Assembly: GCF_046714055.1 (NCBI RefSeq)
Contig: NZ_JBKKBJ010000273.1
Span: 1 to 63,770 of the forward strand
Reading direction: 5' to 3'
Source of the DNA: Methyloglobulus sp.
GTDB taxonomy: Bacteria; Pseudomonadota; Gammaproteobacteria; Methylococcales; Methylomonadaceae
Length of the DNA: 63,770 bases
Part shown: piece by piece, positions 1-63,770 of the stretch
Numbering within the stretch: position 1 is the first letter of the stretch
How the letters are laid out: each line of letters starts with the position of its first letter
The notes under the pieces: generated by a model
Databases searched by the model: none
What the model saw: the letters and a program-made list of their open reading frames with translations, nothing else
What the model was told of the DNA's origin: nothing
Position numbers and translations under genes: made by a program

Positions 1-215
1 AGGGCGACAGGTCGCTGTTCCTGCGCTTTGATGAAGTCGAATATGCTTGGCGAATCGTAGACCCTATCCTGCAAACCTGGGCGATTGAACGGGATTATAT
101 TGCGACTTACCCCGCCGGTTCCTGGGGGCCCGAAGACAGCCGCCGATTATTTGAGAAAGAAACGCAATCCTGGCGCAGCTCCTTAACACCCGAACCCTGT
201 AAATATGAAGCCTGA
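1..215 (+). CDS. zwf: glucose-6-phosphate dehydrogenase, 3' end (partial)
   Basis: Frame starting at nt 3 reads GDRSLFLRFDEVEYAWRIVDPIL...YPAGSWGP...EA*, the G6PD C-terminus; overlaps the pgl start. Confidence 0.93.
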   Translation, partial: GDRSLFLRFDEVEYAWRIVDPILQTWAIERDYIATYPAGSWGPEDSRRLFEKETQSWRSSLTPEPCKYEA

Positions 216-885
216 TTATAGATGGCATTATCTGGGAACCACAGAGCAGGTCGCAATAGCCGCTTGCCAACACATTCTTGATGCTGCAATTCTGGCAATT
301 GCCGAAAGAGGACAATTCAAATTAGTTTTAGCGGGGGGCACTACGCCGGAAAAAGTTTATCGTTTACTGGCTCAGTCGCAAGTGGACTGGTCTAAGTGGA
401 CTATCTATTACGGTGATGAGCGTTGTCTGCCCAAAGACCATGCCGACAGGAATAGCGTCATGGCGGAGCAAGCTTTTCTAGGCAAAGTTACCATTCCCAA
501 AGCGCAGATTTTTACCATTCCTGCCGAACTGGGGCCAGAACAGGGTGCCAACCTCTACCAGCAAGCAGTTAAAGATGCCCTCCCCTTTGACTTAGTTCTG
601 CTCGGGATGGGTGAAGACGGTCATACCGCAAGCCTGTTTCCAGGTCATCAGAATGACGCAGAAGAACTGGCACATGCTGTTTATGATTCTCCAAAACCGC
701 CATCGGAGAGGGTTTCTCTTAGTGCCAATGCGTTAGGCACGGCACAACAAGTTATTTTCCTGATTACCGGCTCGAACAAGCAAGAAGCAGTTAAACAGTG
801 GCGTTCAGGCCAGAACCTGCCAGTAGCCAGTATCGATTCAGATAAGATTGATATTTATATTGACCGGGATGCTTATCAAGGGTAG
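205..885 (+). CDS. pgl: 6-phosphogluconolactonase
   Basis: LAGGTTP, GDERC and LLGMGEDGHTASLFP motifs; follows zwf. Confidence 0.95.
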   Translation: MKPDYRWHYLGTTEQVAIAACQHILDAAILAIAERGQFKLVLAGGTTPEKVYRLLAQSQVDWSKWTIYYGDERCLPKDHADRNSVMAEQAFLGKVTIPKAQIFTIPAELGPEQGANLYQQAVKDALPFDLVLLGMGEDGHTASLFPGHQNDAEELAHAVYDSPKPPSERVSLSANALGTAQQVIFLITGSNKQEAVKQWRSGQNLPVASIDSDKIDIYIDRDAYQG

Positions 886-899
886 CACATACCCACTTC

Positions 900-1057
900 C
901 GTCGTTCCGGCAGGGATTGCCGGAACCCAGAAGCCAAGGATGGCTTATGTAGTTTTTAGTTTACATCCCTGTAATCTGGATACCGACGACCTCCACGGAT
1001 GGAGGAAGTGCGGAAGAGGATATGGAATCCTCGCCGCCATTCCCTGTCGGTATGACG
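900..1057. repeat. composite palindromic intergenic repeat (second copy at 55425-55622)
   Basis: CGTCGTTCCGGCAGGGATTGCCGGAAC...GTCGGTATGACG; 43 nt (997-1039) identical to 55562-55604. Confidence 0.85.
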
Positions 1058-1265
1058 TTGCCTTCTTTTAGCTGATGAATCTTTCTTAAGCACTTTGGGT
1101 TTCTTGTAGCTAATCTAATAACCCTTTCTCTACACCCGTCTCTGTAATACAATTAGCCGCTTTTTAGTTTGCATATATCGGCCTGTTGCCCACGATAAAA
1201 TTTTAAAAACCAGGGCTATCGGACGAGTGTGCGGTGTGTTTAATAAATTAACGAAGGTCTGTTTT

Positions 1266-2036
1266 ATGTGTTGGAGTGGAGAAGCGTCGGGGGTGTTAGC
1301 TGCTATAGGTCTAGGCACCGCAGTTTATATCGCAAAAAAGGGGGAATCAAAAGAACTGTGGATTCCGTTGACGTATTTCGCATTAATGGAACTATTACAG
1401 GCAGTCACTTATATTTACATTGACTTATGTGATAACCCCAACAACCAGATTCTTACTATGCTGGGTTACTTGCACGTCTCGTTCCAGCCGTTTTTTGTGA
1501 ATATGGTGGCGTTGTACTTCATTCCAGAGGAAATCAAAGTTAAGATACAAACGACCGTTTATACCTTATGTTCGGTTGGGACGATATTCCTGCTGTTTAA
1601 GATGTATCCGTTCGATTGGGCGGGTCACTGTGTTATTGGCACAGAAGGCTTTTGCGGCCCGGCAGTTTGCTCGGTACACGGCGCTTGGCATATTGCTTGG
1701 CAAATGCCTTTAAACGGCCTGCTGTCCTACCCTATCGAGTGGTTGAATGATTTTGATTGGGGCTTACATGTTCTAAGCTACATTCTAGTGTCTTTCATCA
1801 TGCCGATTATTTATGGCTCCTACCGATTTGTGGCTTTCCATTACCTGATGGGGCCCTGGATCTCTAGCGTCACCACGGATGACCCGAACGAATATGCGGC
1901 GGTTTGGTGTCTATTCTCCATCGCCTTGTGCGTATCGGTGATCAAGTCACCAGTACGGAAATACCTGCATGTAAAAACCTGGCCATATTACAACAAGTTT
2001 GTCGATGCTACTGAGCCGGTAGTGGTTACTCGATAG
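1266..2036 (+). CDS. multi-pass membrane protein (DUF5765-like)
   Basis: MCWSGEAS start, YFALMELLQA and AVWCLFS motifs, several TM segments; ATG 1266 preferred over GTG 1227. Confidence 0.7.
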   Translation: MCWSGEASGVLAAIGLGTAVYIAKKGESKELWIPLTYFALMELLQAVTYIYIDLCDNPNNQILTMLGYLHVSFQPFFVNMVALYFIPEEIKVKIQTTVYTLCSVGTIFLLFKMYPFDWAGHCVIGTEGFCGPAVCSVHGAWHIAWQMPLNGLLSYPIEWLNDFDWGLHVLSYILVSFIMPIIYGSYRFVAFHYLMGPWISSVTTDDPNEYAAVWCLFSIALCVSVIKSPVRKYLHVKTWPYYNKFVDATEPVVVTR

Positions 2037-2378
2037 CTTCGATGAAGTGTAACGGAATCGAAGGATAACGACTCCAGTCGCCGGACAGGGCATGTTGCCC
2101 CGTCCGCCGGGTTTCTCGTAGGGTTCAAAGATAGCGGGGCAACTTCAAAATGTTCGGGACACGGTTGCCCCTTCCCGTTAGCTCGTACTATATTTTCCAT
2201 ACTATTTTTCGCACAGTGAAGCTTGACAAATATGTGCTACCATCTAATCTTCCTTATTTAAGTCCAGGTTACGCACTCTGAATTAATCACCTATTAAAAA
2301 GTCGCAGTCAGCTGGACTATTTAAACTTGAATTTGGAGTTCGCAATAAGAAATATAACCCATAAGAAACATTATAATA

Positions 2379-2927
2379 GTGAGTGTAATGAGCCAGCAAA
2401 ATAACCCACCGCCCGAAAGCAAAGACAAAACCGACCTGCTTCCCAAACCGAATTCGGTTCTATCGTCAGGGATTGGGGCTTTAAATTTGCATCAAGTTAT
2501 GGAGGCAACGTCGGCATCCCCACCCCTTAATAAGGCTCTCTATAGCGCGTTGATTGTGGATGATAACGCTTCATTTCAAAAACTATTGGCATTAAGTCTT
2601 TCCATGCACCCACAAATAGGCGTAATTGATTTTGCTGATAACGGTGAAAATGCAATAAAAAAAGCTAACGCCCAGCAATACGATCTCATTTTCATAGATG
2701 CGATGATGCCAGGCATTGACGGTTACGAGACCTGTGCTCGTTTACGGGAAATGCCTGAGTATAAAGCTACGCCCATTATTATGGTGACTGGGTTAGATTC
2801 ACACTCAGATGAGGTAAAAGGAATCATAGCGGGCACCACAAATTACGTGACAAAGCCTGTGCAGCAGGCACCTTTCAAAGAACTCCTTGCCAGAGTGCTG
2901 ACCTTGCTAGAATATAAAAAAGATTAA
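2379..2927 (+). CDS. single-domain response regulator (receiver) with N-terminal extension
   Basis: LIVDD, DLIFIDAMMPGIDG, IIMVT and YVTKP motifs. Confidence 0.9.
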   Translation: MSVMSQQNNPPPESKDKTDLLPKPNSVLSSGIGALNLHQVMEATSASPPLNKALYSALIVDDNASFQKLLALSLSMHPQIGVIDFADNGENAIKKANAQQYDLIFIDAMMPGIDGYETCARLREMPEYKATPIIMVTGLDSHSDEVKGIIAGTTNYVTKPVQQAPFKELLARVLTLLEYKKD

Positions 2928-2999
2928 GACAACCAGATTAGATTGAGCTTCTTGCAAAACTCCCAGATAATGAAAGCAGGTAACCTCGATTTCACTGTG

Positions 3000-4040
3000 T
3001 TACATCGAGGCCACTTGATTTATAAGGCCTTTAACCCCAGCTTCCTGAGCCATGACACTTGCACACAAGAGAAACTGCCCGGTCGCACGGTTCAAATTTT
3101 CCTCTGGCTCGGTCACCTTAAAATAGTGGTTGCCTTCCAGATAATCAGTATAAAACCGGATACCCAGTTCGAATGGAACCAGGCGTATGGCGGGATAAAG
3201 GAATTGGTAGTCGCTCGCTGAAAAAAGTTCGCCCATTTCTCTAAGGTAGCTCGATAACAGTTTTTGGCAAATTGCTAGGTTAAACTCATCTGTTATTGTG
3301 TTGTGGCAACATGACCGCAAGCAATCGCCAATATCGTAGTGGATCAGCCCAGGCTTAACCGTATCCAGATCGACAAGACTGACGATGCGTTGGCTGTTTT
3401 TATCAAACAAGAAGTTATTCAGTTTAGGATCGCCATGAATAACCCTAACAGACAATAAACCTAGCTCTTTTGCTGTCTCCAGGTCATGAACGATGTGCTG
3501 AAAACGAGAGATAAAATCTGCACAATAAGGATCTTCGGATACCTTAGCCCTGTTTTTGACTTGTTGGTAATGACCTAAATACCCTGGCGTTATGTGAAAC
3601 CCCGGTAAGATATCGTACAGCTTTTCGGAATCCAGGGTATGGGTTAAACGATGGAACTGCCCCAGTGCAAATCCCACTTGTCCAGCTTGTGCAAGATTGC
3701 TGACCGTTTCCAGGCTTTCCGTGTTTTCAATAAAGCTCAACGCACGCCAATAATCGCCTAGACCGTCCCGGAAAAAATTACTGTGGGTTCTAGTCGTTAG
3801 AAGCTGGGGGATTTTTAAGGTAATCTGCGTATTGTTGACCTGCCCGATGTGCTGGTTAAGCGCCATCAGGTTAGCCATGACCTGCTCAGGCTGCGGAAAT
3901 ACGTGTTTGTTTATCTTCTGTAAAACGAACGGTTTTGTATCTGTAGTAACCAGATAGGTATCATTGATGAACCCATTACCCAAAGGATCAATACTTGCAA
4001 TCGACTTGGAAAATTGTTGGGCAATATCAAGTAGCAGCAT
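3000..4040 (-). CDS. APH/choline-kinase-fold phosphotransferase (N-acetylhexosamine kinase-like)
   Basis: GNGFINDTY, HGDPKLNNFLF and DLDTV motifs. Confidence 0.85.
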   Translation of the reverse strand: MLLLDIAQQFSKSIASIDPLGNGFINDTYLVTTDTKPFVLQKINKHVFPQPEQVMANLMALNQHIGQVNNTQITLKIPQLLTTRTHSNFFRDGLGDYWRALSFIENTESLETVSNLAQAGQVGFALGQFHRLTHTLDSEKLYDILPGFHITPGYLGHYQQVKNRAKVSEDPYCADFISRFQHIVHDLETAKELGLLSVRVIHGDPKLNNFLFDKNSQRIVSLVDLDTVKPGLIHYDIGDCLRSCCHNTITDEFNLAICQKLLSSYLREMGELFSASDYQFLYPAIRLVPFELGIRFYTDYLEGNHYFKVTEPEENLNRATGQFLLCASVMAQEAGVKGLINQVASM

Positions 4041-4047
4041 TTAATGC

Positions 4048-7000
4048 CTAATGATGCAAATGCGCCGCCAGCCAGCGGGCGGCAACTTCCTCCGCGATAC
4101 CTTTTCGCCTCGCATAATCCTGTAACTGATCCTTGTCGATCTTACCGACATTGAAATACTGCGCTTCGGGATGTGAGAAATACCATCCGCTCACCGCCGA
4201 TGCCGGATACATCGCATAACTCTCGGTCAGTTCAATACCGGTATTTTCAGTGACGTTGAGCAGTTCAAACAGTTTGCCTTTTTCGGTATGGTCAGGGCAA
4301 GCCGGATAACCCGGCGCTGGCCGTATACCCTGATAAGCTTCGTTAATTAATTGATCGTTATCGTGGGTCTCATTTTCTGCATAGCCCCAGTAGTCTTTTC
4401 TGACGACTTGGTGCATGTACTCCGCCAAGGCTTCTGCCAAGCGGTCAGCCAAGGCTTTCAGCATAATCGAACTGTAATCGTCGTGATCGCGCTCAAACTC
4501 ATCAAGTTTGGCTTCAATGCCTATCCCCGTCGTAACGGCAAAAGCGCCTATGTAATCGGCCTTGCCTGTGCCTATCGGGGCAATAAAATCGGACAGACAG
4601 TAATTGGGCCTGCCGGGGGCTTTGACATTCTGTTGACGTAAATGATGCAGCGTTTCGCGTTTTTGGGTTCGCGTTTCATCGGTAAACAAGATGACATCAT
4701 CATCTTCACTGGCCGCAGGAAAAAACCCAATCGTTGCCCGTGCAGTCAACCATTGTCCGCTAACTATCTCTTTTAACATGCGATTGGCATCGTCGAAGAG
4801 CTTTCTGGCTTCCTCTCCCACTACTTTATCTTTGAGAATGTTAGGGTAACTCCCCGCCATTTCCCAGGTTTGGAAAAACGGTGTCCAGTCGATATACTCG
4901 ACCAAAATCGCCAATGGAATATCGGTAATAACCTTTGTCCCCAAAAACTTGGGTTTGACCGGCTCGTAACGTCCCCAGTTGAATTTGTTTTGCCGAGCTG
5001 CTTGCAGCGTATGCTGCTTGGTTTTCGCTTCCCGGCCTTTATGCCGCTCCCTGACTTCTGCATATTCTTCTCGTGTAGCTTTAACAAATTCATCTTTTAG
5101 TTCGGCGCTTAAAAGATTACTAGCGACGCCAACCCCACGGGATGCGTCGGTGACATAAACCGTTGCGCCTTCATAATGCGGTTCGATTTTGACTGCGGTA
5201 TGGGCGCGGGATGTGGTTGCGCCGCCTATCATCAGCGGAATAGTAAAGCCTTGGCGCTGCATTTCTTTGGCGACATGCACCATTTCATCCAGTGACGGTG
5301 TAATCAGTCCGCTTAAGCCTATAATGTCCACGTTTTCCAGCCGTGCGGTTTGCAAAATCTTTTCGGCAGGAACCATCACGCCTAAGTCGATGACTTCATA
5401 GTTATTGCATTGCAGCACGACACCGACAATATTTTTGCCGATGTCGTGTACGTCACCTTTAACGGTTGCCATCAAGATTTTGCCGTTGGTTTGGCGATCA
5501 GCAGCCGATTTGTCTGCTTCCATGAAGGGCATTAAGTAAGCAACGGCCTTTTTCATGACCCGTGCAGACTTGACCACTTGCGGCAGGAACATTTTACCCG
5601 CGCCAAACAAGTCGCCGACCACATTCATGCCATCCATCAACGCACCTTCAATGACGTGCAGCGGCCTTTCCGCTTCCTGTCTTGCTTGCTCGGTATCTTC
5701 GTCGATGTAATCGGTAATACCTTTAACTAGCGCGTGTTCTAGGCGTTTACTCACCGCCCACTCGCGCCATTCCAGGTTTTCCTGTTTGACTTCACTGCTG
5801 CTGCCATCGCCACGGTATTTCGCCGCCAGTTCCAACAATTTGTCCGTACCGCTTCCATCGTGTCGGTTTAATACCACGTCTTCAACGGCATCACGCAAAT
5901 CACGGGGAATGTCCTCATAAATCGCTAACTGTCCGGCGTTGACAATACCCATCGACATACCCGCCTGAATGGCGTGGTATAAAAACACGGCATGGATGGC
6001 TTCACGTACTGGATTATTGCCGCGAAACGAAAAGGATACGTTGGAAACGCCGCCGGATATTAATGCGTAAGGCAGGGTTTGTTTGATCTCGCGGGTGGCA
6101 TCAATAAAATCGAGACCATAATTATTATGTTCTTCAATACCTGTTGCGATCGCAAAAATATTGGGATCGAAAATAATGTCTTCGGGTGGAAAGCCGACGT
6201 GCTCAGTTAAAATTTTATAGCCGCGTTGACAGATTTCGACTTTCCTAGCTTCGGTATCGGCCTGCCCTTCTTCATCAAAGGCCATGACGATAACCGCTGC
6301 ACCATAACGAAGCACCAGTTTGGCATGTTTGATAAAAGCTTCCTCACCCTCCTTGAGCGAAATAGAATTGACTATCCCTTTGCCCTGAATGCACTTAAGC
6401 CCGGCTTCCAAAATATCCCATTTGGAAGAATCCAGCATGACAGGAACTTTAGCAATGTCCGGTTCCGAGGCAATCAGCATCAGAAAACGCACCATCGCCT
6501 CTTTGGATTCCAACATGCCTTCATCCATGTTGATGTCGATAATCTGTGCGCCGTTTTCAACCTGTTGCTTGGCGACTTCCAGCGCCGTTTCAAAATTACC
6601 TTCAATAATCAGCCGTTTGAATGCGGCAGAGCCCGTGACATTGGTGCGTTCGCCAACATTGACAAAAAGCGTATCGGAACCAATCGACATAGGTTCAAGT
6701 CCCGCCAGTCGGCAGCGTTTTTCAATAGCAGGGATGACTCGCGGGGGATATTTTTGCACCGCATCAACAATCGCCTTGATATGTGGCGGCGATGTTCCGC
6801 AACAACCGCCGATAATATTCAGGTAACCGCTTTTCGCCCAGTCTTCCAACTCCTTAGCCATGGCTTCAGGCGATTCTTCGTATTCACCGAACTCATTAGG
6901 CAAACCAGCATTGGGATGTGCGGACACATGCGTATCGCAAATGGTGGCTAATTCGGCGATGTACTGGCGCAACTCTTTCGCACCTAACGCGCAGTTGAAG

Positions 7001-7728
7001 CCGAAAGAAATCGGTTCTACATGTTTTAACGAATTCCAGAACGCGCCCACCGTTTGCCCGGACAGGGTTCTTCCCGATGCGTCTGTAATCGTGCCAGAAA
7101 TCATCACCGGCAGTTTAGTGCCGATTTGTTCAAAAACCTGATCAACAGCAAAAATGGCGGCTTTGGCATTTAACGTATCAAAAATGGTTTCAATCAGGAT
7201 AATATCCGCGCCACCATCAATCAACCCGTGCGTTGCTTCCGTATACGCTACAACCAGTTCGTCAAATGAGATATTACGAAACCCCGGATCATTGACATCC
7301 GGCGACATCGAGGCGGTGCGGGCGGTAGGGCCTAACACACCCGCAACAAAACGCGGTTTTTCAGGGGTTTTGGCCGTGTATTCAGCGGCAGCTTGCTTGG
7401 CTATCTTTGCCGACTCAACATTAAGTTCATAAGCCAACGCCCCCATGCGGTAATCGGCCATAGAAATGCTGGTTGAATTGAAGGTATTGGTTTCGACAAT
7501 ATCCGAACCCACCTCAAAATAAGCGCTATGAATGGCTTTGATAATATCTGGCTGGGTCAGGGACAGCAGGTCGTTGTTTCCCTTAAGGTCTACATCCCAC
7601 TGGGCAAACCGTTCCCCACGGAAATCCTTTTCTTCGAGCTTATAGCCTTGGATCATGGTGCCCATGGCACCATCCAGAAACAGGGTTCGATTGGCTAATT
7701 CTCGCTTTAGCAGTGCTGATTTGCTCAT
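4048..7728 (-). CDS. metH: B12-dependent methionine synthase
   Basis: [34 protein letters not shown] and [12 protein letters not shown] motifs; 1226 aa. Confidence 0.99.
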
Positions 7729-7819
7729 TTAGTTTTTGTAAGAGTGCATTTTACTGATTATTATTGATTTAAAAGCGATCAGGCCCTATTATTTTTTGCC
7801 AGTTACCGGGAGATTCAAA

Positions 7820-8011
7820 GTGTCAAAACCAACTATTATTCAAATGATAAGAAGTATTTTAGCGGCTTTTATTGGAGTGCAGAGCGACAAGAACGGGCAA
7901 TCGGACTTCGAGCGGGGTTCCCTTACGACTTATGTGATCGCTGGCTTGGTTTTTACCATCGCATTTGTCTCTGCACTGGTTTTTGTGGTTTCCAGGGTTT
8001 TGGGCGATTAG
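7820..8011 (+). CDS. DUF2970 family small membrane protein
   Basis: SILAAFIGVQSDKN...DFERG followed by a TM helix; GTG 7820 probable start. Confidence 0.8.
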   Translation: MSKPTIIQMIRSILAAFIGVQSDKNGQSDFERGSLTTYVIAGLVFTIAFVSALVFVVSRVLGD

Positions 8012-8057
8012 CCAGCGAGACTGTGCCAGCATTATACAAATCAGGCTTTGTGCATTA

Positions 8058-8123
8058 ACCGCAGAAGACACGAAGAAAATCTTAATTAATTGAATATATT
8101 GATAATTTCGTGTTGTTCGTGGT
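8058..8123. repeat. degenerate inverted repeat (ACCxCxAAGACACGAA...TTCGTGTTGTTCGTGGT type)
   Basis: Imperfect complementary arms around an AT-rich spacer. Confidence 0.5.
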
Positions 8124-8226
8124 CATTCTTTCGAGTTTTTCTAACCATACTGCTTTCACGGTCTCCAGCTAATTCCTTCGGCATATTAAACCTTAAACCC
8201 TTACGATCCCCCCTTATTACAAGCAC

Positions 8227-8259
8227 AAAAAAAGCCCAAGCACCACTGCTTGGGCTTTT
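8227..8259 (-). terminator. intrinsic terminator (possibly bidirectional)
   Basis: AAAAAAAGCCCAAGCA-ccac-TGCTTGGGCTTTT stem with a U-tract on the minus strand, downstream of 8276-8704. Confidence 0.8.
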
Positions 8260-8275
8260 CATTATACAGACTGGG

Positions 8276-8704
8276 CTATTTATCTGGATTTTTGAAGCTA
8301 TCTTTGATACTTCTGAACATATCACCAATACCGCTGAACAAGTTAGCTTTGGTCAGTGCCTCTTTCAAGACAAACTTGGTGCGGATAAACGCAACCACAA
8401 AGAAACCTGCAATCGGGGGGAACAATTCAAAAAACACCGACATGAAAGTTCCCTTAGCGCCTTGAAAACCGCTCTCATTTTGTCTGTAGCCAACACTTAG
8501 GGGGTCAGCCTTATAACCTTCACCGCCCACACTTGCCCGCATTGATTCAATAAGGTAATTCGCTGCCCCTATCAATATGAATTGCGAAGCCAAATACGCG
8601 ACAACACAAACCATTACCCATGCGATACCATTAGTAACATTCGCCTTTGTAATTGTCTGGTAAACCCAGATCAACGCAAGAAGACCTAATATTCCACCTA
8701 TCAT
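8276..8704 (-). CDS. hypothetical membrane protein
   Basis: 142 aa with 3 hydrophobic segments; co-oriented with 8722-9111. Confidence 0.7.
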   Translation of the reverse strand: MIGGILGLLALIWVYQTITKANVTNGIAWVMVCVVAYLASQFILIGAANYLIESMRASVGGEGYKADPLSVGYRQNESGFQGAKGTFMSVFFELFPPIAGFFVVAFIRTKFVLKEALTKANLFSGIGDMFRSIKDSFKNPDK

Positions 8705-8721
8705 CGTTGCACCCTTTGTTA

Positions 8722-9111
8722 TTATATTTTAGTTAAAAAGAAGAAAAGAAACGGACACTTCAAGATCATATCAGAACCTTTTTTTTCGACAACCTTGCAG
8801 TCCTCAAATTTTTCTCGCCCTGGGGATACCTGTTTTTTTATTACACCGTCTTCAACCTTATACTTTATCGGTATAAGCATCTCCAAGGTTCTCCCGCCCG
8901 TATCTGTCGCCTTACTCATGAGAATGCCGCCACCCTGGAAATCCCACTCCACTATAACCTTTTTTTTCTCGCCGTCCAGTTTCGCTGCTTCGGCAGTCAC
9001 TTTCCATTTGCCTAAAATTTCAGATTCATCTTTCAATGCGACATCAGCATTGGCTGAAAGTGCAAAAAAAACTGCCGCTACCGGCAACATTCCCAGGTAT
9101 CTTTTGGTCAT
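8722..9111 (-). CDS. hypothetical exported protein (lipocalin-like beta-rich)
   Basis: Signal peptide ending ANA, ILGKWKV motif, one Cys pair. Confidence 0.7.
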   Translation of the reverse strand: MTKRYLGMLPVAAVFFALSANADVALKDESEILGKWKVTAEAAKLDGEKKKVIVEWDFQGGGILMSKATDTGGRTLEMLIPIKYKVEDGVIKKQVSPGREKFEDCKVVEKKGSDMILKCPFLFFFLTKI

Positions 9112-9253
9112 CTTTCAAGCTCCTCGTCAATCGGTATTAGCAAAGTGTAGATTCTAAACGATACTGCATCCGCTATCGAGCTTTAAATTCTTATATCGCA
9201 GATTTACAACGTTCAATTTTAATTTTAAGCCAATATAGACCCGTTATTCTTAA

Positions 9254-9350
9254 GGGAGCCTCTAAAAATTCAACCATCAATAAGGTTCATGCCTAATTTT
9301 CCGATTAAAGCATAACCGACGTTGTAAAAACAGGACAATAGCAACGAACT
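9254..9350. mobile_element. truncated IS5-type MITE end
   Basis: TTAA followed by GGGAGCCTCTAAAAATT, the same TIR family as 10646 and 30142; no partner end seen, right boundary approximate. Confidence 0.5.
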
Positions 9351-9456
9351 AGTGCAGCACCTATTTTCATCAGCCGTAGCGATGTCTTTGTAATACATTG
9401 ATATTTAAAATGTTATTCATAGCCTAACTGTCAATACGACAGGATGCTGCACTAGA

Positions 9457-9930
9457 TTACAATCCTAAATCGGACAATCCAGGATGATTGTCTGGCCTTC
9501 CCCCCAAAGGCCAATGAAATTTACGTTCTGTCTCGCTAATGGGTAAGTCATTGATGCTCGCTATGCGCCGTTTCATCAACCCATTCGTATCGAATTCCCA
9601 GTTTTCATTGCCATAAGAACGAAACCAGTTACCCGAACCGTCATGCCATTCATAAGCAAAGCGGACAGCAATCCGTGCATCATGAAATGCCCATAGTTCT
9701 TTGATCAAACGGTAATCCAGTTCTTTTGCCCATTTGCGCTCCAGGAATTGTTCGATTGCCTTACGCCCTTGCAGAAATTCTGCCCGGTTACGCCATATAC
9801 TGTCTACCGTATAGGCCAACGCTATTTTCTCTGGATTTCGGGCGTTCCAGGCATTTTCAGCAGCGCGTACTTTCTGGGCGGCGGTTTCTTGGGTAAATGG
9901 GGGGATTGGCGGACGGATAGTGTCATTCAT
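9457..9930 (-). CDS. DUF1348 / NTF2-like protein
   Basis: [25 protein letters not shown] and GNENWEF motifs. Confidence 0.92.
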
Positions 9931-9945
9931 TGGGTTACCAGTTAG

Positions 9946-10560
9946 TTAAGTTGCAATATTTTTCGTTCTGACCTTTTCAATAATATCTTTGGCGATCATC
10001 CTGTTATTCATGATGAATGTGTGTAACGATGGGACGATTTGCACTGGAATGCCGGGCAACAGCGTTTCTTTAACCATCAAAACGCCGTCATTGGGTTCTT
10101 CAAAAGGCGAATATCGCCCTGTCAGTCCGGCATCACCGGCATAGATTTTCATCGGTATTTCGGGAACAGGCAAAATAGACATGAATTCCTGATTGGCAAG
10201 TAGCCGTCCCATTTCACCTGCCAGTAAACGATACCAAGGGCGCGGGGCAAGACGACGTGCGGCATCACAGGCTTGCGTAGGCGGTGCCAAAAAGAAACAA
10301 GCGGCTGGTTTGCAGTGCATTGTTGGTAAAACCGCCCTGGTTAGCGCTGTACCGAGGGAATGTGCAACCACTATAAACTCTTCTTCACCAACCTTCTTTT
10401 CTATAAATGCACGTAATCTTTCAGTGCAACCTTCCCAATGCTCGAAGGTTACAGTATACGCGAACAGGCTGGTTTTTATCCCTGCCGCCCTAAGGCGATA
10501 AGCCAACAAGCACATAGACAACGGCGTACGTCCCATCCCATGAATGATAATAGCGTGCAT
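9946..10560 (-). CDS. alpha/beta hydrolase
   Basis: IIHGMGR, VAHSLG nucleophile elbow, NDG and HTFIM motifs; ATG 10560 probable start. Confidence 0.85.
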   Translation of the reverse strand: MHAIIIHGMGRTPLSMCLLAYRLRAAGIKTSLFAYTVTFEHWEGCTERLRAFIEKKVGEEEFIVVAHSLGTALTRAVLPTMHCKPAACFFLAPPTQACDAARRLAPRPWYRLLAGEMGRLLANQEFMSILPVPEIPMKIYAGDAGLTGRYSPFEEPNDGVLMVKETLLPGIPVQIVPSLHTFIMNNRMIAKDIIEKVRTKNIAT

Positions 10561-10645
10561 AATGTGTTTGGATCGGTCGATCAACAATCTACCAGTCGGA
10601 AAACTAACAATAAGATTTTGCCTGATTTAAGCCCAGGGAATTTAA

Positions 10646-10776
10646 GGGAATCTCTAAAAATTCAAAAATCTCCTTCTCCCTTAGGGAGAAGGCTGGGATG
10701 AGGGGATTAGAATCAAGCAGTTATATCCCTCACCCTAACCCTCTCCCAGAGGGAGAGGGGATTATTAGAAATTCCC
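10646..10776. mobile_element. IS5-type MITE carrying a CCCTCACCCTAACCCTCTCCC-type palindrome pair
   Basis: TIRs GGGAATCTCTAAAAAT / ATTATTAGAAATTCCC (14/16 complementary), TTAA on both flanks. Confidence 0.8.
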
Positions 10777-11664
10777 TTAACGCTTATTGTAAACAACCCG
10801 GCCCAAACCCCTAATATCATAATCGCCGAGTTCTTTAGCTTTGTCGGCAAACGCTATTGATTGGCAGAATACCAACATTTTTTGGATGGGTGGTTCAAAA
10901 TAATCGAATCGCCGCATGATAAGGTCAAACCTTTCTTTGGCTAACGGTATGAAATCGAGATGCAATTGTTTTGCAACCGATGATACCGCCAGTCCCACAT
11001 CCGCCCTGCCCCCTGAAATTGCCAAACCCACCTCCATCTCGGTCCTGGCAAGCATGTCGATTATGTTCAGCTTGTTTTCAGCGATGCCGGATTTTTCCAA
11101 TAGATGATCCAGCAATATCCGGCTACCCGAACCGTTTTGCCGGATTACCAACCTAGGTTGTTTGGCAAGCAAATCGGCAAGGTTTTGTATAGCCAGTGGA
11201 TTATTCCTGGCGACAATCAAGCCCTGTCCACGCCAGGCCCATTCCAACACTACAATGTCCGCGTCCTGCAAGGTTTGCTTAACAACCGGGACATTGTATT
11301 CACCCGTCTCGACATCCAAGACGTGCATGGCACAGATCATCGCCTCGCCTGCTGAAAAACGGCTAAGCCCTTCCAGGCTGCCGGTCGTTTGCATCGCCAT
11401 CGCCGAAACGCTTTCACGTAAAGCCCATTCCAGCAAGGGATCGTGGCTACCGACCATGATTTCAGGAATGGTTTTGAAACGTAAATCCTGCAAACTGGTT
11501 TCGCTGTTGTTCATCAACCAAAGGTCGATCAAGTGCCTGGAAAACAGCCACTTCCCGGTAACCCGTGTACAAGGTATCTGCTTTTGCGTGATCAGGTCAT
11601 AAATCTTGCGCTCTTTAACGCGCAGGTAATCTGCGATCTCATGCACAGTCATCATTTCAGTCAA
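10777..11664 (-). CDS. excisionase-type HTH plus PBP (molybdate/tungstate-type) transcriptional regulator
   Basis: MTVHEIADYLRVKERKIY...GKWLF N-terminus, GSHDPLL and RQNGSGSR motifs; this family commonly lies beside formate dehydrogenase genes. Confidence 0.85.
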   Translation of the reverse strand: MTEMMTVHEIADYLRVKERKIYDLITQKQIPCTRVTGKWLFSRHLIDLWLMNNSETSLQDLRFKTIPEIMVGSHDPLLEWALRESVSAMAMQTTGSLEGLSRFSAGEAMICAMHVLDVETGEYNVPVVKQTLQDADIVVLEWAWRGQGLIVARNNPLAIQNLADLLAKQPRLVIRQNGSGSRILLDHLLEKSGIAENKLNIIDMLARTEMEVGLAISGGRADVGLAVSSVAKQLHLDFIPLAKERFDLIMRRFDYFEPPIQKMLVFCQSIAFADKAKELGDYDIRGLGRVVYNKR

Positions 11665-11892
11665 GGGTGAGCCTCTTAGCGTCTACATCAGGACGGTCAA
11701 TATAGCGGTGTTGATAATGAACTGCAATGCCTTAAAAAACCTGTGACAGGAACAAGTGACTTAAGCCCAGGAATGAGGTTAGTTATAGCGAAGCCCAAAA
11801 AGTTGGGTTGCAAAAAGCACGACTCAACACTTCTGGTATTTATCTGAAAAGTATGTGATAAAATTCAATAACAAACATACTAGGATAAGCCG

Positions 11893-12459
11893 ATGAAAAA
11901 AATCAAACTATTTCTCGCTTCGTCTGCGGAATTAAAGCCGGAACGGGGAAAATTCGAGCTGGAAATCTACCGTAAATGCAAGGCCTGGTTTGATAACGGC
12001 ATTTTTTTGCACCTGGATATTTGGGAAGACCTGTCGGCGCGAATGTCACTGGCCGGTTCGCAGGCGGAGTACAACAAGTTTGTCGAGGCGGCCGACTTGT
12101 TTGTGCTGTTAGCCTACAGCAAAGTCGGCATGTACACGGCGGCGGAATTTGAAAAGGCCTTTGGGCAGTTTAAATCCACACAAAAGCCATTTATCTTCAC
12201 TTATTTCAAAACCGATCCTGCATCGCCCGATGCCAGTCTCGACCAGTTTAAACAAAAGATACATGATCTGGGACATTTTTACAGCCCGTTTGCTGATTCC
12301 AATGATCTTTGGAACCAGTTCAACAAAGAATTGGAGCGGTTGGAGACAAATGACTTTGTCGAAAACAAGCAAACCCAGCAGCCTAGCCGAATTGTCCAGC
12401 AAGGCGATAAAAGTGTGTATGTAGAAAAGGCCGACACGCTAACCTTGAACATTCAATGA
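11893..12459 (+). CDS. TIR/DUF4062-like effector with C-terminal amyloid-like signalling motif
   Basis: KLFLASSAEL..ER, ADLFVLL, GMYTAAEFEKA (TIR-like Glu) and IFTYFK motifs; tail RIVQQGDKSVYVEKADTLTLNIQ. Confidence 0.75.
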   Translation: MKKIKLFLASSAELKPERGKFELEIYRKCKAWFDNGIFLHLDIWEDLSARMSLAGSQAEYNKFVEAADLFVLLAYSKVGMYTAAEFEKAFGQFKSTQKPFIFTYFKTDPASPDASLDQFKQKIHDLGHFYSPFADSNDLWNQFNKELERLETNDFVENKQTQQPSRIVQQGDKSVYVEKADTLTLNIQ

Positions 12460-12468
12460 GTTAGCGCC

Positions 12469-15072
12469 ATGAACGATCAAAATCGCAATGTCCAGCAAGG
12501 TGAAAAATCGGTTTATGCTGAACAAGGTGATGTTCATATCACCTATGCAGGCGAACGCGAAATCCTCCGCGCCTTAACCGAATCGCCTTTTAGACCCGAA
12601 GTATTTCTCGGTCGTGAAGACGACTTGGACGCTATCAAAAAAAGCTTGTTTTCAGAAAATAATCTATTGTTGGTCAATGGTAATGGCGGCGTAGGTAAAA
12701 CCTCAATAGCATCTACTTATTACCACCGTTACCAACATGAATATGCCCATACTGCCTGGATATTAAGCGAAAAAAGCATCGCTAATGCTATGTTATCTAA
12801 GTTGTCTACGCCTTTAGCGCTACAGTTTGAAAATACCATGCCCACTGAAAAAAGGCTTGAATTATTGCTGATGGCAATGGACTCCTTAAACAAACCTTGT
12901 CTCTTGGTGATTGATAACGCCAATGAAGTGGAAGACCTTGAAAAAAATTACCAAAACCTACGCCGATGTAGCAATTTCCACTTATTGTTGACGACCCGAA
13001 TTACCGAATTTGAGCAAGCGGAACTCTATCGCATAGACGGTTTGCCGGAAAATCAAGCCCTGGCATTATTTGAAAAACACTATCGCAAAACACTTCAAGA
13101 TGATGAAGTCGCTATTTTTAAACAAATCCGCACTGCTGTTGGTGATAATACTTTGGTGGTGGAGTTATTGGCTAAAAACATTTATCAGTTTAACCGTCTG
13201 AAAGCCCATTACTCGTTGGCCAATCTGTTAAACGACCTGCAATCCAAAGGCTTGCTGGCGCTATCGAAAAGTCAGGCGGTCGGTACCGATTATCAATCGA
13301 AAGGCAGTTTACGCAAGGAAAAGCCCGAAGACATTATTGCGGCTATGTATGATTTGGGTGAACTCTCATCCAAAGAAACGGCAATACTCTCGGTATTATC
13401 GGTACTGCCTGCCGAGAGCATTGGCTTTAACACCTTGGAAACCTTGCTGCCGTCACCAATGTTCGAAAATTTAGAATCCAACCTGCTCTTCCTCGCTCAA
13501 AAAGGTTGGATTGAATATAACGAAGATAACGCTGAGTTCAAATGCAGTCCTGTTATACAGGAAATCACCAAAAAGAAAAATCCACAGTTACTTGATGATT
13601 GCCAATCACTTATCGAAACGCTGATAGAAAAATTGAATTATGAAGGCTGTCACATTACCGGTTCTAGCTACGAAGATGCCGCTTTGTTTTCCCGCTATGC
13701 CGAATCGGTTGCCGCTGGCTTCAATGAGTCTCACAGTAATCTCGTCATTCTCTGCGAGAGAATCGGCGTTTACCACGAGACAACAGGCAACCTTGATAAG
13801 GCCTTGGCTTTTTTTAAATACAACAACTATTTAGTACAAAAACTCTATGCCTACTACCCGAGCAATGTCGAACTCAAGGGTGCCTTGCAAATTTCCTACT
13901 CCAATCTAGGCCATGTGTATAAGAAGTTGGAAAATTTGGAACTAGCCTTAGAATTGTTTGCAGAGTCTTTTGAGTTAAGCAAAGAACTCCATGCCGCCTA
14001 CCCGACCGATGTTAACTTTAAGTGTGACTTGGCGATTTCTTTGCAACGTATGGGCGAGACACACACCGCCTTGGGGAATTTGGAACAAGCCTTGGGATTT
14101 TATGGAAATAACCTTGAATTATCCCAAGAACTCTATGCTGCTGACCCGCCCAATATCAGGTTTAAGAATGGCTTGGCGTGTTCTTATCAATGTATGGGCG
14201 AGACACACACCTCATTGGGGAATTTGGAGTTGGCCTTGGGATTTTTTGAAGGCTTCAACGAATTATCCTTAGATCTCCATGCTGCCTACCCAACGGAGGT
14301 CGGCTTTAAAAATACATTGGCGATTTCGTGCGATAAACTGGGTGAGACTCACGCCGCGTTGGGGAATTTGAAACAAGCATTGGGGTTTTTTGAAAACTTC
14401 AACCATTTAGAGCAAGATCTTTATGCCGCCTATCCGAGCAATGTCGAATTCAAAGGTAATTTGGCGATTTCCTACGAAAGACTGGGCAAAACTCACTTCG
14501 CGTTAGGGGATTTGGAACAGGCCTTGGGTTTTTATCAAGACTACAACCGCTTGGAAAGTGAACTCCATGCCGACTACCCGGGCAATGTCGGCTTTAAGAA
14601 TAGCTTGGCTATTTCCTGCCAATTTTTAGGCAATACCCATGCCGCACTGGGCGACTTGGTACAGACCTTGGATTTTTATCAAGCCTGCAACCATTTGGAA
14701 AATGAACTCCATGCCGACTACCCGAGCAATGTCGGCTTTAAGAATCAATTAGCGGTTTCCTACCAATTTTTAGGCATTACCCATGCCGCACTGGGCGATT
14801 TAGGACAGGCCTTGGGTTTTTATAAAGACTACAACCGCTTGGAAAGTGAACTCCATGCCGACTACCCGGGCAATGTCGGCTTTAAGGATGGCTTGGCGGT
14901 TTCCTACGCCAAACTGGGCGGGATATATGAACAAACCGGCGATAAAGAGCTAGCGGCACAGTATTACCGCCTAGCACATGCCTTATTGACGGAATTGGCG
15001 GACAATTTTCCAAGCTATGTTGAGTTCAAAAATCATCTTACCTGGGCAGAAAATAAATTAGCCAATTTTTAG
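12469..15072 (+). CDS. STAND NTPase (NB-ARC-like) plus TPR array, i.e. a bacterial NLR, with N-terminal amyloid-like motif
   Basis: FLGREDDL, Walker A GNGGVGKT, Walker B LLVIDNA, LLLTTR; nine 48-aa TPR units; N-terminus RNVQQGEKSVYAEQGDVHITY. Confidence 0.9.
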   Translation: MNDQNRNVQQGEKSVYAEQGDVHITYAGEREILRALTESPFRPEVFLGREDDLDAIKKSLFSENNLLLVNGNGGVGKTSIASTYYHRYQHEYAHTAWILSEKSIANAMLSKLSTPLALQFENTMPTEKRLELLLMAMDSLNKPCLLVIDNANEVEDLEKNYQNLRRCSNFHLLLTTRITEFEQAELYRIDGLPENQALALFEKHYRKTLQDDEVAIFKQIRTAVGDNTLVVELLAKNIYQFNRLKAHYSLANLLNDLQSKGLLALSKSQAVGTDYQSKGSLRKEKPEDIIAAMYDLGELSSKETAILSVLSVLPAESIGFNTLETLLPSPMFENLESNLLFLAQKGWIEYNEDNAEFKCSPVIQEITKKKNPQLLDDCQSLIETLIEKLNYEGCHITGSSYEDAALFSRYAESVAAGFNESHSNLVILCERIGVYHETTGNLDKALAFFKYNNYLVQKLYAYYPSNVELKGALQISYSNLGHVYKKLENLELALELFAESFELSKELHAAYPTDVNFKCDLAISLQRMGETHTALGNLEQALGFYGNNLELSQELYAADPPNIRFKNGLACSYQCMGETHTSLGNLELALGFFEGFNELSLDLHAAYPTEVGFKNTLAISCDKLGETHAALGNLKQALGFFENFNHLEQDLYAAYPSNVEFKGNLAISYERLGKTHFALGDLEQALGFYQDYNRLESELHADYPGNVGFKNSLAISCQFLGNTHAALGDLVQTLDFYQACNHLENELHADYPSNVGFKNQLAVSYQFLGITHAALGDLGQALGFYKDYNRLESELHADYPGNVGFKDGLAVSYAKLGGIYEQTGDKELAAQYYRLAHALLTELADNFPSYVEFKNHLTWAENKLANF
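13741..15036 (+). repeat. nine tandem 144-bp TPR-coding repeats
   Basis: Units LAxS..xLGxTHxALGxLxxAL.F...L..EL.A.YP.NV.FK..; 14517-14598 and 14805-14886 differ at 1 of 82 nt. Confidence 0.9.
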
Positions 15073-15173
15073 TCAGGGTGGGCAGTGCTTTTCTGCATAC
15101 CGTTTTATTGGCCAATGGTGGGCAAACGATACCAACAGTAGGCGCTTTAGGCGAAGCAGTTTGCCCTCCCTAC
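15073..15173. repeat. REP-like element (AGGGTGGGCA...TTGCCCTCCCTAC)
   Basis: Complementary ends plus an internal GGTGGGCAAA copy, at the NLR/fdhD junction. Confidence 0.6.
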
Positions 15174-15189
15174 ACGACTTACCTCAGAA

Positions 15190-16023
15190 TTGGGATGGCC
15201 CAGCTACCAACTCAGTAAGGTTGAACGCTGGCATGGTAATCAACATACAATCCAGCAAGACTATATAGCCGAAGAAGCCCCTGTTTCTTTAATCTATAAC
15301 GGCACACCCCATGTCGTCATGCTGGTAACACCGACCAACCTGGAAGACTTTGCCTTGGGGTTCAGTATCACGGAAGGTATCATTGAAACACCCTCCGAAC
15401 TGCAATCCATACACATTTATAACCGCTCCAATGGTATCGAGGTACGGTTGGATATTCCCGAATCCCGCTTTTGCCATTTATCCGGCAAAGGCCGTAATCT
15501 GACCGGAGGCACCGGATGCGGACTGTGCGGTGCCAGCACCTTGCAACAAGCCATACGCGATCCAAAATAAGTGCAGGGTAGCCTCAATGTGGCTGCATCA
15601 GAACTCTTATCTGCTTTGGCAGAAATAAAGCAACATCAACAGCTTAGCCAACTGACTGGAGCCGTACATACCGCCGCCTGGGTAGTGCCGGGGCAAGGCG
15701 TACAAACTGTCAGGGAAGACGTAGGTCGGCATAATGCCTTGGACAAGCTGATCGGCTTGCTAATCCGCATCGGCAAGAATCCGGCAACAGGCTATGTCAT
15801 AGTCACCAGCCGCGCCAGCTATGAACTCATACAAAAGGCCGCCAGTGTCAGCATAACGCTATTGGCCGCGATGTCCGCACCGACTGGGTTAGCTATACGT
15901 TTGGCGGAGGAAGCCGGACTCACCCTGGTCGGCTTTGTCCGAGACAACCAGCACGTTGTCTACACCCATGCCGAACACTTGAACCACACCATTTACCCAA
16001 CCTTGATAAAAAAATCCAACTTA
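15190..16023 (+). pseudogene. fdhD: formate dehydrogenase sulfurtransferase FdhD interrupted by an in-frame TAA (15568-15570)
   Basis: IAEEAPV, LEDFALGFSITEG and GCGLCG before the stop; TGAVH, EDVGRHNALDK, SRASYEL and SAPT after it in the same frame; no ATG start and no stop before fdsD. Confidence 0.85.
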
Positions 16024-16254
16024 ATGCACATCGAAAAATTGATCTCAATGGCAAATGACATTGCCGATTTTTTTAATGCGGAAAGCGACAAAGAAATCGC
16101 TGCCGAAGGCGTAAAAAAACATATCCTACGGTCATGGGATCCACGCATGAGAAAGGCAATTATCAAGCATTATCAAGCAAGTGGCGAAGGATTGAGTCCT
16201 TTGGCAACACAGGCTATGAAAAAACTCTTGGAAATGAATCAACAAAAAGTTTAG
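16024..16254 (+). CDS. fdsD: NAD-dependent formate dehydrogenase delta subunit
   Basis: KLISMANDIADFF...GVKKHILRSWDPRMR; in frame with the FdhD C-half. Confidence 0.85.
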   Translation: MHIEKLISMANDIADFFNAESDKEIAAEGVKKHILRSWDPRMRKAIIKHYQASGEGLSPLATQAMKKLLEMNQQKV

Positions 16255-16440
16255 AACCGGCCAAAAAGAGACAGTCAAAGTTGCATGGCATTAACTTTAA
16301 TGGAAGTCAACGAGATAAGCTGGAAGCGGTAAATTGGGTTAATGATGGAACACACTTTATTACTTTATGACACCAGGGTCAGGCATAGATAGATGTTAAT
16401 TTAATATACTTTTGAGTTGAATCTAAGCGTTTATAAAAAC

Positions 16441-17232
16441 TCAATACCACATCAGTTTGATTGCCAGGATAAAGATCAGCACCGAAAAATAGCGTTTTAA
16501 TTGTTGTGAAGGCAGTTTATGGGCGAGATTTGCGCCAATCGGTGCGGTAAAAATGCTCCCTAATGAAACGCCGAAGAAAGATGGCACATACACATAGCCA
16601 TAACTCCATGCCGGTAAGTTGGGGGTGTTCAGACCTAAAACCATGTAGCTTAGCGAGCTCGCCACGGCGATCGGCAGACAGCAGGCGCTGGCGATGGCGA
16701 CCGCATTACGCATCGGGTAGCGGCAATGCACTAAAAATGGTACGGTCAATGTACCCCCACCAATGCCCACCAATGAGGATATTAACCCTATTGCACCGGC
16801 CACCAAAAAATCAATCAACTTAGAATAATTGGCTTCACCGGCTTTAAACTTTGTCTCTAAGGCCATTTGCGTACCCACATAGAGTAAAAAGACAATAAAA
16901 ATAGTCCGTAATACCCCGGCGTGGAGTTGGTGGGCGACCACTGCGCCTAGAATTGCCCCCAACATCATGCCGGGCGCTAGCCTGAATACCTTATCCCATA
17001 ACACCGAACCTAAGCGATGATGGGCAAGCACGGAAGAGGAGGCGGTGAGGATGATGGTCGCCAGTGAAGTTGCGATTGCCATAATCATGACCAGATCGGC
17101 AGGTAGGCCCTGGGCTGTAAAAAGAAAAACGAGTACGGGCACAATAACCATGCCCCCGCCTATACCAAACAACCCTGCCAGTACACCCGAAAACATGCCT
17201 AACAGTAAACTGGCAAAGATAATGCCTATCAA
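16441..17232 (-). CDS. TauE/SafE family membrane transporter
   Basis: GLFGIGGG duplicated as LVGIGGG; AAGGAGG precedes TTG 17232. Confidence 0.9.
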   Translation of the reverse strand: MIGIIFASLLLGMFSGVLAGLFGIGGGMVIVPVLVFLFTAQGLPADLVMIMAIATSLATIILTASSSVLAHHRLGSVLWDKVFRLAPGMMLGAILGAVVAHQLHAGVLRTIFIVFLLYVGTQMALETKFKAGEANYSKLIDFLVAGAIGLISSLVGIGGGTLTVPFLVHCRYPMRNAVAIASACCLPIAVASSLSYMVLGLNTPNLPAWSYGYVYVPSFFGVSLGSIFTAPIGANLAHKLPSQQLKRYFSVLIFILAIKLMWY

Positions 17233-17342
17233 ACTATCCTCCTTAATGGGCTTAAGCCGCAAGTTCGCAGCAAATGTACATTATGCAGCTTTTGAAGTGC
17301 TTTATGCTATCCTAAACACTGGCCAAACTGTTTTGTAATTTG

Positions 17343-18584
17343 ATGGAAAAGTACCTCGTCGGTGGCGCTGTACGCGATAAACTCCTGGGTTATCCGGTAA
17401 GGGAGTGCGATTGGGTCGTTGTTGGGGAAACGCCGGAATCCATGATTAAGCAAGGTTTTCGTGCGGTAGGCAAGGATTTTCCGGTTTTTCTGCATCCTGA
17501 CAGTCATGAGGAATATGCACTCGCCAGAACCGAACGAAAAACCGCGCCTGGTTATAAGGGCTTTATCATCCATGCGGATGTTGATGTTACCCTGAAGCAG
17601 GATTTAAAGCGCCGGGATTTAACCATCAATGCCATAGCAATGACGCCGCAGGGTGAAATCATTGATCCCTATGGTGGCCGAGAAGACCTGGACAGGCGAA
17701 TTTTTCGGCATATCTCGCCCGCCTTTGCAGAAGATCCTGTACGCATTCTACGTGTGGCTCGGTTTGCGGCCCGATACCATCATTTGGGATTTAAGCTGGC
17801 CTTAGATACAACGGAATTGATGCGAGTGATGGTCGATGCTGGAGAAGTCGATCATCTGGTGCCTGAACGGGTTTGGGCAGAGTTGTTCAAAGCCCTGAAA
17901 GAACCTTCGCCCTCCGCTTTTTTCTATACCTTGATGGACTGCGGGGTATTGGAGAAAATATTTCCGGAAATTTACAACTTGTTTGGAGTGCCGCAACCGC
18001 CGAAGTATCATCCAGAAATTGATACGGGTGTGCATAGTATGATGTGCCTGGAACAAGCGGCGCTGCTATCCACTAAACCGGAAGTCAGGTTTGCCGCCTT
18101 GGTCCATGACCTGGGTAAGGCGCTGTCACCCAAGGACAATCTGCCTCACCATTACGGGCACGAAACAAAAGGTATGCCTGTCCTGGAGGCCTTGTGCAAC
18201 CGCTTACGCGTTCCCAATGCGTTCAAGTCATTGGCGCTGCACGTTATGCAATACCATACCCATTGCCATAAGGCGGGGGAATTGAAGCCTTCAACGCTGA
18301 TTGACCTGTTAAACACATTGGGTGCGTTTAAACAGCATAATCAGTTGCCCGAATTTTTACTGGCATGTGAGGCAGATGCCAAGGGCCGAACGGGACTAGA
18401 AAATAAACCTTACCCGCAAGCGGCTTATTTGCTGACGGCAGCGAAAGTCGCTGCATCTGTTGATACCGCAGCTTTGCTAAATGGCAATCTACAGGATGCA
18501 GAAATTGGCGAAGCTATTCGCCGTTTGCGTATCCAGGCTATTGCTGATATGACAAAGGCAGAACAACAAAATAACGTTAACTAA
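17343..18584 (+). CDS. cca: multifunctional CCA-adding enzyme with HD domain
   Basis: YLVGGAVRD, RRDLTINA, EDPVRILR and HPEIDTG motifs. Confidence 0.97.
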   Translation: MEKYLVGGAVRDKLLGYPVRECDWVVVGETPESMIKQGFRAVGKDFPVFLHPDSHEEYALARTERKTAPGYKGFIIHADVDVTLKQDLKRRDLTINAIAMTPQGEIIDPYGGREDLDRRIFRHISPAFAEDPVRILRVARFAARYHHLGFKLALDTTELMRVMVDAGEVDHLVPERVWAELFKALKEPSPSAFFYTLMDCGVLEKIFPEIYNLFGVPQPPKYHPEIDTGVHSMMCLEQAALLSTKPEVRFAALVHDLGKALSPKDNLPHHYGHETKGMPVLEALCNRLRVPNAFKSLALHVMQYHTHCHKAGELKPSTLIDLLNTLGAFKQHNQLPEFLLACEADAKGRTGLENKPYPQAAYLLTAAKVAASVDTAALLNGNLQDAEIGEAIRRLRIQAIADMTKAEQQNNVN

Positions 18585-18600
18585 CCCTACAATTTAAGTT

Positions 18601-19083
18601 ATGCCATCCTTTGATATTATTTCCGAATTTGATCCCCACGAAGTAAAAAACGCTGTCGATCAAGCCAGCAAGGAAGTGACGACCCGATTCGATTTTAAGG
18701 GTACGGATTCCAGCTTCGAGCTGACCGATAACAAAGTCATTATGGTTTCCGAATCCACCTTCCAACTCCAGCAGATGTTCAGCATCGTATGTGCGAAATT
18801 GAGCCGCCGTGGTGTGGATATCGCCTGTATGGAGGTTGGTGATGCCAAAGGCAGCGGAAAGCTCATGCGCCAGGAAATCACCCTGAAGCAAGGACTGGAT
18901 AGCGTGTTGGCAAAAAAAATCGTTAAATTGATAAAAGACAAAAAACTCAAAGTGCAAGCAGCCATCCAAGGCGATCAAGTCAGGGTCACCGGCAAAAAAC
19001 GCGATGACTTGCAAGAAGTCATGCAGATGCTAAGGGAGGAAAAACTGGAAATGCCTTTGCAATTTGAGAATTATAGGGATTAG
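18601..19083 (+). CDS. yajQ: YajQ family nucleotide/c-di-GMP-binding protein
   Basis: MPSFDIISE...RFDFKG...IQGDQVRVTGKKRDDLQ...FENYRD. Confidence 0.97.
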   Translation: MPSFDIISEFDPHEVKNAVDQASKEVTTRFDFKGTDSSFELTDNKVIMVSESTFQLQQMFSIVCAKLSRRGVDIACMEVGDAKGSGKLMRQEITLKQGLDSVLAKKIVKLIKDKKLKVQAAIQGDQVRVTGKKRDDLQEVMQMLREEKLEMPLQFENYRD

Positions 19084-19239
19084 GTGTTGTAAATCTCTGG
19101 AATAGATATAAAGGCTACTGAATTTTGCCAGTAGGCTGAATTTGTTAACTGGATCTGTTATATTGCTGAATATTAATCCAAAAGCTTTCGCATTAATCAG
19201 CTACAATTTGTAATAACTTCATCTGAAACCATTCTTTTT

Positions 19240-20070
19240 ATGCAAGATGTTTTAAACCAAGATGGTCACTTTGAACCAATTCACGCAGCTCATGCCATTG
19301 AGCGAGTTATACTTGTAGTACAATTTGATCGCGATATCGGCGACGATTCTTTTACAACAGCACGGAAAACTTTTGAGCAATTTAAAAATGAACTCCCTGG
19401 GCAAGTTGAAATTTCGGGATTTCCTATTACGGTAGGTCATCCGGTAAAAATGCCACCTACTGGTGTTACTGGTGTGTTTTTTCGCAGAATCGAGCCAGAC
19501 GGAACCATTGAGAACGAATTTCGTGTTGAGCGTAGTTCTTTGACATTTATAACCACACGATACACACGTTGGGATGATATTTGGAAGCAATCAAGCCAAT
19601 ATTTCAATGCCTTAATTCCAATATATTCTAAACAGAGTAAAATAACGGGAGTAGGCCTTAATTTCGTAGATAAATTTAAGTGGTCTGGGGATTTGACTAA
19701 ATGCAACCCAAATCTCCTCTTAAGAGCTAAATCAAATTACATTTGCCCTCATGTGTTTGAGGCAAAGGATTTTTGGCACAGCCATACTGGTGCATTCATT
19801 CGGGTTGACGAGTACACAAAAAGGTTAGTTAATATTAATGTTGATTATGTTGATGAAAATCGCCCTGATGGCACACAACGCATTATTGCCGTTACAACAG
19901 TAATTAATAATCAATTAAATCAGCCTGAATATAAGCCATATGAAGTTGAGGAAAATAGCGTTCTTGATTTTGTTAATAAACACATGCAAGAACTTCATCA
20001 AGTTGGCAAAGAAGTTTTTGGCAATATCATTAATGACAACATGTGCAAGCGCATAGCGCTTGTAGAATAA
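19240..20070 (+). CDS. TIGR04255-like protein
   Basis: HAIERVILVVQF, YTRWDD, GVGLNFVDKF and ELHQVGKEVF pattern; AT-rich insert. Confidence 0.65.
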   Translation: MQDVLNQDGHFEPIHAAHAIERVILVVQFDRDIGDDSFTTARKTFEQFKNELPGQVEISGFPITVGHPVKMPPTGVTGVFFRRIEPDGTIENEFRVERSSLTFITTRYTRWDDIWKQSSQYFNALIPIYSKQSKITGVGLNFVDKFKWSGDLTKCNPNLLLRAKSNYICPHVFEAKDFWHSHTGAFIRVDEYTKRLVNINVDYVDENRPDGTQRIIAVTTVINNQLNQPEYKPYEVEENSVLDFVNKHMQELHQVGKEVFGNIINDNMCKRIALVE

Positions 20071-20072
20071 TT

Positions 20073-20630
20073 ATGCCTACGTCTTTAAGTACTGCCAACG
20101 CAGCAAAGTTTTTTATTGCACTCACATTGCTTTCCAATCCAACTATAAGCAAGATTCCTGAGCTTTTAGAACAGCCGACACGTCAAATCCAAAAAACCAC
20201 GTCTCTTTCACCGATGATGCAAGTTAGCTCTTCGTTAACTTCTATTGTTGACAATGACAATAAATTTGAAGACACAGCTAGACCTACGACATTACAGGAA
20301 AAACTAATAGGTGAAATTAGGCAATGGTGCTTATTAGATACTGACTGGGATGGTGAGGGCTCTTACCAACCTTCTGACCAATCACTGAAAGATTCAGTCT
20401 CATTTATTAGCTTGCTTAGTCAAAACATGTCGATTCCTGAGCCGATGCTTCTCGCTTCTGGTAATGCAGCACTTTATTTGAACGAAAATAACTTATACGC
20501 GGACATTGAGTTTCTTGGCGATGGGCGCATAGCTTATTATGTAGAACGTAATAGCGACAAACATAAAGGTGTACTTGAATTTAACCCAGAAGAAATGCCA
20601 GCTTTGTTCCAAGTTCTCCTCGCGGCTTAA
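20073..20630 (+). CDS. hypothetical protein, putative antitoxin-like partner
   Basis: Ser/Thr-rich N-half, then LLDTDWDGEGSYQPS and PEP..ASGNAAL; starts 2 nt after the upstream stop. Confidence 0.65.
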   Translation: MPTSLSTANAAKFFIALTLLSNPTISKIPELLEQPTRQIQKTTSLSPMMQVSSSLTSIVDNDNKFEDTARPTTLQEKLIGEIRQWCLLDTDWDGEGSYQPSDQSLKDSVSFISLLSQNMSIPEPMLLASGNAALYLNENNLYADIEFLGDGRIAYYVERNSDKHKGVLEFNPEEMPALFQVLLAA

Positions 20631-21252
20631 AAAGTTACTAATCAGGCTTGGTTTCGGTGTCGTTTGTGAATGTATTCATTGGTTAACTAATGAAAGCGAA
20701 CAGCGTGTACCTGAATTTAATTCGCAAGCTCCCGATTGTGTCTGTGAAAAACACAAGGCAAACAAGTATTCACCAGGTACTGTTGAAAATGCTGAACAAA
20801 TTACTTTGTTTGTATTTCAGCCGATGCATGACATCGATAAAAATGGAAATGCAAAGCCTCGTATCTTTTCACACATAAGTGTTAAGGGACGCTCCGTCCA
20901 ACGTGACACAATTGCAACAAATAATGAATTTTTTAATTTTGTACAGAATTTCCTTGATGACAAAAACGATAGGGCCTGGAAAGGTGTCCTACTAGCAAAA
21001 TGCGATATAGTACGTAACATCCTGATCGAAAATTCCGATAAGCGATCAGTATGTATCTACGACACGGCTGAGAAAGAAAACCCAGCCCATGCTGAAATTT
21101 TCCGAACACAACATATTATTTCTGAGGCGGATAACATTGAATTAAGGCGTAAACTTCTTGCTGCATTCGGTAATGGAAATATTATCCAGCCCAACCACTA
21201 TCGACAAGGAACAATCTGGAATAATCTATCCCGTGAAATTCAAACAAGATAA
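20569..21252 (+). CDS. hypothetical protein, putative ADP-ribosyltransferase-like toxin
   Basis: GRSVQR and YDTAEKENPAHAEI motifs; start codon uncertain. Confidence 0.5.
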   Translation: MYLNLTQKKCQLCSKFSSRLKKLLIRLGFGVVCECIHWLTNESEQRVPEFNSQAPDCVCEKHKANKYSPGTVENAEQITLFVFQPMHDIDKNGNAKPRIFSHISVKGRSVQRDTIATNNEFFNFVQNFLDDKNDRAWKGVLLAKCDIVRNILIENSDKRSVCIYDTAEKENPAHAEIFRTQHIISEADNIELRRKLLAAFGNGNIIQPNHYRQGTIWNNLSREIQTR

Positions 21253-21388
21253 AAAGGTAAATTTTGCAGATTAGATTTGTTTTCTACAGTCCTACATATC
21301 CACCTCAGTAACAATCGGCTTCATGCCGTTTTTTTGCAGTCTGGACATGATGTTATTAACGCTGCCCATTTGACTGTAGGGATCGATT

Positions 21389-21674
21389 TTAACACGGTAT
21401 CAGATCACGCTTTCCACTTTTGCTATCGCAGTGCGAGGTATCACAGACATGGGCTTTGGCAGCAGTATCCGGCGCACAATGTCGGGCGCAGGCCTGGTTT
21501 TTTTCACCGGGTGCATGGCACAATGCTTGGCACAGTCAGTCATGTGCAAAAAGCTTTGTGGGTATCACAGTGCTTTGGTTGAGATTTAGCGGCTAACGCA
21601 CTTGCTGATACAAGAGAAATAGACAGCGAAAGGGAAATCAACAGGTAGTGAATTTTAATAATCGCATCCACCAA
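21389..21674 (-). pseudogene. disrupted small secreted Cys/His-rich protein
   Basis: Signal-peptide-like YLLISLSLSISLVSASALA-AKSQPKHCDTHKAFCT*, then shifted frame LCQALCHAPGEKNQACARHC...VCDTSHCDS...IPC*. Confidence 0.35.
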
Positions 21675-21775
21675 AATTAAAGGAACTTTGATCCTAACAG
21701 ACGGAAACTATACCCTCTAACCTCTTTTAAGAGGGGTTGCATTTATTATATGAATTCAAGCGTTCAAAGATTCCT

Positions 21776-22600
21776 TTATTTCAGCATTCTCAATGCATCA
21801 GTGACAGCGCGGATGTCAGGCATGACCCAGGTCGGCTGGTAATCTGATGCTTTTAGGTCAGCTTCGGTCGATACCCCGGTCAATACCATCAAGCTTCGTA
21901 TCCCTGTGCGCACCGCACCCAAAATATCTGTTTCAAGTTTATCGCCAATAGCGACCGTTTCGGCAAGATCAGTTCCTAGTCTGGCAATCGCCTGCTGATA
22001 CATGATAGGTTCGGGTTTGCCGATAATCGTCGGGCTAACGCCGGTAGCTGTTTCCAACGCCGCCAGGATAGCGCCATTGCCGTGGGTCAAACCGCGTTCG
22101 GTGGGCAGGGTGTTATCCGCATTGGTGCCGATGAATTTTGCACCGGCGCGGATATTCAATGTGGCTGTCGCCAGTTTATCCCAGTTTATCGAATGATCCT
22201 TACCACACACAACCACATCCGCGCCTTTGCTGGTTTCGCTATTGAGTTCATACAGTCCAGTCAACGTAAAACCCTGTTCAATGAGCGCTTGTTCCATGCC
22301 ATCTTCACCTACGACATAAACACGTGTTAGTTTGGGGTCCATGTGCTCAGCCATATACAGGGCAGTTGCCATTGCTGAAGTCATGATTTCTTGTAATTCA
22401 ACAGTAACGCCCATTCCCGTGAGCTTATCCACATATTGTTGTGGTGTAAGACTGGCATTATTGGTTGCCAGAATGAAAGGGATATTCTGGTCGCGTAGGG
22501 TTTGAAAAAAATCGGTCAATCCCGCTATCGGCTGATTACCATGCCACAATACACCATCCATGTCGATGATGAGGGCGCGTATATTGGTGAACGGACTCAT
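21776..22600 (-). CDS. HAD-IIA family hydrolase (NagD-like)
   Basis: IIDMDGVL, ATNN, IGKP and IGDKLETDI motifs; ATG 22600 preferred. Confidence 0.92.
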   Translation of the reverse strand: MSPFTNIRALIIDMDGVLWHGNQPIAGLTDFFQTLRDQNIPFILATNNASLTPQQYVDKLTGMGVTVELQEIMTSAMATALYMAEHMDPKLTRVYVVGEDGMEQALIEQGFTLTGLYELNSETSKGADVVVCGKDHSINWDKLATATLNIRAGAKFIGTNADNTLPTERGLTHGNGAILAALETATGVSPTIIGKPEPIMYQQAIARLGTDLAETVAIGDKLETDILGAVRTGIRSLMVLTGVSTEADLKASDYQPTWVMPDIRAVTDALRMLK

Positions 22601-22755
22601 GGTTATAATTTTCCGCAAAATGCGGTTATTGTCGGGGTAAATTATCTTTAGTTCAAGGGGGATAAAAAATCTCTGCGGATTTCTCCCATTGATTTTGGCA
22701 GCGCATGGATGCACTGCCTAGGCCCTTGATGCAATCAGCGATTCCCTAGCTAAAC

Positions 22756-23442
22756 CTACGTTTTTTTGCGGGCAACGATAACGCCATCACGGGTTGGATT
22801 GATGAAGGAATCGAAATCGGGGTCGCTAAATATTTGTCCATTATGTTCACATATAGCTTCTGTCCAGCCCGGTACGATGTCTTCGTATTCGGTCAGCGCT
22901 ACGCGGCCATGCCATAACACGTTATCGGCAATGTAGAGACCTCCGGGGCGGATGCGTTCTTTTGCCATTTGCCAGACTTCGGGATAATCGCCTTTGTCTA
23001 CGTCGTTATAACAGATGTCGAATAATCCGTCTGTTTGTGCAAAGATGGCTTGCGCCATTCCGGTATGAAAATCGACCGTGTCCCATAAATTGGCAGCGCT
23101 GAGAAATTGTTCGGCTTTCTCCTTGTTGAGCGGGTCGCCATCAGTGCAAATGACCTTTCCTTCTTTTCCAACCGCCCTGGCAAACCAATAGGCAGAGTAT
23201 CCGTATCCGCTGCCAAATTCAAAGACCCGTCTGGCATTGATAGATTTTGCCTGAGCTTCGAGAAAAACGCCAACCAGGCGGTCAACGATGGGGAACTTAC
23301 GTTCCCGTGCCAATGTTTCCATAGCCGATAATACGGGGTGGTCGGTCTTACGCAGCAAGCCACGCATATAGCTTTCAATGGCGGGATTGACCGGAATGAG
23401 CAAAGCCGGGTTATGAAGGGTGGGGGATTGTTTGTCAGTCAT
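22756..23442 (-). CDS. class I O-methyltransferase (caffeoyl-CoA OMT-like)
   Basis: VFEFGSGYGYSA, DVDKGDY and ADNVLWHG motifs. Confidence 0.9.
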   Translation of the reverse strand: MTDKQSPTLHNPALLIPVNPAIESYMRGLLRKTDHPVLSAMETLARERKFPIVDRLVGVFLEAQAKSINARRVFEFGSGYGYSAYWFARAVGKEGKVICTDGDPLNKEKAEQFLSAANLWDTVDFHTGMAQAIFAQTDGLFDICYNDVDKGDYPEVWQMAKERIRPGGLYIADNVLWHGRVALTEYEDIVPGWTEAICEHNGQIFSDPDFDSFINPTRDGVIVARKKT

Positions 23443-23575
23443 TTTGGCATTCCTGTCGCGTTTGGGTAGATGTCAGCATGTCAAGCTTACAAAGATTGTT
23501 ATAATGAATAAAGAGATTTGTAATCTCAAAAAGTTTCCCACAACCCGTTTTTAACGCTTTACAAGGAGTGCGTGC

Positions 23576-24967
23576 TTGACAGAAGTGCAGGATATAACGA
23601 GTCCGATGACGGCATCGGAACGCCGGGCAACCTGGTCTTTGGCCAGTATTTATGCCTTGCGGATGCTTGGCTTGTTTTTGATTATGCCGGTTATGTCGCT
23701 ATTTGCCGAGCAGATGGAAGGCGCTACCCCTTCGTTGATCGGACTGGCGATCGGTATTTACGGCATGAGCCAGGCCGTGTTGCAAATACCTTTTGGCTTG
23801 GTGTCAGACCGTGTTGGCCGGAAAAAAATTATTATTTTTGGCCTGTTATTGTTTTGTTTAGGCAGTGTGATTGCGGCGCTGTCAACCAGCATTTACGGCA
23901 TTGTGCTAGGCCGCGCCGTTCAAGGTTCAGGCGCGATTGCGGCACCGGTGATGGCGTTGTTGGCTGACCTCACGCAGGAAGTGCACCGCACCAAAGCCAT
24001 GGCCTTGATCGGTGCGAGTATTGGCGTTTCGTTTGGGGTGGCTATTGCGGCAGGGCCGGTTATTGCTGGGATCATCGGAATCCACGGCCTGTTTTGGCTG
24101 ATTGCTGTGTTGTCCTTATTGGCGATTTTGGTGATTATATTTTTAGTTCCGCAGCCGCAACAATCGAAAAGGCACAGGGATGCCGAGCTTGTACCCGCAA
24201 CATTTTTTCAAGTGTTAAAAAACGTTGAGTTGTTGCGGTTGAATTACGGCATCTTTATCTTGCACGCCATCTTAACCGCAAGTTTCGTCATAGTGCCTTT
24301 ATTGATGCGGGATGCTGGCCTACTACCAGCCGAACATTGGAAAGCCTACTTGCCAATCTTTGTCTCTTCTTTTGCGGCAATTGTCCCGTTTGTGATCCTC
24401 GCGGAAAAAAAACGGAAACTGAAAGCAGTGTTTTTGGGTGCGATCATCCTATTAATGATGTCCGATTTCGGTTTAATGCAGTTCAATACGACATTAGCTG
24501 GGGTTATAGGCTTCCTCTGGTTGTTTTTTTGTGGCTTTAATTTGCTAGAGGCAATCTTGCCGTCACTCATCTCCAAAACCGCGCCCGGCGATCTGAGAGG
24601 CACAGCCATGGGAATTTATTCTACTTGCCAGTTTTTAGGTGCGGGTATCGGTGGCAGCCTGGGTGGTTGGTGTTATGGTCAATATGGCGCTCCGGCGGTG
24701 TTCCTGCTTTGCGCCTTAGCTGCCTTAAGCTGGTCGCTGTTGTCATTTGGTATGATGCCGCCGCGATATTGGACAAATTTACTTATTTCTTTGCAATCCT
24801 TTACAGACCAACGGGCGGATGAGTTTGCCTCAGAAATGCTTAAACTTCCAGGTGTTGAAGATGTTACCCTGCACTATCAGGAAGGCGTGGCTTATCTGAA
24901 AGTCGATAATCAGCAATTGGATAGGCACGAATTGCAGCAGTTGATCACAAAATACACCCAGGCTTGA
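23576..24967 (+). CDS. YajR-like MFS transporter with C-terminal YAM domain
   Basis: LRMLGLF, SDRVGRK and C-terminal AYLKVD; lies upstream of ssb as is common. Confidence 0.9.
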   Translation: MTEVQDITSPMTASERRATWSLASIYALRMLGLFLIMPVMSLFAEQMEGATPSLIGLAIGIYGMSQAVLQIPFGLVSDRVGRKKIIIFGLLLFCLGSVIAALSTSIYGIVLGRAVQGSGAIAAPVMALLADLTQEVHRTKAMALIGASIGVSFGVAIAAGPVIAGIIGIHGLFWLIAVLSLLAILVIIFLVPQPQQSKRHRDAELVPATFFQVLKNVELLRLNYGIFILHAILTASFVIVPLLMRDAGLLPAEHWKAYLPIFVSSFAAIVPFVILAEKKRKLKAVFLGAIILLMMSDFGLMQFNTTLAGVIGFLWLFFCGFNLLEAILPSLISKTAPGDLRGTAMGIYSTCQFLGAGIGGSLGGWCYGQYGAPAVFLLCALAALSWSLLSFGMMPPRYWTNLLISLQSFTDQRADEFASEMLKLPGVEDVTLHYQEGVAYLKVDNQQLDRHELQQLITKYTQA

Positions 24968-25038
24968 TACAAGGGTGCGATGAACATTTCCCTAATGGAA
25001 TCCACGCATTACCACAAATGAATAGATGAGGAGAGACC

Positions 25039-25524
25039 ATGTTAAATAAAGTGACGTTGATAGGAAACCTCGGCGCTGACCCAGAGGTTCGTTTTATGCC
25101 TAATGGCGGTTCTGTAGCCAATATCAGTTTAGCTACAACAAGACGCTGGAAAGATAAGCAAACGGGGGAACGAAAGGAAGCGACTGAATGGCATCGGGTT
25201 GTTTTTTTCAATCGTTTAGCCGAAATCGCCGGTGAATATTTGAAGAAGGGTAGCCAAGTTTATGTGGAAGGCCGCCTGCAAACCCGTAAATGGCAAGGAC
25301 AGGATGGACAAGACCGTTACACAACAGAAATTCTGGCCGATGAAATGCACATGCTGGGTAGCCGTAGTGGCGGTACCAGCCATTTTGGAGCCGAACAAGC
25401 GCATACGAGCCATGCTGCTATGCCTGGTAATCAGCAAGGATCATCACCACAAAACAATCCAGGTGCTGTGCCGCCGCCTTTGGCAGCCGATTATGACGAT
25501 TTTGATGACGATATCCCTTTTTAA
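25039..25524 (+). CDS. ssb: single-stranded DNA-binding protein
   Basis: [14 protein letters not shown]...TEWHRV...DDDIPF. Confidence 0.99.
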
Positions 25525-26484
25525 GGACGTTCTACTACAACAGCGCTTCAATACCCGTCCGCTATCAAAGTCGGCGGTTATCTACCCGTATATAAAATCA
25601 ATCAAACTCTTTGGGTTGACATGTCAATTTAGGCATGGATATTGTTTCACGTACAATTATTTTGTAAAGTTAGTTGGACACCGCAGTAGTTGACTGGATT
25701 ATCTGGCTGTTTTCTTCTGAAAATAATTTTAAAATTATTAAAAACAATCAGTTAAACATAAGCAATCAATTGAAATTAGCCGCATTAATTAATCAAGGCT
25801 GAGCGAGACAGATAAAAAATTACCTGATTACGTATAAGACTCAGCTACTTTAGAAACTGCAAGTAGGCGAAACTCTTGATTTAATGGTCTACGCTATTTT
25901 TTCGAGTTGAATAACGGGCTAAAAAAACGAGAAATTCGAACTTTTTATTGACCAGTAAAGTTTCGGTTGCATTCCAGTTTATATTAAATATATATAAATC
26001 AGTCTGTTATATAAATGTTCTTTTTGTTAAAGTTAGCTGAAACTTATACGTAATCAGAAAAAATTAAGTAAAGCAGGGGCAAACAAGCCAATAACATTGT
26101 CTATGTTTTGTATAAATATTATTTGACAATATAAAATCCTATTGGTAAATTAAACCCGAATTCGAAATTAAGGGGAGTAATGATTAATTCAAGACTTTTC
26201 GCAGTGCATGGATGAATGCCAAAATGAATGATTGTAACCCATTGGTTTTTTTATACAAATGGCTTGTAGCAGTTGCTTTCGGTGACTGCTGAATAAATCC
26301 AGGATGGATGTATTTAGCGTTTTCTTAGCGGTGCAAATGAAAATTTTTAAAACTAAAAGGTCAATAACTTGTCTTATTCTTGACAAGGGTTAATTTTGCC
26401 TGATTATCTGTTATTAAGTGACTACGGATGGAAATTTAACTGCTCATGTTTGTTATAAGCAATGTTTGCGAGGAGTTTGGTGTC

Positions 26485-27888
26485 ATGAGACTATTAACTG
26501 AGTATATGTCTGTGCCAGAAGCCAACGGGTCTGTTGTTGCTAATAGCACCTTGATTGATAGAAAATCTTCTTTAACAAACAAAGAGGTGGATAGCGTTGA
26601 GAACCGAAACTTACAGCTAGCACGGCTGGTAGAAGAACATAAGGCCCAATTAATTGATGCATTGTCCAAATTCCCCGTGACTGCTTTGTGGGTGTTCAGT
26701 AAATATGAACAAGTCTCCGACAAAGATGAGCAAGAGGATGAAACTAATGTGCCATCAGAATTTAAGGATTTTTTGAAGGATATTAAAAAACATTATCAAT
26801 CTGTCAGTCAGTCCGCTTCCGGTAAAGCCAAAAATGAAGAAGTTTACGCCAACGCCAAGCGGCGTTTAATGTTTGCAGTCCGGCAGTTTCCCTTTGCTTT
26901 TGAGGATTTGGTAAAGCTTGTCGATATTGTCACTTACGCGTTCAAATTCAGGGGGATTTCATTTAAACCAGACCATTCCCAAGGAAAGAAACAATCCGGT
27001 ATTATTTTAAAGCGGTTACAAGGAGTGGCACGACGCGGCAGTCCAAGCCTGGCAGAGCGGTTCAAGGCGATGGATTTGCACCAGCATGAGAAACAGTTTT
27101 TGTTTTTGTCTACCAGTGAAATGAGCAAACTCCTTGCTGATGTTGTGTTGGCAGAGCATTATTGGTTGGCTTACAGGCAGCAATTAGCCACAGTCAATTC
27201 AAAACTCGTGTTGTTTATAGCTAACCAATACAAGGGCAATTTCCTTGATTTTGACGATCTAGTCCAGGAAGGTCATACCGGTTTGCTCAAGGCTGTAGAC
27301 AGGTTTAAATACCGTTTAGGTTTTCAGTTTTCTACTTATGCCGGTTATTGGATCAGACAAGCCATTTCCCGTTCCTTGTCCCGTTCGGAAAGGGTAGTGC
27401 GTATACCCTGCGGGCAAATCGCCACCATCAACAGGCTGTTCCGGGCAAAGGATGAGATTACCCTTAAAACCGGCAAAAAGCCCAGCATTCAAGAATTAGC
27501 TGAGTACACCTTGTTATCCCAAGACGAAGTCAACAACATCTTATCCATATCGCAACCTGCCGTTGCTTGGGAGATTTTTGACGATGACGAAGACAAACAG
27601 TCTTTTGCGCCTATAGATTTTTTGGAACAAAAAGTTTTTATCCATCCCTACAGTAGGATTGCGGATGCACAGTTACAAGGTTTAGTGAATACCGCTATCA
27701 AGACATTGAACCCGAGAGAAGCAAAAATTATCTGTTCACATTTCGGGGTAGGAACAGATCAGCAAATGACTTTGCAGGAAATAGGTGCAGAACTGAATCT
27801 GACCAGGGAAAGGGTCAGGCAGATTCAGGTAGTGGCACTGAACAAAATCAAAATGCGCTACGGTGAGCAATTATTGAGTTTTTTGTGA
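26485..27888 (+). CDS. RpoD/RpoS-like sigma-70 factor with divergent N-terminus
   Basis: DLVQEGHTGLLKAVDRF, FSTYAGYWIRQAI and TLQEIGAELNLTRERVRQI motifs; GAGGAG before ATG 26485. Confidence 0.88.
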   Translation: MRLLTEYMSVPEANGSVVANSTLIDRKSSLTNKEVDSVENRNLQLARLVEEHKAQLIDALSKFPVTALWVFSKYEQVSDKDEQEDETNVPSEFKDFLKDIKKHYQSVSQSASGKAKNEEVYANAKRRLMFAVRQFPFAFEDLVKLVDIVTYAFKFRGISFKPDHSQGKKQSGIILKRLQGVARRGSPSLAERFKAMDLHQHEKQFLFLSTSEMSKLLADVVLAEHYWLAYRQQLATVNSKLVLFIANQYKGNFLDFDDLVQEGHTGLLKAVDRFKYRLGFQFSTYAGYWIRQAISRSLSRSERVVRIPCGQIATINRLFRAKDEITLKTGKKPSIQELAEYTLLSQDEVNNILSISQPAVAWEIFDDDEDKQSFAPIDFLEQKVFIHPYSRIADAQLQGLVNTAIKTLNPREAKIICSHFGVGTDQQMTLQEIGAELNLTRERVRQIQVVALNKIKMRYGEQLLSFL

Positions 27889-28141
27889 GGAAAATCTCAA
27901 GTTTAATGATGCTTCTTTACAGATAATGGAAAAGCAAAACATAATACGAAAATATGAATAAGCGACTGAAAAACCTATTAAAATAGTGAGCTTTTTTGTT
28001 TTTTGGTAAATACTTGACTCTGAAGGCATTGTGACAACTATGCTGTGTGGGTTTTAAGAGTGTTGGAAAGCAGTAACAAAAAGGAACGTCTCAAATCAAA
28101 ACTATAGGCCTCAGTAAAATGAAGTTGGGAGAAAAACAATC

Positions 28142-30040
28142 ATGAAGAGATATATATTGAACACATTGCTCTGGACTGTTGTGTTTACGGGCGCTTTTTT
28201 AATATACAACAGGATAAATGCCACACCGCCGGTACAGGATTCACTTGCCTATTCGGAGTTTATAGCCAAGGTCAAAAGCGGCCAGGTCGATCGTGTTGAT
28301 ATTTCCGGCACTACAATTAAGGTGCGTACGTCCGATGGTCAAAATCTAGTGACTTTCAATCCGGGTGACGATCACCTGATTGATGACCTTTTGAGTGCGG
28401 ATGTCCAAATCAGGACGACAGCGCCTCCACAACAGTCGATGTTGATGCAGATTTTTATCTCCTGGTTTCCTATGTTGCTGTTGATTGTCGTGTGGATCGT
28501 CTACATGCGTAGGACCCAAGGCGGCATGGGCGCCAACCAGTTTGGCAAAAGCAAGGCCAAGATGCTTGAAGAAGACAAGATGACGGTCAAATTTGCCGAT
28601 GTGGCGGGTTGTGAAGAAGCCAAAGAGGAAGTCGCCGAACTGGTTGATTTTCTTAGGGATCCGCAAAAATTCCAAAAACTGGGGGGAATGATACCAAGAG
28701 GCATATTGATGGTAGGGCCTCCAGGTACAGGTAAAACGCTGCTTGCAAGGGCGATTGCCGGTGAAGCGGGTGTGAAGTTTTTCATCATCTCAGGCTCGGA
28801 TTTCGTTGAAATGTTCGTCGGTGTCGGTGCATCCAGGGTTAGGGATATGTTCGCACAGGGCAAAGAACATGCGCCTTGTATCATTTTTATCGACGAAATT
28901 GACGCAGTAGGTCGCCAAAGAGGCGGAGCGGGTTTAGGTGGCGGTAATGACGAACGCGAACAAACACTTAACGCATTGCTGGTAGAATTGGATGGTTTCA
29001 CGGGTAACGAAGGCGTCATCGTAATTGCCGCAACCAACCGCGCTGACGTACTCGACAAAGCCTTGCTAAGGCCTGGCCGTTTCGACCGCCAAGTGACCGT
29101 TGGTTTGCCCGATGTCAAAGGCAGGGAGCAAATTTTGAACGTACACATCAAAAAAGTCCCTGTGGGTGATGATGTGGAGCTTAAAAACATAGCCAGGGGA
29201 ACGCCCGGTTTTTCCGGCGCAGACCTCGCCAATATCATCAATGAGGCAGCGCTTTTAGCCGCGCGTTCCAACAAGCAGAAAGTGGGCATGAACGAGCTGG
29301 AAAAAGCCAAAGACAAGATCTTGATGGGTGCTGAAAGGCACACCATGGTCATGACTGAAGATGACAAAAGGCTCACCGCTTACCATGAAGCCGGGCATTG
29401 TATTGTCGGCCAAATGTCCCCCGATCACGATCCGGTTTACAAGGTCAGTATCATGCCTAGAGGCAGGGCATTGGGTATCACCATGTTCTTGCCAGAACGG
29501 GACCAATACAGCGCCAGTAAACGGAAACTGGAAAGCCAGATAGCTAGCCTGTTTGGTGGCCGTATCGCAGAGTTGATGATTTACGGGGGAGATCGTGTAA
29601 CGACAGGCGCTTCCAACGACATCGAACGGGCGACTGAATTGGCACGCAATATGGTGACGCGCTGGGGTTTTTCCGACATTATGGGTCCTTTGGTATATGG
29701 TGAAGAAGGCGGTCAACCGTTCATGGGTTACTCTTCGTCAGGAAGTAAGATATCTAATTCTGTGCAAGACAAAATCGATGAAGAAATTCGTTCTGTTATC
29801 GATAAAAATTACAAGAAGGCAGAAACCTTATTGCAGGATAATATCAGTATTTTGCACAAGATGGCAGATGCCTTGATGAAATGGGAAACCATCGACAAAT
29901 CCCAAATCGACGATTTGATGGCGGGTAAGGATCCAAAACCACCGGTCGATACAAACGATTCATCAAACAAGCCTGACAACACACCAAAACAGGACGCCAC
30001 AATTAAGCCCGATCTAACGAAACCTGCCGGACAAGTTTGA
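28142..30040 (+). CDS. ftsH: ATP-dependent zinc metalloprotease FtsH
   Basis: Two TM segments, [20 protein letters not shown] and HEAGH motifs. Confidence 0.97.
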
Positions 30041-30053
30041 GGTGCGCTCATTA

Positions 30054-30076
30054 GGGGGCTTCGGTTCCCATTTTTT
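30054..30076 (+). terminator. intrinsic terminator of ftsH
   Basis: GGGGGC-TTCG-GTTCCC followed by ATTTTTT. Confidence 0.7.
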
Positions 30077-30141
30077 GTCTAAGCCCCACGAAATCACCCT
30101 TAATCCGGTTTTTGGCTCTTCTCTTGCGAAATTCTATTGAT

Positions 30142-30204
30142 GGGAACCTCTAAAAATATCCTCTCCCGGAGGGAGAGGGGGGTTTTGAATTTTTAGAGGT
30201 TTCC
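30142..30204. mobile_element. 63-bp IS5-type MITE
   Basis: TIRs GGGAACCTCTAAAAAT / ATTTTTAGAGGTTTCC, TGAT duplicated on both flanks, internal CCTCTCCC-GGA-GGGAGAGG hairpin. Confidence 0.8.
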
Positions 30205-30430
30205 TGATCTGAATGCCAAGCTAAAAACTTCTAGCAGTTTAGTACCAAAATTAAATGGTAATGTCTACTGAACCCTTAAGCGGCTTTATCCAAAACAATT
30301 TTTCTATTGTCCAGATTGGGTTGGTTAGACCCTCTTAATTCGTTCCAATAGTGTATAAATACATGGGTAGCTTTTCAATATAAGTAAAAAACGCTATAAT
30401 GGGCATTTTTTATTGGTGCTTATAGCGCCC

Positions 30431-30488
30431 CCTTGCTTCACCACTTCCGCTCATAGGTGGGTGGGAGGCCTTAACCATAAGGAAAATT
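30431..30488 (+). promoter_or_regulatory. probable S6:S18 ribosomal-protein leader
   Basis: CCTTGCTTC...GGAGGC...CCATAAGGA upstream of rpsF, as in gammaproteobacterial rpsF leaders; TATAAT at 30395-30400. Confidence 0.65.
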
Positions 30489-30968
30489 ATGCGACATTAT
30501 GAGATTGTTTTTTTGGTTCATCCCGACCAAAGTACACAAGTTCCAGCGATGATTGACCGTTATAAGGCTATTGTCGAATCTGCGTCCGGTACTATACACC
30601 GCCTGGAAGACTGGGGGCGTAGGCATTTGGCGTATCCCATCAAGAAAATTCACAAAGCCCATTATGTCTTGATGAACATAGAATGTGACCAGGCAATCCT
30701 TGCTGAATTGGAGAGCGGCTTTCGTTTCAATGACGCGATTCTGCGCAGCATGACCCTCTTGCAAAAATCTGCGATTACCGGAGTTTCTGCTATCTCCATT
30801 GCAATCGCAGAAGAAAACAAAGTTGCAGAAGCCAGGGCTAAAGGCTTATTGGCAAAAGAAGCGGCAGTTGCATCTGAAACTGCTGTCATTGAAGGCGAAA
30901 TTGATCTTGATGATCTTGTTGATGAAGATCTTGATGCAGGTGAAATCGATCCAGAAGACGGTATTTAA
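30489..30968 (+). CDS. rpsF: 30S ribosomal protein S6 with long acidic tail
   Basis: [15 protein letters not shown]...[13 protein letters not shown]. Confidence 0.99.
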
Positions 30969-30991
30969 TTGAGGGGATAACGAGGAATATT

Positions 30992-31216
30992 ATGGCACGT
31001 AACATTAGACGAAAAAAATTCAGCCGCTTCAGTGAAGGCGGAACGGAAATTGATTACAAAGACCTGGATTTGTTGAAGGATTACATCACTGAAACAGGTA
31101 AGATTGTACCCAGCCGTATTACGGGTACCAGCGCTAAGCACCAAAGAGAACTTTGCGTAGCCATCAAGCGGGCACGCATGGTTGCCTTGCTCCCTTACTG
31201 CGACGCACACAAGTAA
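30992..31216 (+). CDS. rpsR: 30S ribosomal protein S18
   Basis: IDYKDL...[13 protein letters not shown]...AIKRAR. Confidence 0.99.
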
Positions 31217-31230
31217 CACATAAGAATCGT

Positions 31231-32118
31231 ATGAAATGGTTGGCGGCTTACATCATGCGTGGCAGGTTGGAAGCAATGCTTCTGGCTTCGACGCTGGCGA
31301 TGTTGTCGCTGATGTTAGCGCCATTAAGTGTGTTGAGTTCAGGGGCCGTGGCTTTAGTGACACTCAGGAAGGGCGCTTACGAAGGACTGATTGTCTTCGC
31401 CAGTTCCAGCCTAGCGGCTGCTGTGCTGGCTACATTAATACAGGTTCCTTACACGTTTATCCTGCTCTATGTGCTTGTCCTGTGGTTACCGATATGGTTA
31501 ATCGCAATTGTCCTCAGGGAAGGGCGGCACATTTCGCTTACCGTTGAAATTGCAGTCCTGATAGGTGTTGTGGGCGTTATTGGCTACTATCTCTTCAATG
31601 CAGATCCTGCGGCGATGTGGAAGCAAGTCATGCCAAGAATGGTGCCACCCAACGCACCTGTTGAGAATGTCAAGCAGATGATAGACCTTATAGCGCCTTA
31701 TATGACCGGGATAGCGGCTGCCGGGGCGGTGTTCAGCATGTTGCTAGGCTTGTTCCTGGGACGTTGGTGGCAAGCTATGCTCTTTAATCCTGGAGGATTC
31801 AGGCAAGAGTTTTTGGGATTAAAGGTGCAGCCAAGGCTGGCTGTGATTAGCATTGCGACTATTGGTATTGCCATTGCCAGTTCTGGAGTAGTGTCCCAAA
31901 TAGCCTGGAATACGACCATTTTAATGTTTGTGCTTTATACCTTCATTGGCACTGCAGTGTTGCACACGGTGTTTTCCAGGATGAAGATAGGCAAATATGC
32001 GGTGCCAATGTTTTACATTACATTGTTTTTTATACCCCATAGTCTATTGCCCGTTGCTTTAGTCGGGCTCAGCGACACATGGCTAGATATACGAAAGAGA
32101 ACTTTGAATCAAACTTGA
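31231..32118 (+). CDS. DUF2232-type membrane protein
   Basis: LAAYIMRGR and LGRWWQAMLFNPGGFRQEF; usual position between rpsR and rplI. Confidence 0.85.
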   Translation: MKWLAAYIMRGRLEAMLLASTLAMLSLMLAPLSVLSSGAVALVTLRKGAYEGLIVFASSSLAAAVLATLIQVPYTFILLYVLVLWLPIWLIAIVLREGRHISLTVEIAVLIGVVGVIGYYLFNADPAAMWKQVMPRMVPPNAPVENVKQMIDLIAPYMTGIAAAGAVFSMLLGLFLGRWWQAMLFNPGGFRQEFLGLKVQPRLAVISIATIGIAIASSGVVSQIAWNTTILMFVLYTFIGTAVLHTVFSRMKIGKYAVPMFYITLFFIPHSLLPVALVGLSDTWLDIRKRTLNQT

Positions 32119-32166
32119 ATGCCTGATGGCACAATAATCGGTCAACAACCGAGAGGTGATATAAAA

Positions 32167-32616
32167 ATGGAAGTCATTCTTCTTGAAAAGATAGCAAGCC
32201 TGGGTAATCTGGGTGATAAGGTCAGCATTAAGGCCGGTTATGGCAGGAATTACCTTGTGCCACAAGGTAAGGCTGTTCCTGCAACCGCCAAAAAAATAGC
32301 TGAATTTGAAACTCGGCGTGCTGAGCTTGAAAAAGCGGCTGGTGAAAAATTGAGCGCCGCGCAAGCACTTGCAGAAAAATTGGGCAAACTGGAAATCGTC
32401 ATAGCGCACAAAGCGGGCGATGAAGGACGGCTGTTCGGTTCAGTTGGCATCCATAATATTGCCGAAGCCATTATAAAAGCGGGCGGTGTGGTTGAAAAAC
32501 AGCAAATACGCTTGCCCCATGGCACCATCAGGCACATCGGCGATCATGATATTGATATTAATTTGCATTTTGACGTTACCGTAACGATGTCGATCAAGGT
32601 CACTGCTGAAGCCTAA
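32167..32616 (+). CDS. rplI: 50S ribosomal protein L9
   Basis: MEVILLEK...GYGRNYLVPQGKA...GRLFGSV. Confidence 0.99.
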   Translation: MEVILLEKIASLGNLGDKVSIKAGYGRNYLVPQGKAVPATAKKIAEFETRRAELEKAAGEKLSAAQALAEKLGKLEIVIAHKAGDEGRLFGSVGIHNIAEAIIKAGGVVEKQQIRLPHGTIRHIGDHDIDINLHFDVTVTMSIKVTAEA

Positions 32617-32648
32617 CGGATAATTTAGGGTCAATATCCTGATAGTGG

Positions 32649-32922
32649 ATGTCTGTGCATTGTCAGCAGTCATTCGATAGTCTTCCCAATCTTGGCCTAA
32701 AGTCGCAGGAAATTTTAACTGCTGTCGAATTACCTCGATCGGGCAACTGCGAAACTTTGGCTCAATTACGGCCTATGTTCAGGCGAAGCGTTCAGGAGCT
32801 AGCGCTAGCCTGAACCTATTGTGGGCTTTGGAAGCGGCGCTTACAGGATTGGGCAAGATGTGGCCCGTCACCATCGTACCGCCCTATTATTGGCCTTGGA
32901 AGAATACGAAAACTGGGGTTGA
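32649..32922 (+). pseudogene. TfoX C-terminal-domain protein with two frameshifts
   Basis: LPNLGLKSQEIL / ITSIGQLRNFGSITAYVQAKRSGASASLNLLWALEAALTG / QDVARHHRTALLLALEE; shifts near 32727 and 32852. Confidence 0.8.
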
Positions 32923-33166
32923 TTCTATATCCCCGTTTAAGTTAAACAAGAAGGAATAAGTGAAATTCAATGAGTTTTGATGGTTGTTTATATCTTGATA
33001 CTCATGGCCAGCGAACTTCAAGCGCCCTTCCAACAGCTTATCCATAAGCGAAGGCATTGGAAGATATGACTAATCGGAACATGGCGGATTTAGACAGTCT
33101 GTTTGTGCTTGCGGTTAATGGAACCGACTGTCTAAATTCCTGCCTTGCGCCTAAGCTCAAAGTCTA

Positions 33167-34480
33167 ATGAGAACTTTTTATTCGGCTGTTTTTTACCTCC
33201 TCGTTCCCCTTATTCTTCTCCGCTTGCTTTGGCGAAGCATCAAGTCGCCAGACCACCGCCAAAGATGGCGCGAACGTTTTGCTTGCTACGATGCTTGCTC
33301 TGATAAAAAGTTCCCCCAAGGTGTCCTCTGGTTTCATGCGGTTTCCGTCGGTGAGGCGGAGGCTTTATTCCCATTGGTTCGCCAGTTACAGAGGCAGTTC
33401 CCTCAAGCAAAATGTTTAATAACCACAATGACACCGACCGGATCAGCCCGTGTCCGGGCTGTGCTGGGGCAAACGGTTGAACATGTTTATCTGCCTTATG
33501 ATACGCCCGGTGCGGTCAGGCGTTTTATGCTATGTTTCAAGCCGGTGCTTGCGGTCATTGTGGAAACGGAACTCTGGCCCAACTTGTTTGCACACTGTGG
33601 CGAAAATAACATTCCTTTATATCTCATTAATGCCAGATTATCTGAAAAATCATGTGGTTATCAAATAATTCCCTCACTGATCCATCCGGTTCTCACACAC
33701 GTAAAGCGGATTGCCGCCCAAACCCAAGAAGATGCCGAACGGTTTATTGCCATTGGCGCAAAACCCGATCAGGTTGTTACAGTAGGCAATATAAAATTCG
33801 ATATCGAAATACCTGAAGACATGGTAAAAGAAGGAAAACGGCTAAAGACAAACGCCTTTAATGATCGCTTTGTTTGGCTGACAGCCAGCACCCACAGGGG
33901 GGAAGAACAGATTTTTTTGGATGCCTACAAGGAACTTAAACTGAAAATCCCAGAATTATTATTGTTGGTCGTACCCAGGCATCGCGAACGTTTTGCCGAA
34001 GTTGGCAGGTTGTGCGAAAAGAATAATGTGGCCGTTGTTATGCGTACATCAAAGAAACCGTGCAATCTGGATACCGATGTTTATCTTGCCGATACTATGG
34101 GTGAATTAAAGATGCTTTATGCAGCGGCAGATATCGCTTTTGTGGGGGGCAGTATGGTACCTGTCGGTGGACATAATCTATTGGAAGCCTCTGCAATAGG
34201 AGCGCCTGTGTTGTTTGGCCCTTATATGGCTAATTTTAAAGAAATAGCCCAAAAAGTGTTGACCCATAATGCGGCTATACAATGCCATAACAAAGAAGCC
34301 CTTGTCCAGGCAATACTGTCTGTGTATTCGGATAGCGGCTATCGAAACCTGCTTGCTGAACATGGCAAGCTGTTTGTGCAAATGAACCGTGGAGTTATTG
34401 GAAAACTTTGCGAGATGCTTGCTGAGGAATTAAAGCAGCACAATCACAAAATTTCGATTGATTTTGATATGCTACCGTAA
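33167..34480 (+). CDS. waaA: Kdo transferase
   Basis: WFHAVSVGE, ETELWPN, GNIKFD, PRH and GGHNLLE motifs. Confidence 0.97.
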   Translation: MRTFYSAVFYLLVPLILLRLLWRSIKSPDHRQRWRERFACYDACSDKKFPQGVLWFHAVSVGEAEALFPLVRQLQRQFPQAKCLITTMTPTGSARVRAVLGQTVEHVYLPYDTPGAVRRFMLCFKPVLAVIVETELWPNLFAHCGENNIPLYLINARLSEKSCGYQIIPSLIHPVLTHVKRIAAQTQEDAERFIAIGAKPDQVVTVGNIKFDIEIPEDMVKEGKRLKTNAFNDRFVWLTASTHRGEEQIFLDAYKELKLKIPELLLLVVPRHRERFAEVGRLCEKNNVAVVMRTSKKPCNLDTDVYLADTMGELKMLYAAADIAFVGGSMVPVGGHNLLEASAIGAPVLFGPYMANFKEIAQKVLTHNAAIQCHNKEALVQAILSVYSDSGYRNLLAEHGKLFVQMNRGVIGKLCEMLAEELKQHNHKISIDFDMLP

Positions 34481-34515
34481 CCCGATAAATTTTGGCTTTG
34501 AGTGAATCTTGGCGG

Positions 34516-35076
34516 TTAATGTGTCAAAATTTCCGGAAGGAAAAATTCACTCACCAACATGGGTCGTTCCCGGATAGCATACAGGGTTCTTCGTCCCCAG
34601 GTGGGCTGGTCTATATTAGCCTTCCGCTGCGCTTGTGATGTCCAAGTGGCCGGTGCTATCAAGGCCAAATCCATCGTAATCCGCTCCAGGTCAGGATAAG
34701 AAAAAATCACTTCGCCTAGCGGACGGTTGCCCAAATCGGACAGGTTGCGGTGGGCAACTTTGATCGTTTCTTCTGGAATTATGGTTCTCGCCAGGAGTAA
34801 AGGTTTGCCGTTTTTATGCAATATCACCTCGCGGGTCAGGCCATATCTGTGCAGGGGCAATTGAAGTTGTCTGCATTCACTTAAAAACGGTGTGCGCCAC
34901 TGGTGGAAAAGAATGGACACAGCAATCGTGTTACCGTAATAATCGCGTAGCCGTCGGGTAAGCGAGCCCGCTTCGTAAGTCCATGACTGGACGTTCTCAG
35001 GGAGATGATGCTGGCTTCCTCGCCTATGTCCATGCCACACAGGTTCACGAATAAATAAAAAACTCTTGCTAGTCAA
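34516..35076 (-). CDS. ubiC: chorismate pyruvate-lyase
   Basis: GSLTRRL, REVIL, LGNRPLGE, WGRRT and LVSEFFLP motifs; TTG 35076 probable start. Confidence 0.92.
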   Translation of the reverse strand: MTSKSFLFIREPVWHGHRRGSQHHLPENVQSWTYEAGSLTRRLRDYYGNTIAVSILFHQWRTPFLSECRQLQLPLHRYGLTREVILHKNGKPLLLARTIIPEETIKVAHRNLSDLGNRPLGEVIFSYPDLERITMDLALIAPATWTSQAQRKANIDQPTWGRRTLYAIRERPMLVSEFFLPEILTH

Positions 35077-35084
35077 TGGAGAAA

Positions 35085-37175
35085 TCAAACCTCGGAATAA
35101 TCTGGACTGTGGCCTAACCATCGGCCTATTAACGGCGCTACGGTTTCTGGTGCGTCGGCGAAAAAGGAATCGGCAACGATTGGGATATTATCCAGTAATT
35201 CCGCGTCCCTGACCAAATCGGCGATTTTGAAATTGATTTGCCCAGTCTGGCGGATACCCATGACTTCACCAGGGCCGCGTAATTGTAAATCCTTTTCGGC
35301 AATCAAAAAGCCGTCCTGACTATCCCTCAATATACCTAAGCGCTGGCGGGCATTTTCGGATAAGGGTGATTGGTACATGAGCAGACAAAAACTATCATCA
35401 GCGCTGCGTCCAACGCGGCCTCTTAATTGATGCAGTTGGGAAAGCCCAAGCCGTTCAGGGTTTTCTATAATCATCAAACTGGCATTCGGTACATCAACGC
35501 CCACTTCTATAACGGTGGTGGCGACCAGTAGGTCAATGTGATGATTTTTAAAAGCTGTCATAATTGTGTCTTTATCGGCGGCTTTCAGCCGTCCATGTAA
35601 TAGCGCTACACGTACATTGGGCAAGGCTACTGCTAGCCGTCCTGCCGTTTTTTCGGCGGCTTCACACTGGAGAATTTCCGACTCCTCGATCAGCGTACAA
35701 ACCCAATAGGCCTGTTTTTTATTGTCGACCCAACTGTCGATCCGGGCTATGACATCGTTGCGCCGTTCGCCGGGGATTACGCTGGTAGTGACGGGCTTCC
35801 TGCCCGGCGGTAACTGGTCAATAATGGATATGTCCAGATCGGAATACTGCAACATCGCCAAGGTGCGCGGAATGGGCGTAGCGGTCATGACCAGTTGATG
35901 TGGCCTTATGCTTCCTTGCTGGCCTTTTGCCCGTAAAGCCAGCCTTTGATGGACACCAAAACGGTGCTGTTCGTCAATGATGATTAAGCCGAGACGATGA
36001 AAGTTGACCTCGTCCTGGAATAAAGCATGTGTGCCAATCACAATACCTGCCGAGCCGTCTGCCAGCGTTTGTAAAACCTCTTTGCGTGGACTGCCTTTTT
36101 TGTGCCCGGTGAGTAAGGCGATTTGGGTAGCAAAATTTCTGAACCATCCGCTAAAGTTGCGGTAATGCTGCTCTGCCAATAACTCTGTCGGCGCCATGAT
36201 AGCCACTTGGTAATCCGCGCCCAATGCAAGTAAGGCGGCGTATGCGGCGACTATCGTTTTACCGGAGCCGACGTCCCCCTGTACCAAGCGCATCATGGGG
36301 TGAGGTTGACGGCAATCTGCCGCTATTTCCGTCATGACCCTTAACTGCGCTTCAGTCAATTTGAAGGGTAATGTTGCAATAAATGGCTCAGTAAAGGTAG
36401 ACGTGGTGGAAAAATAAGGTGCTTGCCAGGCTTTGGCCTTATGTTTGGCCAGTTTGAGACTTAGATGGTGGGCTAACAGTTCTTCGAATGCCAGCCGTTT
36501 AAGGGCTGGGACACTGCCGTTTTGCAGTGCTTCGATTGTGATTGCTGTATCCGGCGCATGTAAGATTTTTATCGCTTCCGCTAAAGACGGGTATTGGTAT
36601 TGCTTAAGGACAGCATCTGGAAGCCAGTCCCTTAAGGCTAGGGAGTCGTTATTAAAAATGGTTAGCGCCTGCTTTACAGCTTTCCTGACGGTATTTTGGT
36701 TAAGCCCCTCTGTCAGTGGGTACACGGGCGTTAAATGGGATTCAGTGATCGCCGCATCAAAATCGGAAATGACCGTGTATTCAGGATGGACTATTTCCAG
36801 TCCGGCATAACCATACCGGACTTCTCCAAAGCAACTGAGTATTGCCCCTGGTTTCAGCATATTGTGCTGACGGGACGTAAAATGAAAAAATCGTAAGTCG
36901 ATAAATCCCGTACCATCGCTAATCCGGCAGATCAGGCTTTTGCGGCCTCTAGGCAATACGTCTATGAATTCAACCTTGCCGCTGATGAGCGCCGTCATTC
37001 CCGCTGAAAGCCTTGCAATCCGGTGAATACGGGTTTTGTCTTCGTAACGGATGGGCAGGTGAAAGAGCAAATCCTGGATAATTCGGATGCCAAGCTTTTC
37101 GAGGTTAGCCGCCGTTCTGCCACCTATTCCAGTGAGGGACTTGACGGGTTGCCTTAGGATGTTCGGCTTGTTCAT
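35085..37175 (-). CDS. recG: ATP-dependent DNA helicase RecG
   Basis: QGDVGSGKT, DEQHRFG, TATPIPR and QLRGRVGR motifs. Confidence 0.99.
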   Translation of the reverse strand: MNKPNILRQPVKSLTGIGGRTAANLEKLGIRIIQDLLFHLPIRYEDKTRIHRIARLSAGMTALISGKVEFIDVLPRGRKSLICRISDGTGFIDLRFFHFTSRQHNMLKPGAILSCFGEVRYGYAGLEIVHPEYTVISDFDAAITESHLTPVYPLTEGLNQNTVRKAVKQALTIFNNDSLALRDWLPDAVLKQYQYPSLAEAIKILHAPDTAITIEALQNGSVPALKRLAFEELLAHHLSLKLAKHKAKAWQAPYFSTTSTFTEPFIATLPFKLTEAQLRVMTEIAADCRQPHPMMRLVQGDVGSGKTIVAAYAALLALGADYQVAIMAPTELLAEQHYRNFSGWFRNFATQIALLTGHKKGSPRKEVLQTLADGSAGIVIGTHALFQDEVNFHRLGLIIIDEQHRFGVHQRLALRAKGQQGSIRPHQLVMTATPIPRTLAMLQYSDLDISIIDQLPPGRKPVTTSVIPGERRNDVIARIDSWVDNKKQAYWVCTLIEESEILQCEAAEKTAGRLAVALPNVRVALLHGRLKAADKDTIMTAFKNHHIDLLVATTVIEVGVDVPNASLMIIENPERLGLSQLHQLRGRVGRSADDSFCLLMYQSPLSENARQRLGILRDSQDGFLIAEKDLQLRGPGEVMGIRQTGQINFKIADLVRDAELLDNIPIVADSFFADAPETVAPLIGRWLGHSPDYSEV

Positions 37176-37227
37176 GATCGACTATCCGAGTGCAACGGGT
37201 GTAACAGCGAAAATGGAAATTCCTGGA

Positions 37228-37629
37228 TCAGATAGGGTAATCCTGTGGGCTGATCACCATAATCGCATCCATTTCCACCTGTGCAGCTTTGGGCAAAGCG
37301 GCAACCCCAACGGCGGCGCGGGCGGGATAAGGTTCTTGAAAATAGCGTCCCATAATTTCATTGACGATGGGAAAATGTGATAAATCTACCAGAAAAACAT
37401 TGAGTTTTACAATATCGGAAAGGCTGCCACCGGCTGCTTCTGCAACTGCTTTTAAGTTGTTGAACACCTGAATAATTTGCGCGGAAATATCACCCTCGAC
37501 CAGTTGCATCGTTTCAGGGACTAAGGGAATTTGTCCGGACAGATAGACCGTATGGTTGACTTTAACGGCTTGTGAATACGTGCCTATGGCTTGTGGGGCT
37601 AGCTCAGTATTGATGATTTCTTTGGTCAT
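37228..37629 (-). CDS. RidA family enamine/imine deaminase
   Basis: [17 protein letters not shown] and PARAAVGV motifs. Confidence 0.95.
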
Positions 37630-37685
37630 TTTCGCGTGATGATAGCTGGAAACCCTGCCTAAACGGTGCTAAGAAGGAATTGGTT

Positions 37686-39854
37686 TTAGGCTTTTACCCT
37701 GGTAATTTTTATGACTATCGACAACTCTTTAAGCCGCCGCATAATTTTGGCCAGATGAACACGGTCTTTTACGCTAACGGTGATTAAGTCGACGCAGATG
37801 CGGGAATCTTGTTCGATCACTGTGACATTTTCAATATTGGAATTAAGTTCTGAGATCGTCGAGGCGACAGTTGCTAGCGATCCTCGCTGATTGAGCACCT
37901 CAAGCCTAAGTTCAGCCGGAAATTCGCCTGATGCATCTTGACTCCACTCAACGTCCAACCAGCTGGTTTGTTTCTTTCTGACATCATTGATGTTCCGGCA
38001 TTCATGATGATGCACGACGATGCCTTTACCGGGATTAAAAAACCCAATGATAGAATCGCCGGGTATGGGCCTGCAACACTTTGCCAGGGTTATCACCATC
38101 CCCTCTGTCCCTTTGATAACTAGTGGTGTTTTGTGGGCTTGTTCATTATCTTCGAGCCTTATAGCCGCGTGTATATCATTCTGGGTAAGCTGCTTGGCAA
38201 TCAGGAATGGCATCCTATTGCCCAAGCCAATATCTTCAAGTAACTCATCCAGCGTTTGTTTGCCGGTCACTTCAAGTAGGGACTTCATTCGGGATTTGTC
38301 TATATTGTCGAGTTGCAAGTGCATGGCTTGCAATTCCTTGTCCAATAGGCGGCGACCCAAACTGATGGCCTCTTGCTGCTTGAAGTTTTTCAAATAATTA
38401 CGAATGCCGGAACGCGCCTTGGCGGTGGTGACATAATTGAGCCAGAGTGGATTGGGCCGCGCCCAGATTGCTGTAATGACTTCAACTGTAACGCCGTTTT
38501 CAAGCCGAGTTTGCAAAGGCACCAGTTTCCGGTCAACCCGGGCGGAAACGCAGGCATTGCCAATATCGGTATGTACGGCATAGGCAAAATCAATAATAGT
38601 GGCTCCCCTGGGCATTTTGATAATCTTGCCTTTCGGGGTAAAAACGAAAACTTCTTGAGGGAAAAGATCTATCTTTAAATTATCGAAAAACTCCAGGGAA
38701 TCTCCCGCTGTTTGCTGGATTTCCAATAAATCCCGCAACCATTCGTTGGCACGATCTTGAAACTTATCCTTTTTGTCATCATCAGATTTGTAAAGCCAGT
38801 GGGCTGCTATGCCAGATTCGGCCATCCGGTGCATTTCGTGCGTCCTTACCTGAATCTCTATTGGAAAGCCATAAGGGCCAATGAGCACAGTATGTAAAGA
38901 CTGGTAACCGTTTTCCTTAGGTAAGGCGATGTAATCTTTGAAACGTCCCGGTATCGGTTTATATAAATTGTGGACGATACCCAGAACGCGGTAGCAATCA
39001 TCAACGCTGTTACAGAAAATTCGGAATGCATACACATCAAAGACATCGTTCAGGGAGACTTTTTTTTGCAGCATTTTTAGATAGATACTGTAGAGGTTTT
39101 TTTCCCGCCCCGAAACATCACAGGCCATATTGGCTTGACTAATGCGGTTTTTGAGGGTGCTTTCGATAACGTCGATAATTTTGCGGCGGTTACCCCTGGC
39201 TTTTTTTAAGGCATTATCCAAAATAGCGTAACGCCGTGGATACATGGCCTGGAAACACAGCGACTCAAGCTTATGCCGGATGCTGTTCATGCCCAGCCTA
39301 TTGGCAATCGGGGCGTAGATATCCAGTGTTTCACGGGCGATACGGCGCTTAGTCTCAGCAGGCATGGCGCCCAAGGTTTGCATGTTATGCAGCCGATCAG
39401 CGAGTTTGACCATGATGACACGCAGATCCTTGCCCATCGCCAGGAACATTTTACGGACATTTTCGGCTTGGGTTTCGGCATGCGATTTGCTGTCGATTTT
39501 GGTTAGCTTGGTTACGCCGTCAACCAGTTCAGAAACTTCAGGGTTGAAGGTCTTGGCCAGTTCTTGCTTGTCAACCCCAGTGTCTTCTATGACATCATGC
39601 AGTATGGCGGCCATAATGCAGTTGGCATCCATGCGCATTTCGGCAAGGCTGATGGCAACCGCAACGGGATGGCAGATATAGGCTTCGCCACTTTTACGGA
39701 ATTGGCCTGAATGCGCCCTGGCGCCGAACTCATAGGCCCGGACACAATCGTCGATTTGTGCCTTATCCAGATAGCCGGACAATGCCGAACACAAACGCCT
39801 TATCAGCTTATCCTGAGGGCGTTCAAGCTCGATACTGTCAGCGACTTCTAACAT
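37686..39854 (-). CDS. spoT: bifunctional (p)ppGpp synthetase/hydrolase
   Basis: RKSGEAYICHP, LHDVIED, KDYIALPK and YQSLHT motifs, TGS/ACT domains; downstream of rpoZ. Confidence 0.97.
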   Translation of the reverse strand: MLEVADSIELERPQDKLIRRLCSALSGYLDKAQIDDCVRAYEFGARAHSGQFRKSGEAYICHPVAVAISLAEMRMDANCIMAAILHDVIEDTGVDKQELAKTFNPEVSELVDGVTKLTKIDSKSHAETQAENVRKMFLAMGKDLRVIMVKLADRLHNMQTLGAMPAETKRRIARETLDIYAPIANRLGMNSIRHKLESLCFQAMYPRRYAILDNALKKARGNRRKIIDVIESTLKNRISQANMACDVSGREKNLYSIYLKMLQKKVSLNDVFDVYAFRIFCNSVDDCYRVLGIVHNLYKPIPGRFKDYIALPKENGYQSLHTVLIGPYGFPIEIQVRTHEMHRMAESGIAAHWLYKSDDDKKDKFQDRANEWLRDLLEIQQTAGDSLEFFDNLKIDLFPQEVFVFTPKGKIIKMPRGATIIDFAYAVHTDIGNACVSARVDRKLVPLQTRLENGVTVEVITAIWARPNPLWLNYVTTAKARSGIRNYLKNFKQQEAISLGRRLLDKELQAMHLQLDNIDKSRMKSLLEVTGKQTLDELLEDIGLGNRMPFLIAKQLTQNDIHAAIRLEDNEQAHKTPLVIKGTEGMVITLAKCCRPIPGDSIIGFFNPGKGIVVHHHECRNINDVRKKQTSWLDVEWSQDASGEFPAELRLEVLNQRGSLATVASTISELNSNIENVTVIEQDSRICVDLITVSVKDRVHLAKIMRRLKELSIVIKITRVKA

Positions 39855-39863
39855 ACCTTACAT

Positions 39864-40103
39864 TCAAAACATCAGGTTCTGCTCATGCACTTCAACGGTG
39901 CGGTGCAGCTGGTTTATGTTCTCTGTGGTGACATGGCCTTCTGCTATCTCACGCAGGGCGAGTACGGTATCCTTATCATTGTTGCGCGGCACAAACTCTG
40001 TGGCTCCATGGCTGAGCTGGCGTGCCCTGGTGCCTGCCAGTAAAACCAGTTTAAAGCGGTTTTCTACATGTTCTAAACAATCTTCTATAGTGACTCTAGC
40101 CAT
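39864..40103 (-). CDS. rpoZ: RNA polymerase omega subunit
   Basis: [10 protein letters not shown]...NRFKLVL...ALREIAEG. Confidence 0.98.
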
Positions 40104-40246
40104 TTTAGCTCCTTTGTAGTTATGTTTCATCAGACCACACTGAAAGACAGTTGGTTCTATTTTAATAGGTGTATCATTAAATCAAATAAAAAACAATAAG
40201 TTGTTAGTTTAAACTTTAAATTAAAATAATAATATTTTGATTTAGG

Positions 40247-40354
40247 GTAACTATTCAGCGTATTTCAATGCAACGGATTTATTCGCTATAGAGGACACGA
40301 AGGTATAAGGTCAAGCCTGCCGTTTTGTACCTTTCGCCTGTGGTGAACAGTTAC
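40247..40354. mobile_element. small MITE-like element
   Basis: Ends GTAACTATTCA / TGAACAGTTAC (10/11 complementary) around a degenerate GACACGAAGG-type repeat. Confidence 0.5.
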
Positions 40355-40385
40355 ATTTTTTGCGGATAAATTACGGTTTATATTA

Positions 40386-41558
40386 TCAACCTCTTGATTT
40401 TAATATGGCAACAGCAGGCAGTTCCTTGCCTTCAAGAAATTCCAGGAATGCCCCGCCTCCTGTCGAGGTATAAGACACCTTATCGTTAATTTCATACTTG
40501 TCTATTGCCGCCAGTGTGTCTCCTCCGCCCGCTATTGAAAATGCAGGGCTTTCGGCAATGGCAGTAGCCAGTGATTTTGTGCCGTTGCCGAATTGGTCTA
40601 TTTCAAAAACGCCTACTGGGCCGTTCCAGACTATCGTACCGGCAGATTTCAGGATTTCGGCATAGCGCTTAGCTGTATCCGGGCCTATGTCAAGAATCAG
40701 GTCATCTCCTTCAACGTCAGCCACTTTTTTGACGGTTGCCACCGCACTGTCCGAGAACTCTTTTGCACAAACAACATCGGTAGGGATAGGGATATCTGAA
40801 CCTGCGCTTTTTGCGGCCGCTATAAGTTGCTTGGCTTCTTCGATTAAATCGGGTTCGTAAAGCGATTTTCCTACAGGAAACCCCATTGCAGCAATAAACG
40901 TATTGGCAATGCCGCCGCCGACGATGAGTTGATTGACCTTTTCAGACAATGATTTGAGGACAGTCAATTTGGTGCTGACCTTGGAACCGCCGACAATCGC
41001 AACAAGAGGTTTGGCGGGTGTTTCCAATGCCTTGCCTAAAGCATCGAGTTCGCTGGCCAGTAAGGGGCCCGCGCACACGACCGGGGCAAACTTTGCGACG
41101 CTATGTGTTGATGCCTGCGCCCGGTGTGCCGTGCCAAAAGCATCCATCACGAACACGTCACACAAAGCGGCTATTTTTTTGCCTAAATCGTCGCTGTTTT
41201 TTTCTTCGCCTGCATTAAAACGTACGTTTTCGCATAACACGATTTCACCCGGATCGACAGCGATGCCGTCCAACCAGTTGCGTTCGAGCCGAACGGGTTT
41301 ACCCAATAAGCTTGAGAGGCGTTCAGCGACCGGTTTTAACGAAGACCCTTCGTCATATTGGCCCTCAACAGGGCGTCCCAGATGGGACAGCAGCATAACC
41401 GCCGCTCCTGCCGCCAAGGCTTTTTCAATGGTCGGTACACTGGCTTGAATACGTATATCGCTGGTGACTTTGCCATTTTTAATGGGTACATTCAGATCCT
41501 GGCGGATTAATACCCGCTTTCCGGCCAAATCCAGGTCAACCATTCGTTTAATCGACAT
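40386..41558 (-). CDS. pgk: phosphoglycerate kinase
   Basis: [25 protein letters not shown] and STGGGA motifs. Confidence 0.99.
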
Positions 41559-41583
41559 ATTTCTTTCTCTCGGTTTTGTGTGG

Positions 41584-42159
41584 TTATAATGTTTCGCCAG
41601 TTTGATCCTGCTTCCATTTGATGGAGCAGCCTATGCTGGAAAGCTGTTCTGCGGGGCCATGACCGGTATTTGCCACCCGTTTCATGGCTTCATATAAATC
41701 ACGCCGGGTGTCATCGGGTGCGGTGTCTTTACGGCTGGCATCCAGGCGACCACGGTATTGCAATTCAAAATCTGTGTTATACCCGAAGAAATCCGGCGTA
41801 CAGACGGCTCCGTAGGCTTTAGCTATCTCTTGTGTTTCATCAATCAGATAAGGGAAGGGATAGTTATATTCCTCGGCGATTTTCTGCATATTCTCATACG
41901 AATCGTCCGGGTAGTTGACCGTATCATTGGACATGATGGCAACGGATTCAATGCCACAGCCTTTCAGGTCGTGGGCATCCCTTAGGATACGGGCATGGAC
42001 GGCCTTGACATAAGGACAGTGATTACAAATAAACATGACCAATAATCCGTTCCTGCCCATACATTCCTGTAAAGTCCAGATTTTTCCGTCAACGCCAAGC
42101 AGTTTGAAATCAGGCGCTTTCGCGCCAAAATCGCAGACAGGGGGTTCAAGTGATACCAT
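41584..42159 (-). CDS. thioredoxin/AhpC-TSA family protein
   Basis: [21 protein letters not shown] and GCSIKW motifs. Confidence 0.92.
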
Positions 42160-42485
42160 GGTCTTTCCTCATTAGTGTTTTAATAATTAATGCAAATCAA
42201 GCCTGTTGCAATACATATTAACAGGCGTTACAGTAGAATTAAATGGAAGATGGATGTAGTTTTTTGCCGTGCGCTAGAATCAGGGTTCCATGCATGCAAA
42301 GTTAACCGTATTTCTGCTGGCTTTAAATCGTACATTTTCTTTATAATAGCCCCTGATGGGACGCGGTAACAGAAAATATCACAAAACTTCTTTCCATACC
42401 GTGTTATAGGCTATTTATCCTACTCCAACCTGTCGTAAAGCCATAAATCAAATAAGCCTGACCCTGGTGATTCTAACTCATATTC

Positions 42486-43217
42486 ATGACCAAGAAAGAT
42501 CAAGTCTTTAAAGAAAAAATCAACAAAGCGGCGGATTTCAAGTTCAGTGCGACAGTGGCCAACGTATTCGACGACATGGTCAACCGTTCGGTGCCTTACT
42601 ACGGCGAAATTCAGCGCATGATGGCGGAACAAGCCGCCGATTACGCCCAAGCAGGTACCGACGTGTACGATTTGGGCTGTGCTACCGGCACGACCCTCAT
42701 CGGCATGAACACCACGGTAGCCAAGACCATTCGTTTCATTGGTATCGACGATTCGTCGGAAATGCTGGCCAAATGCCGTAGCAAGCTTGAAGAAGCCGGT
42801 TTCAACCGCCCTTTTGAGCTGCGCGTCGCTGATTTAAGCAGTAGTGTTGAAATTAGCAATGCGTCGGTTGTGGTGTTATGCCTGACGTTGCAATTCGTTC
42901 GCCCTATTTATCGGGAAAAATTGCTCAAAAGCATTTGCGATGGGTTATGCAGCGGCGGTGTGCTCATCCTCGTGGAAAAAATATTGACGGAAAACAGTGC
43001 GTTCAACCGCGACTTTATTAAACATTATTATAACTACAAGCGCCGTAATCACTACAGTGAATTAGAGATTGCGCAGAAACGTGAAGCCTTGGAAAATGTC
43101 CTCATCCCTTACAAGCTTAGCGAAAATATAGCATTATTGCGGGACACGGGTTTCGCCCATTGCGAAGTATTTTTCAAATGGTATAACTTCTCTGGTTTGA
43201 TCGCTCACAAGAATTAA
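42486..43217 (+). CDS. cmoA: carboxy-SAM synthase-like protein
   Basis: VANVFDDMVNRSVPYY, YDLGCATG, TLQF, EK and KREALENV motifs. Confidence 0.85.
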   Translation: MTKKDQVFKEKINKAADFKFSATVANVFDDMVNRSVPYYGEIQRMMAEQAADYAQAGTDVYDLGCATGTTLIGMNTTVAKTIRFIGIDDSSEMLAKCRSKLEEAGFNRPFELRVADLSSSVEISNASVVVLCLTLQFVRPIYREKLLKSICDGLCSGGVLILVEKILTENSAFNRDFIKHYYNYKRRNHYSELEIAQKREALENVLIPYKLSENIALLRDTGFAHCEVFFKWYNFSGLIAHKN

Positions 43218-43227
43218 CTCACTCACA

Positions 43228-43932
43228 ATGGTCCAAATCGGCAATTTCTTCTTCAAATACCGTAACTGGGTATTCATTCCCCTGTACTTGGCCTTATTCA
43301 TTCCGTCGCCGCTGTTAGCGCCTGAGCATCGCCATCGGTTACTGCTATTGGGTTTAGGCATCACGATTGCCGGTCAAGCGCTGCGTGGTGCGACGATTGG
43401 TTTGGCCTATATCGAGCGGGGTGGCCGCAACAAGCAAGTTTATGCTTCGCGGCTGGTAACGGAAGGCTTATTTAATCATTGTCGTAATCCTTTGTATGTC
43501 GGCAATATTCTAATGTTGCTAGGGGTCGGTATACTCGCAAATTCATGGTTATATCTATTGCTGTTCATTCCGGCTTTCTTATTTATTTATCAGTCTATCG
43601 TCCTGGCGGAAGAGCATTTTTTACGTGGTAAATTCGGCGCAGAGTTTGATGGCTATTGCCAACGCATCCACCGCTGGCTTCCCATTTTGCGCGGATTACG
43701 AGAAACTTTTAGCGGTATGCAATTTAATTGGCGGCGTTATTTGCTCAAGGAACTCACTACCCTGTACGTCTGGTTATTAGGCATTGTTTTGCTGCTGTTT
43801 TACAAATACCCTGAACTGACTGGCTACGATACGGCATTACGCAACCGCCTTTTATTCATCATCATACCCCTTTTGACCCTTGCCTATTTGAGCGTTCGTT
43901 ACTTAAAAAAATCCGGCAAAATGCGTGGTTGA
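43228..43932 (+). CDS. ICMT/PEMT-family membrane methyltransferase (LmtA-like)
   Basis: GNFFFKYR, LVTEGLFNHCRNPLYVGN and EEHFL..KFG motifs. Confidence 0.85.
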   Translation: MVQIGNFFFKYRNWVFIPLYLALFIPSPLLAPEHRHRLLLLGLGITIAGQALRGATIGLAYIERGGRNKQVYASRLVTEGLFNHCRNPLYVGNILMLLGVGILANSWLYLLLFIPAFLFIYQSIVLAEEHFLRGKFGAEFDGYCQRIHRWLPILRGLRETFSGMQFNWRRYLLKELTTLYVWLLGIVLLLFYKYPELTGYDTALRNRLLFIIIPLLTLAYLSVRYLKKSGKMRG

Positions 43933-44010
43933 GCAGGACAACAATAAGGCCGATTCGATTGGTTTTGCCCCGCCCGCTAATAGACTAGGCATGATTGTCG
44001 GCCACTACCT

Positions 44011-45561
44011 CTATCGCAACAAAACCGCCAAACTAATCAAAATAGCTCCGATGTAAATCGACCACAGGGTATTGCGGTGCTGTGTCTCCATCTGTTCGCG
44101 TAGCAGCGCCAATTCGCGTTGCTGGTTTTCTGCGCGTTTCTGGGCGTTGGCGGCATTGTCCAGGGTTTTAAACAGCAGGGTGGGGATTTCCGGGAAATGT
44201 TCGGCGACTTCTGGAAATTGCTTAAGTAACTTAGTGATTTTGGCTTTAGGCCCCATGCGCTCCTTGAACCATTTTTCCAGGAAGGGCTTGGCTGTTTGCC
44301 ACAAGTCCAAATCGGGATAAAGCTCCCTTCCCAAACCTTCGATGTTGAGCAAGGTCTTTTGTAACAATACCAGTTGCGGTTGTACGTGCATGTCGAAACG
44401 ACGGGCCGTTTGAAACAGGCGCAGCAATAATTGCCCGAATGAAATATCTTTCAGGGGCTTTTCAAAAATAGGTTCACAAACACTGCGGATAGCCGATTCA
44501 AATTCTTCAATCCGGGTTGAGCTGTGTACCCAACCGGATTCGACGTGCATTTGGGCGACTTTCCGGTAATCGCGGTTGAAGAAGGCCAGGAAATTTTCTG
44601 CAAGATAATGCTGGTCGGTCAACGAGAGCGAGCCGACGATACCGAAATCGACAGCGATATATTTTGCCGGCAGCTCAACAAAGATATTCCCTGGGTGCAT
44701 GTCGGCGTGGAAAAAGTTGTCCCTGAACACCTGGGTAAAAAATATCTCGACCCCGCGTTCAGCCAATAATTTGAAATCTGCCTCTTCATCTTTTAAACGG
44801 TCGATTTCACCGATGGGTATGCCATGAATCCGTTCCATCACCATGACTTTGCGCCGAGTAAAATCCCAATGGATTTCAGGGACATAAAGGATGTCCGAAT
44901 GTTCGAAGTTACGGCGTAATTTGGCGGCGTTTGCGGCCTCCCTAAGTAGGTCGAGTTCATCCAGTGTGCTACGTTCAAATTCGGCAACCACTTCCATAGG
45001 CCGCAACCGTCTGGCATCCGCCCAAAATTTTTCGGCAATCCGTGCCAGTTCGTACAGCAGCCCAATATCGGATTGAATCCCTTCTTCAATATTGGGCCTT
45101 AGTACTTTGACGACCACTTGTGCGCCGTTATGCAATTCGGCGGCATGTACTTGGGCGACCGAGGCGGATGCCAAGGGTTCCGGGTCAAACTTGGCAAAGA
45201 CTTTTGAAATGGGCATGCCCAATTCGCTTTCGATAATTTTTTGGGCAGTTTCGTTGGCGAAAGGGGGAACCCTGTCCTGTAGCTTGACCAGTTCATCGGC
45301 AATATCTTCGGGCAGCAAGTCTTTCCGTGTCGATAAGGCTTGACCGAATTTTACATAGATGGGGCCAAGTTCTTCCAAGGCCTTTCTGATTCGCACAGCC
45401 CGGGGTTCGGTTTTGGGCTTGAGCCAATAGCTAGGGGAAAACACCGCAAAATAGCGTACCGGGCGGAACAGATGGGTTTTAAATACGATTTCATCCAGGC
45501 CGTGGGAGACGAGTACCCAGTTGATATGGATGAGGCGAAAAATAATTCTGGGGTAAAACAC
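44011..45561 (-). CDS. ubiB: ubiquinone biosynthesis kinase-like protein
   Basis: [29 protein letters not shown] and DFGIVG motifs. Confidence 0.97.
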
Positions 45562-45570
45562 GGACGGCCT

Positions 45571-46194
45571 TTATTCTGATTTTGCTGTAATGGAATTTAT
45601 CAAGCGTTCAACACGGCTGTTAAGCCGGTCATATGCGTTCCGTAGCTCATCGATTTGTTGGTAATAAATGTCAATTTCAGGTTTGGCGGGCAAATGTCGG
45701 ATTTCTTCCTGAAGAAATTCGGCGGTGTTGAGTTTAAAAGTTTCGATAGTTTCTTTGCCCCAGTCTTGCCCGGAGCGGAAGAACTGGCTGATTCGGCTTG
45801 CCAGGTCAGCCCCTGCGTATTGGGCAAGCAATCCTTCAAGATCAATATCCAGTTTTTTGAATAACTCCTGAAATTTCTTTCCGGTTTGGATGTCGCCTTC
45901 GATTTTAATATCGCCTGAGAAAACCGAGCGCATCGGCTTGGCGCTGATGCCCATTAATCCCAATGCCCACACCGAACCGCTGATGGTTGTGTCGGGTTGT
46001 GATGTTGTTTGGCCGATAATCTGGATAGAATCGCCTGTCGGGCAAAGATAGAAGGTTTCGTTAAAAGGCTGGATAGTGAGCGCGATGATTTTGCCTTTTA
46101 GCGGGATAAACAAATCTTCTTTATTGTTACCCAGCGCCAGATAACGGTTGAGAGCGGTTTCAAGGGCGGTGATTAGGAGGGGTTTTATGAGCAT
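45571..46194 (-). CDS. ubiJ: ubiquinone biosynthesis accessory factor (SCP2)
   Basis: LETALNRYL, IEGD and AEFLQEE motifs; directly upstream of ubiB. Confidence 0.9.
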   Translation of the reverse strand: MLIKPLLITALETALNRYLALGNNKEDLFIPLKGKIIALTIQPFNETFYLCPTGDSIQIIGQTTSQPDTTISGSVWALGLMGISAKPMRSVFSGDIKIEGDIQTGKKFQELFKKLDIDLEGLLAQYAGADLASRISQFFRSGQDWGKETIETFKLNTAEFLQEEIRHLPAKPEIDIYYQQIDELRNAYDRLNSRVERLINSITAKSE

Positions 46195-46374
46195 GTTAGC
46201 GCTTTTTCTTTAATCTACTTCTACAACTTGATATTCTTACACGATAGTAATAGTGACATGTTAGTCAGTGCTTAGCGTGCTGGGGTAAAAACGGGAACCC
46301 TAAAATTTGGATCTTCGTTGCATTGGGGATCGAGCAGTACCAAACCTGTTTTGAACATGTCAATCACGCATTAA

Positions 46375-47466
46375 TCAAGTATTTTGTATAACAATATTCG
46401 GAAACCGTGTACTAAAATCCTTCGCCTTCAACGCCAATTTTGCCGTCGCTTTACGGGCAATGGCTTTGTACATCTGCGCGGCTGGGCTGTCTGGATCAGC
46501 GGCAACAGTCGGTTGACCGGAATCGGCTTGCATTCGGATGTTGATATCCAGGGGCAATGCACCCAGAAAATCGACATGATTGGTTTCAGCCATCACAACG
46601 CCGCCGCCTGCCCCAAAGATGGGTTCGCTATGGCCGCACTGGCTGCAAATGTGCATACTCATATTTTCAACGATGCCCAGCACGGGGACATTCACTTTTT
46701 GGAACATACCCAAACCGCGCTGGGCATCAATCAGGGCGATGTCTTGCGGCGTGGTGACGATAATCGCGCCGCTGACGGGTATCTGCTGCGATAAGGTCAA
46801 TTGGATGTCGCCGGTGCCGGGCGGCAGGTCAACGATCAAGTAATCGACATTGTCCCAATTGGTGTCCCTGAGCAATTGCTGTAAGGCGTTGGTGACCATC
46901 GGGCCGCGCCAGATCATGGCTTGGCCTGCGTCTACCAGATAGCCGATTGACATGGTTTGGATGTTATAGGCAATCTTGGGCAGCATGGTCTTGTTGTCCC
47001 TGCTTTCGGGATAACCGGACAGGCCCAGCATGGTGGGGATGCTGGGGCCGTAAATATCGGCATCCAGAATGCCAACATTAGCGCCTTCTGCGGCTAATGC
47101 CAAAGCCAGATTGACGGCGGTGGTGGATTTGCCAACCCCGCCTTTGCCCGAAGCGACCGCAATAATATTTTTGACGTTAGGTTGGGGTTTGAGGGCTTGC
47201 TGTACGGCGTGTGAAATGATTTTTGTTGAGACTTCAACGGTAATTGAGGCTATACCTGTAAGGGTTTTCAGTTGCTTTTCCACAACCGTTTTCAATTCCT
47301 CGTGAAAGCTTTTTGCTGGATAACCCAGTTCCAGTTTGACGGTGACGGCGTTGTTTTCGATGGTAATTGATTTAACGGATTTTGCGGACACTAGGTCGAG
47401 TCCGTGATTTGGGTCAATAACGGTTTTGAGGGCGTTTTCTATGTCGGCTTTAACGAGGTCGGTCAT
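46375..47466 (-). CDS. apbC: Fe-S cluster carrier Mrp/ApbC
   Basis: SGKGGVGKST, DADIYGPS, WRGPM, DLPPGTGD and CSQC motifs; divergent from metG. Confidence 0.96.
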   Translation of the reverse strand: MTDLVKADIENALKTVIDPNHGLDLVSAKSVKSITIENNAVTVKLELGYPAKSFHEELKTVVEKQLKTLTGIASITVEVSTKIISHAVQQALKPQPNVKNIIAVASGKGGVGKSTTAVNLALALAAEGANVGILDADIYGPSIPTMLGLSGYPESRDNKTMLPKIAYNIQTMSIGYLVDAGQAMIWRGPMVTNALQQLLRDTNWDNVDYLIVDLPPGTGDIQLTLSQQIPVSGAIIVTTPQDIALIDAQRGLGMFQKVNVPVLGIVENMSMHICSQCGHSEPIFGAGGGVVMAETNHVDFLGALPLDINIRMQADSGQPTVAADPDSPAAQMYKAIARKATAKLALKAKDFSTRFPNIVIQNT

Positions 47467-47517
47467 TGGGTTGGAGTCCTGGGGTTATGCTCAAATGTTG
47501 TTGTCTTATGCTTTAAG

Positions 47518-47617
47518 CCCCCTCTCCCTGATGGAGAGGGTCGGGGTGAGGGGGATAATAATAGAACAATTTTTTTTAATTTCCCTCATCCTAACCTTCT
47601 CCCTCAGGGAGCAGGAA
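47518..47617. repeat. CCCTCTCCC/CCCTCAxCCTAACC palindromic repeat pair
   Basis: Same family as the cargo of 10646-10776. Confidence 0.75.
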
Positions 47618-47783
47618 CCAATCCGCATAACTAGCGGCATTTAGTGGTCAAGTTTGTAAATTCCGCCTTATTGGCAGCATTTTACAGCAAATCAACAACC
47701 CATGCCGTACAGCTTCCCAATATCCCAAGAAGCCACTGTTTATGACATAATGCCCTTTTGTTTTTGACCTGTTTGCAAGTCCC

Positions 47784-49802
47784 ATGTTCAATAGAAAAAT
47801 CCTGGTTACCAGTGCCTTACCTTACGCCAACGGCCCGATCCATATCGGCCATTTAGTCGAATACATACAAACCGATATTTGGGTGCGTTTCCAGAAGCAA
47901 CGCGGCAACCTGTGTTATTACGTGTGTGCCGACGACACGCACGGTACGCCGATCATGCTTAAAGCAGATAATGAGGGTATTTCCCCCGAGCAACTCATCG
48001 CTCAAGTGGGCAAGGAACATCTGGCCGATTTCGCCGAATTTGACGTGGCTTTCGACAACTACCACAGCACGCATTCCGAAGAAAATAAAGTGTTTTCCAC
48101 ATTAATCTACGAACGGCTACGGGATGCCGGGCATATCAACTCGCGCAGCATTACCCAGGGTTACGATCCGGTCAAGAAGATGTTCTTGTCTGACCGCTTT
48201 ATCAAAGGTGACTGCCCTAAATGCGGTGCGCTGGAGCAATACGGTGACGGCTGCGAAGTGTGCGGCTCGACATATTCCCCTACCGAGCTAAAAAATGCCG
48301 TGTCGGCTATTTCAGGCGCAAAACCCGTTCCAAAAGATTCCGTCCATTACTTTTTCAATCTGGAAAACTTCAACGACATGCTGCGTGACTGGACCACTGC
48401 CGGGCATTTACAGCCCGAAATAAGTAATAAACTGGCAGAGTGGCTGGACGGTGGCTTGAAACAATGGGATATTTCCCGCGACGCGCCGTATTTCGGTTTT
48501 GAAATACCCGATGCGCCGGGCAAATATTTTTATGTCTGGCTGGATGCGCCGATTGGCTACATGGCGAGCTTCAAAAACCTTTGCGATAAACGGGGGCTGG
48601 ATTTTGATGAGTTCTGGCGCAAAGGCAGCAATACCGAGCTGTACCATTTTATCGGCAAAGACATTATCTATTTTCACGCGCTGTTCTGGCCGGCCATGTT
48701 GAGCGGGGCGCAGTTCAGGACACCCAGCGCGATTTTCGCGCATGGCTTTTTGACCGTGAATGGCGAAAAGATGTCCAAATCCCGTGGCACTTTCATCAAA
48801 GCCAGGACTTACCTGGATCATCTTAACCCGGAATACCTGCGCTATTACTTTGCTGCCAAACTCAGCGCTGGCGTTGATGATATCGACCTTAATTTTGATG
48901 ATTTTAGCCAACGGGTAAACTCCGATGTAGTCGGCAAAGTCGTCAATATTGCCAGCCGTTGTAGTGGCTTTATCAGCAAACGCTTTGCAAACCGCTTATC
49001 GGAAAACTGCTCAGAACCGGCATTGTTTGCTGATTTTATTAATGCGAACGAAGGCATTGCCGAATTATACGAAACGCGGGAATTCGCCAAAGCCATGCGC
49101 GAAATCATGGCCTTGGCAGACAAGGCCAACCAGTACATCGACGAGAAAAAGCCCTGGCTGATCGCTAAAGAAGAAGACAAAGACCAGGAGTTACATGAGG
49201 TGTGTTCAATGGGACTCAACCTGTTCCGTGTGCTAACCGCTTATCTCAAACCCGTGTTGCCCGCCTTGGTTAAGGAAGCCGAACAGTTTTTGGCGATTGA
49301 AAACCAAAATTGGGTTGCCGGAATGCAGCCATTAAAAGGCCACACCATCAATGAATTCAAACCGCTGATGACGCGGGTTGAAGCCGACAAGATAACGGCA
49401 ATCATCGAAGCCTCCAAAGAAAACCTGGAAAAAACCGTCGATAAGCCCAAAGCCAAACAATTTGAACCGATAGCCGACACCATCCAAATCGACGATTTCG
49501 CCAAACTGGATTTGCGCATCGCCAAGATCGTCAAGGCGGAGTCTGTGCCGGAAGCTGACAAATTATTGAAACTAACCGTCGATATCGGCGATGAAACCCG
49601 CATCGTGTTTGCTGGCATCAAATCGGCTTATCAGCCAGAAGAACTGGAAGGGCGGTTAACCCTTGTGTTGGCAAACTTAGCGCCCAGAAAAATGCGATTT
49701 GGCACCTCAGAAGGTATGGTGTTGGCGGCAGGGCCGGGGGGGAAGGATATTTTTGTGTTAAGCCCCGATGAAGGTGCGGTTGCGGGGATGCGGGTTAAGT
49801 AA
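47784..49802 (+). CDS. metG: methionine--tRNA ligase
   Basis: [20 protein letters not shown] and KMSKS motifs, C-terminal tRNA-binding domain. Confidence 0.99.
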
Positions 49803-49830
49803 TACCAATCACAATAAGTTCTCATTGAAA

Positions 49831-49865
49831 CCTTCTCCAGAGGGAGAAGGCCAGGATGAGGGGAT
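49831..49865. repeat. half copy of the CCTTCTCC..GGAGAAGG..GGATGAGGG repeat
   Basis: Matches 10670-10706. Confidence 0.6.
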
Positions 49866-49944
49866 TCATATAGCAACTTATTGGGATTGGTATAACCTAC
49901 TCATGGCTACGATGCTAGGCGCGTTATAGAGGGGAATGAATCCC

Positions 49945-49973
49945 TTGACAATCTCGAAGTCTGTAAATACATT
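49945..49973 (+). promoter_or_regulatory. sigma70 promoter of brnTA, probably leaderless
   Basis: TTGACA-17 nt-TACATT, with the ATG 6 nt downstream and no SD. Confidence 0.6.
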
Positions 49974-49979
49974 GTAAGT

Positions 49980-50264
49980 ATGATAAAGTTTGAATGGGAT
50001 GAGGTAAAAAACGAATCTAATCAAAAGAAGCACGGCATTTCTTTTGAAGAAGCCAAATCCGTATTTTACGATTCAGAAGCAATACAGTTTTTTGACAGCA
50101 AGCATTCATCAAATCAAGAAGAACGTTTTTTAATGCTCGGGCTAAGTTCAAATCTCCGTATGCTTCTTGTATGCCATTGTGTCAAGGAAAACAACCAGAT
50201 AATACGGATAATTTCAGCAAGGCATGCCACCAAGAAAGAAATGCAGCATTACACCAAAGGGTAA
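49980..50264 (+). CDS. BrnT family toxin
   Basis: FEWDEVKNESNQKKHGISFEEA...EERF...IRIISAR.AT. Confidence 0.95.
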   Translation: MIKFEWDEVKNESNQKKHGISFEEAKSVFYDSEAIQFFDSKHSSNQEERFLMLGLSSNLRMLLVCHCVKENNQIIRIISARHATKKEMQHYTKG

Positions 50265-50267
50265 ACC

Positions 50268-50483
50268 ATGAAAGCAGAATACGATTTATCAAAAATGAAA
50301 AGCCGGAAAAATCCGTTCGCAGCACAGTTGAAAAAGCAAGTCACCATACGAATGGGCGATGATGTCGTTGAATATTTCAAATCGATGTCCGAGGAAACAG
50401 GTATCCCATATCAGAGTTTGATTAACCTGTATTTGCGCGATTGCATGGCTCGGCATAGGAAGCTGGATTTGTCGTGGGAGTAA
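50268..50483 (+). CDS. BrnA/CopG-type antitoxin
   Basis: MKAEYDLS...KKQVTIR...YQSLINLYL. Confidence 0.92.
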   Translation: MKAEYDLSKMKSRKNPFAAQLKKQVTIRMGDDVVEYFKSMSEETGIPYQSLINLYLRDCMARHRKLDLSWE

Positions 50484-50822
50484 GGTTGTCGCTACGCGGG
50501 TTATTTTAATGTGGGTTCTCGTACCCACGGACGAGATACTTTCTTTTGCTTCGCCAAAAGAAAGTATCCAAAGAAAAGGCGACCCGGATGCCGCTTGCTT
50601 CCTGCGCTTCTCGCATTTACCGAGGGTTGTCAAAAGGGACTTCCCTGTCCCTTTGACAACGTGCGGCATCCCTGCCGCACCCCTAACGGGCTAATCCCAA
50701 TAAATGCTTCGATGCTCGGCGCGGCATAACGGGAAAGGGTGGCAATTGTAGGTTAAGGTGAACTTGTGAACCCCAACATGACATTGGGCATTTAAATTGT
50801 TGGGGTTCGTACTTCACCCCAA
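50481..50822 (+). repeat. composite structured repeat, left arm (multi-hairpin unit plus REP doublet)
   Basis: Inverted homolog at 51975-52323. Confidence 0.85.
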
Positions 50823-50862
50823 AGAGCTTTCAATTATCAAGCAACCAAAAAAGGGGATTATT

Positions 50863-51447
50863 ATGAAAAATCAAACTGAAAAAGACATTCAGTTTTATAT
50901 AACGAGCCTAGTTATCTACCGTTACAAGAATAACAACTTTGACCATGCGGCGAGGTGGCTTAACTTGTTAAATACTAGAAATGTAAATGTTAAGCAGATA
51001 ATTGATTATATTGCGTTTTATGGTGTAATGATTATAACGCTTGAGGATGGTCTGTATCTGGTTAAAAGAGATAAAAGCAAGGGTAAACAGGATTTAAAGA
51101 AAATCCTTAATAATATGAGTCGCTTCACGTATTACCAGTACATTCGTACTAATTCAAACGCCGATGCGGCTATTTTCGATAAAACACTATTTACAAAATT
51201 ACAGAAAATTTCTACAGAAGTTCAAACTAAAAAAGTCCAGATTTGCAACGTACAGATTAAAAAACGTAAAGCTCAGAGCGAGAGCAGCTTTATACAAAAC
51301 AAACAGATTTTAGATTATCTGAGCAAAAACCCTGCTGATAATGGTATGGGAAAATTTGGGGTCCACCAAGACAAGTATCGTTATGGATTTTATGGAAGTG
51401 GAACGAAAGAATACGATATTTGGCGAAAGGGGGATAAAGAAATATGA
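50863..51447 (+). CDS. hypothetical basic protein
   Basis: 194 aa, AT-rich, AAGGGG SD; no family recognised. Confidence 0.65.
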   Translation: MKNQTEKDIQFYITSLVIYRYKNNNFDHAARWLNLLNTRNVNVKQIIDYIAFYGVMIITLEDGLYLVKRDKSKGKQDLKKILNNMSRFTYYQYIRTNSNADAAIFDKTLFTKLQKISTEVQTKKVQICNVQIKKRKAQSESSFIQNKQILDYLSKNPADNGMGKFGVHQDKYRYGFYGSGTKEYDIWRKGDKEI

Positions 51448-51518
51448 AAATTGTCAATCTAAAAATCAGCGATGGTACTCGTTGAAGTCCGTTGGTTTAT
51501 AAGGCCGTTTTAAATAGG

Positions 51519-51965
51519 ATGGCAACAATGTTAACAGATGATGTTTTAAATTATTTGTCCAAGTTAAGTCATCGGCATATTGCTGTCAAAGAAATATGGC
51601 TTTTTGGATCAAGGGCTAATGGCACTGCCACTGGTGAATCAGACTGGGATTTGATTGTGTTTGGTGAAAATGGTCTGTTTAATTCAATCGCATCTGATAC
51701 AGAAGTGCACCGAGATGATGTTGATCTACTAGTAGTCAACGAGGTTACTGGCAATTTTAATAAACCATGGGGAAGTGAGAAAGCGGGTAGTCTTAAAGGA
51801 TGGAAGTGGGAGATACGTTCAGAGACCGAAGCAAGCTATGTCGGTAGCAAATGGATTGAAGATGAAGAAGCTGAAGCAGAGGGGCTTAATGATATGGGAA
51901 CGTTAATTGATATACAGCTTAAGGCATTTCGCGTATGGCCTGCATTCAATGATATGAACTCGTAA
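51519..51965 (+). CDS. minimal nucleotidyltransferase (MNT/Pol-beta fold)
   Basis: EIWLFGSRANG...SDWDLIV...VDLLV. Confidence 0.85.
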   Translation: MATMLTDDVLNYLSKLSHRHIAVKEIWLFGSRANGTATGESDWDLIVFGENGLFNSIASDTEVHRDDVDLLVVNEVTGNFNKPWGSEKAGSLKGWKWEIRSETEASYVGSKWIEDEEAEAEGLNDMGTLIDIQLKAFRVWPAFNDMNS

Positions 51966-51974
51966 GATAGCTCG

Positions 51975-52323
51975 GTAGGTTGGGGGGAGGAACGAACCCC
52001 AACATGACAGCGATCATTATATTTGTTGGGGTTCACAAGTTCACCCCAACCTATAATCACCCGCCATCTCCCGTATGCCGCGCCGAGTACCGGAAGTTTT
52101 GGCGGGAATAGCCCGTTAGGGGTGCGGCAGGGATGCCGCACGTTGCCGGAGGGACAGGAAGTCCCTTCCGGCAACCCCCGTCAAAACTGAGGAACGCAGG
52201 AAGCAAGCGGCATCCGAGCGGCCTTTCTTTTGGTTTCTTTTCTTTGGCCGCGCAAAGAAAAGAAACTCGCCTGCCAGTGCGGGAACTGGCATTCAAAACA
52301 ATCGTCGCGGTAGCGACACCTTA
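51975..52323 (-). repeat. composite structured repeat, right arm (inverted)
   Basis: Reverse complement aligns with 50481-50822, including the terminal TAAGG(T)TGTCGCTAC. Confidence 0.85.
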
Positions 52324-52369
52324 TCTATCCAGAATCGAGGAATTATGCTTAATCCTATATAATAAAAGC

Positions 52370-52948
52370 ATGATCTCAATCGACAAAATCAACGCCATCC
52401 TCCCCCAAACCCAATGCGGTCAATGTGGTTATAAAGGTTGTAAGCCTTATGCGGAGGCAATTGCATTAGGCCGTGCGGACATCAACCAATGTCCACCGGG
52501 AGGTGACGAGGGTATCTTGGAACTGGCTAAGTTGTTGGGATTAGCGGCTAAGCCTTTGCATCCTGAGTTTGGCGACCATAAACCCAAGCAGGTTGCGGTT
52601 ATTGTTGAAGAAGACTGTATTGGCTGCGTTAAGTGTATCGCCGCGTGTCCGGTCGATGCCATTTTGGGCGCGGCGAAATTGATGCATACCGTGATCGCTG
52701 CGGAGTGTACGGGTTGCGAGTTATGCGTTGCGCCGTGTCCGGTGGATTGCATTATCATGGAACCACTGACCATCCAGCTTTCTCCTGAGCAAAAAATAGC
52801 GCAAAAATTAACGGCGATGTGCCGTTATGAGGCTCGAAATCGCCGTAAAGATAACGAGGCATTGGAAAAAGCGGAAAAGGTAAGGAAACAGAAAGAAGCC
52901 TTGTTGAAAATGCGCTTGGCTAGCGGTGATGATAGGTCTTCCGTTTAA
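52370..52948 (+). CDS. RnfB/RsxB-like Fe-S protein (short form beside nth)
   Basis: [24 protein letters not shown] and [12 protein letters not shown] motifs; ATG 52370. Confidence 0.9.
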
Positions 52949-52959
52949 TCTTACACAGG

Positions 52960-53607
52960 ATGAATCAACAAAAAAGACAGGCAATCTTTGACCGCCTAGC
53001 CGAAACCATCCCCGAACCGACCACCGAACTTAATTATTCCACGCCGTTTGAACTCTTGATCGCCGTGGTGCTTTCAGCGCAAGCGACGGACAAAGGCGTT
53101 AACAAGGCGACGGCAAAACTGTTCCCTGTCGCCAACACGCCAGAAGCTATTTTGGCATTAGGTCTGGACGGCCTGAAAAATTACATTAAAACCATCGGCT
53201 TATTTAATGCAAAAGCGAGCAATATCATCACTCTTTGCCGTCAGTTACTGGATAAACATCATGGGCTAGTGCCAGAAACGAGGGAGGCACTTGAAGCACT
53301 GGCAGGTGTAGGCAGAAAAACTGCTAATGTGATTTTGAACACGGCTTTTGGGCAACATACGATTGCGGTGGACACCCATATATTCCGGGTATCTAACCGT
53401 ACGCGGATTGCCCCTGGAAAAAATGTGCTGGAAGTGGAACGCAAGCTGGACAAATGGGTGCCGAAAAATCATAAGAAAGATACCCATCATTTACTAATTT
53501 TGCACGGGCGGTATACTTGTGTTGCAAGAAAGCCAAAGTGCGGTCAGTGCGTTATCGCTGATCTATGTGAATACGATGACAAAGCGGCAATTAGTTCGGC
53601 AAGCTAA
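52960..53607 (+). CDS. nth: endonuclease III
   Basis: LSAQATD, GVGRKTAN, VDTH and C-X6-C-X2-C-X5-C motifs. Confidence 0.98.
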   Translation: MNQQKRQAIFDRLAETIPEPTTELNYSTPFELLIAVVLSAQATDKGVNKATAKLFPVANTPEAILALGLDGLKNYIKTIGLFNAKASNIITLCRQLLDKHHGLVPETREALEALAGVGRKTANVILNTAFGQHTIAVDTHIFRVSNRTRIAPGKNVLEVERKLDKWVPKNHKKDTHHLLILHGRYTCVARKPKCGQCVIADLCEYDDKAAISSAS

Positions 53608-53771
53608 TCATTGCTGGAAAGAAACTTGATAGTTCTGTATAGTTTAGGTAGATGTACACACCTTAATTAGGGTTATTCATTCCTTGTTCAGTTCTGAGAG
53701 GATACGGTAACCCGTAATCGGTATGTTAAGGTACCGATGCTTTATATAACAATAACCCTGGAGATAATACG

Positions 53772-54341
53772 ATGAAGAAAATGTATAAAACACCTTTAGC
53801 AGCGGCAATGGGCGCGGCCCTTATTTCAACATTTGCTCCAACTCCCGCCAATGCTGAAGCCAATCCTTTTGCAATGACGGAACTGTCTTCAGGTTATATG
53901 CAGCTTGCCGAAATGAAATGCGGCGCATCTATGGGTATGGGAGATATGGCTAAGCCAAAAGCTGCTGAAGGCGCTTGTGCAGGAAACAAAGCGGCAGCGG
54001 CGACTAAGAAAGTCGAAGGCGCCTGTGGCGAAGGCAAATGCGGCGCGATGATGAAAGACGGCAAAATGAAAGCAGGCATGGAAAAAGTCTGTGGTGCCAT
54101 GATGAAAGGTAAAGAAGGCGCTTGCGGTATGGCTAAAGATAAGCCAGCAGAAGGCAAATGCGGTGCTGCATGTGCCGAAGGCATGAAGAATTGCGAAGCA
54201 GCAAAAACGACAGAAGGCGCTTGCGGCGATAAGATGAAGGGCTGCGGCGAAGGCATGAAAGGCTGTACTGAAATGATGAAGGGCAAGGATAGTGCTTGCG
54301 GCGCAAACAAGAAGCCTGCGGCTCCTGCGCCAGCAAAATAA
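53772..54341 (+). CDS. HvfA-like exported RiPP precursor (EGKCG/EGACG repeats)
   Basis: Signal peptide ..ANA-EANPF; 13 Cys, mostly in EG[KA]CG or KGC; Met/Lys/Gly-rich. Confidence 0.88.
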   Translation: MKKMYKTPLAAAMGAALISTFAPTPANAEANPFAMTELSSGYMQLAEMKCGASMGMGDMAKPKAAEGACAGNKAAAATKKVEGACGEGKCGAMMKDGKMKAGMEKVCGAMMKGKEGACGMAKDKPAEGKCGAACAEGMKNCEAAKTTEGACGDKMKGCGEGMKGCTEMMKGKDSACGANKKPAAPAPAK

Positions 54342-54364
54342 GCCTTAGTCGCTATTCAACACAC

Positions 54365-54462
54365 GACCACCGTTGTGGATTATTAATAAAGCAATAAAGC
54401 ATTATGTAGGTCGGGCTACGTTGCACTAACCCGACCTACATTGATGTTGCGCAATGGTGGCC
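54365..54462. repeat. REP-like hairpin inside a larger stem
   Basis: ATGTAGGTCGGG...CCCGACCTACAT (54404-54441) with outer GACCACCGTTG / CAATGGTGGCC. Confidence 0.65.
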
Positions 54463-54528
54463 GTCTATACGTTAGATAGCGGAGGACAGCTATAATGCCC
54501 TCCTGTTTTAAACTAATAAGGTGTTCTT

Positions 54529-55380
54529 ATGGGCACAATTCCCTATTTAGTGCGTGATGCCGGTTTGGGTCTGCGTCGGCCAATATTGAACCAAATCGTT
54601 GAGTCACCCCCTGATGATGTCGATTTTTACGAGGTAGCTCCAGAAAACTGGATTACCATAGGCGGAAAATCTGGTCGGCAATTCCGTGCGATGACGGAAC
54701 GTTTTGATTTCGTCTGTCATGGTTTGTCCTTATCGCTCGGTAGCACCGATCCGCTGGACGAAAAATTCCTGGGTGATATCAAGCAGTTTCTGTCGGAGCA
54801 CCGCATCAAGCTCTACAGCGAACATCTGAGCTATTGCAGCAAGGACGGGCACTTGTATGACCTGATGCCTATCCCGTTTACTGAGGAAGCCATAAGCCAT
54901 GTGGCTGCACGGATCAAGCGCGTACAGGATATTCTGGAACAACGAATCGCCATCGAAAACGTTTCCTATTATGCCGCTCCCGGTCAGGAGATGGACGAGA
55001 TCGATTTTTTCAACGCGGTAGTCAACGAAGCCGATTGTGACGTGTTGTTGGACGCCAATAACATTTACGTGAATAGCGTCAATCATGGCTATGATGCCGA
55101 AGCGTTCCTGAAAGCCATACCCGCCCATCGGATTGCATACGCCCATATTGCCGGACATTATGTTGAGGCCGATGATCTCCTCGTTGATACGCATGGCGCG
55201 GACGTTATCGATCCAGTCTGGAAGTTGTTGGGTAAAGCGTACGAGCTGTTTGGGGTGTTCCCGACCCTATTGGAGCGCGACTTTGATATCCCACCGCTAG
55301 CGGGACTGTTGAAAGAGGTTAATACCATCAAGACCATACAGAACGACTGGCGAGTGCAGCATGAAAGAAAGACGGCTTGA
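54529..55380 (+). CDS. multinuclear non-heme iron oxidase (MNIO, DUF692; HvfB-like)
   Basis: GLGLR, EVAPENW, HGLSLSLG, SEHL, IENV, HIAGH, DTHG and LLERD motifs. Confidence 0.95.
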   Translation: MGTIPYLVRDAGLGLRRPILNQIVESPPDDVDFYEVAPENWITIGGKSGRQFRAMTERFDFVCHGLSLSLGSTDPLDEKFLGDIKQFLSEHRIKLYSEHLSYCSKDGHLYDLMPIPFTEEAISHVAARIKRVQDILEQRIAIENVSYYAAPGQEMDEIDFFNAVVNEADCDVLLDANNIYVNSVNHGYDAEAFLKAIPAHRIAYAHIAGHYVEADDLLVDTHGADVIDPVWKLLGKAYELFGVFPTLLERDFDIPPLAGLLKEVNTIKTIQNDWRVQHERKTA

Positions 55381-55385
55381 TATAA

Positions 55386-55693
55386 GGAAACCTCTAAAAA
55401 GTGGGTATAGGTATTTACATAACGCGTCATCTCGGCAGGGATTGCCGAGATCCAGAAGCCATCGATGGTAATTCTTGGGTTTGCCAATTATTTTTTAGTT
55501 GCATGGAGTCCTTTTGAGGCTGCTTTCACATCCCTGTGTTCTGGATTCCGGCGACCCCCATGGATGGAGGAAGTGCGGAAGAGGATATGGAATCCTCGCC
55601 GCCAATCCCTGCCGGAATGACGGCTACTATAACTTGTGTGCATAGATTATGCCCACAGGGACAATGAGTTCTTTGAATTTATAGAGTTTTTCC
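55386..55693. mobile_element. IS5-type MITE shell enclosing the 900-1057-family repeat (55425-55622)
   Basis: Left GGAAACCTCTAAAAA, degenerate right TTTATAGAGTTTTTCC; fills the whole MNIO-DUF2063 gap. Confidence 0.65.
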
Positions 55694-55694
55694 T

Positions 55695-56450
55695 ATGTCC
55701 GTTGATTTTAAAACCAAACAACTGGAATTCACCCGTTACATTCGGGATCCGGCAATAAATCCCGCACCAGCCGACGTTAAAACAGAACGTATGGCGATGT
55801 ACCGGGAATTAATTTTTAACAATATCGAAGGGTTTCTGGCCGGAAATTTTCCTGTCATCAGGAAAATATTGGACGACCGTCAGTGGTTTGAACTGACGCA
55901 AGATTTTTTTTCCAAACACAGAAGCAAAACGCCTTATTTCTCTGAAATCGCTGAAGAATTCCTCGATTACCTGGAAAATGAGCGGGCTAACCCCTCCGAT
56001 TACCCTTTTTTGCTGGAACTGGCGCACTACGAATGGGTCGAGATGGCCTTATCCATCGCCAAAGAAGACATAAAGCCTAATCAACAACCCTCGGAATCTT
56101 TACTAAAACATACCGTAAAACTATCACCTTTGGCGTGGCCGTTAGTTTACCAATTCCCCGTCCAACTTATTTCGCCTGAGTACCTACCACTAGAACCTCC
56201 AGGCCAGCCTACCTGCCTTATCGCCTACCGCGACCAGGACGATGAAGTCAAATTTATTGAAATTAATCCGATGACTTATAGATTGCTGGAGGTTGTCCTG
56301 GAACATGTCCAAATCATAACGGAAGATTGTTTAAATCAGGTTGCACAAGAATCCCATCACCCCAATCCAGACCTTATCATTACCGGAGGATTGCAAATTC
56401 TCAAAGATCTGGCTGAAAAAAATGTCATTTCGGTCTGTGGAACAGGTTAG
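55695..56450 (+). CDS. DUF2063 RiPP-recognition partner (HvfC-like)
   Basis: YIRDP, RMAMYRELIFNN, FPV and ELAHYEW motifs. Confidence 0.92.
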   Translation: MSVDFKTKQLEFTRYIRDPAINPAPADVKTERMAMYRELIFNNIEGFLAGNFPVIRKILDDRQWFELTQDFFSKHRSKTPYFSEIAEEFLDYLENERANPSDYPFLLELAHYEWVEMALSIAKEDIKPNQQPSESLLKHTVKLSPLAWPLVYQFPVQLISPEYLPLEPPGQPTCLIAYRDQDDEVKFIEINPMTYRLLEVVLEHVQIITEDCLNQVAQESHHPNPDLIITGGLQILKDLAEKNVISVCGTG

Positions 56451-56487
56451 CAAGGTGATATGGACTATCGGAATAACTGCCAAGCAA

Positions 56488-56958
56488 TTATTGCTGCCTG
56501 CCAAACAATTTAGGGCCTGCAGGTTGTGCTTTTTCCTGTAGGCATTCATAGGCGGCAGCTTCGAATTTGATCCGTAATGACTGAGGATGTTCATTCTCGC
56601 CAATAAATTTTTCCGCTTCTTGGGCGGTTAAATCTTTCATCATGTAGGCCGCAATACACTCACAGGATTTAGTGATGCGTCCTGCATCGGTAGTTGAGTT
56701 TGCGGAGTTATTCAGTTCCCTATCGATGCATTGCGTGGCAAAATCATGTTCAAACTTGTGTTTTTGCAGGTCGGTGACCTCAGGGCCATGCGGATGGTCG
56801 AAGGTGTTGTCATCCGCTTTGGCCGTTTGTTCCTCAACGACGGCCGCTTTTTCTTCTTTGGGCTTGTCGTCATCGGAACAGCCCGCTAACGAAAGGGCAA
56901 TGACTGTGCTTATTAAGGTAGAAACCAAGAGATTATTTTTATAGGGTAAGATTTTCAT
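56488..56958 (-). CDS. lipoprotein of unknown function
   Basis: Lipobox LAGC, HPHG patch and 4 further Cys. Confidence 0.8.
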   Translation of the reverse strand: MKILPYKNNLLVSTLISTVIALSLAGCSDDDKPKEEKAAVVEEQTAKADDNTFDHPHGPEVTDLQKHKFEHDFATQCIDRELNNSANSTTDAGRITKSCECIAAYMMKDLTAQEAEKFIGENEHPQSLRIKFEAAAYECLQEKAQPAGPKLFGRQQ

Positions 56959-57063
56959 ACGGGTTATAGTTATTAGTGTTATTAATCCTTCACATTATAA
57001 AAAATACGGCACTGCTGTGGGATATTTTTTGTATCGCATTCAGCCGATTACGTTCCCCGCAGT

Positions 57064-58479
57064 TTATTTTTCAGTGACCCGTATATCAATACGGCGGTTT
57101 TTTTGCCGTCCTTCTGTGGTGTCGTTACTGGCTACCGGGTGCTCGCTGCCATATCCTTCTACATCGAGACGGCCAACGTCTATGCCGTGGCTAACTAAGG
57201 CTTTTTTAAAGGCATCAGCGCGGTTATTTGAGAGTTTAATATTCGCTTTGGCATTACCGGTATTATCTGTGTAACCTCCGATTTTTATTTTAACCTTTGG
57301 ATAGGCTTTCAGAATTTCGGCGATATTATTAATTTGCCCATTCGATTCCTCTTTGATGGTTGCTTCGTTGGTATCGAAAGTGATTCTATCCATGGTGTGC
57401 CATAAATCCTTGTTGATCGCCTCATTGCTTTCAATAAAACCAACTAATTTATTTTCAAATAAATCATTGGCTTTATCGACAGCTTTATCCACGACCAGAG
57501 CTTCAACTTTGGCTGGCTCAGGTGTGCTGGGCGCAGGTGGTATTGGTTGAACGGGTGGCGCTGAGACAACTGGTTCTGCTGGCGGCGGAATTGTCGGTGC
57601 TGCGGTTGCCTCTGGTGCAGTTGTCGATGATGTTGTGGGCTCAGGAGTCGTTTCGGAAGGGACACTACAACTTTTGAGTAGCCCCCAAACCAATGCAAGC
57701 GCCGCTGCCATGAGTACCCATGGAAGAAAATTTCTGCTTCCGCCCCCGCCTTCCTCGAAGTCATCCGCTGCACTGTGGACAAATTCTTTGCCTTCTTCAA
57801 CGATATGTGAGCCAAATTGACTGGCTGATTCGCCAATATCTTCAGCCATGTTTTTGGCAGACGATAAGGTTTTTTTAGCCGTACCCGTGGAAGTTTCGGC
57901 AATGTTATCGTCCGCTTTACGAACAGCAATTTCGAGAGGTTCTCCCGCTAACTGATAAGTAAGATCTGCAGGAACGGAGTTCTTTAAATAACCGCTTTGG
58001 TCACTCAAAAGCCCTGCCAATCCGTCAGTATTTTCACTATTTTCAATTTTAAGGTTTCTGCCAACCAAACCCAGGACGAGAGGCATAATAAAACCGAGCA
58101 GAGAAGTTGATGAGTCTTTACTGATGCCGCTGGCGTTTGCGACCAAATCAGCAATACTGGCGGCCTTATTGCCAAAGAGTGATGTCAATAGTTTACCTCC
58201 CTCGGAGATTAACTTGGTGGTGTCTTCACCGCTACGCGATAAAGCGCCAAGATTGCTGAGTACACCGCCGTCGTGGTTGCCTTCAACCAGCAGATTGAAA
58301 AGATTGCCAATGCTTTTTGCGTCAGGGCTTTGATCGACCAGTTCGGCAAGTAACGAAGGCAGTGCGGTATGCAATGCGGACTCGATATTTTTCGGGGATT
58401 CCCCAATGAGTGTAGCGAGATTTGAGACTACATCACCCGAAAGGTGTTCTTTTAATGATTCTAATAAATTGTTAGACAT
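57064..58479 (-). CDS. DUF937 plus OmpA_C peptidoglycan-binding protein
   Basis: N-terminal DUF937-like helices, TM, Pro-rich linker, GYTDNTG...LSNNRA...NRRID. Confidence 0.88.
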   Translation of the reverse strand: MSNNLLESLKEHLSGDVVSNLATLIGESPKNIESALHTALPSLLAELVDQSPDAKSIGNLFNLLVEGNHDGGVLSNLGALSRSGEDTTKLISEGGKLLTSLFGNKAASIADLVANASGISKDSSTSLLGFIMPLVLGLVGRNLKIENSENTDGLAGLLSDQSGYLKNSVPADLTYQLAGEPLEIAVRKADDNIAETSTGTAKKTLSSAKNMAEDIGESASQFGSHIVEEGKEFVHSAADDFEEGGGGSRNFLPWVLMAAALALVWGLLKSCSVPSETTPEPTTSSTTAPEATAAPTIPPPAEPVVSAPPVQPIPPAPSTPEPAKVEALVVDKAVDKANDLFENKLVGFIESNEAINKDLWHTMDRITFDTNEATIKEESNGQINNIAEILKAYPKVKIKIGGYTDNTGNAKANIKLSNNRADAFKKALVSHGIDVGRLDVEGYGSEHPVASNDTTEGRQKNRRIDIRVTEK

Positions 58480-58690
58480 GCATGATCTCCTCATTGTTGG
58501 GTTGACACAGCCCAGTGATTAAGTGGCGGTGTTCAATTTACCAGTATCTGGCTGTTTTGTTAATGAAAGATTATCGATGGTATGGCAAAAACAATCAATA
58601 CTAATGTATTTACAGGGTTAAGAATGAGGTTTAATTGTCCGAAAAGCTCAGGCTCAATGCAAAAGTCTGTTGTTTTGTGCCTTTAACCTT

Positions 58691-59089
58691 TTACCTTGCA
58701 CCTGAATGATTTTTTACCAGATCCTCAGGCTTGGTGTTTAAAAACCAGTTGGGTGGGGCGCCGCATTCAGGGATATGTCGATGTGCCCAGATTGCTAGCT
58801 GCTGTATCACAGGAAGCAGATTGGCGCCCTTAGTTGTCAAGTAATATTCATAACGTAAGGGTTTAAGCTGGTATGGCTTTTTTTCCACGATCCCACTTTC
58901 CTCTAAATGGCGCAGCCGGTTGGCGAGAATATTAGTCGGAATGCCTTCTGGCGAGGATAGAAAATCACCGTATCGAGTCTTATCCATACACATATCACGC
59001 ACCACTAACAGGCTCCATTTATCGCCGATGACATCTAAAGCCGTTGATAAAGCGCATTCCGAGCGGTAGTTAGGGGTGTTGGCGTTCAT
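58691..59089 (-). CDS. HxlR family transcriptional regulator
   Basis: YRSECAL..ALDVIGDKWSLL...LANRL...YYLTTKG; ATG 59089. Confidence 0.93.
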   Translation of the reverse strand: MNANTPNYRSECALSTALDVIGDKWSLLVVRDMCMDKTRYGDFLSSPEGIPTNILANRLRHLEESGIVEKKPYQLKPLRYEYYLTTKGANLLPVIQQLAIWAHRHIPECGAPPNWFLNTKPEDLVKNHSGAR

Positions 59090-59197
59090 GGTAAGAGTAA
59101 TGGAGAATGTTTGGATGGATTGTACCCTAGCCACCACGTCTTCACAGCGCAGAAAAACATAAATACTTTCTTCGCGGTAAGAAAAATGAAATAATAT

Positions 59198-59252
59198 ACT
59201 TGCATAATGCAAGTTGATATGTAAATATTACAACACTTGCATTATGCAAGTG
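59198..59252. promoter_or_regulatory. two palindromic operators (probable HxlR sites)
   Basis: ACTTGCAT-A-ATGCAAGT (59198-59214) and CACTTGCAT-T-ATGCAAGTG (59234-59252). Confidence 0.8.
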
Positions 59253-59284
59253 ACAAATCTGATCACATCAAATCGGAGGTTAAC

Positions 59285-59908
59285 ATGAAACTGTATTATT
59301 TCCCAATATCGCCCAATTCTCGGCGTGTTGTCGCTGTTCTCCATCATTTGAACCTGGATTGCGAACTGGAAGTGGTGGACTTAAGCAAGGGCGATCAAAT
59401 GCAACCGGATTTTCTCAAGTTGAACCCCAATCACATGATACCCACACTGGTTGATGGCGATTTTGTCCTGTGGGAGTCGAATGCCATCATGCAATATTTG
59501 TGTTCCAAAGTGCCGAACAACTTATTATGGCCCGCTAATCCTCGCGTACAGGCTGACATTAGCCGTTGGCAGTTTTGGCAAGTTGGGCACTTTGGCAGCG
59601 CTTGTTCCGTGTTTATTTTTGAACGGGTCGTCAAGAAATTATTTATGTCGGCTGAAGCTGATTTACAAGAAATAGCCAAGGGCGAAGAGCGTTTTCACCG
59701 TTTTGCACAGGTTCTTGAGCAACATCTTAAAGGTCGCGAGTGGCTGGTCGGTGACTCAGTGACACTGACTGATTTTTCTGTCGGGTCGTTCTTGGATTTG
59801 GCAGAACTCGCCCAATATCCCATGGCACCTTATACAGAGATACAACGCTGGCACCACAATCTTCAACAACTGCCTGCCTGGAAAAATTCGGCGCCTCCAG
59901 CTGGGTGA
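59285..59908 (+). CDS. glutathione S-transferase
   Basis: SPNSRRV, LNPNHMIPTL and WESNAI motifs; GGAGG SD. Confidence 0.95.
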   Translation: MKLYYFPISPNSRRVVAVLHHLNLDCELEVVDLSKGDQMQPDFLKLNPNHMIPTLVDGDFVLWESNAIMQYLCSKVPNNLLWPANPRVQADISRWQFWQVGHFGSACSVFIFERVVKKLFMSAEADLQEIAKGEERFHRFAQVLEQHLKGREWLVGDSVTLTDFSVGSFLDLAELAQYPMAPYTEIQRWHHNLQQLPAWKNSAPPAG

Positions 59909-59910
59909 TA

Positions 59911-60025
59911 TATTGATTCCGGCCTATGAAGTATTGGTCCCGTTTGCCTTGAGCCTGTCGAAAAGCCAAAGGGCTGCAGCAAGTTCAGCCCGAACGGTTT
60001 CAAACATAATCGGGCCGGATCGATA
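59911..60025. repeat. degenerate CCGTTCGCCCTGAGCCTGTCGAA-type repeat with outer inverted ends
   Basis: TATTGATTCCGGCC...GGCCGGATCGATA around CCGTTTGCCTTGAGCCTGTCGAA...TCAGCCCGAACGG. Confidence 0.6.
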
Positions 60026-60075
60026 GCTATTCAATTAACAGGAGAGTTCGGAACATGTCCTTTCGTGTTTAATTA

Positions 60076-60801
60076 TTACCTTAAGCTTCGATTGTTACCG
60101 TCAGCCTTATCCACTTGTCGTGCGCTATAGAGTTTCTTGTTAGTTATAATCAGGAACGCCAGCATGATTAAAAATGAGATGGGTAATACAACACTATTGC
60201 TAAAGCTAAATGGAACAATATTAACTGACAATATGGCATCATATAAGCCATGTATAAGGGCAGTAAAAATAACACTGCCTGTATAAATAAATATACAGCC
60301 GAATATTATGCCTGCTAATGTTATAAGCATTAGTCCTCCAGTCTGACCATAATAAATATACTGGATGTGCGAAACCATAAATACTAGGGTTGCGACCGAT
60401 AAGGCAATTTTGTAATCGTATTACCTTTACAAGGATTGCTGTACAATTCCCCGGTAAAACAATTCCTCCCTCAAACCAGCCGTAATACCTGAGATTACAA
60501 ATACGAGTTACCACATTTGAGTTTCATTTTCAGCATTGGTGTAGACCACTGCAAAAAGAAAAAATAACACGATGGCAGCTGTAAATTGCGGCGATAACAT
60601 TTCCTTTGCTTTAAATGAATCATTGGCGTTATAAAAATATTTTTGATATAAATAACTATAGAATACGATTGAAATTACTCTTAGACCTGTCCGTATAATC
60701 TCTCCCTTATAAGACTATTGCCCATAAATCTGCGCGAGAACAAAAGAAAGGGTTAGGTATGTGATTTCAAGTATTGTGCAAAATAAGATTATTTTTCTCA
60801 T
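60076..60801 (-). pseudogene. CPBP/Abi-family intramembrane metalloprotease with four in-frame stops
   Basis: Single frame from ATG 60801: MRKIILF...GQ*...MW*...GLREELFYRGIVQQSL*R*...FMVSH...IHGLYD. Confidence 0.85.
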
Positions 60802-60884
60802 TATTATTTCTCATCAAGTAAAACCTTCAAGATCAACGAATACTTAGGCATAGTCATTTAGAAAACAACCATCTTGGGGCAGCA

Positions 60885-61145
60885 TTATAGGGTATTCTGG
60901 ACTGTCCGACACTATGGGGACTGTAAACAACCCAGAAGTTATTGCCAGCCTTAGTACCATTTCTGACTGTTCGGAATACCATTTTGTTTCCAAACTTAGG
61001 ACAGTCGGAATGCATCTGGTGTGCCTCTTGACTCAATATGGCGAACGTGTTCACAGTTGGTTAAGAACGGCTGCTTAAGCCGCCCCGACCCAATGGCATG
61101 AACAATCGACTTGATTTTTGGTTGAGACTAAATGATTCCTGATTA
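60885..61145 (-). pseudogene. C-terminal remnant of a NERD-type protein with topoisomerase C4 zinc finger
   Basis: IVHAIGSGRL...EHVRHI / CPKFGNKMVFRTVRNGTKAGNNFW / GCLQSP*CRTVQN. Confidence 0.65.
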
Positions 61146-61231
61146 CGTAATCGACCCCGAAAAAATCATTAACCAATAAGGTTAAAGATGGCTCCAACAC
61201 ACCAAGGGTAAATGGCGGTGTTTGATGCCAC

Positions 61232-61422
61232 TTCAAGGGCAACTAATGCTACGGGAAATTTTGTTGTGTTCGTTTTTCGCCAATAAGCTACTCTACATCT
61301 TCAAACGTCCGCTCTGGATACAGGTAAGTCCACTCTTGGTAAAACCATTGTGCAAGGGCAGGGATTAGTTTTTTATGATTGGTTAAATAGGTAATTTCCA
61401 CTTGGTCTACAACAAATCTCAT
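61232..61422 (-). pseudogene. GNAT acetyltransferase N-terminal fragment
   Basis: EITYLTNHKKLIPALAQWFYQEWTYLYPERTFEDVE*...FPVALVAL. Confidence 0.6.
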
Positions 61423-61722
61423 AAAATCAGAATGGTTTATATAGGCTTGACATTTTCGCCCCCCTAAGGCAATGTCAGGAAAAACTGGATGATTCCGAAT
61501 TATTGGGCCAAGGTTTTGACATGAACGGCTGTCAATCAGCGTCTATTAGTTGTCAGTGAACAGCGGCAATAATACCTATGTAGAAATAGTGTCCTATTGT
61601 TTTCAATATTTATTTGTAAATGTAGTATTGGTAAAATGGATGCTGGATATGATAGTGTTGGACGCTGTATTACAGGCAACGGGAAAGCCGTTAACTATAA
61701 ATTCAGGGCTTATACAAACATA

Positions 61723-61930
61723 TCATACTATGTGAATTCCAACCAAATTGCATATCGGGGTAAAACTAGTGGGCAGTATCTATCAGCCAATACAACCAAC
61801 AACAATGGCAACCAACGTTCGGATGATTAAAGGTAGCCAGCTTGTGGCCAACGGCCCGTTCGCACACATGTGCGAACGCTTGGACGGCAACTGTTTGATC
61901 GATGCCGGAGAACTCGATGAGGGAATTCGC
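61723..61930 (+). pseudogene. YciI (DGPF-type) remnant
   Basis: YYVNSNQIA..KTSGQYLSAN / IQPTTMATNVR...LVANGPFA...LIDAGELDEGI. Confidence 0.6.
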
Positions 61931-62076
61931 CTAGAACACGCCGGTATAAATCTAGTGGCTGTGGCTTCGTTTTGGTGGGTTGCTGCGCGAATCCATCGTA
62001 GATTTACCTACCGCACGGTTTTTTTCTATTGCATTAACACCTATGATCACTACCATCACCCATCAGTGCTGCCATC

Positions 62077-63309
62077 ATGCCATTGACATTATTCGCGGGT
62101 TGGTATCGGTTGCCGCTGTATTATCAAATATTGCTGGCATTGTTACTTGGCATCGTTGTAGGCGTTGCTTGGGGATCGGATGCTGCGGTGCTGGCACTAC
62201 CGGGAAAACTGATTTTAAGGCTGCTGGGCGCGTTGGCACCGCCCCTGATCCTTGCGGCCATCGTCCACACGCTAATGACAGCAGAATTCGGTGGACGCGA
62301 TAGTTTGAAGCTCGCACGCTTATTGATTCTGAACACGCTGGTCGCAATCTTTATTGGTCTTAGCGTCGCCAATCTTATCCAGCCTGGCGTGGGCGCAGAC
62401 CTAGTCGTGCCCGCAACACATGCAGATATTTCGCAAAAATCCGCGAATCCCAACCCCTTGGTCACGTTTTTGGACAATGTACCGAAGAGCCTTTTCGGCC
62501 CGTTAGGTGACGATGGCAAAGTGATAGGTGTCATCTTCATCGGAGTGGCTTTCGGTATCGCGTTACGCAGCCAACGTGAGCGTGCAATCGGCACGGCCGA
62601 AGATCTCGCCGAGTTAGCGCTCACGACCTTGATCCGCGTCCTGCATTGGATCATCGCTGTCGTGCCGCTCGCGGTATTCGGCATCATAGCGAGCATCGTC
62701 GGCACACAGGGATTCGGGGGCTTCAAGGCGCTAGGCCTATTCGTCGCAAGTGTCATCATTGCACTGACCCTGCAAGCAATTTATTACTTAACCCGTATCC
62801 GTTTTGGTTCCTGGGTGCGGCCACTCATGGTCTTGCGAGGGACCCGTGACGCTTTGGTGACGGCGTTCTCCACCGCAAGCTCCACGGCCACGATGCCGGT
62901 GACCTTTAGATGTCTGCGTGACCAGGTGGGCATTCGTGAAAAGTCCGCAAGCCTTGGAGCCTTGGTGGGTGCGAATTTTAATAACGACGGCACGGCGCTA
63001 TACGAAGCCATGGCGGCGCTGTTCATCGCGCAGATGCTCGGCATGCAACTCGACTTGCAACAGCAAATTCTGGTCGTACTGACCAGTGTCATGGCATCGG
63101 TCGGCGCAGCCGGCATTCCTGAAGCAGGACTCGTGACCATGACCATGGTCTTCAACGCCGTCGGCTTGCCGCTACAATTCATTCCCATTTTGCTCACCGT
63201 CGACTGGTTTCTAGACCGCTGCCGCACAGCCATCAATGTAATGGGCGACATCAATGTTAGCTGTCTCATTGATGGTAAGCGTACCGGCACTTTAGGTAAC
63301 AAGCCATAA
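62077..63309 (+). CDS. dicarboxylate/amino acid:cation symporter (DAACS)
   Basis: AFSTASSTAT, NNDGTALY, GAAGIP and DRCRTAINVMGD motifs. Confidence 0.95.
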   Translation: MPLTLFAGWYRLPLYYQILLALLLGIVVGVAWGSDAAVLALPGKLILRLLGALAPPLILAAIVHTLMTAEFGGRDSLKLARLLILNTLVAIFIGLSVANLIQPGVGADLVVPATHADISQKSANPNPLVTFLDNVPKSLFGPLGDDGKVIGVIFIGVAFGIALRSQRERAIGTAEDLAELALTTLIRVLHWIIAVVPLAVFGIIASIVGTQGFGGFKALGLFVASVIIALTLQAIYYLTRIRFGSWVRPLMVLRGTRDALVTAFSTASSTATMPVTFRCLRDQVGIREKSASLGALVGANFNNDGTALYEAMAALFIAQMLGMQLDLQQQILVVLTSVMASVGAAGIPEAGLVTMTMVFNAVGLPLQFIPILLTVDWFLDRCRTAINVMGDINVSCLIDGKRTGTLGNKP

Positions 63310-63310
63310 G

Positions 63311-63376
63311 CGCCATCGGTGAATTCTCACCGATGAAGGTCAGATTCTCCTTAACGAACTCGATGCGCACACCGAG
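63311..63376 (-). pseudogene. serine resolvase (Tn3/Tn5053-type TnpR) fragment
   Basis: Reads LGVRIEFVKENLTFIGENSPMA, resembling the resolvase motif GVRIEF.KE.L.FTGEDSPMA. Confidence 0.7.
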
Positions 63377-63557
63377 ACAGGGCGAGGTGAACTTGGGTAT
63401 TTTTGACTAAAATCCCGAAATGTCACTCGCAGGCAAACTAATTCTTTTTGATTCATTCAAAAATAGCTTTTCGAGACCTTGAGCAATACAGTTCCATACT
63501 TACATAACTGCTTAGGACCCACTGCATTCAGACAAAATTGATTTTGAAGCAAGTTAA

Positions 63558-63770
63558 GAAACCCCTGAATAACTGTAGGAAATCATTGCGGTTGGCTGTA
63601 AAAGGCGTAAACCGTCAAAAAAGTCGTTGAGTTATGCCGTTGTCATTATCAAAGCCCCAATTTACTCCCCTTTGGGGGTGTCCTGGGCACACCCGTCCCG
63701 CACCCGCCAATATCGCGCCTGCCGAGCCTGGCACAAATTGGCCAGTGCCATCAGCGGAAAGGCTTCGCCG
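63558..63770 (-). mobile_element. IS5-family element end (transposase C-terminus plus terminal IR), extends beyond the window
   Basis: Minus strand reads GEAFPLMALANLCQAR; end GAAACCCCTGAATAA preceded by TTAA. Confidence 0.6.

Follow-up and report, generated by a model that had tools for sequence, protein, structure and literature searches.

A predicted TIR-like effector and its adjacent NLR share a paired, exchangeable terminal motif: a candidate amyloid-type signalling system from Methyloglobulus

A short motif is found both at the C-terminus of a small TIR-like effector and at the N-terminus of the NLR-type protein encoded immediately downstream in a Methyloglobulus genome, and comparison of homologous loci gives good support to a real coupling of the two gene products, for which amyloid formation, NADase activity and a role in defence would be further, predicted steps. 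The pair lies within a window of 63,770 nucleotides, the whole stretch of DNA analyzed here. Its most unusual feature, not visible from the window alone, is that the paired motifs are exchanged as one cassette. Although the principle of such coupling is known, it was unexpected to find a predicted enzyme as the effector and, with it, a cassette of paired motifs open to exchange.

The effector gene (11893..12459, + strand) encodes 188 residues, comprising a TIR-like (NIR/DUF4062-like) domain and a flexible tail, and is separated by 9 nt from the NLR-type gene (12469..15072, + strand), whose 867-residue product consists of a motif-bearing head, an NB-ARC domain and a set of TPR repeats and has no enzymatic N-terminal domain. 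The effector tail, RIVQQGDKSVYVEKAD, starts at 12388 and forms the type A motif in the last 23 residues (12388..12456, + strand), modeled by AF2 with low confidence as a monomer. The NLR head, RNVQQGEKSVYAEQGD, starts at 12484 and supplies the partner motif at residues 6-26 (12484..12546, + strand). Eleven of 16 residues are identical between tail and head, five of these 11 being written with different synonymous codons, and the alignment scores 57 against 35 for the best among 200 shuffles. The open reading frames, the gap, the motif coordinates, this degree of identity and the synonymous differences had all been described in the original prediction and were reproduced. Within the six frames of the 3.45-Mb genome the pattern QG[DEKQP]KS[VIT]Y has exactly two matches, the tail and the head.

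In the NLR protein the NB-ARC domain spans residues 49-238 (12613..13182, + strand; Pfam PF00931, 41.9 bits, cut-off 23.5), and we take GNGGVGKT at residues 71-78 to be its Walker A motif and LLVID, ending at residue 149, to be Walker B-like, both as read from the sequence. About eight TPR-type repeats of 48 residues follow (13873..15024, + strand), the late copies being 86% alike in DNA with a few variable positions. The stretch ahead of the NB-ARC entry region is just 38 residues long, which bears out the earlier description of an NLR with no effector domain of its own. Against the curated Avs4 model the protein scores 16.9 bits, where the cut-off is 1500, placing it outside Avs by that test, and PADLOC returns a weak Avs4 match confined to the NTPase. 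Avs (AVAST) systems are single proteins with a fused N-terminal effector, whereas here the effector is a separate gene.

The effector is present once in the assembly, and the NB-ARC protein has no close paralogue there. The GC content of the pair is similar to that of its surroundings, the flanking genes in the window are housekeeping genes with no defence island among them, and promoter and terminator scans gave no signal above chance level. The nearest homologue, at 87%, sits in a Methylococcaceae record. Among 16 congeners an 87% orthologue is present in one and a weak fragment in one more, and this patchy presence of a close orthologue is in keeping with an accessory defence gene. In another study's data a contig spans 12419-12569 with six differences; this interval includes the gene junction, the head and some of the tail, and the contig rules out an assembly artefact at the junction.

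Recurrence of the pairing was examined in 116 loci (35 from genomes, 80 from metagenomes, and the window), from which 31 were dropped (7 fused, 9 open, 9 partial or frameshifted, 2 with short tails and 4 without a downstream ORF) and 7 duplicates removed, leaving 78 distinct loci. The effector tail resembles the next ORF's initial 110 residues beyond shuffled expectation in 67 of these (p<=0.05), so that the motif pairing claimed for the window holds at homologous loci; among the other 11 are loci that lack a partner gene, loci whose partner is truncated or broken, and one locus where a match is visible but below threshold. The gap between the genes is mostly -8 to 40 nt. For the 28 loci with an NB-ARC partner the mean cognate score is 56.0 versus 31.0 +/- 2.7 for permuted partners, with a maximum of 43.6 in 20000 permutations. 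Together with L011, whose NLR is interrupted by a stop, these make 29 NLR loci, of which 15 carry motif type A (QGxKSVYxE), 11 type B (IKNQFN), 2 type C (KIYNI) and 1 another type; types A and C may be distantly related. With classes that were set after the sequences had been viewed, tail type equals head type in all 29 (6/6 independent pairs, p 0.03). The type A profile matches in 2 of 301 genomes of one Bacteroidota family, and the motif is therefore rare in that family.

The match is maintained at the protein level, as the synonymous differences had originally suggested. Across 314 identical residues with degenerate codons the same codon is used at 151, while codon usage predicts 141.6, so that codon sharing is no greater than codon usage would give. 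Recent DNA duplication or gene conversion as the source of the match was considered and is ruled out by the saturated synonymous sites. A beta-arch composition would be rich in Q, N, G, V and I and poor in K, P and L; type A tails contain 18% I, 8.8% G, 7.9% Q, 7.3% N and 5.8% V, with 0.3% P, 2.1% L and 10.4% K, and do not look rich in G and N as BASS1-3 do (judged by eye on one of six validation folds). BASS motifs are reported to be Lys-depleted (10.1101/2020.01.06.895854), and the roughly 10% Lys of type A tails speaks against amyloid.

The exchangeable block consists of the effector linker and tail, the stop codon, the 9-nt spacer, the start codon and the NLR head (12358..12555, + strand), and sequence alignments show this tail-stop-start-head unit to be swapped as one cassette while the backbones around it are nearly the same. 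On the effector tree the motif types lie dispersed, with 12 changes where shuffling gives a mean of 11.7, and type A as a single clade is rejected on the effector tree (p-AU 1.7e-70) and on the NB-ARC tree (p-AU 2.2e-48), the latter leaving out three short NLRs and L011. Both trees thus rule out inheritance of the motif type with the backbone. This independence arises because a block of about 190 nt (170-230 nt) is unalignable between types, although the effectors and NTPases on either side of it are near-identical. In five groups of close loci picked from the trees (19 of the 29), block identity between types is 0.50 (18 pairs), against 0.48 for shuffles (maximum 0.54) and 0.83/0.74 for the flanks; within types it is 0.77 (12 pairs), with flanks at 0.82/0.78. 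The swapped loci are mostly unclassified metagenome contigs, and no cassette switch was seen in the window's own lineage in contigs from 4 of 14 runs, which give patchy coverage.

Since tail and head are neighbors in the DNA, a single recombination event can swap both, altering the coupling code while the coupling itself stays unbroken. For the same reason co-switching of two physically linked elements is by itself no proof of interaction. The part closest to proof, on these sequence comparisons, is the internal protein-level match found inside each of several unrelated blocks. Changes of the code may be selected by phage decoys or by the advantage of insulation from other pairs in the cell.

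The effector itself is modeled by AF2 (mean pLDDT 84.6) as a five-stranded alpha/beta domain in residues 1-155 (11893..12357, + strand), its strands alternating with helices, followed by an unconfident tail. Structural comparison matches the model to TIRAP (Z 12.0, rmsd 3.3, 135 aligned) and TIR-STING (Z 11.3), in agreement with the TIR-like fold first proposed; MilB (Z 11.4) and 2'-deoxyribosyltransferases (Z 10.7) tie with the TIRs as structural neighbors. The predicted fold is not that of the helical Bell type. A candidate catalytic Glu had also been proposed, and Glu85 (12145..12147, + strand) is a credible choice, being E in 149 and D in 1 among the best 150 of 4521 relatives and lying where the helix of residues 82-96, which follows strand 3, begins, a position taken from the AF2 model. 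At E<=0.001 the family comprises 4521 representatives. Thirty of the relatives were sampled, and among them the domain occurs in fusions with NB-ARC-TPR, NACHT, Roco and SIR2 proteins; it sits at NLR N-termini and Roco C-termini. The window effector matches no curated family, including Pfam PF13271 (DUF4062), and gives a weak PADLOC PDC-S60 match at its N-terminus; among 16 family members PF13271 is matched below the curated cut-off in 5 (best E 0.0034), and matches to NPHP3 (12/16) and TIR_2 (5/16) are likewise sub-threshold. When solved structures were searched by sequence with the profile of the family, nothing significant emerged, and effector homologues were absent from the viral contigs searched. 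The N-terminus of another protein, P0082, is DUF4062-like. We infer that the family is a relative of the NIR/DUF4062 NADases, with predicted NADase activity in which Glu85 would be catalytic.

Related architectures suggest modular use of the same parts. Among the 120 closest NLR relatives, 14 have this effector domain fused before NB-ARC in place of the motif and 53 have only a short head, others bearing EAD11, CHAT, TIR or caspase domains; all-in-one fused counterparts also occur among the effector relatives (P0036, P0052, P0090, P0119), and a linker motif of this kind is absent from most fused forms. At locus L129 a type A pair joins an NLR to a small helical protein, presumably EAD11-like as judged by eye, and one genome also encodes another type A NLR, immediately upstream of which there is no effector. 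In many Bacteroidota loci the effector is paired through a type C or D motif with an unannotated protein of about 465 residues, for which no Pfam or Foldseek match was found beyond weak helical matches, and fusions of the two exist. The NTPase that follows this partner we take, by eye, to be nSTAND1-like. For a related partner protein the AF2 model places similar motifs inside the monomer as short strands. The NLR loci inspected have no receptor gene conserved downstream of them.

The arrangement is probably that of a split NLR, in which matching tags stack in an amyloid-like manner and thereby cluster and activate a predicted TIR-like NADase during phage infection. The TPRs would bind a phage product, sensing would lead the NB-ARC domain to oligomerize, and the bunched NLR heads would seed a cross-beta fold to which effector tails are recruited; crowding would then switch on the predicted NADase, and loss of NAD+ would abort the infection. 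It is unlikely, though worth weighing, that the tags instead hold one effector per NLR subunit through a dock of two rungs or a small, closed beta-zipper and build no self-propagating amyloid, restoring a fused-like receptor whose enzymes are clustered by NLR oligomerization. The motif is short, single-copy and charged, as suits a dock, similar motifs are short strands within a monomer in the partner model noted above, and the common motif-free fused forms (14/120) suggest that tethering would be enough. A dock, however, needs complementary rather than near-identical sequences, while in-register stacking predicts identical sides, and identity of tail and head recurs in at least four unrelated motif types; moreover, tested motifs from the same gene arrangement are reported to be amyloid (10.1101/2020.01.06.895854; 10.1101/2024.11.07.622273). 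Complex prediction with three tails and three heads gave a score of 0.02, below the mark of 0.32, and favors neither side.

The coupling could also operate as proposed with a different output, such as a signalling nucleotide, cleavage of another nucleotide in the manner of MilB or the deoxyribosyltransferases, or in response to a trigger other than phage, which we consider distinctly improbable. The structural tie with those enzymes, the missed Pfam DUF4062 cut-off and the lack of defence neighbors point that way. Yet the family occupies effector positions, no receptor gene is conserved downstream in the loci inspected, and the NIR domain of PsAvs2, a proven NADase, is reported to have given the same mix of structural matches (10.64898/2026.09.04.749371). 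Hardly credible is the notion that the match is a relic of a linker duplicated locally as a fused gene split, with no coupling function: tail and head are just ~100 nt apart and fused forms exist, but amino acids are still matched where synonymous sites are saturated, most fused forms have no linker motif, and this motif pair is seen again with a different protein upstream. Templated stacking of the tags is thus retained as the preferred reading, and a broader version of it, less likely than not, envisages a widespread NADase module under NLR amyloid templating, with a recombining ~190-nt cassette in at least four unrelated alphabets driven by phage-encoded amyloid decoys. Just as tentatively, cassette swapping may be likened to phase variation of signalling specificity, with sensor and enzyme held constant. 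An alignment scan of viral contigs for a type A decoy was empty; the type A pattern matches twice in these contigs, where an unrelated phage protein ends.

The motif had been considered possibly new, which may hold in part. An exact-word search of the published BASS1-10 sequence set, in the files available, found no type A or B words, and the KIYN word twice in unassigned Bell tails (PMC8086366). TIR-type partners of such motifs, however, are already in print, which makes the design less new than first implied: BASS motifs on TIR domains have been reported, and such published pairs could contain related motifs (10.1101/2020.01.06.895854; 10.1101/2024.11.07.622273). In the sources as available, bacterial amyloid signalling has been demonstrated only through a membrane-targeting effector, TIR-type partners being bioinformatic mentions. 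The motif families, this effector family with paired motifs, and cassette exchange were not found in the open literature searched, which includes passages of PMC12261475, PMC13506858, PMC8195603 and 10.64898/2026.10.19.760177. The family offers a predicted enzymatic read-out, NAD+ loss, of amyloid templating, together with a natural control series in which sensors and enzymes are nearly the same and the paired tag is the sole difference, and the two together make activation of an enzyme by templated assembly, and the reason for motif diversity, testable. Synthetic biology, too, could make use of orthogonal pairs of 20-residue tags as parts for switching an enzyme.

Several known systems share elements of this design. 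NIR/DUF4062 domains are reported to deplete NAD+ in a Glu-dependent, anti-phage manner, and TEP1-TIR activity to increase with concentration; like PsAvs2, Vulcan, Vesta and Swarozyc, the present pair combines a TIR-like fold and a conserved Glu with a STAND/TPR sensor, whereas in those systems the domain is fused to the sensor or paired with a phosphatase (10.64898/2026.09.04.749371; 10.64898/2026.05.01.722283). The effector family also differs from them in falling below the PF13271 cut-off. No amyloid-type coupling was found for them in the available text, the word "amyloid" occurring 0 times in that of the Swarozyc paper (10.64898/2026.05.01.722283). As in the fungal NWD2/HET-S, HRAM, PP and sigma systems, a sensor would template an effector through a common motif; the fungal motif families are described as having distinct specificities, co-location is thought to help co-inheritance, and exchange of motif pairs between near-identical backbones was not found in the accessible parts of these sources (PMC9815663; PMC7889193). 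Repeat arrays are highly similar internally in both, but the fungal effectors are mostly HeLo-type membrane effectors, and the sources at hand show no sequence similarity between the two.

Close to the present pair is Bab/Agp, also encoded by adjacent genes with a common motif, which is required for abortive infection and proven to be amyloid, and BASS11 is found on TIR and NB-ARC proteins as well (10.1101/2024.11.07.622273). Bab/Agp has a membrane-targeting Bell-like effector and a TPR-GreA/B-PIN sensor, and its trees are congruent with one motif, whereas several types are exchanged here; the BASS11 fragment T-I-G-S-V...N, for which the available text gives five residues and N100 only, is unlike type A (10.1101/2024.11.07.622273). 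Another close likeness is to the BASS1-10 pairs, reported to form and cross-seed fibrils, with which the locus shares adjacent collinear genes, a short gap, a motif of ~20-25 residues linking effector C-terminus to NB-ARC-TPR N-terminus, and all-in-one counterparts (10.1101/2020.01.06.895854). Where a BASS pair is defined by a motif in at least five non-redundant pairs, type A is found in 15 of the 29 NLR loci, and the 9-nt collinear gap, an NB-ARC and TPR protein with no effector domain of its own, and the fused counterpart agree with further features of that definition. BASS1-10 were defined on Bell effectors, mainly from Actinobacteria and Cyanobacteria, with TIR2, CHAT, hydrolase and cyclase as minor partners (10.1101/2020.01.06.895854). 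The present system, unlike them, joins one enzyme family to at least four motif types swapped as a cassette, in Bacteroidota and Methylococcales records.

Two different motifs, types D (one of the matching tags shared by an effector tail and its partner's head) and C (KIYNI), stand in tandem on the effector tails of eight homologous loci (L022, L029, L036, L043, L045, L047, L048, and L094), and in most of these the tail matches both motifs of the partner protein. One of them, L029, also carries a separate 35-aa ORF, starting 9 nt after the effector (end at 1664), in which the type C motif makes up nearly the whole sequence; this ORF is possibly a decayed partner or a regulator. Two beta motifs occur in an unannotated protein of about 465 aa from Bacteroidota (L004, 5581-6978, and about 20 similar loci), whose gene lies between those of the effector and an NTPase that we take, by eye, to be nSTAND1-like. 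The N-terminus of this protein comprises a short helix with a beta motif on either side, and its helical domain gives weak HEPN-like structural matches (Z 5-8).

The TIR-like effector domain is also found as the C-terminal domain of a bacterial LRR-Roc-COR (Roco) protein (L120, G003:C470) and of Roco proteins in many further representatives. Genome G061 encodes a second NLR with a type A (QGxKSVYxE) head (L125), for which no effector was found directly upstream; it could signal to the effector on another contig.

In the window, short dispersed repeats with many copies in the same genome and in congeners lie on each side of the effector/NLR region (10700-10780 and about 15070-15170), and in the congeners searched the genes flanking this region are not neighbors of each other. 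The adjoining fdhD gene (15190-16254) looks broken, being either a pseudogene or an assembly error: its 5' start region is missing, an in-frame TAA interrupts it at 15568-15570, and its 3' half continues by read-through into a small, presumably fdsD-like ORF. In congener G010 fdhD is intact (288 aa), with the small ORF separate and a formate dehydrogenase-like gene upstream.

Within the NLR, residues of about 360-365 (window 13540-13570) are presumed to correspond to the MHD position, at which 73 of the 120 closest NLR relatives carry C-S-P, without the usual histidine.
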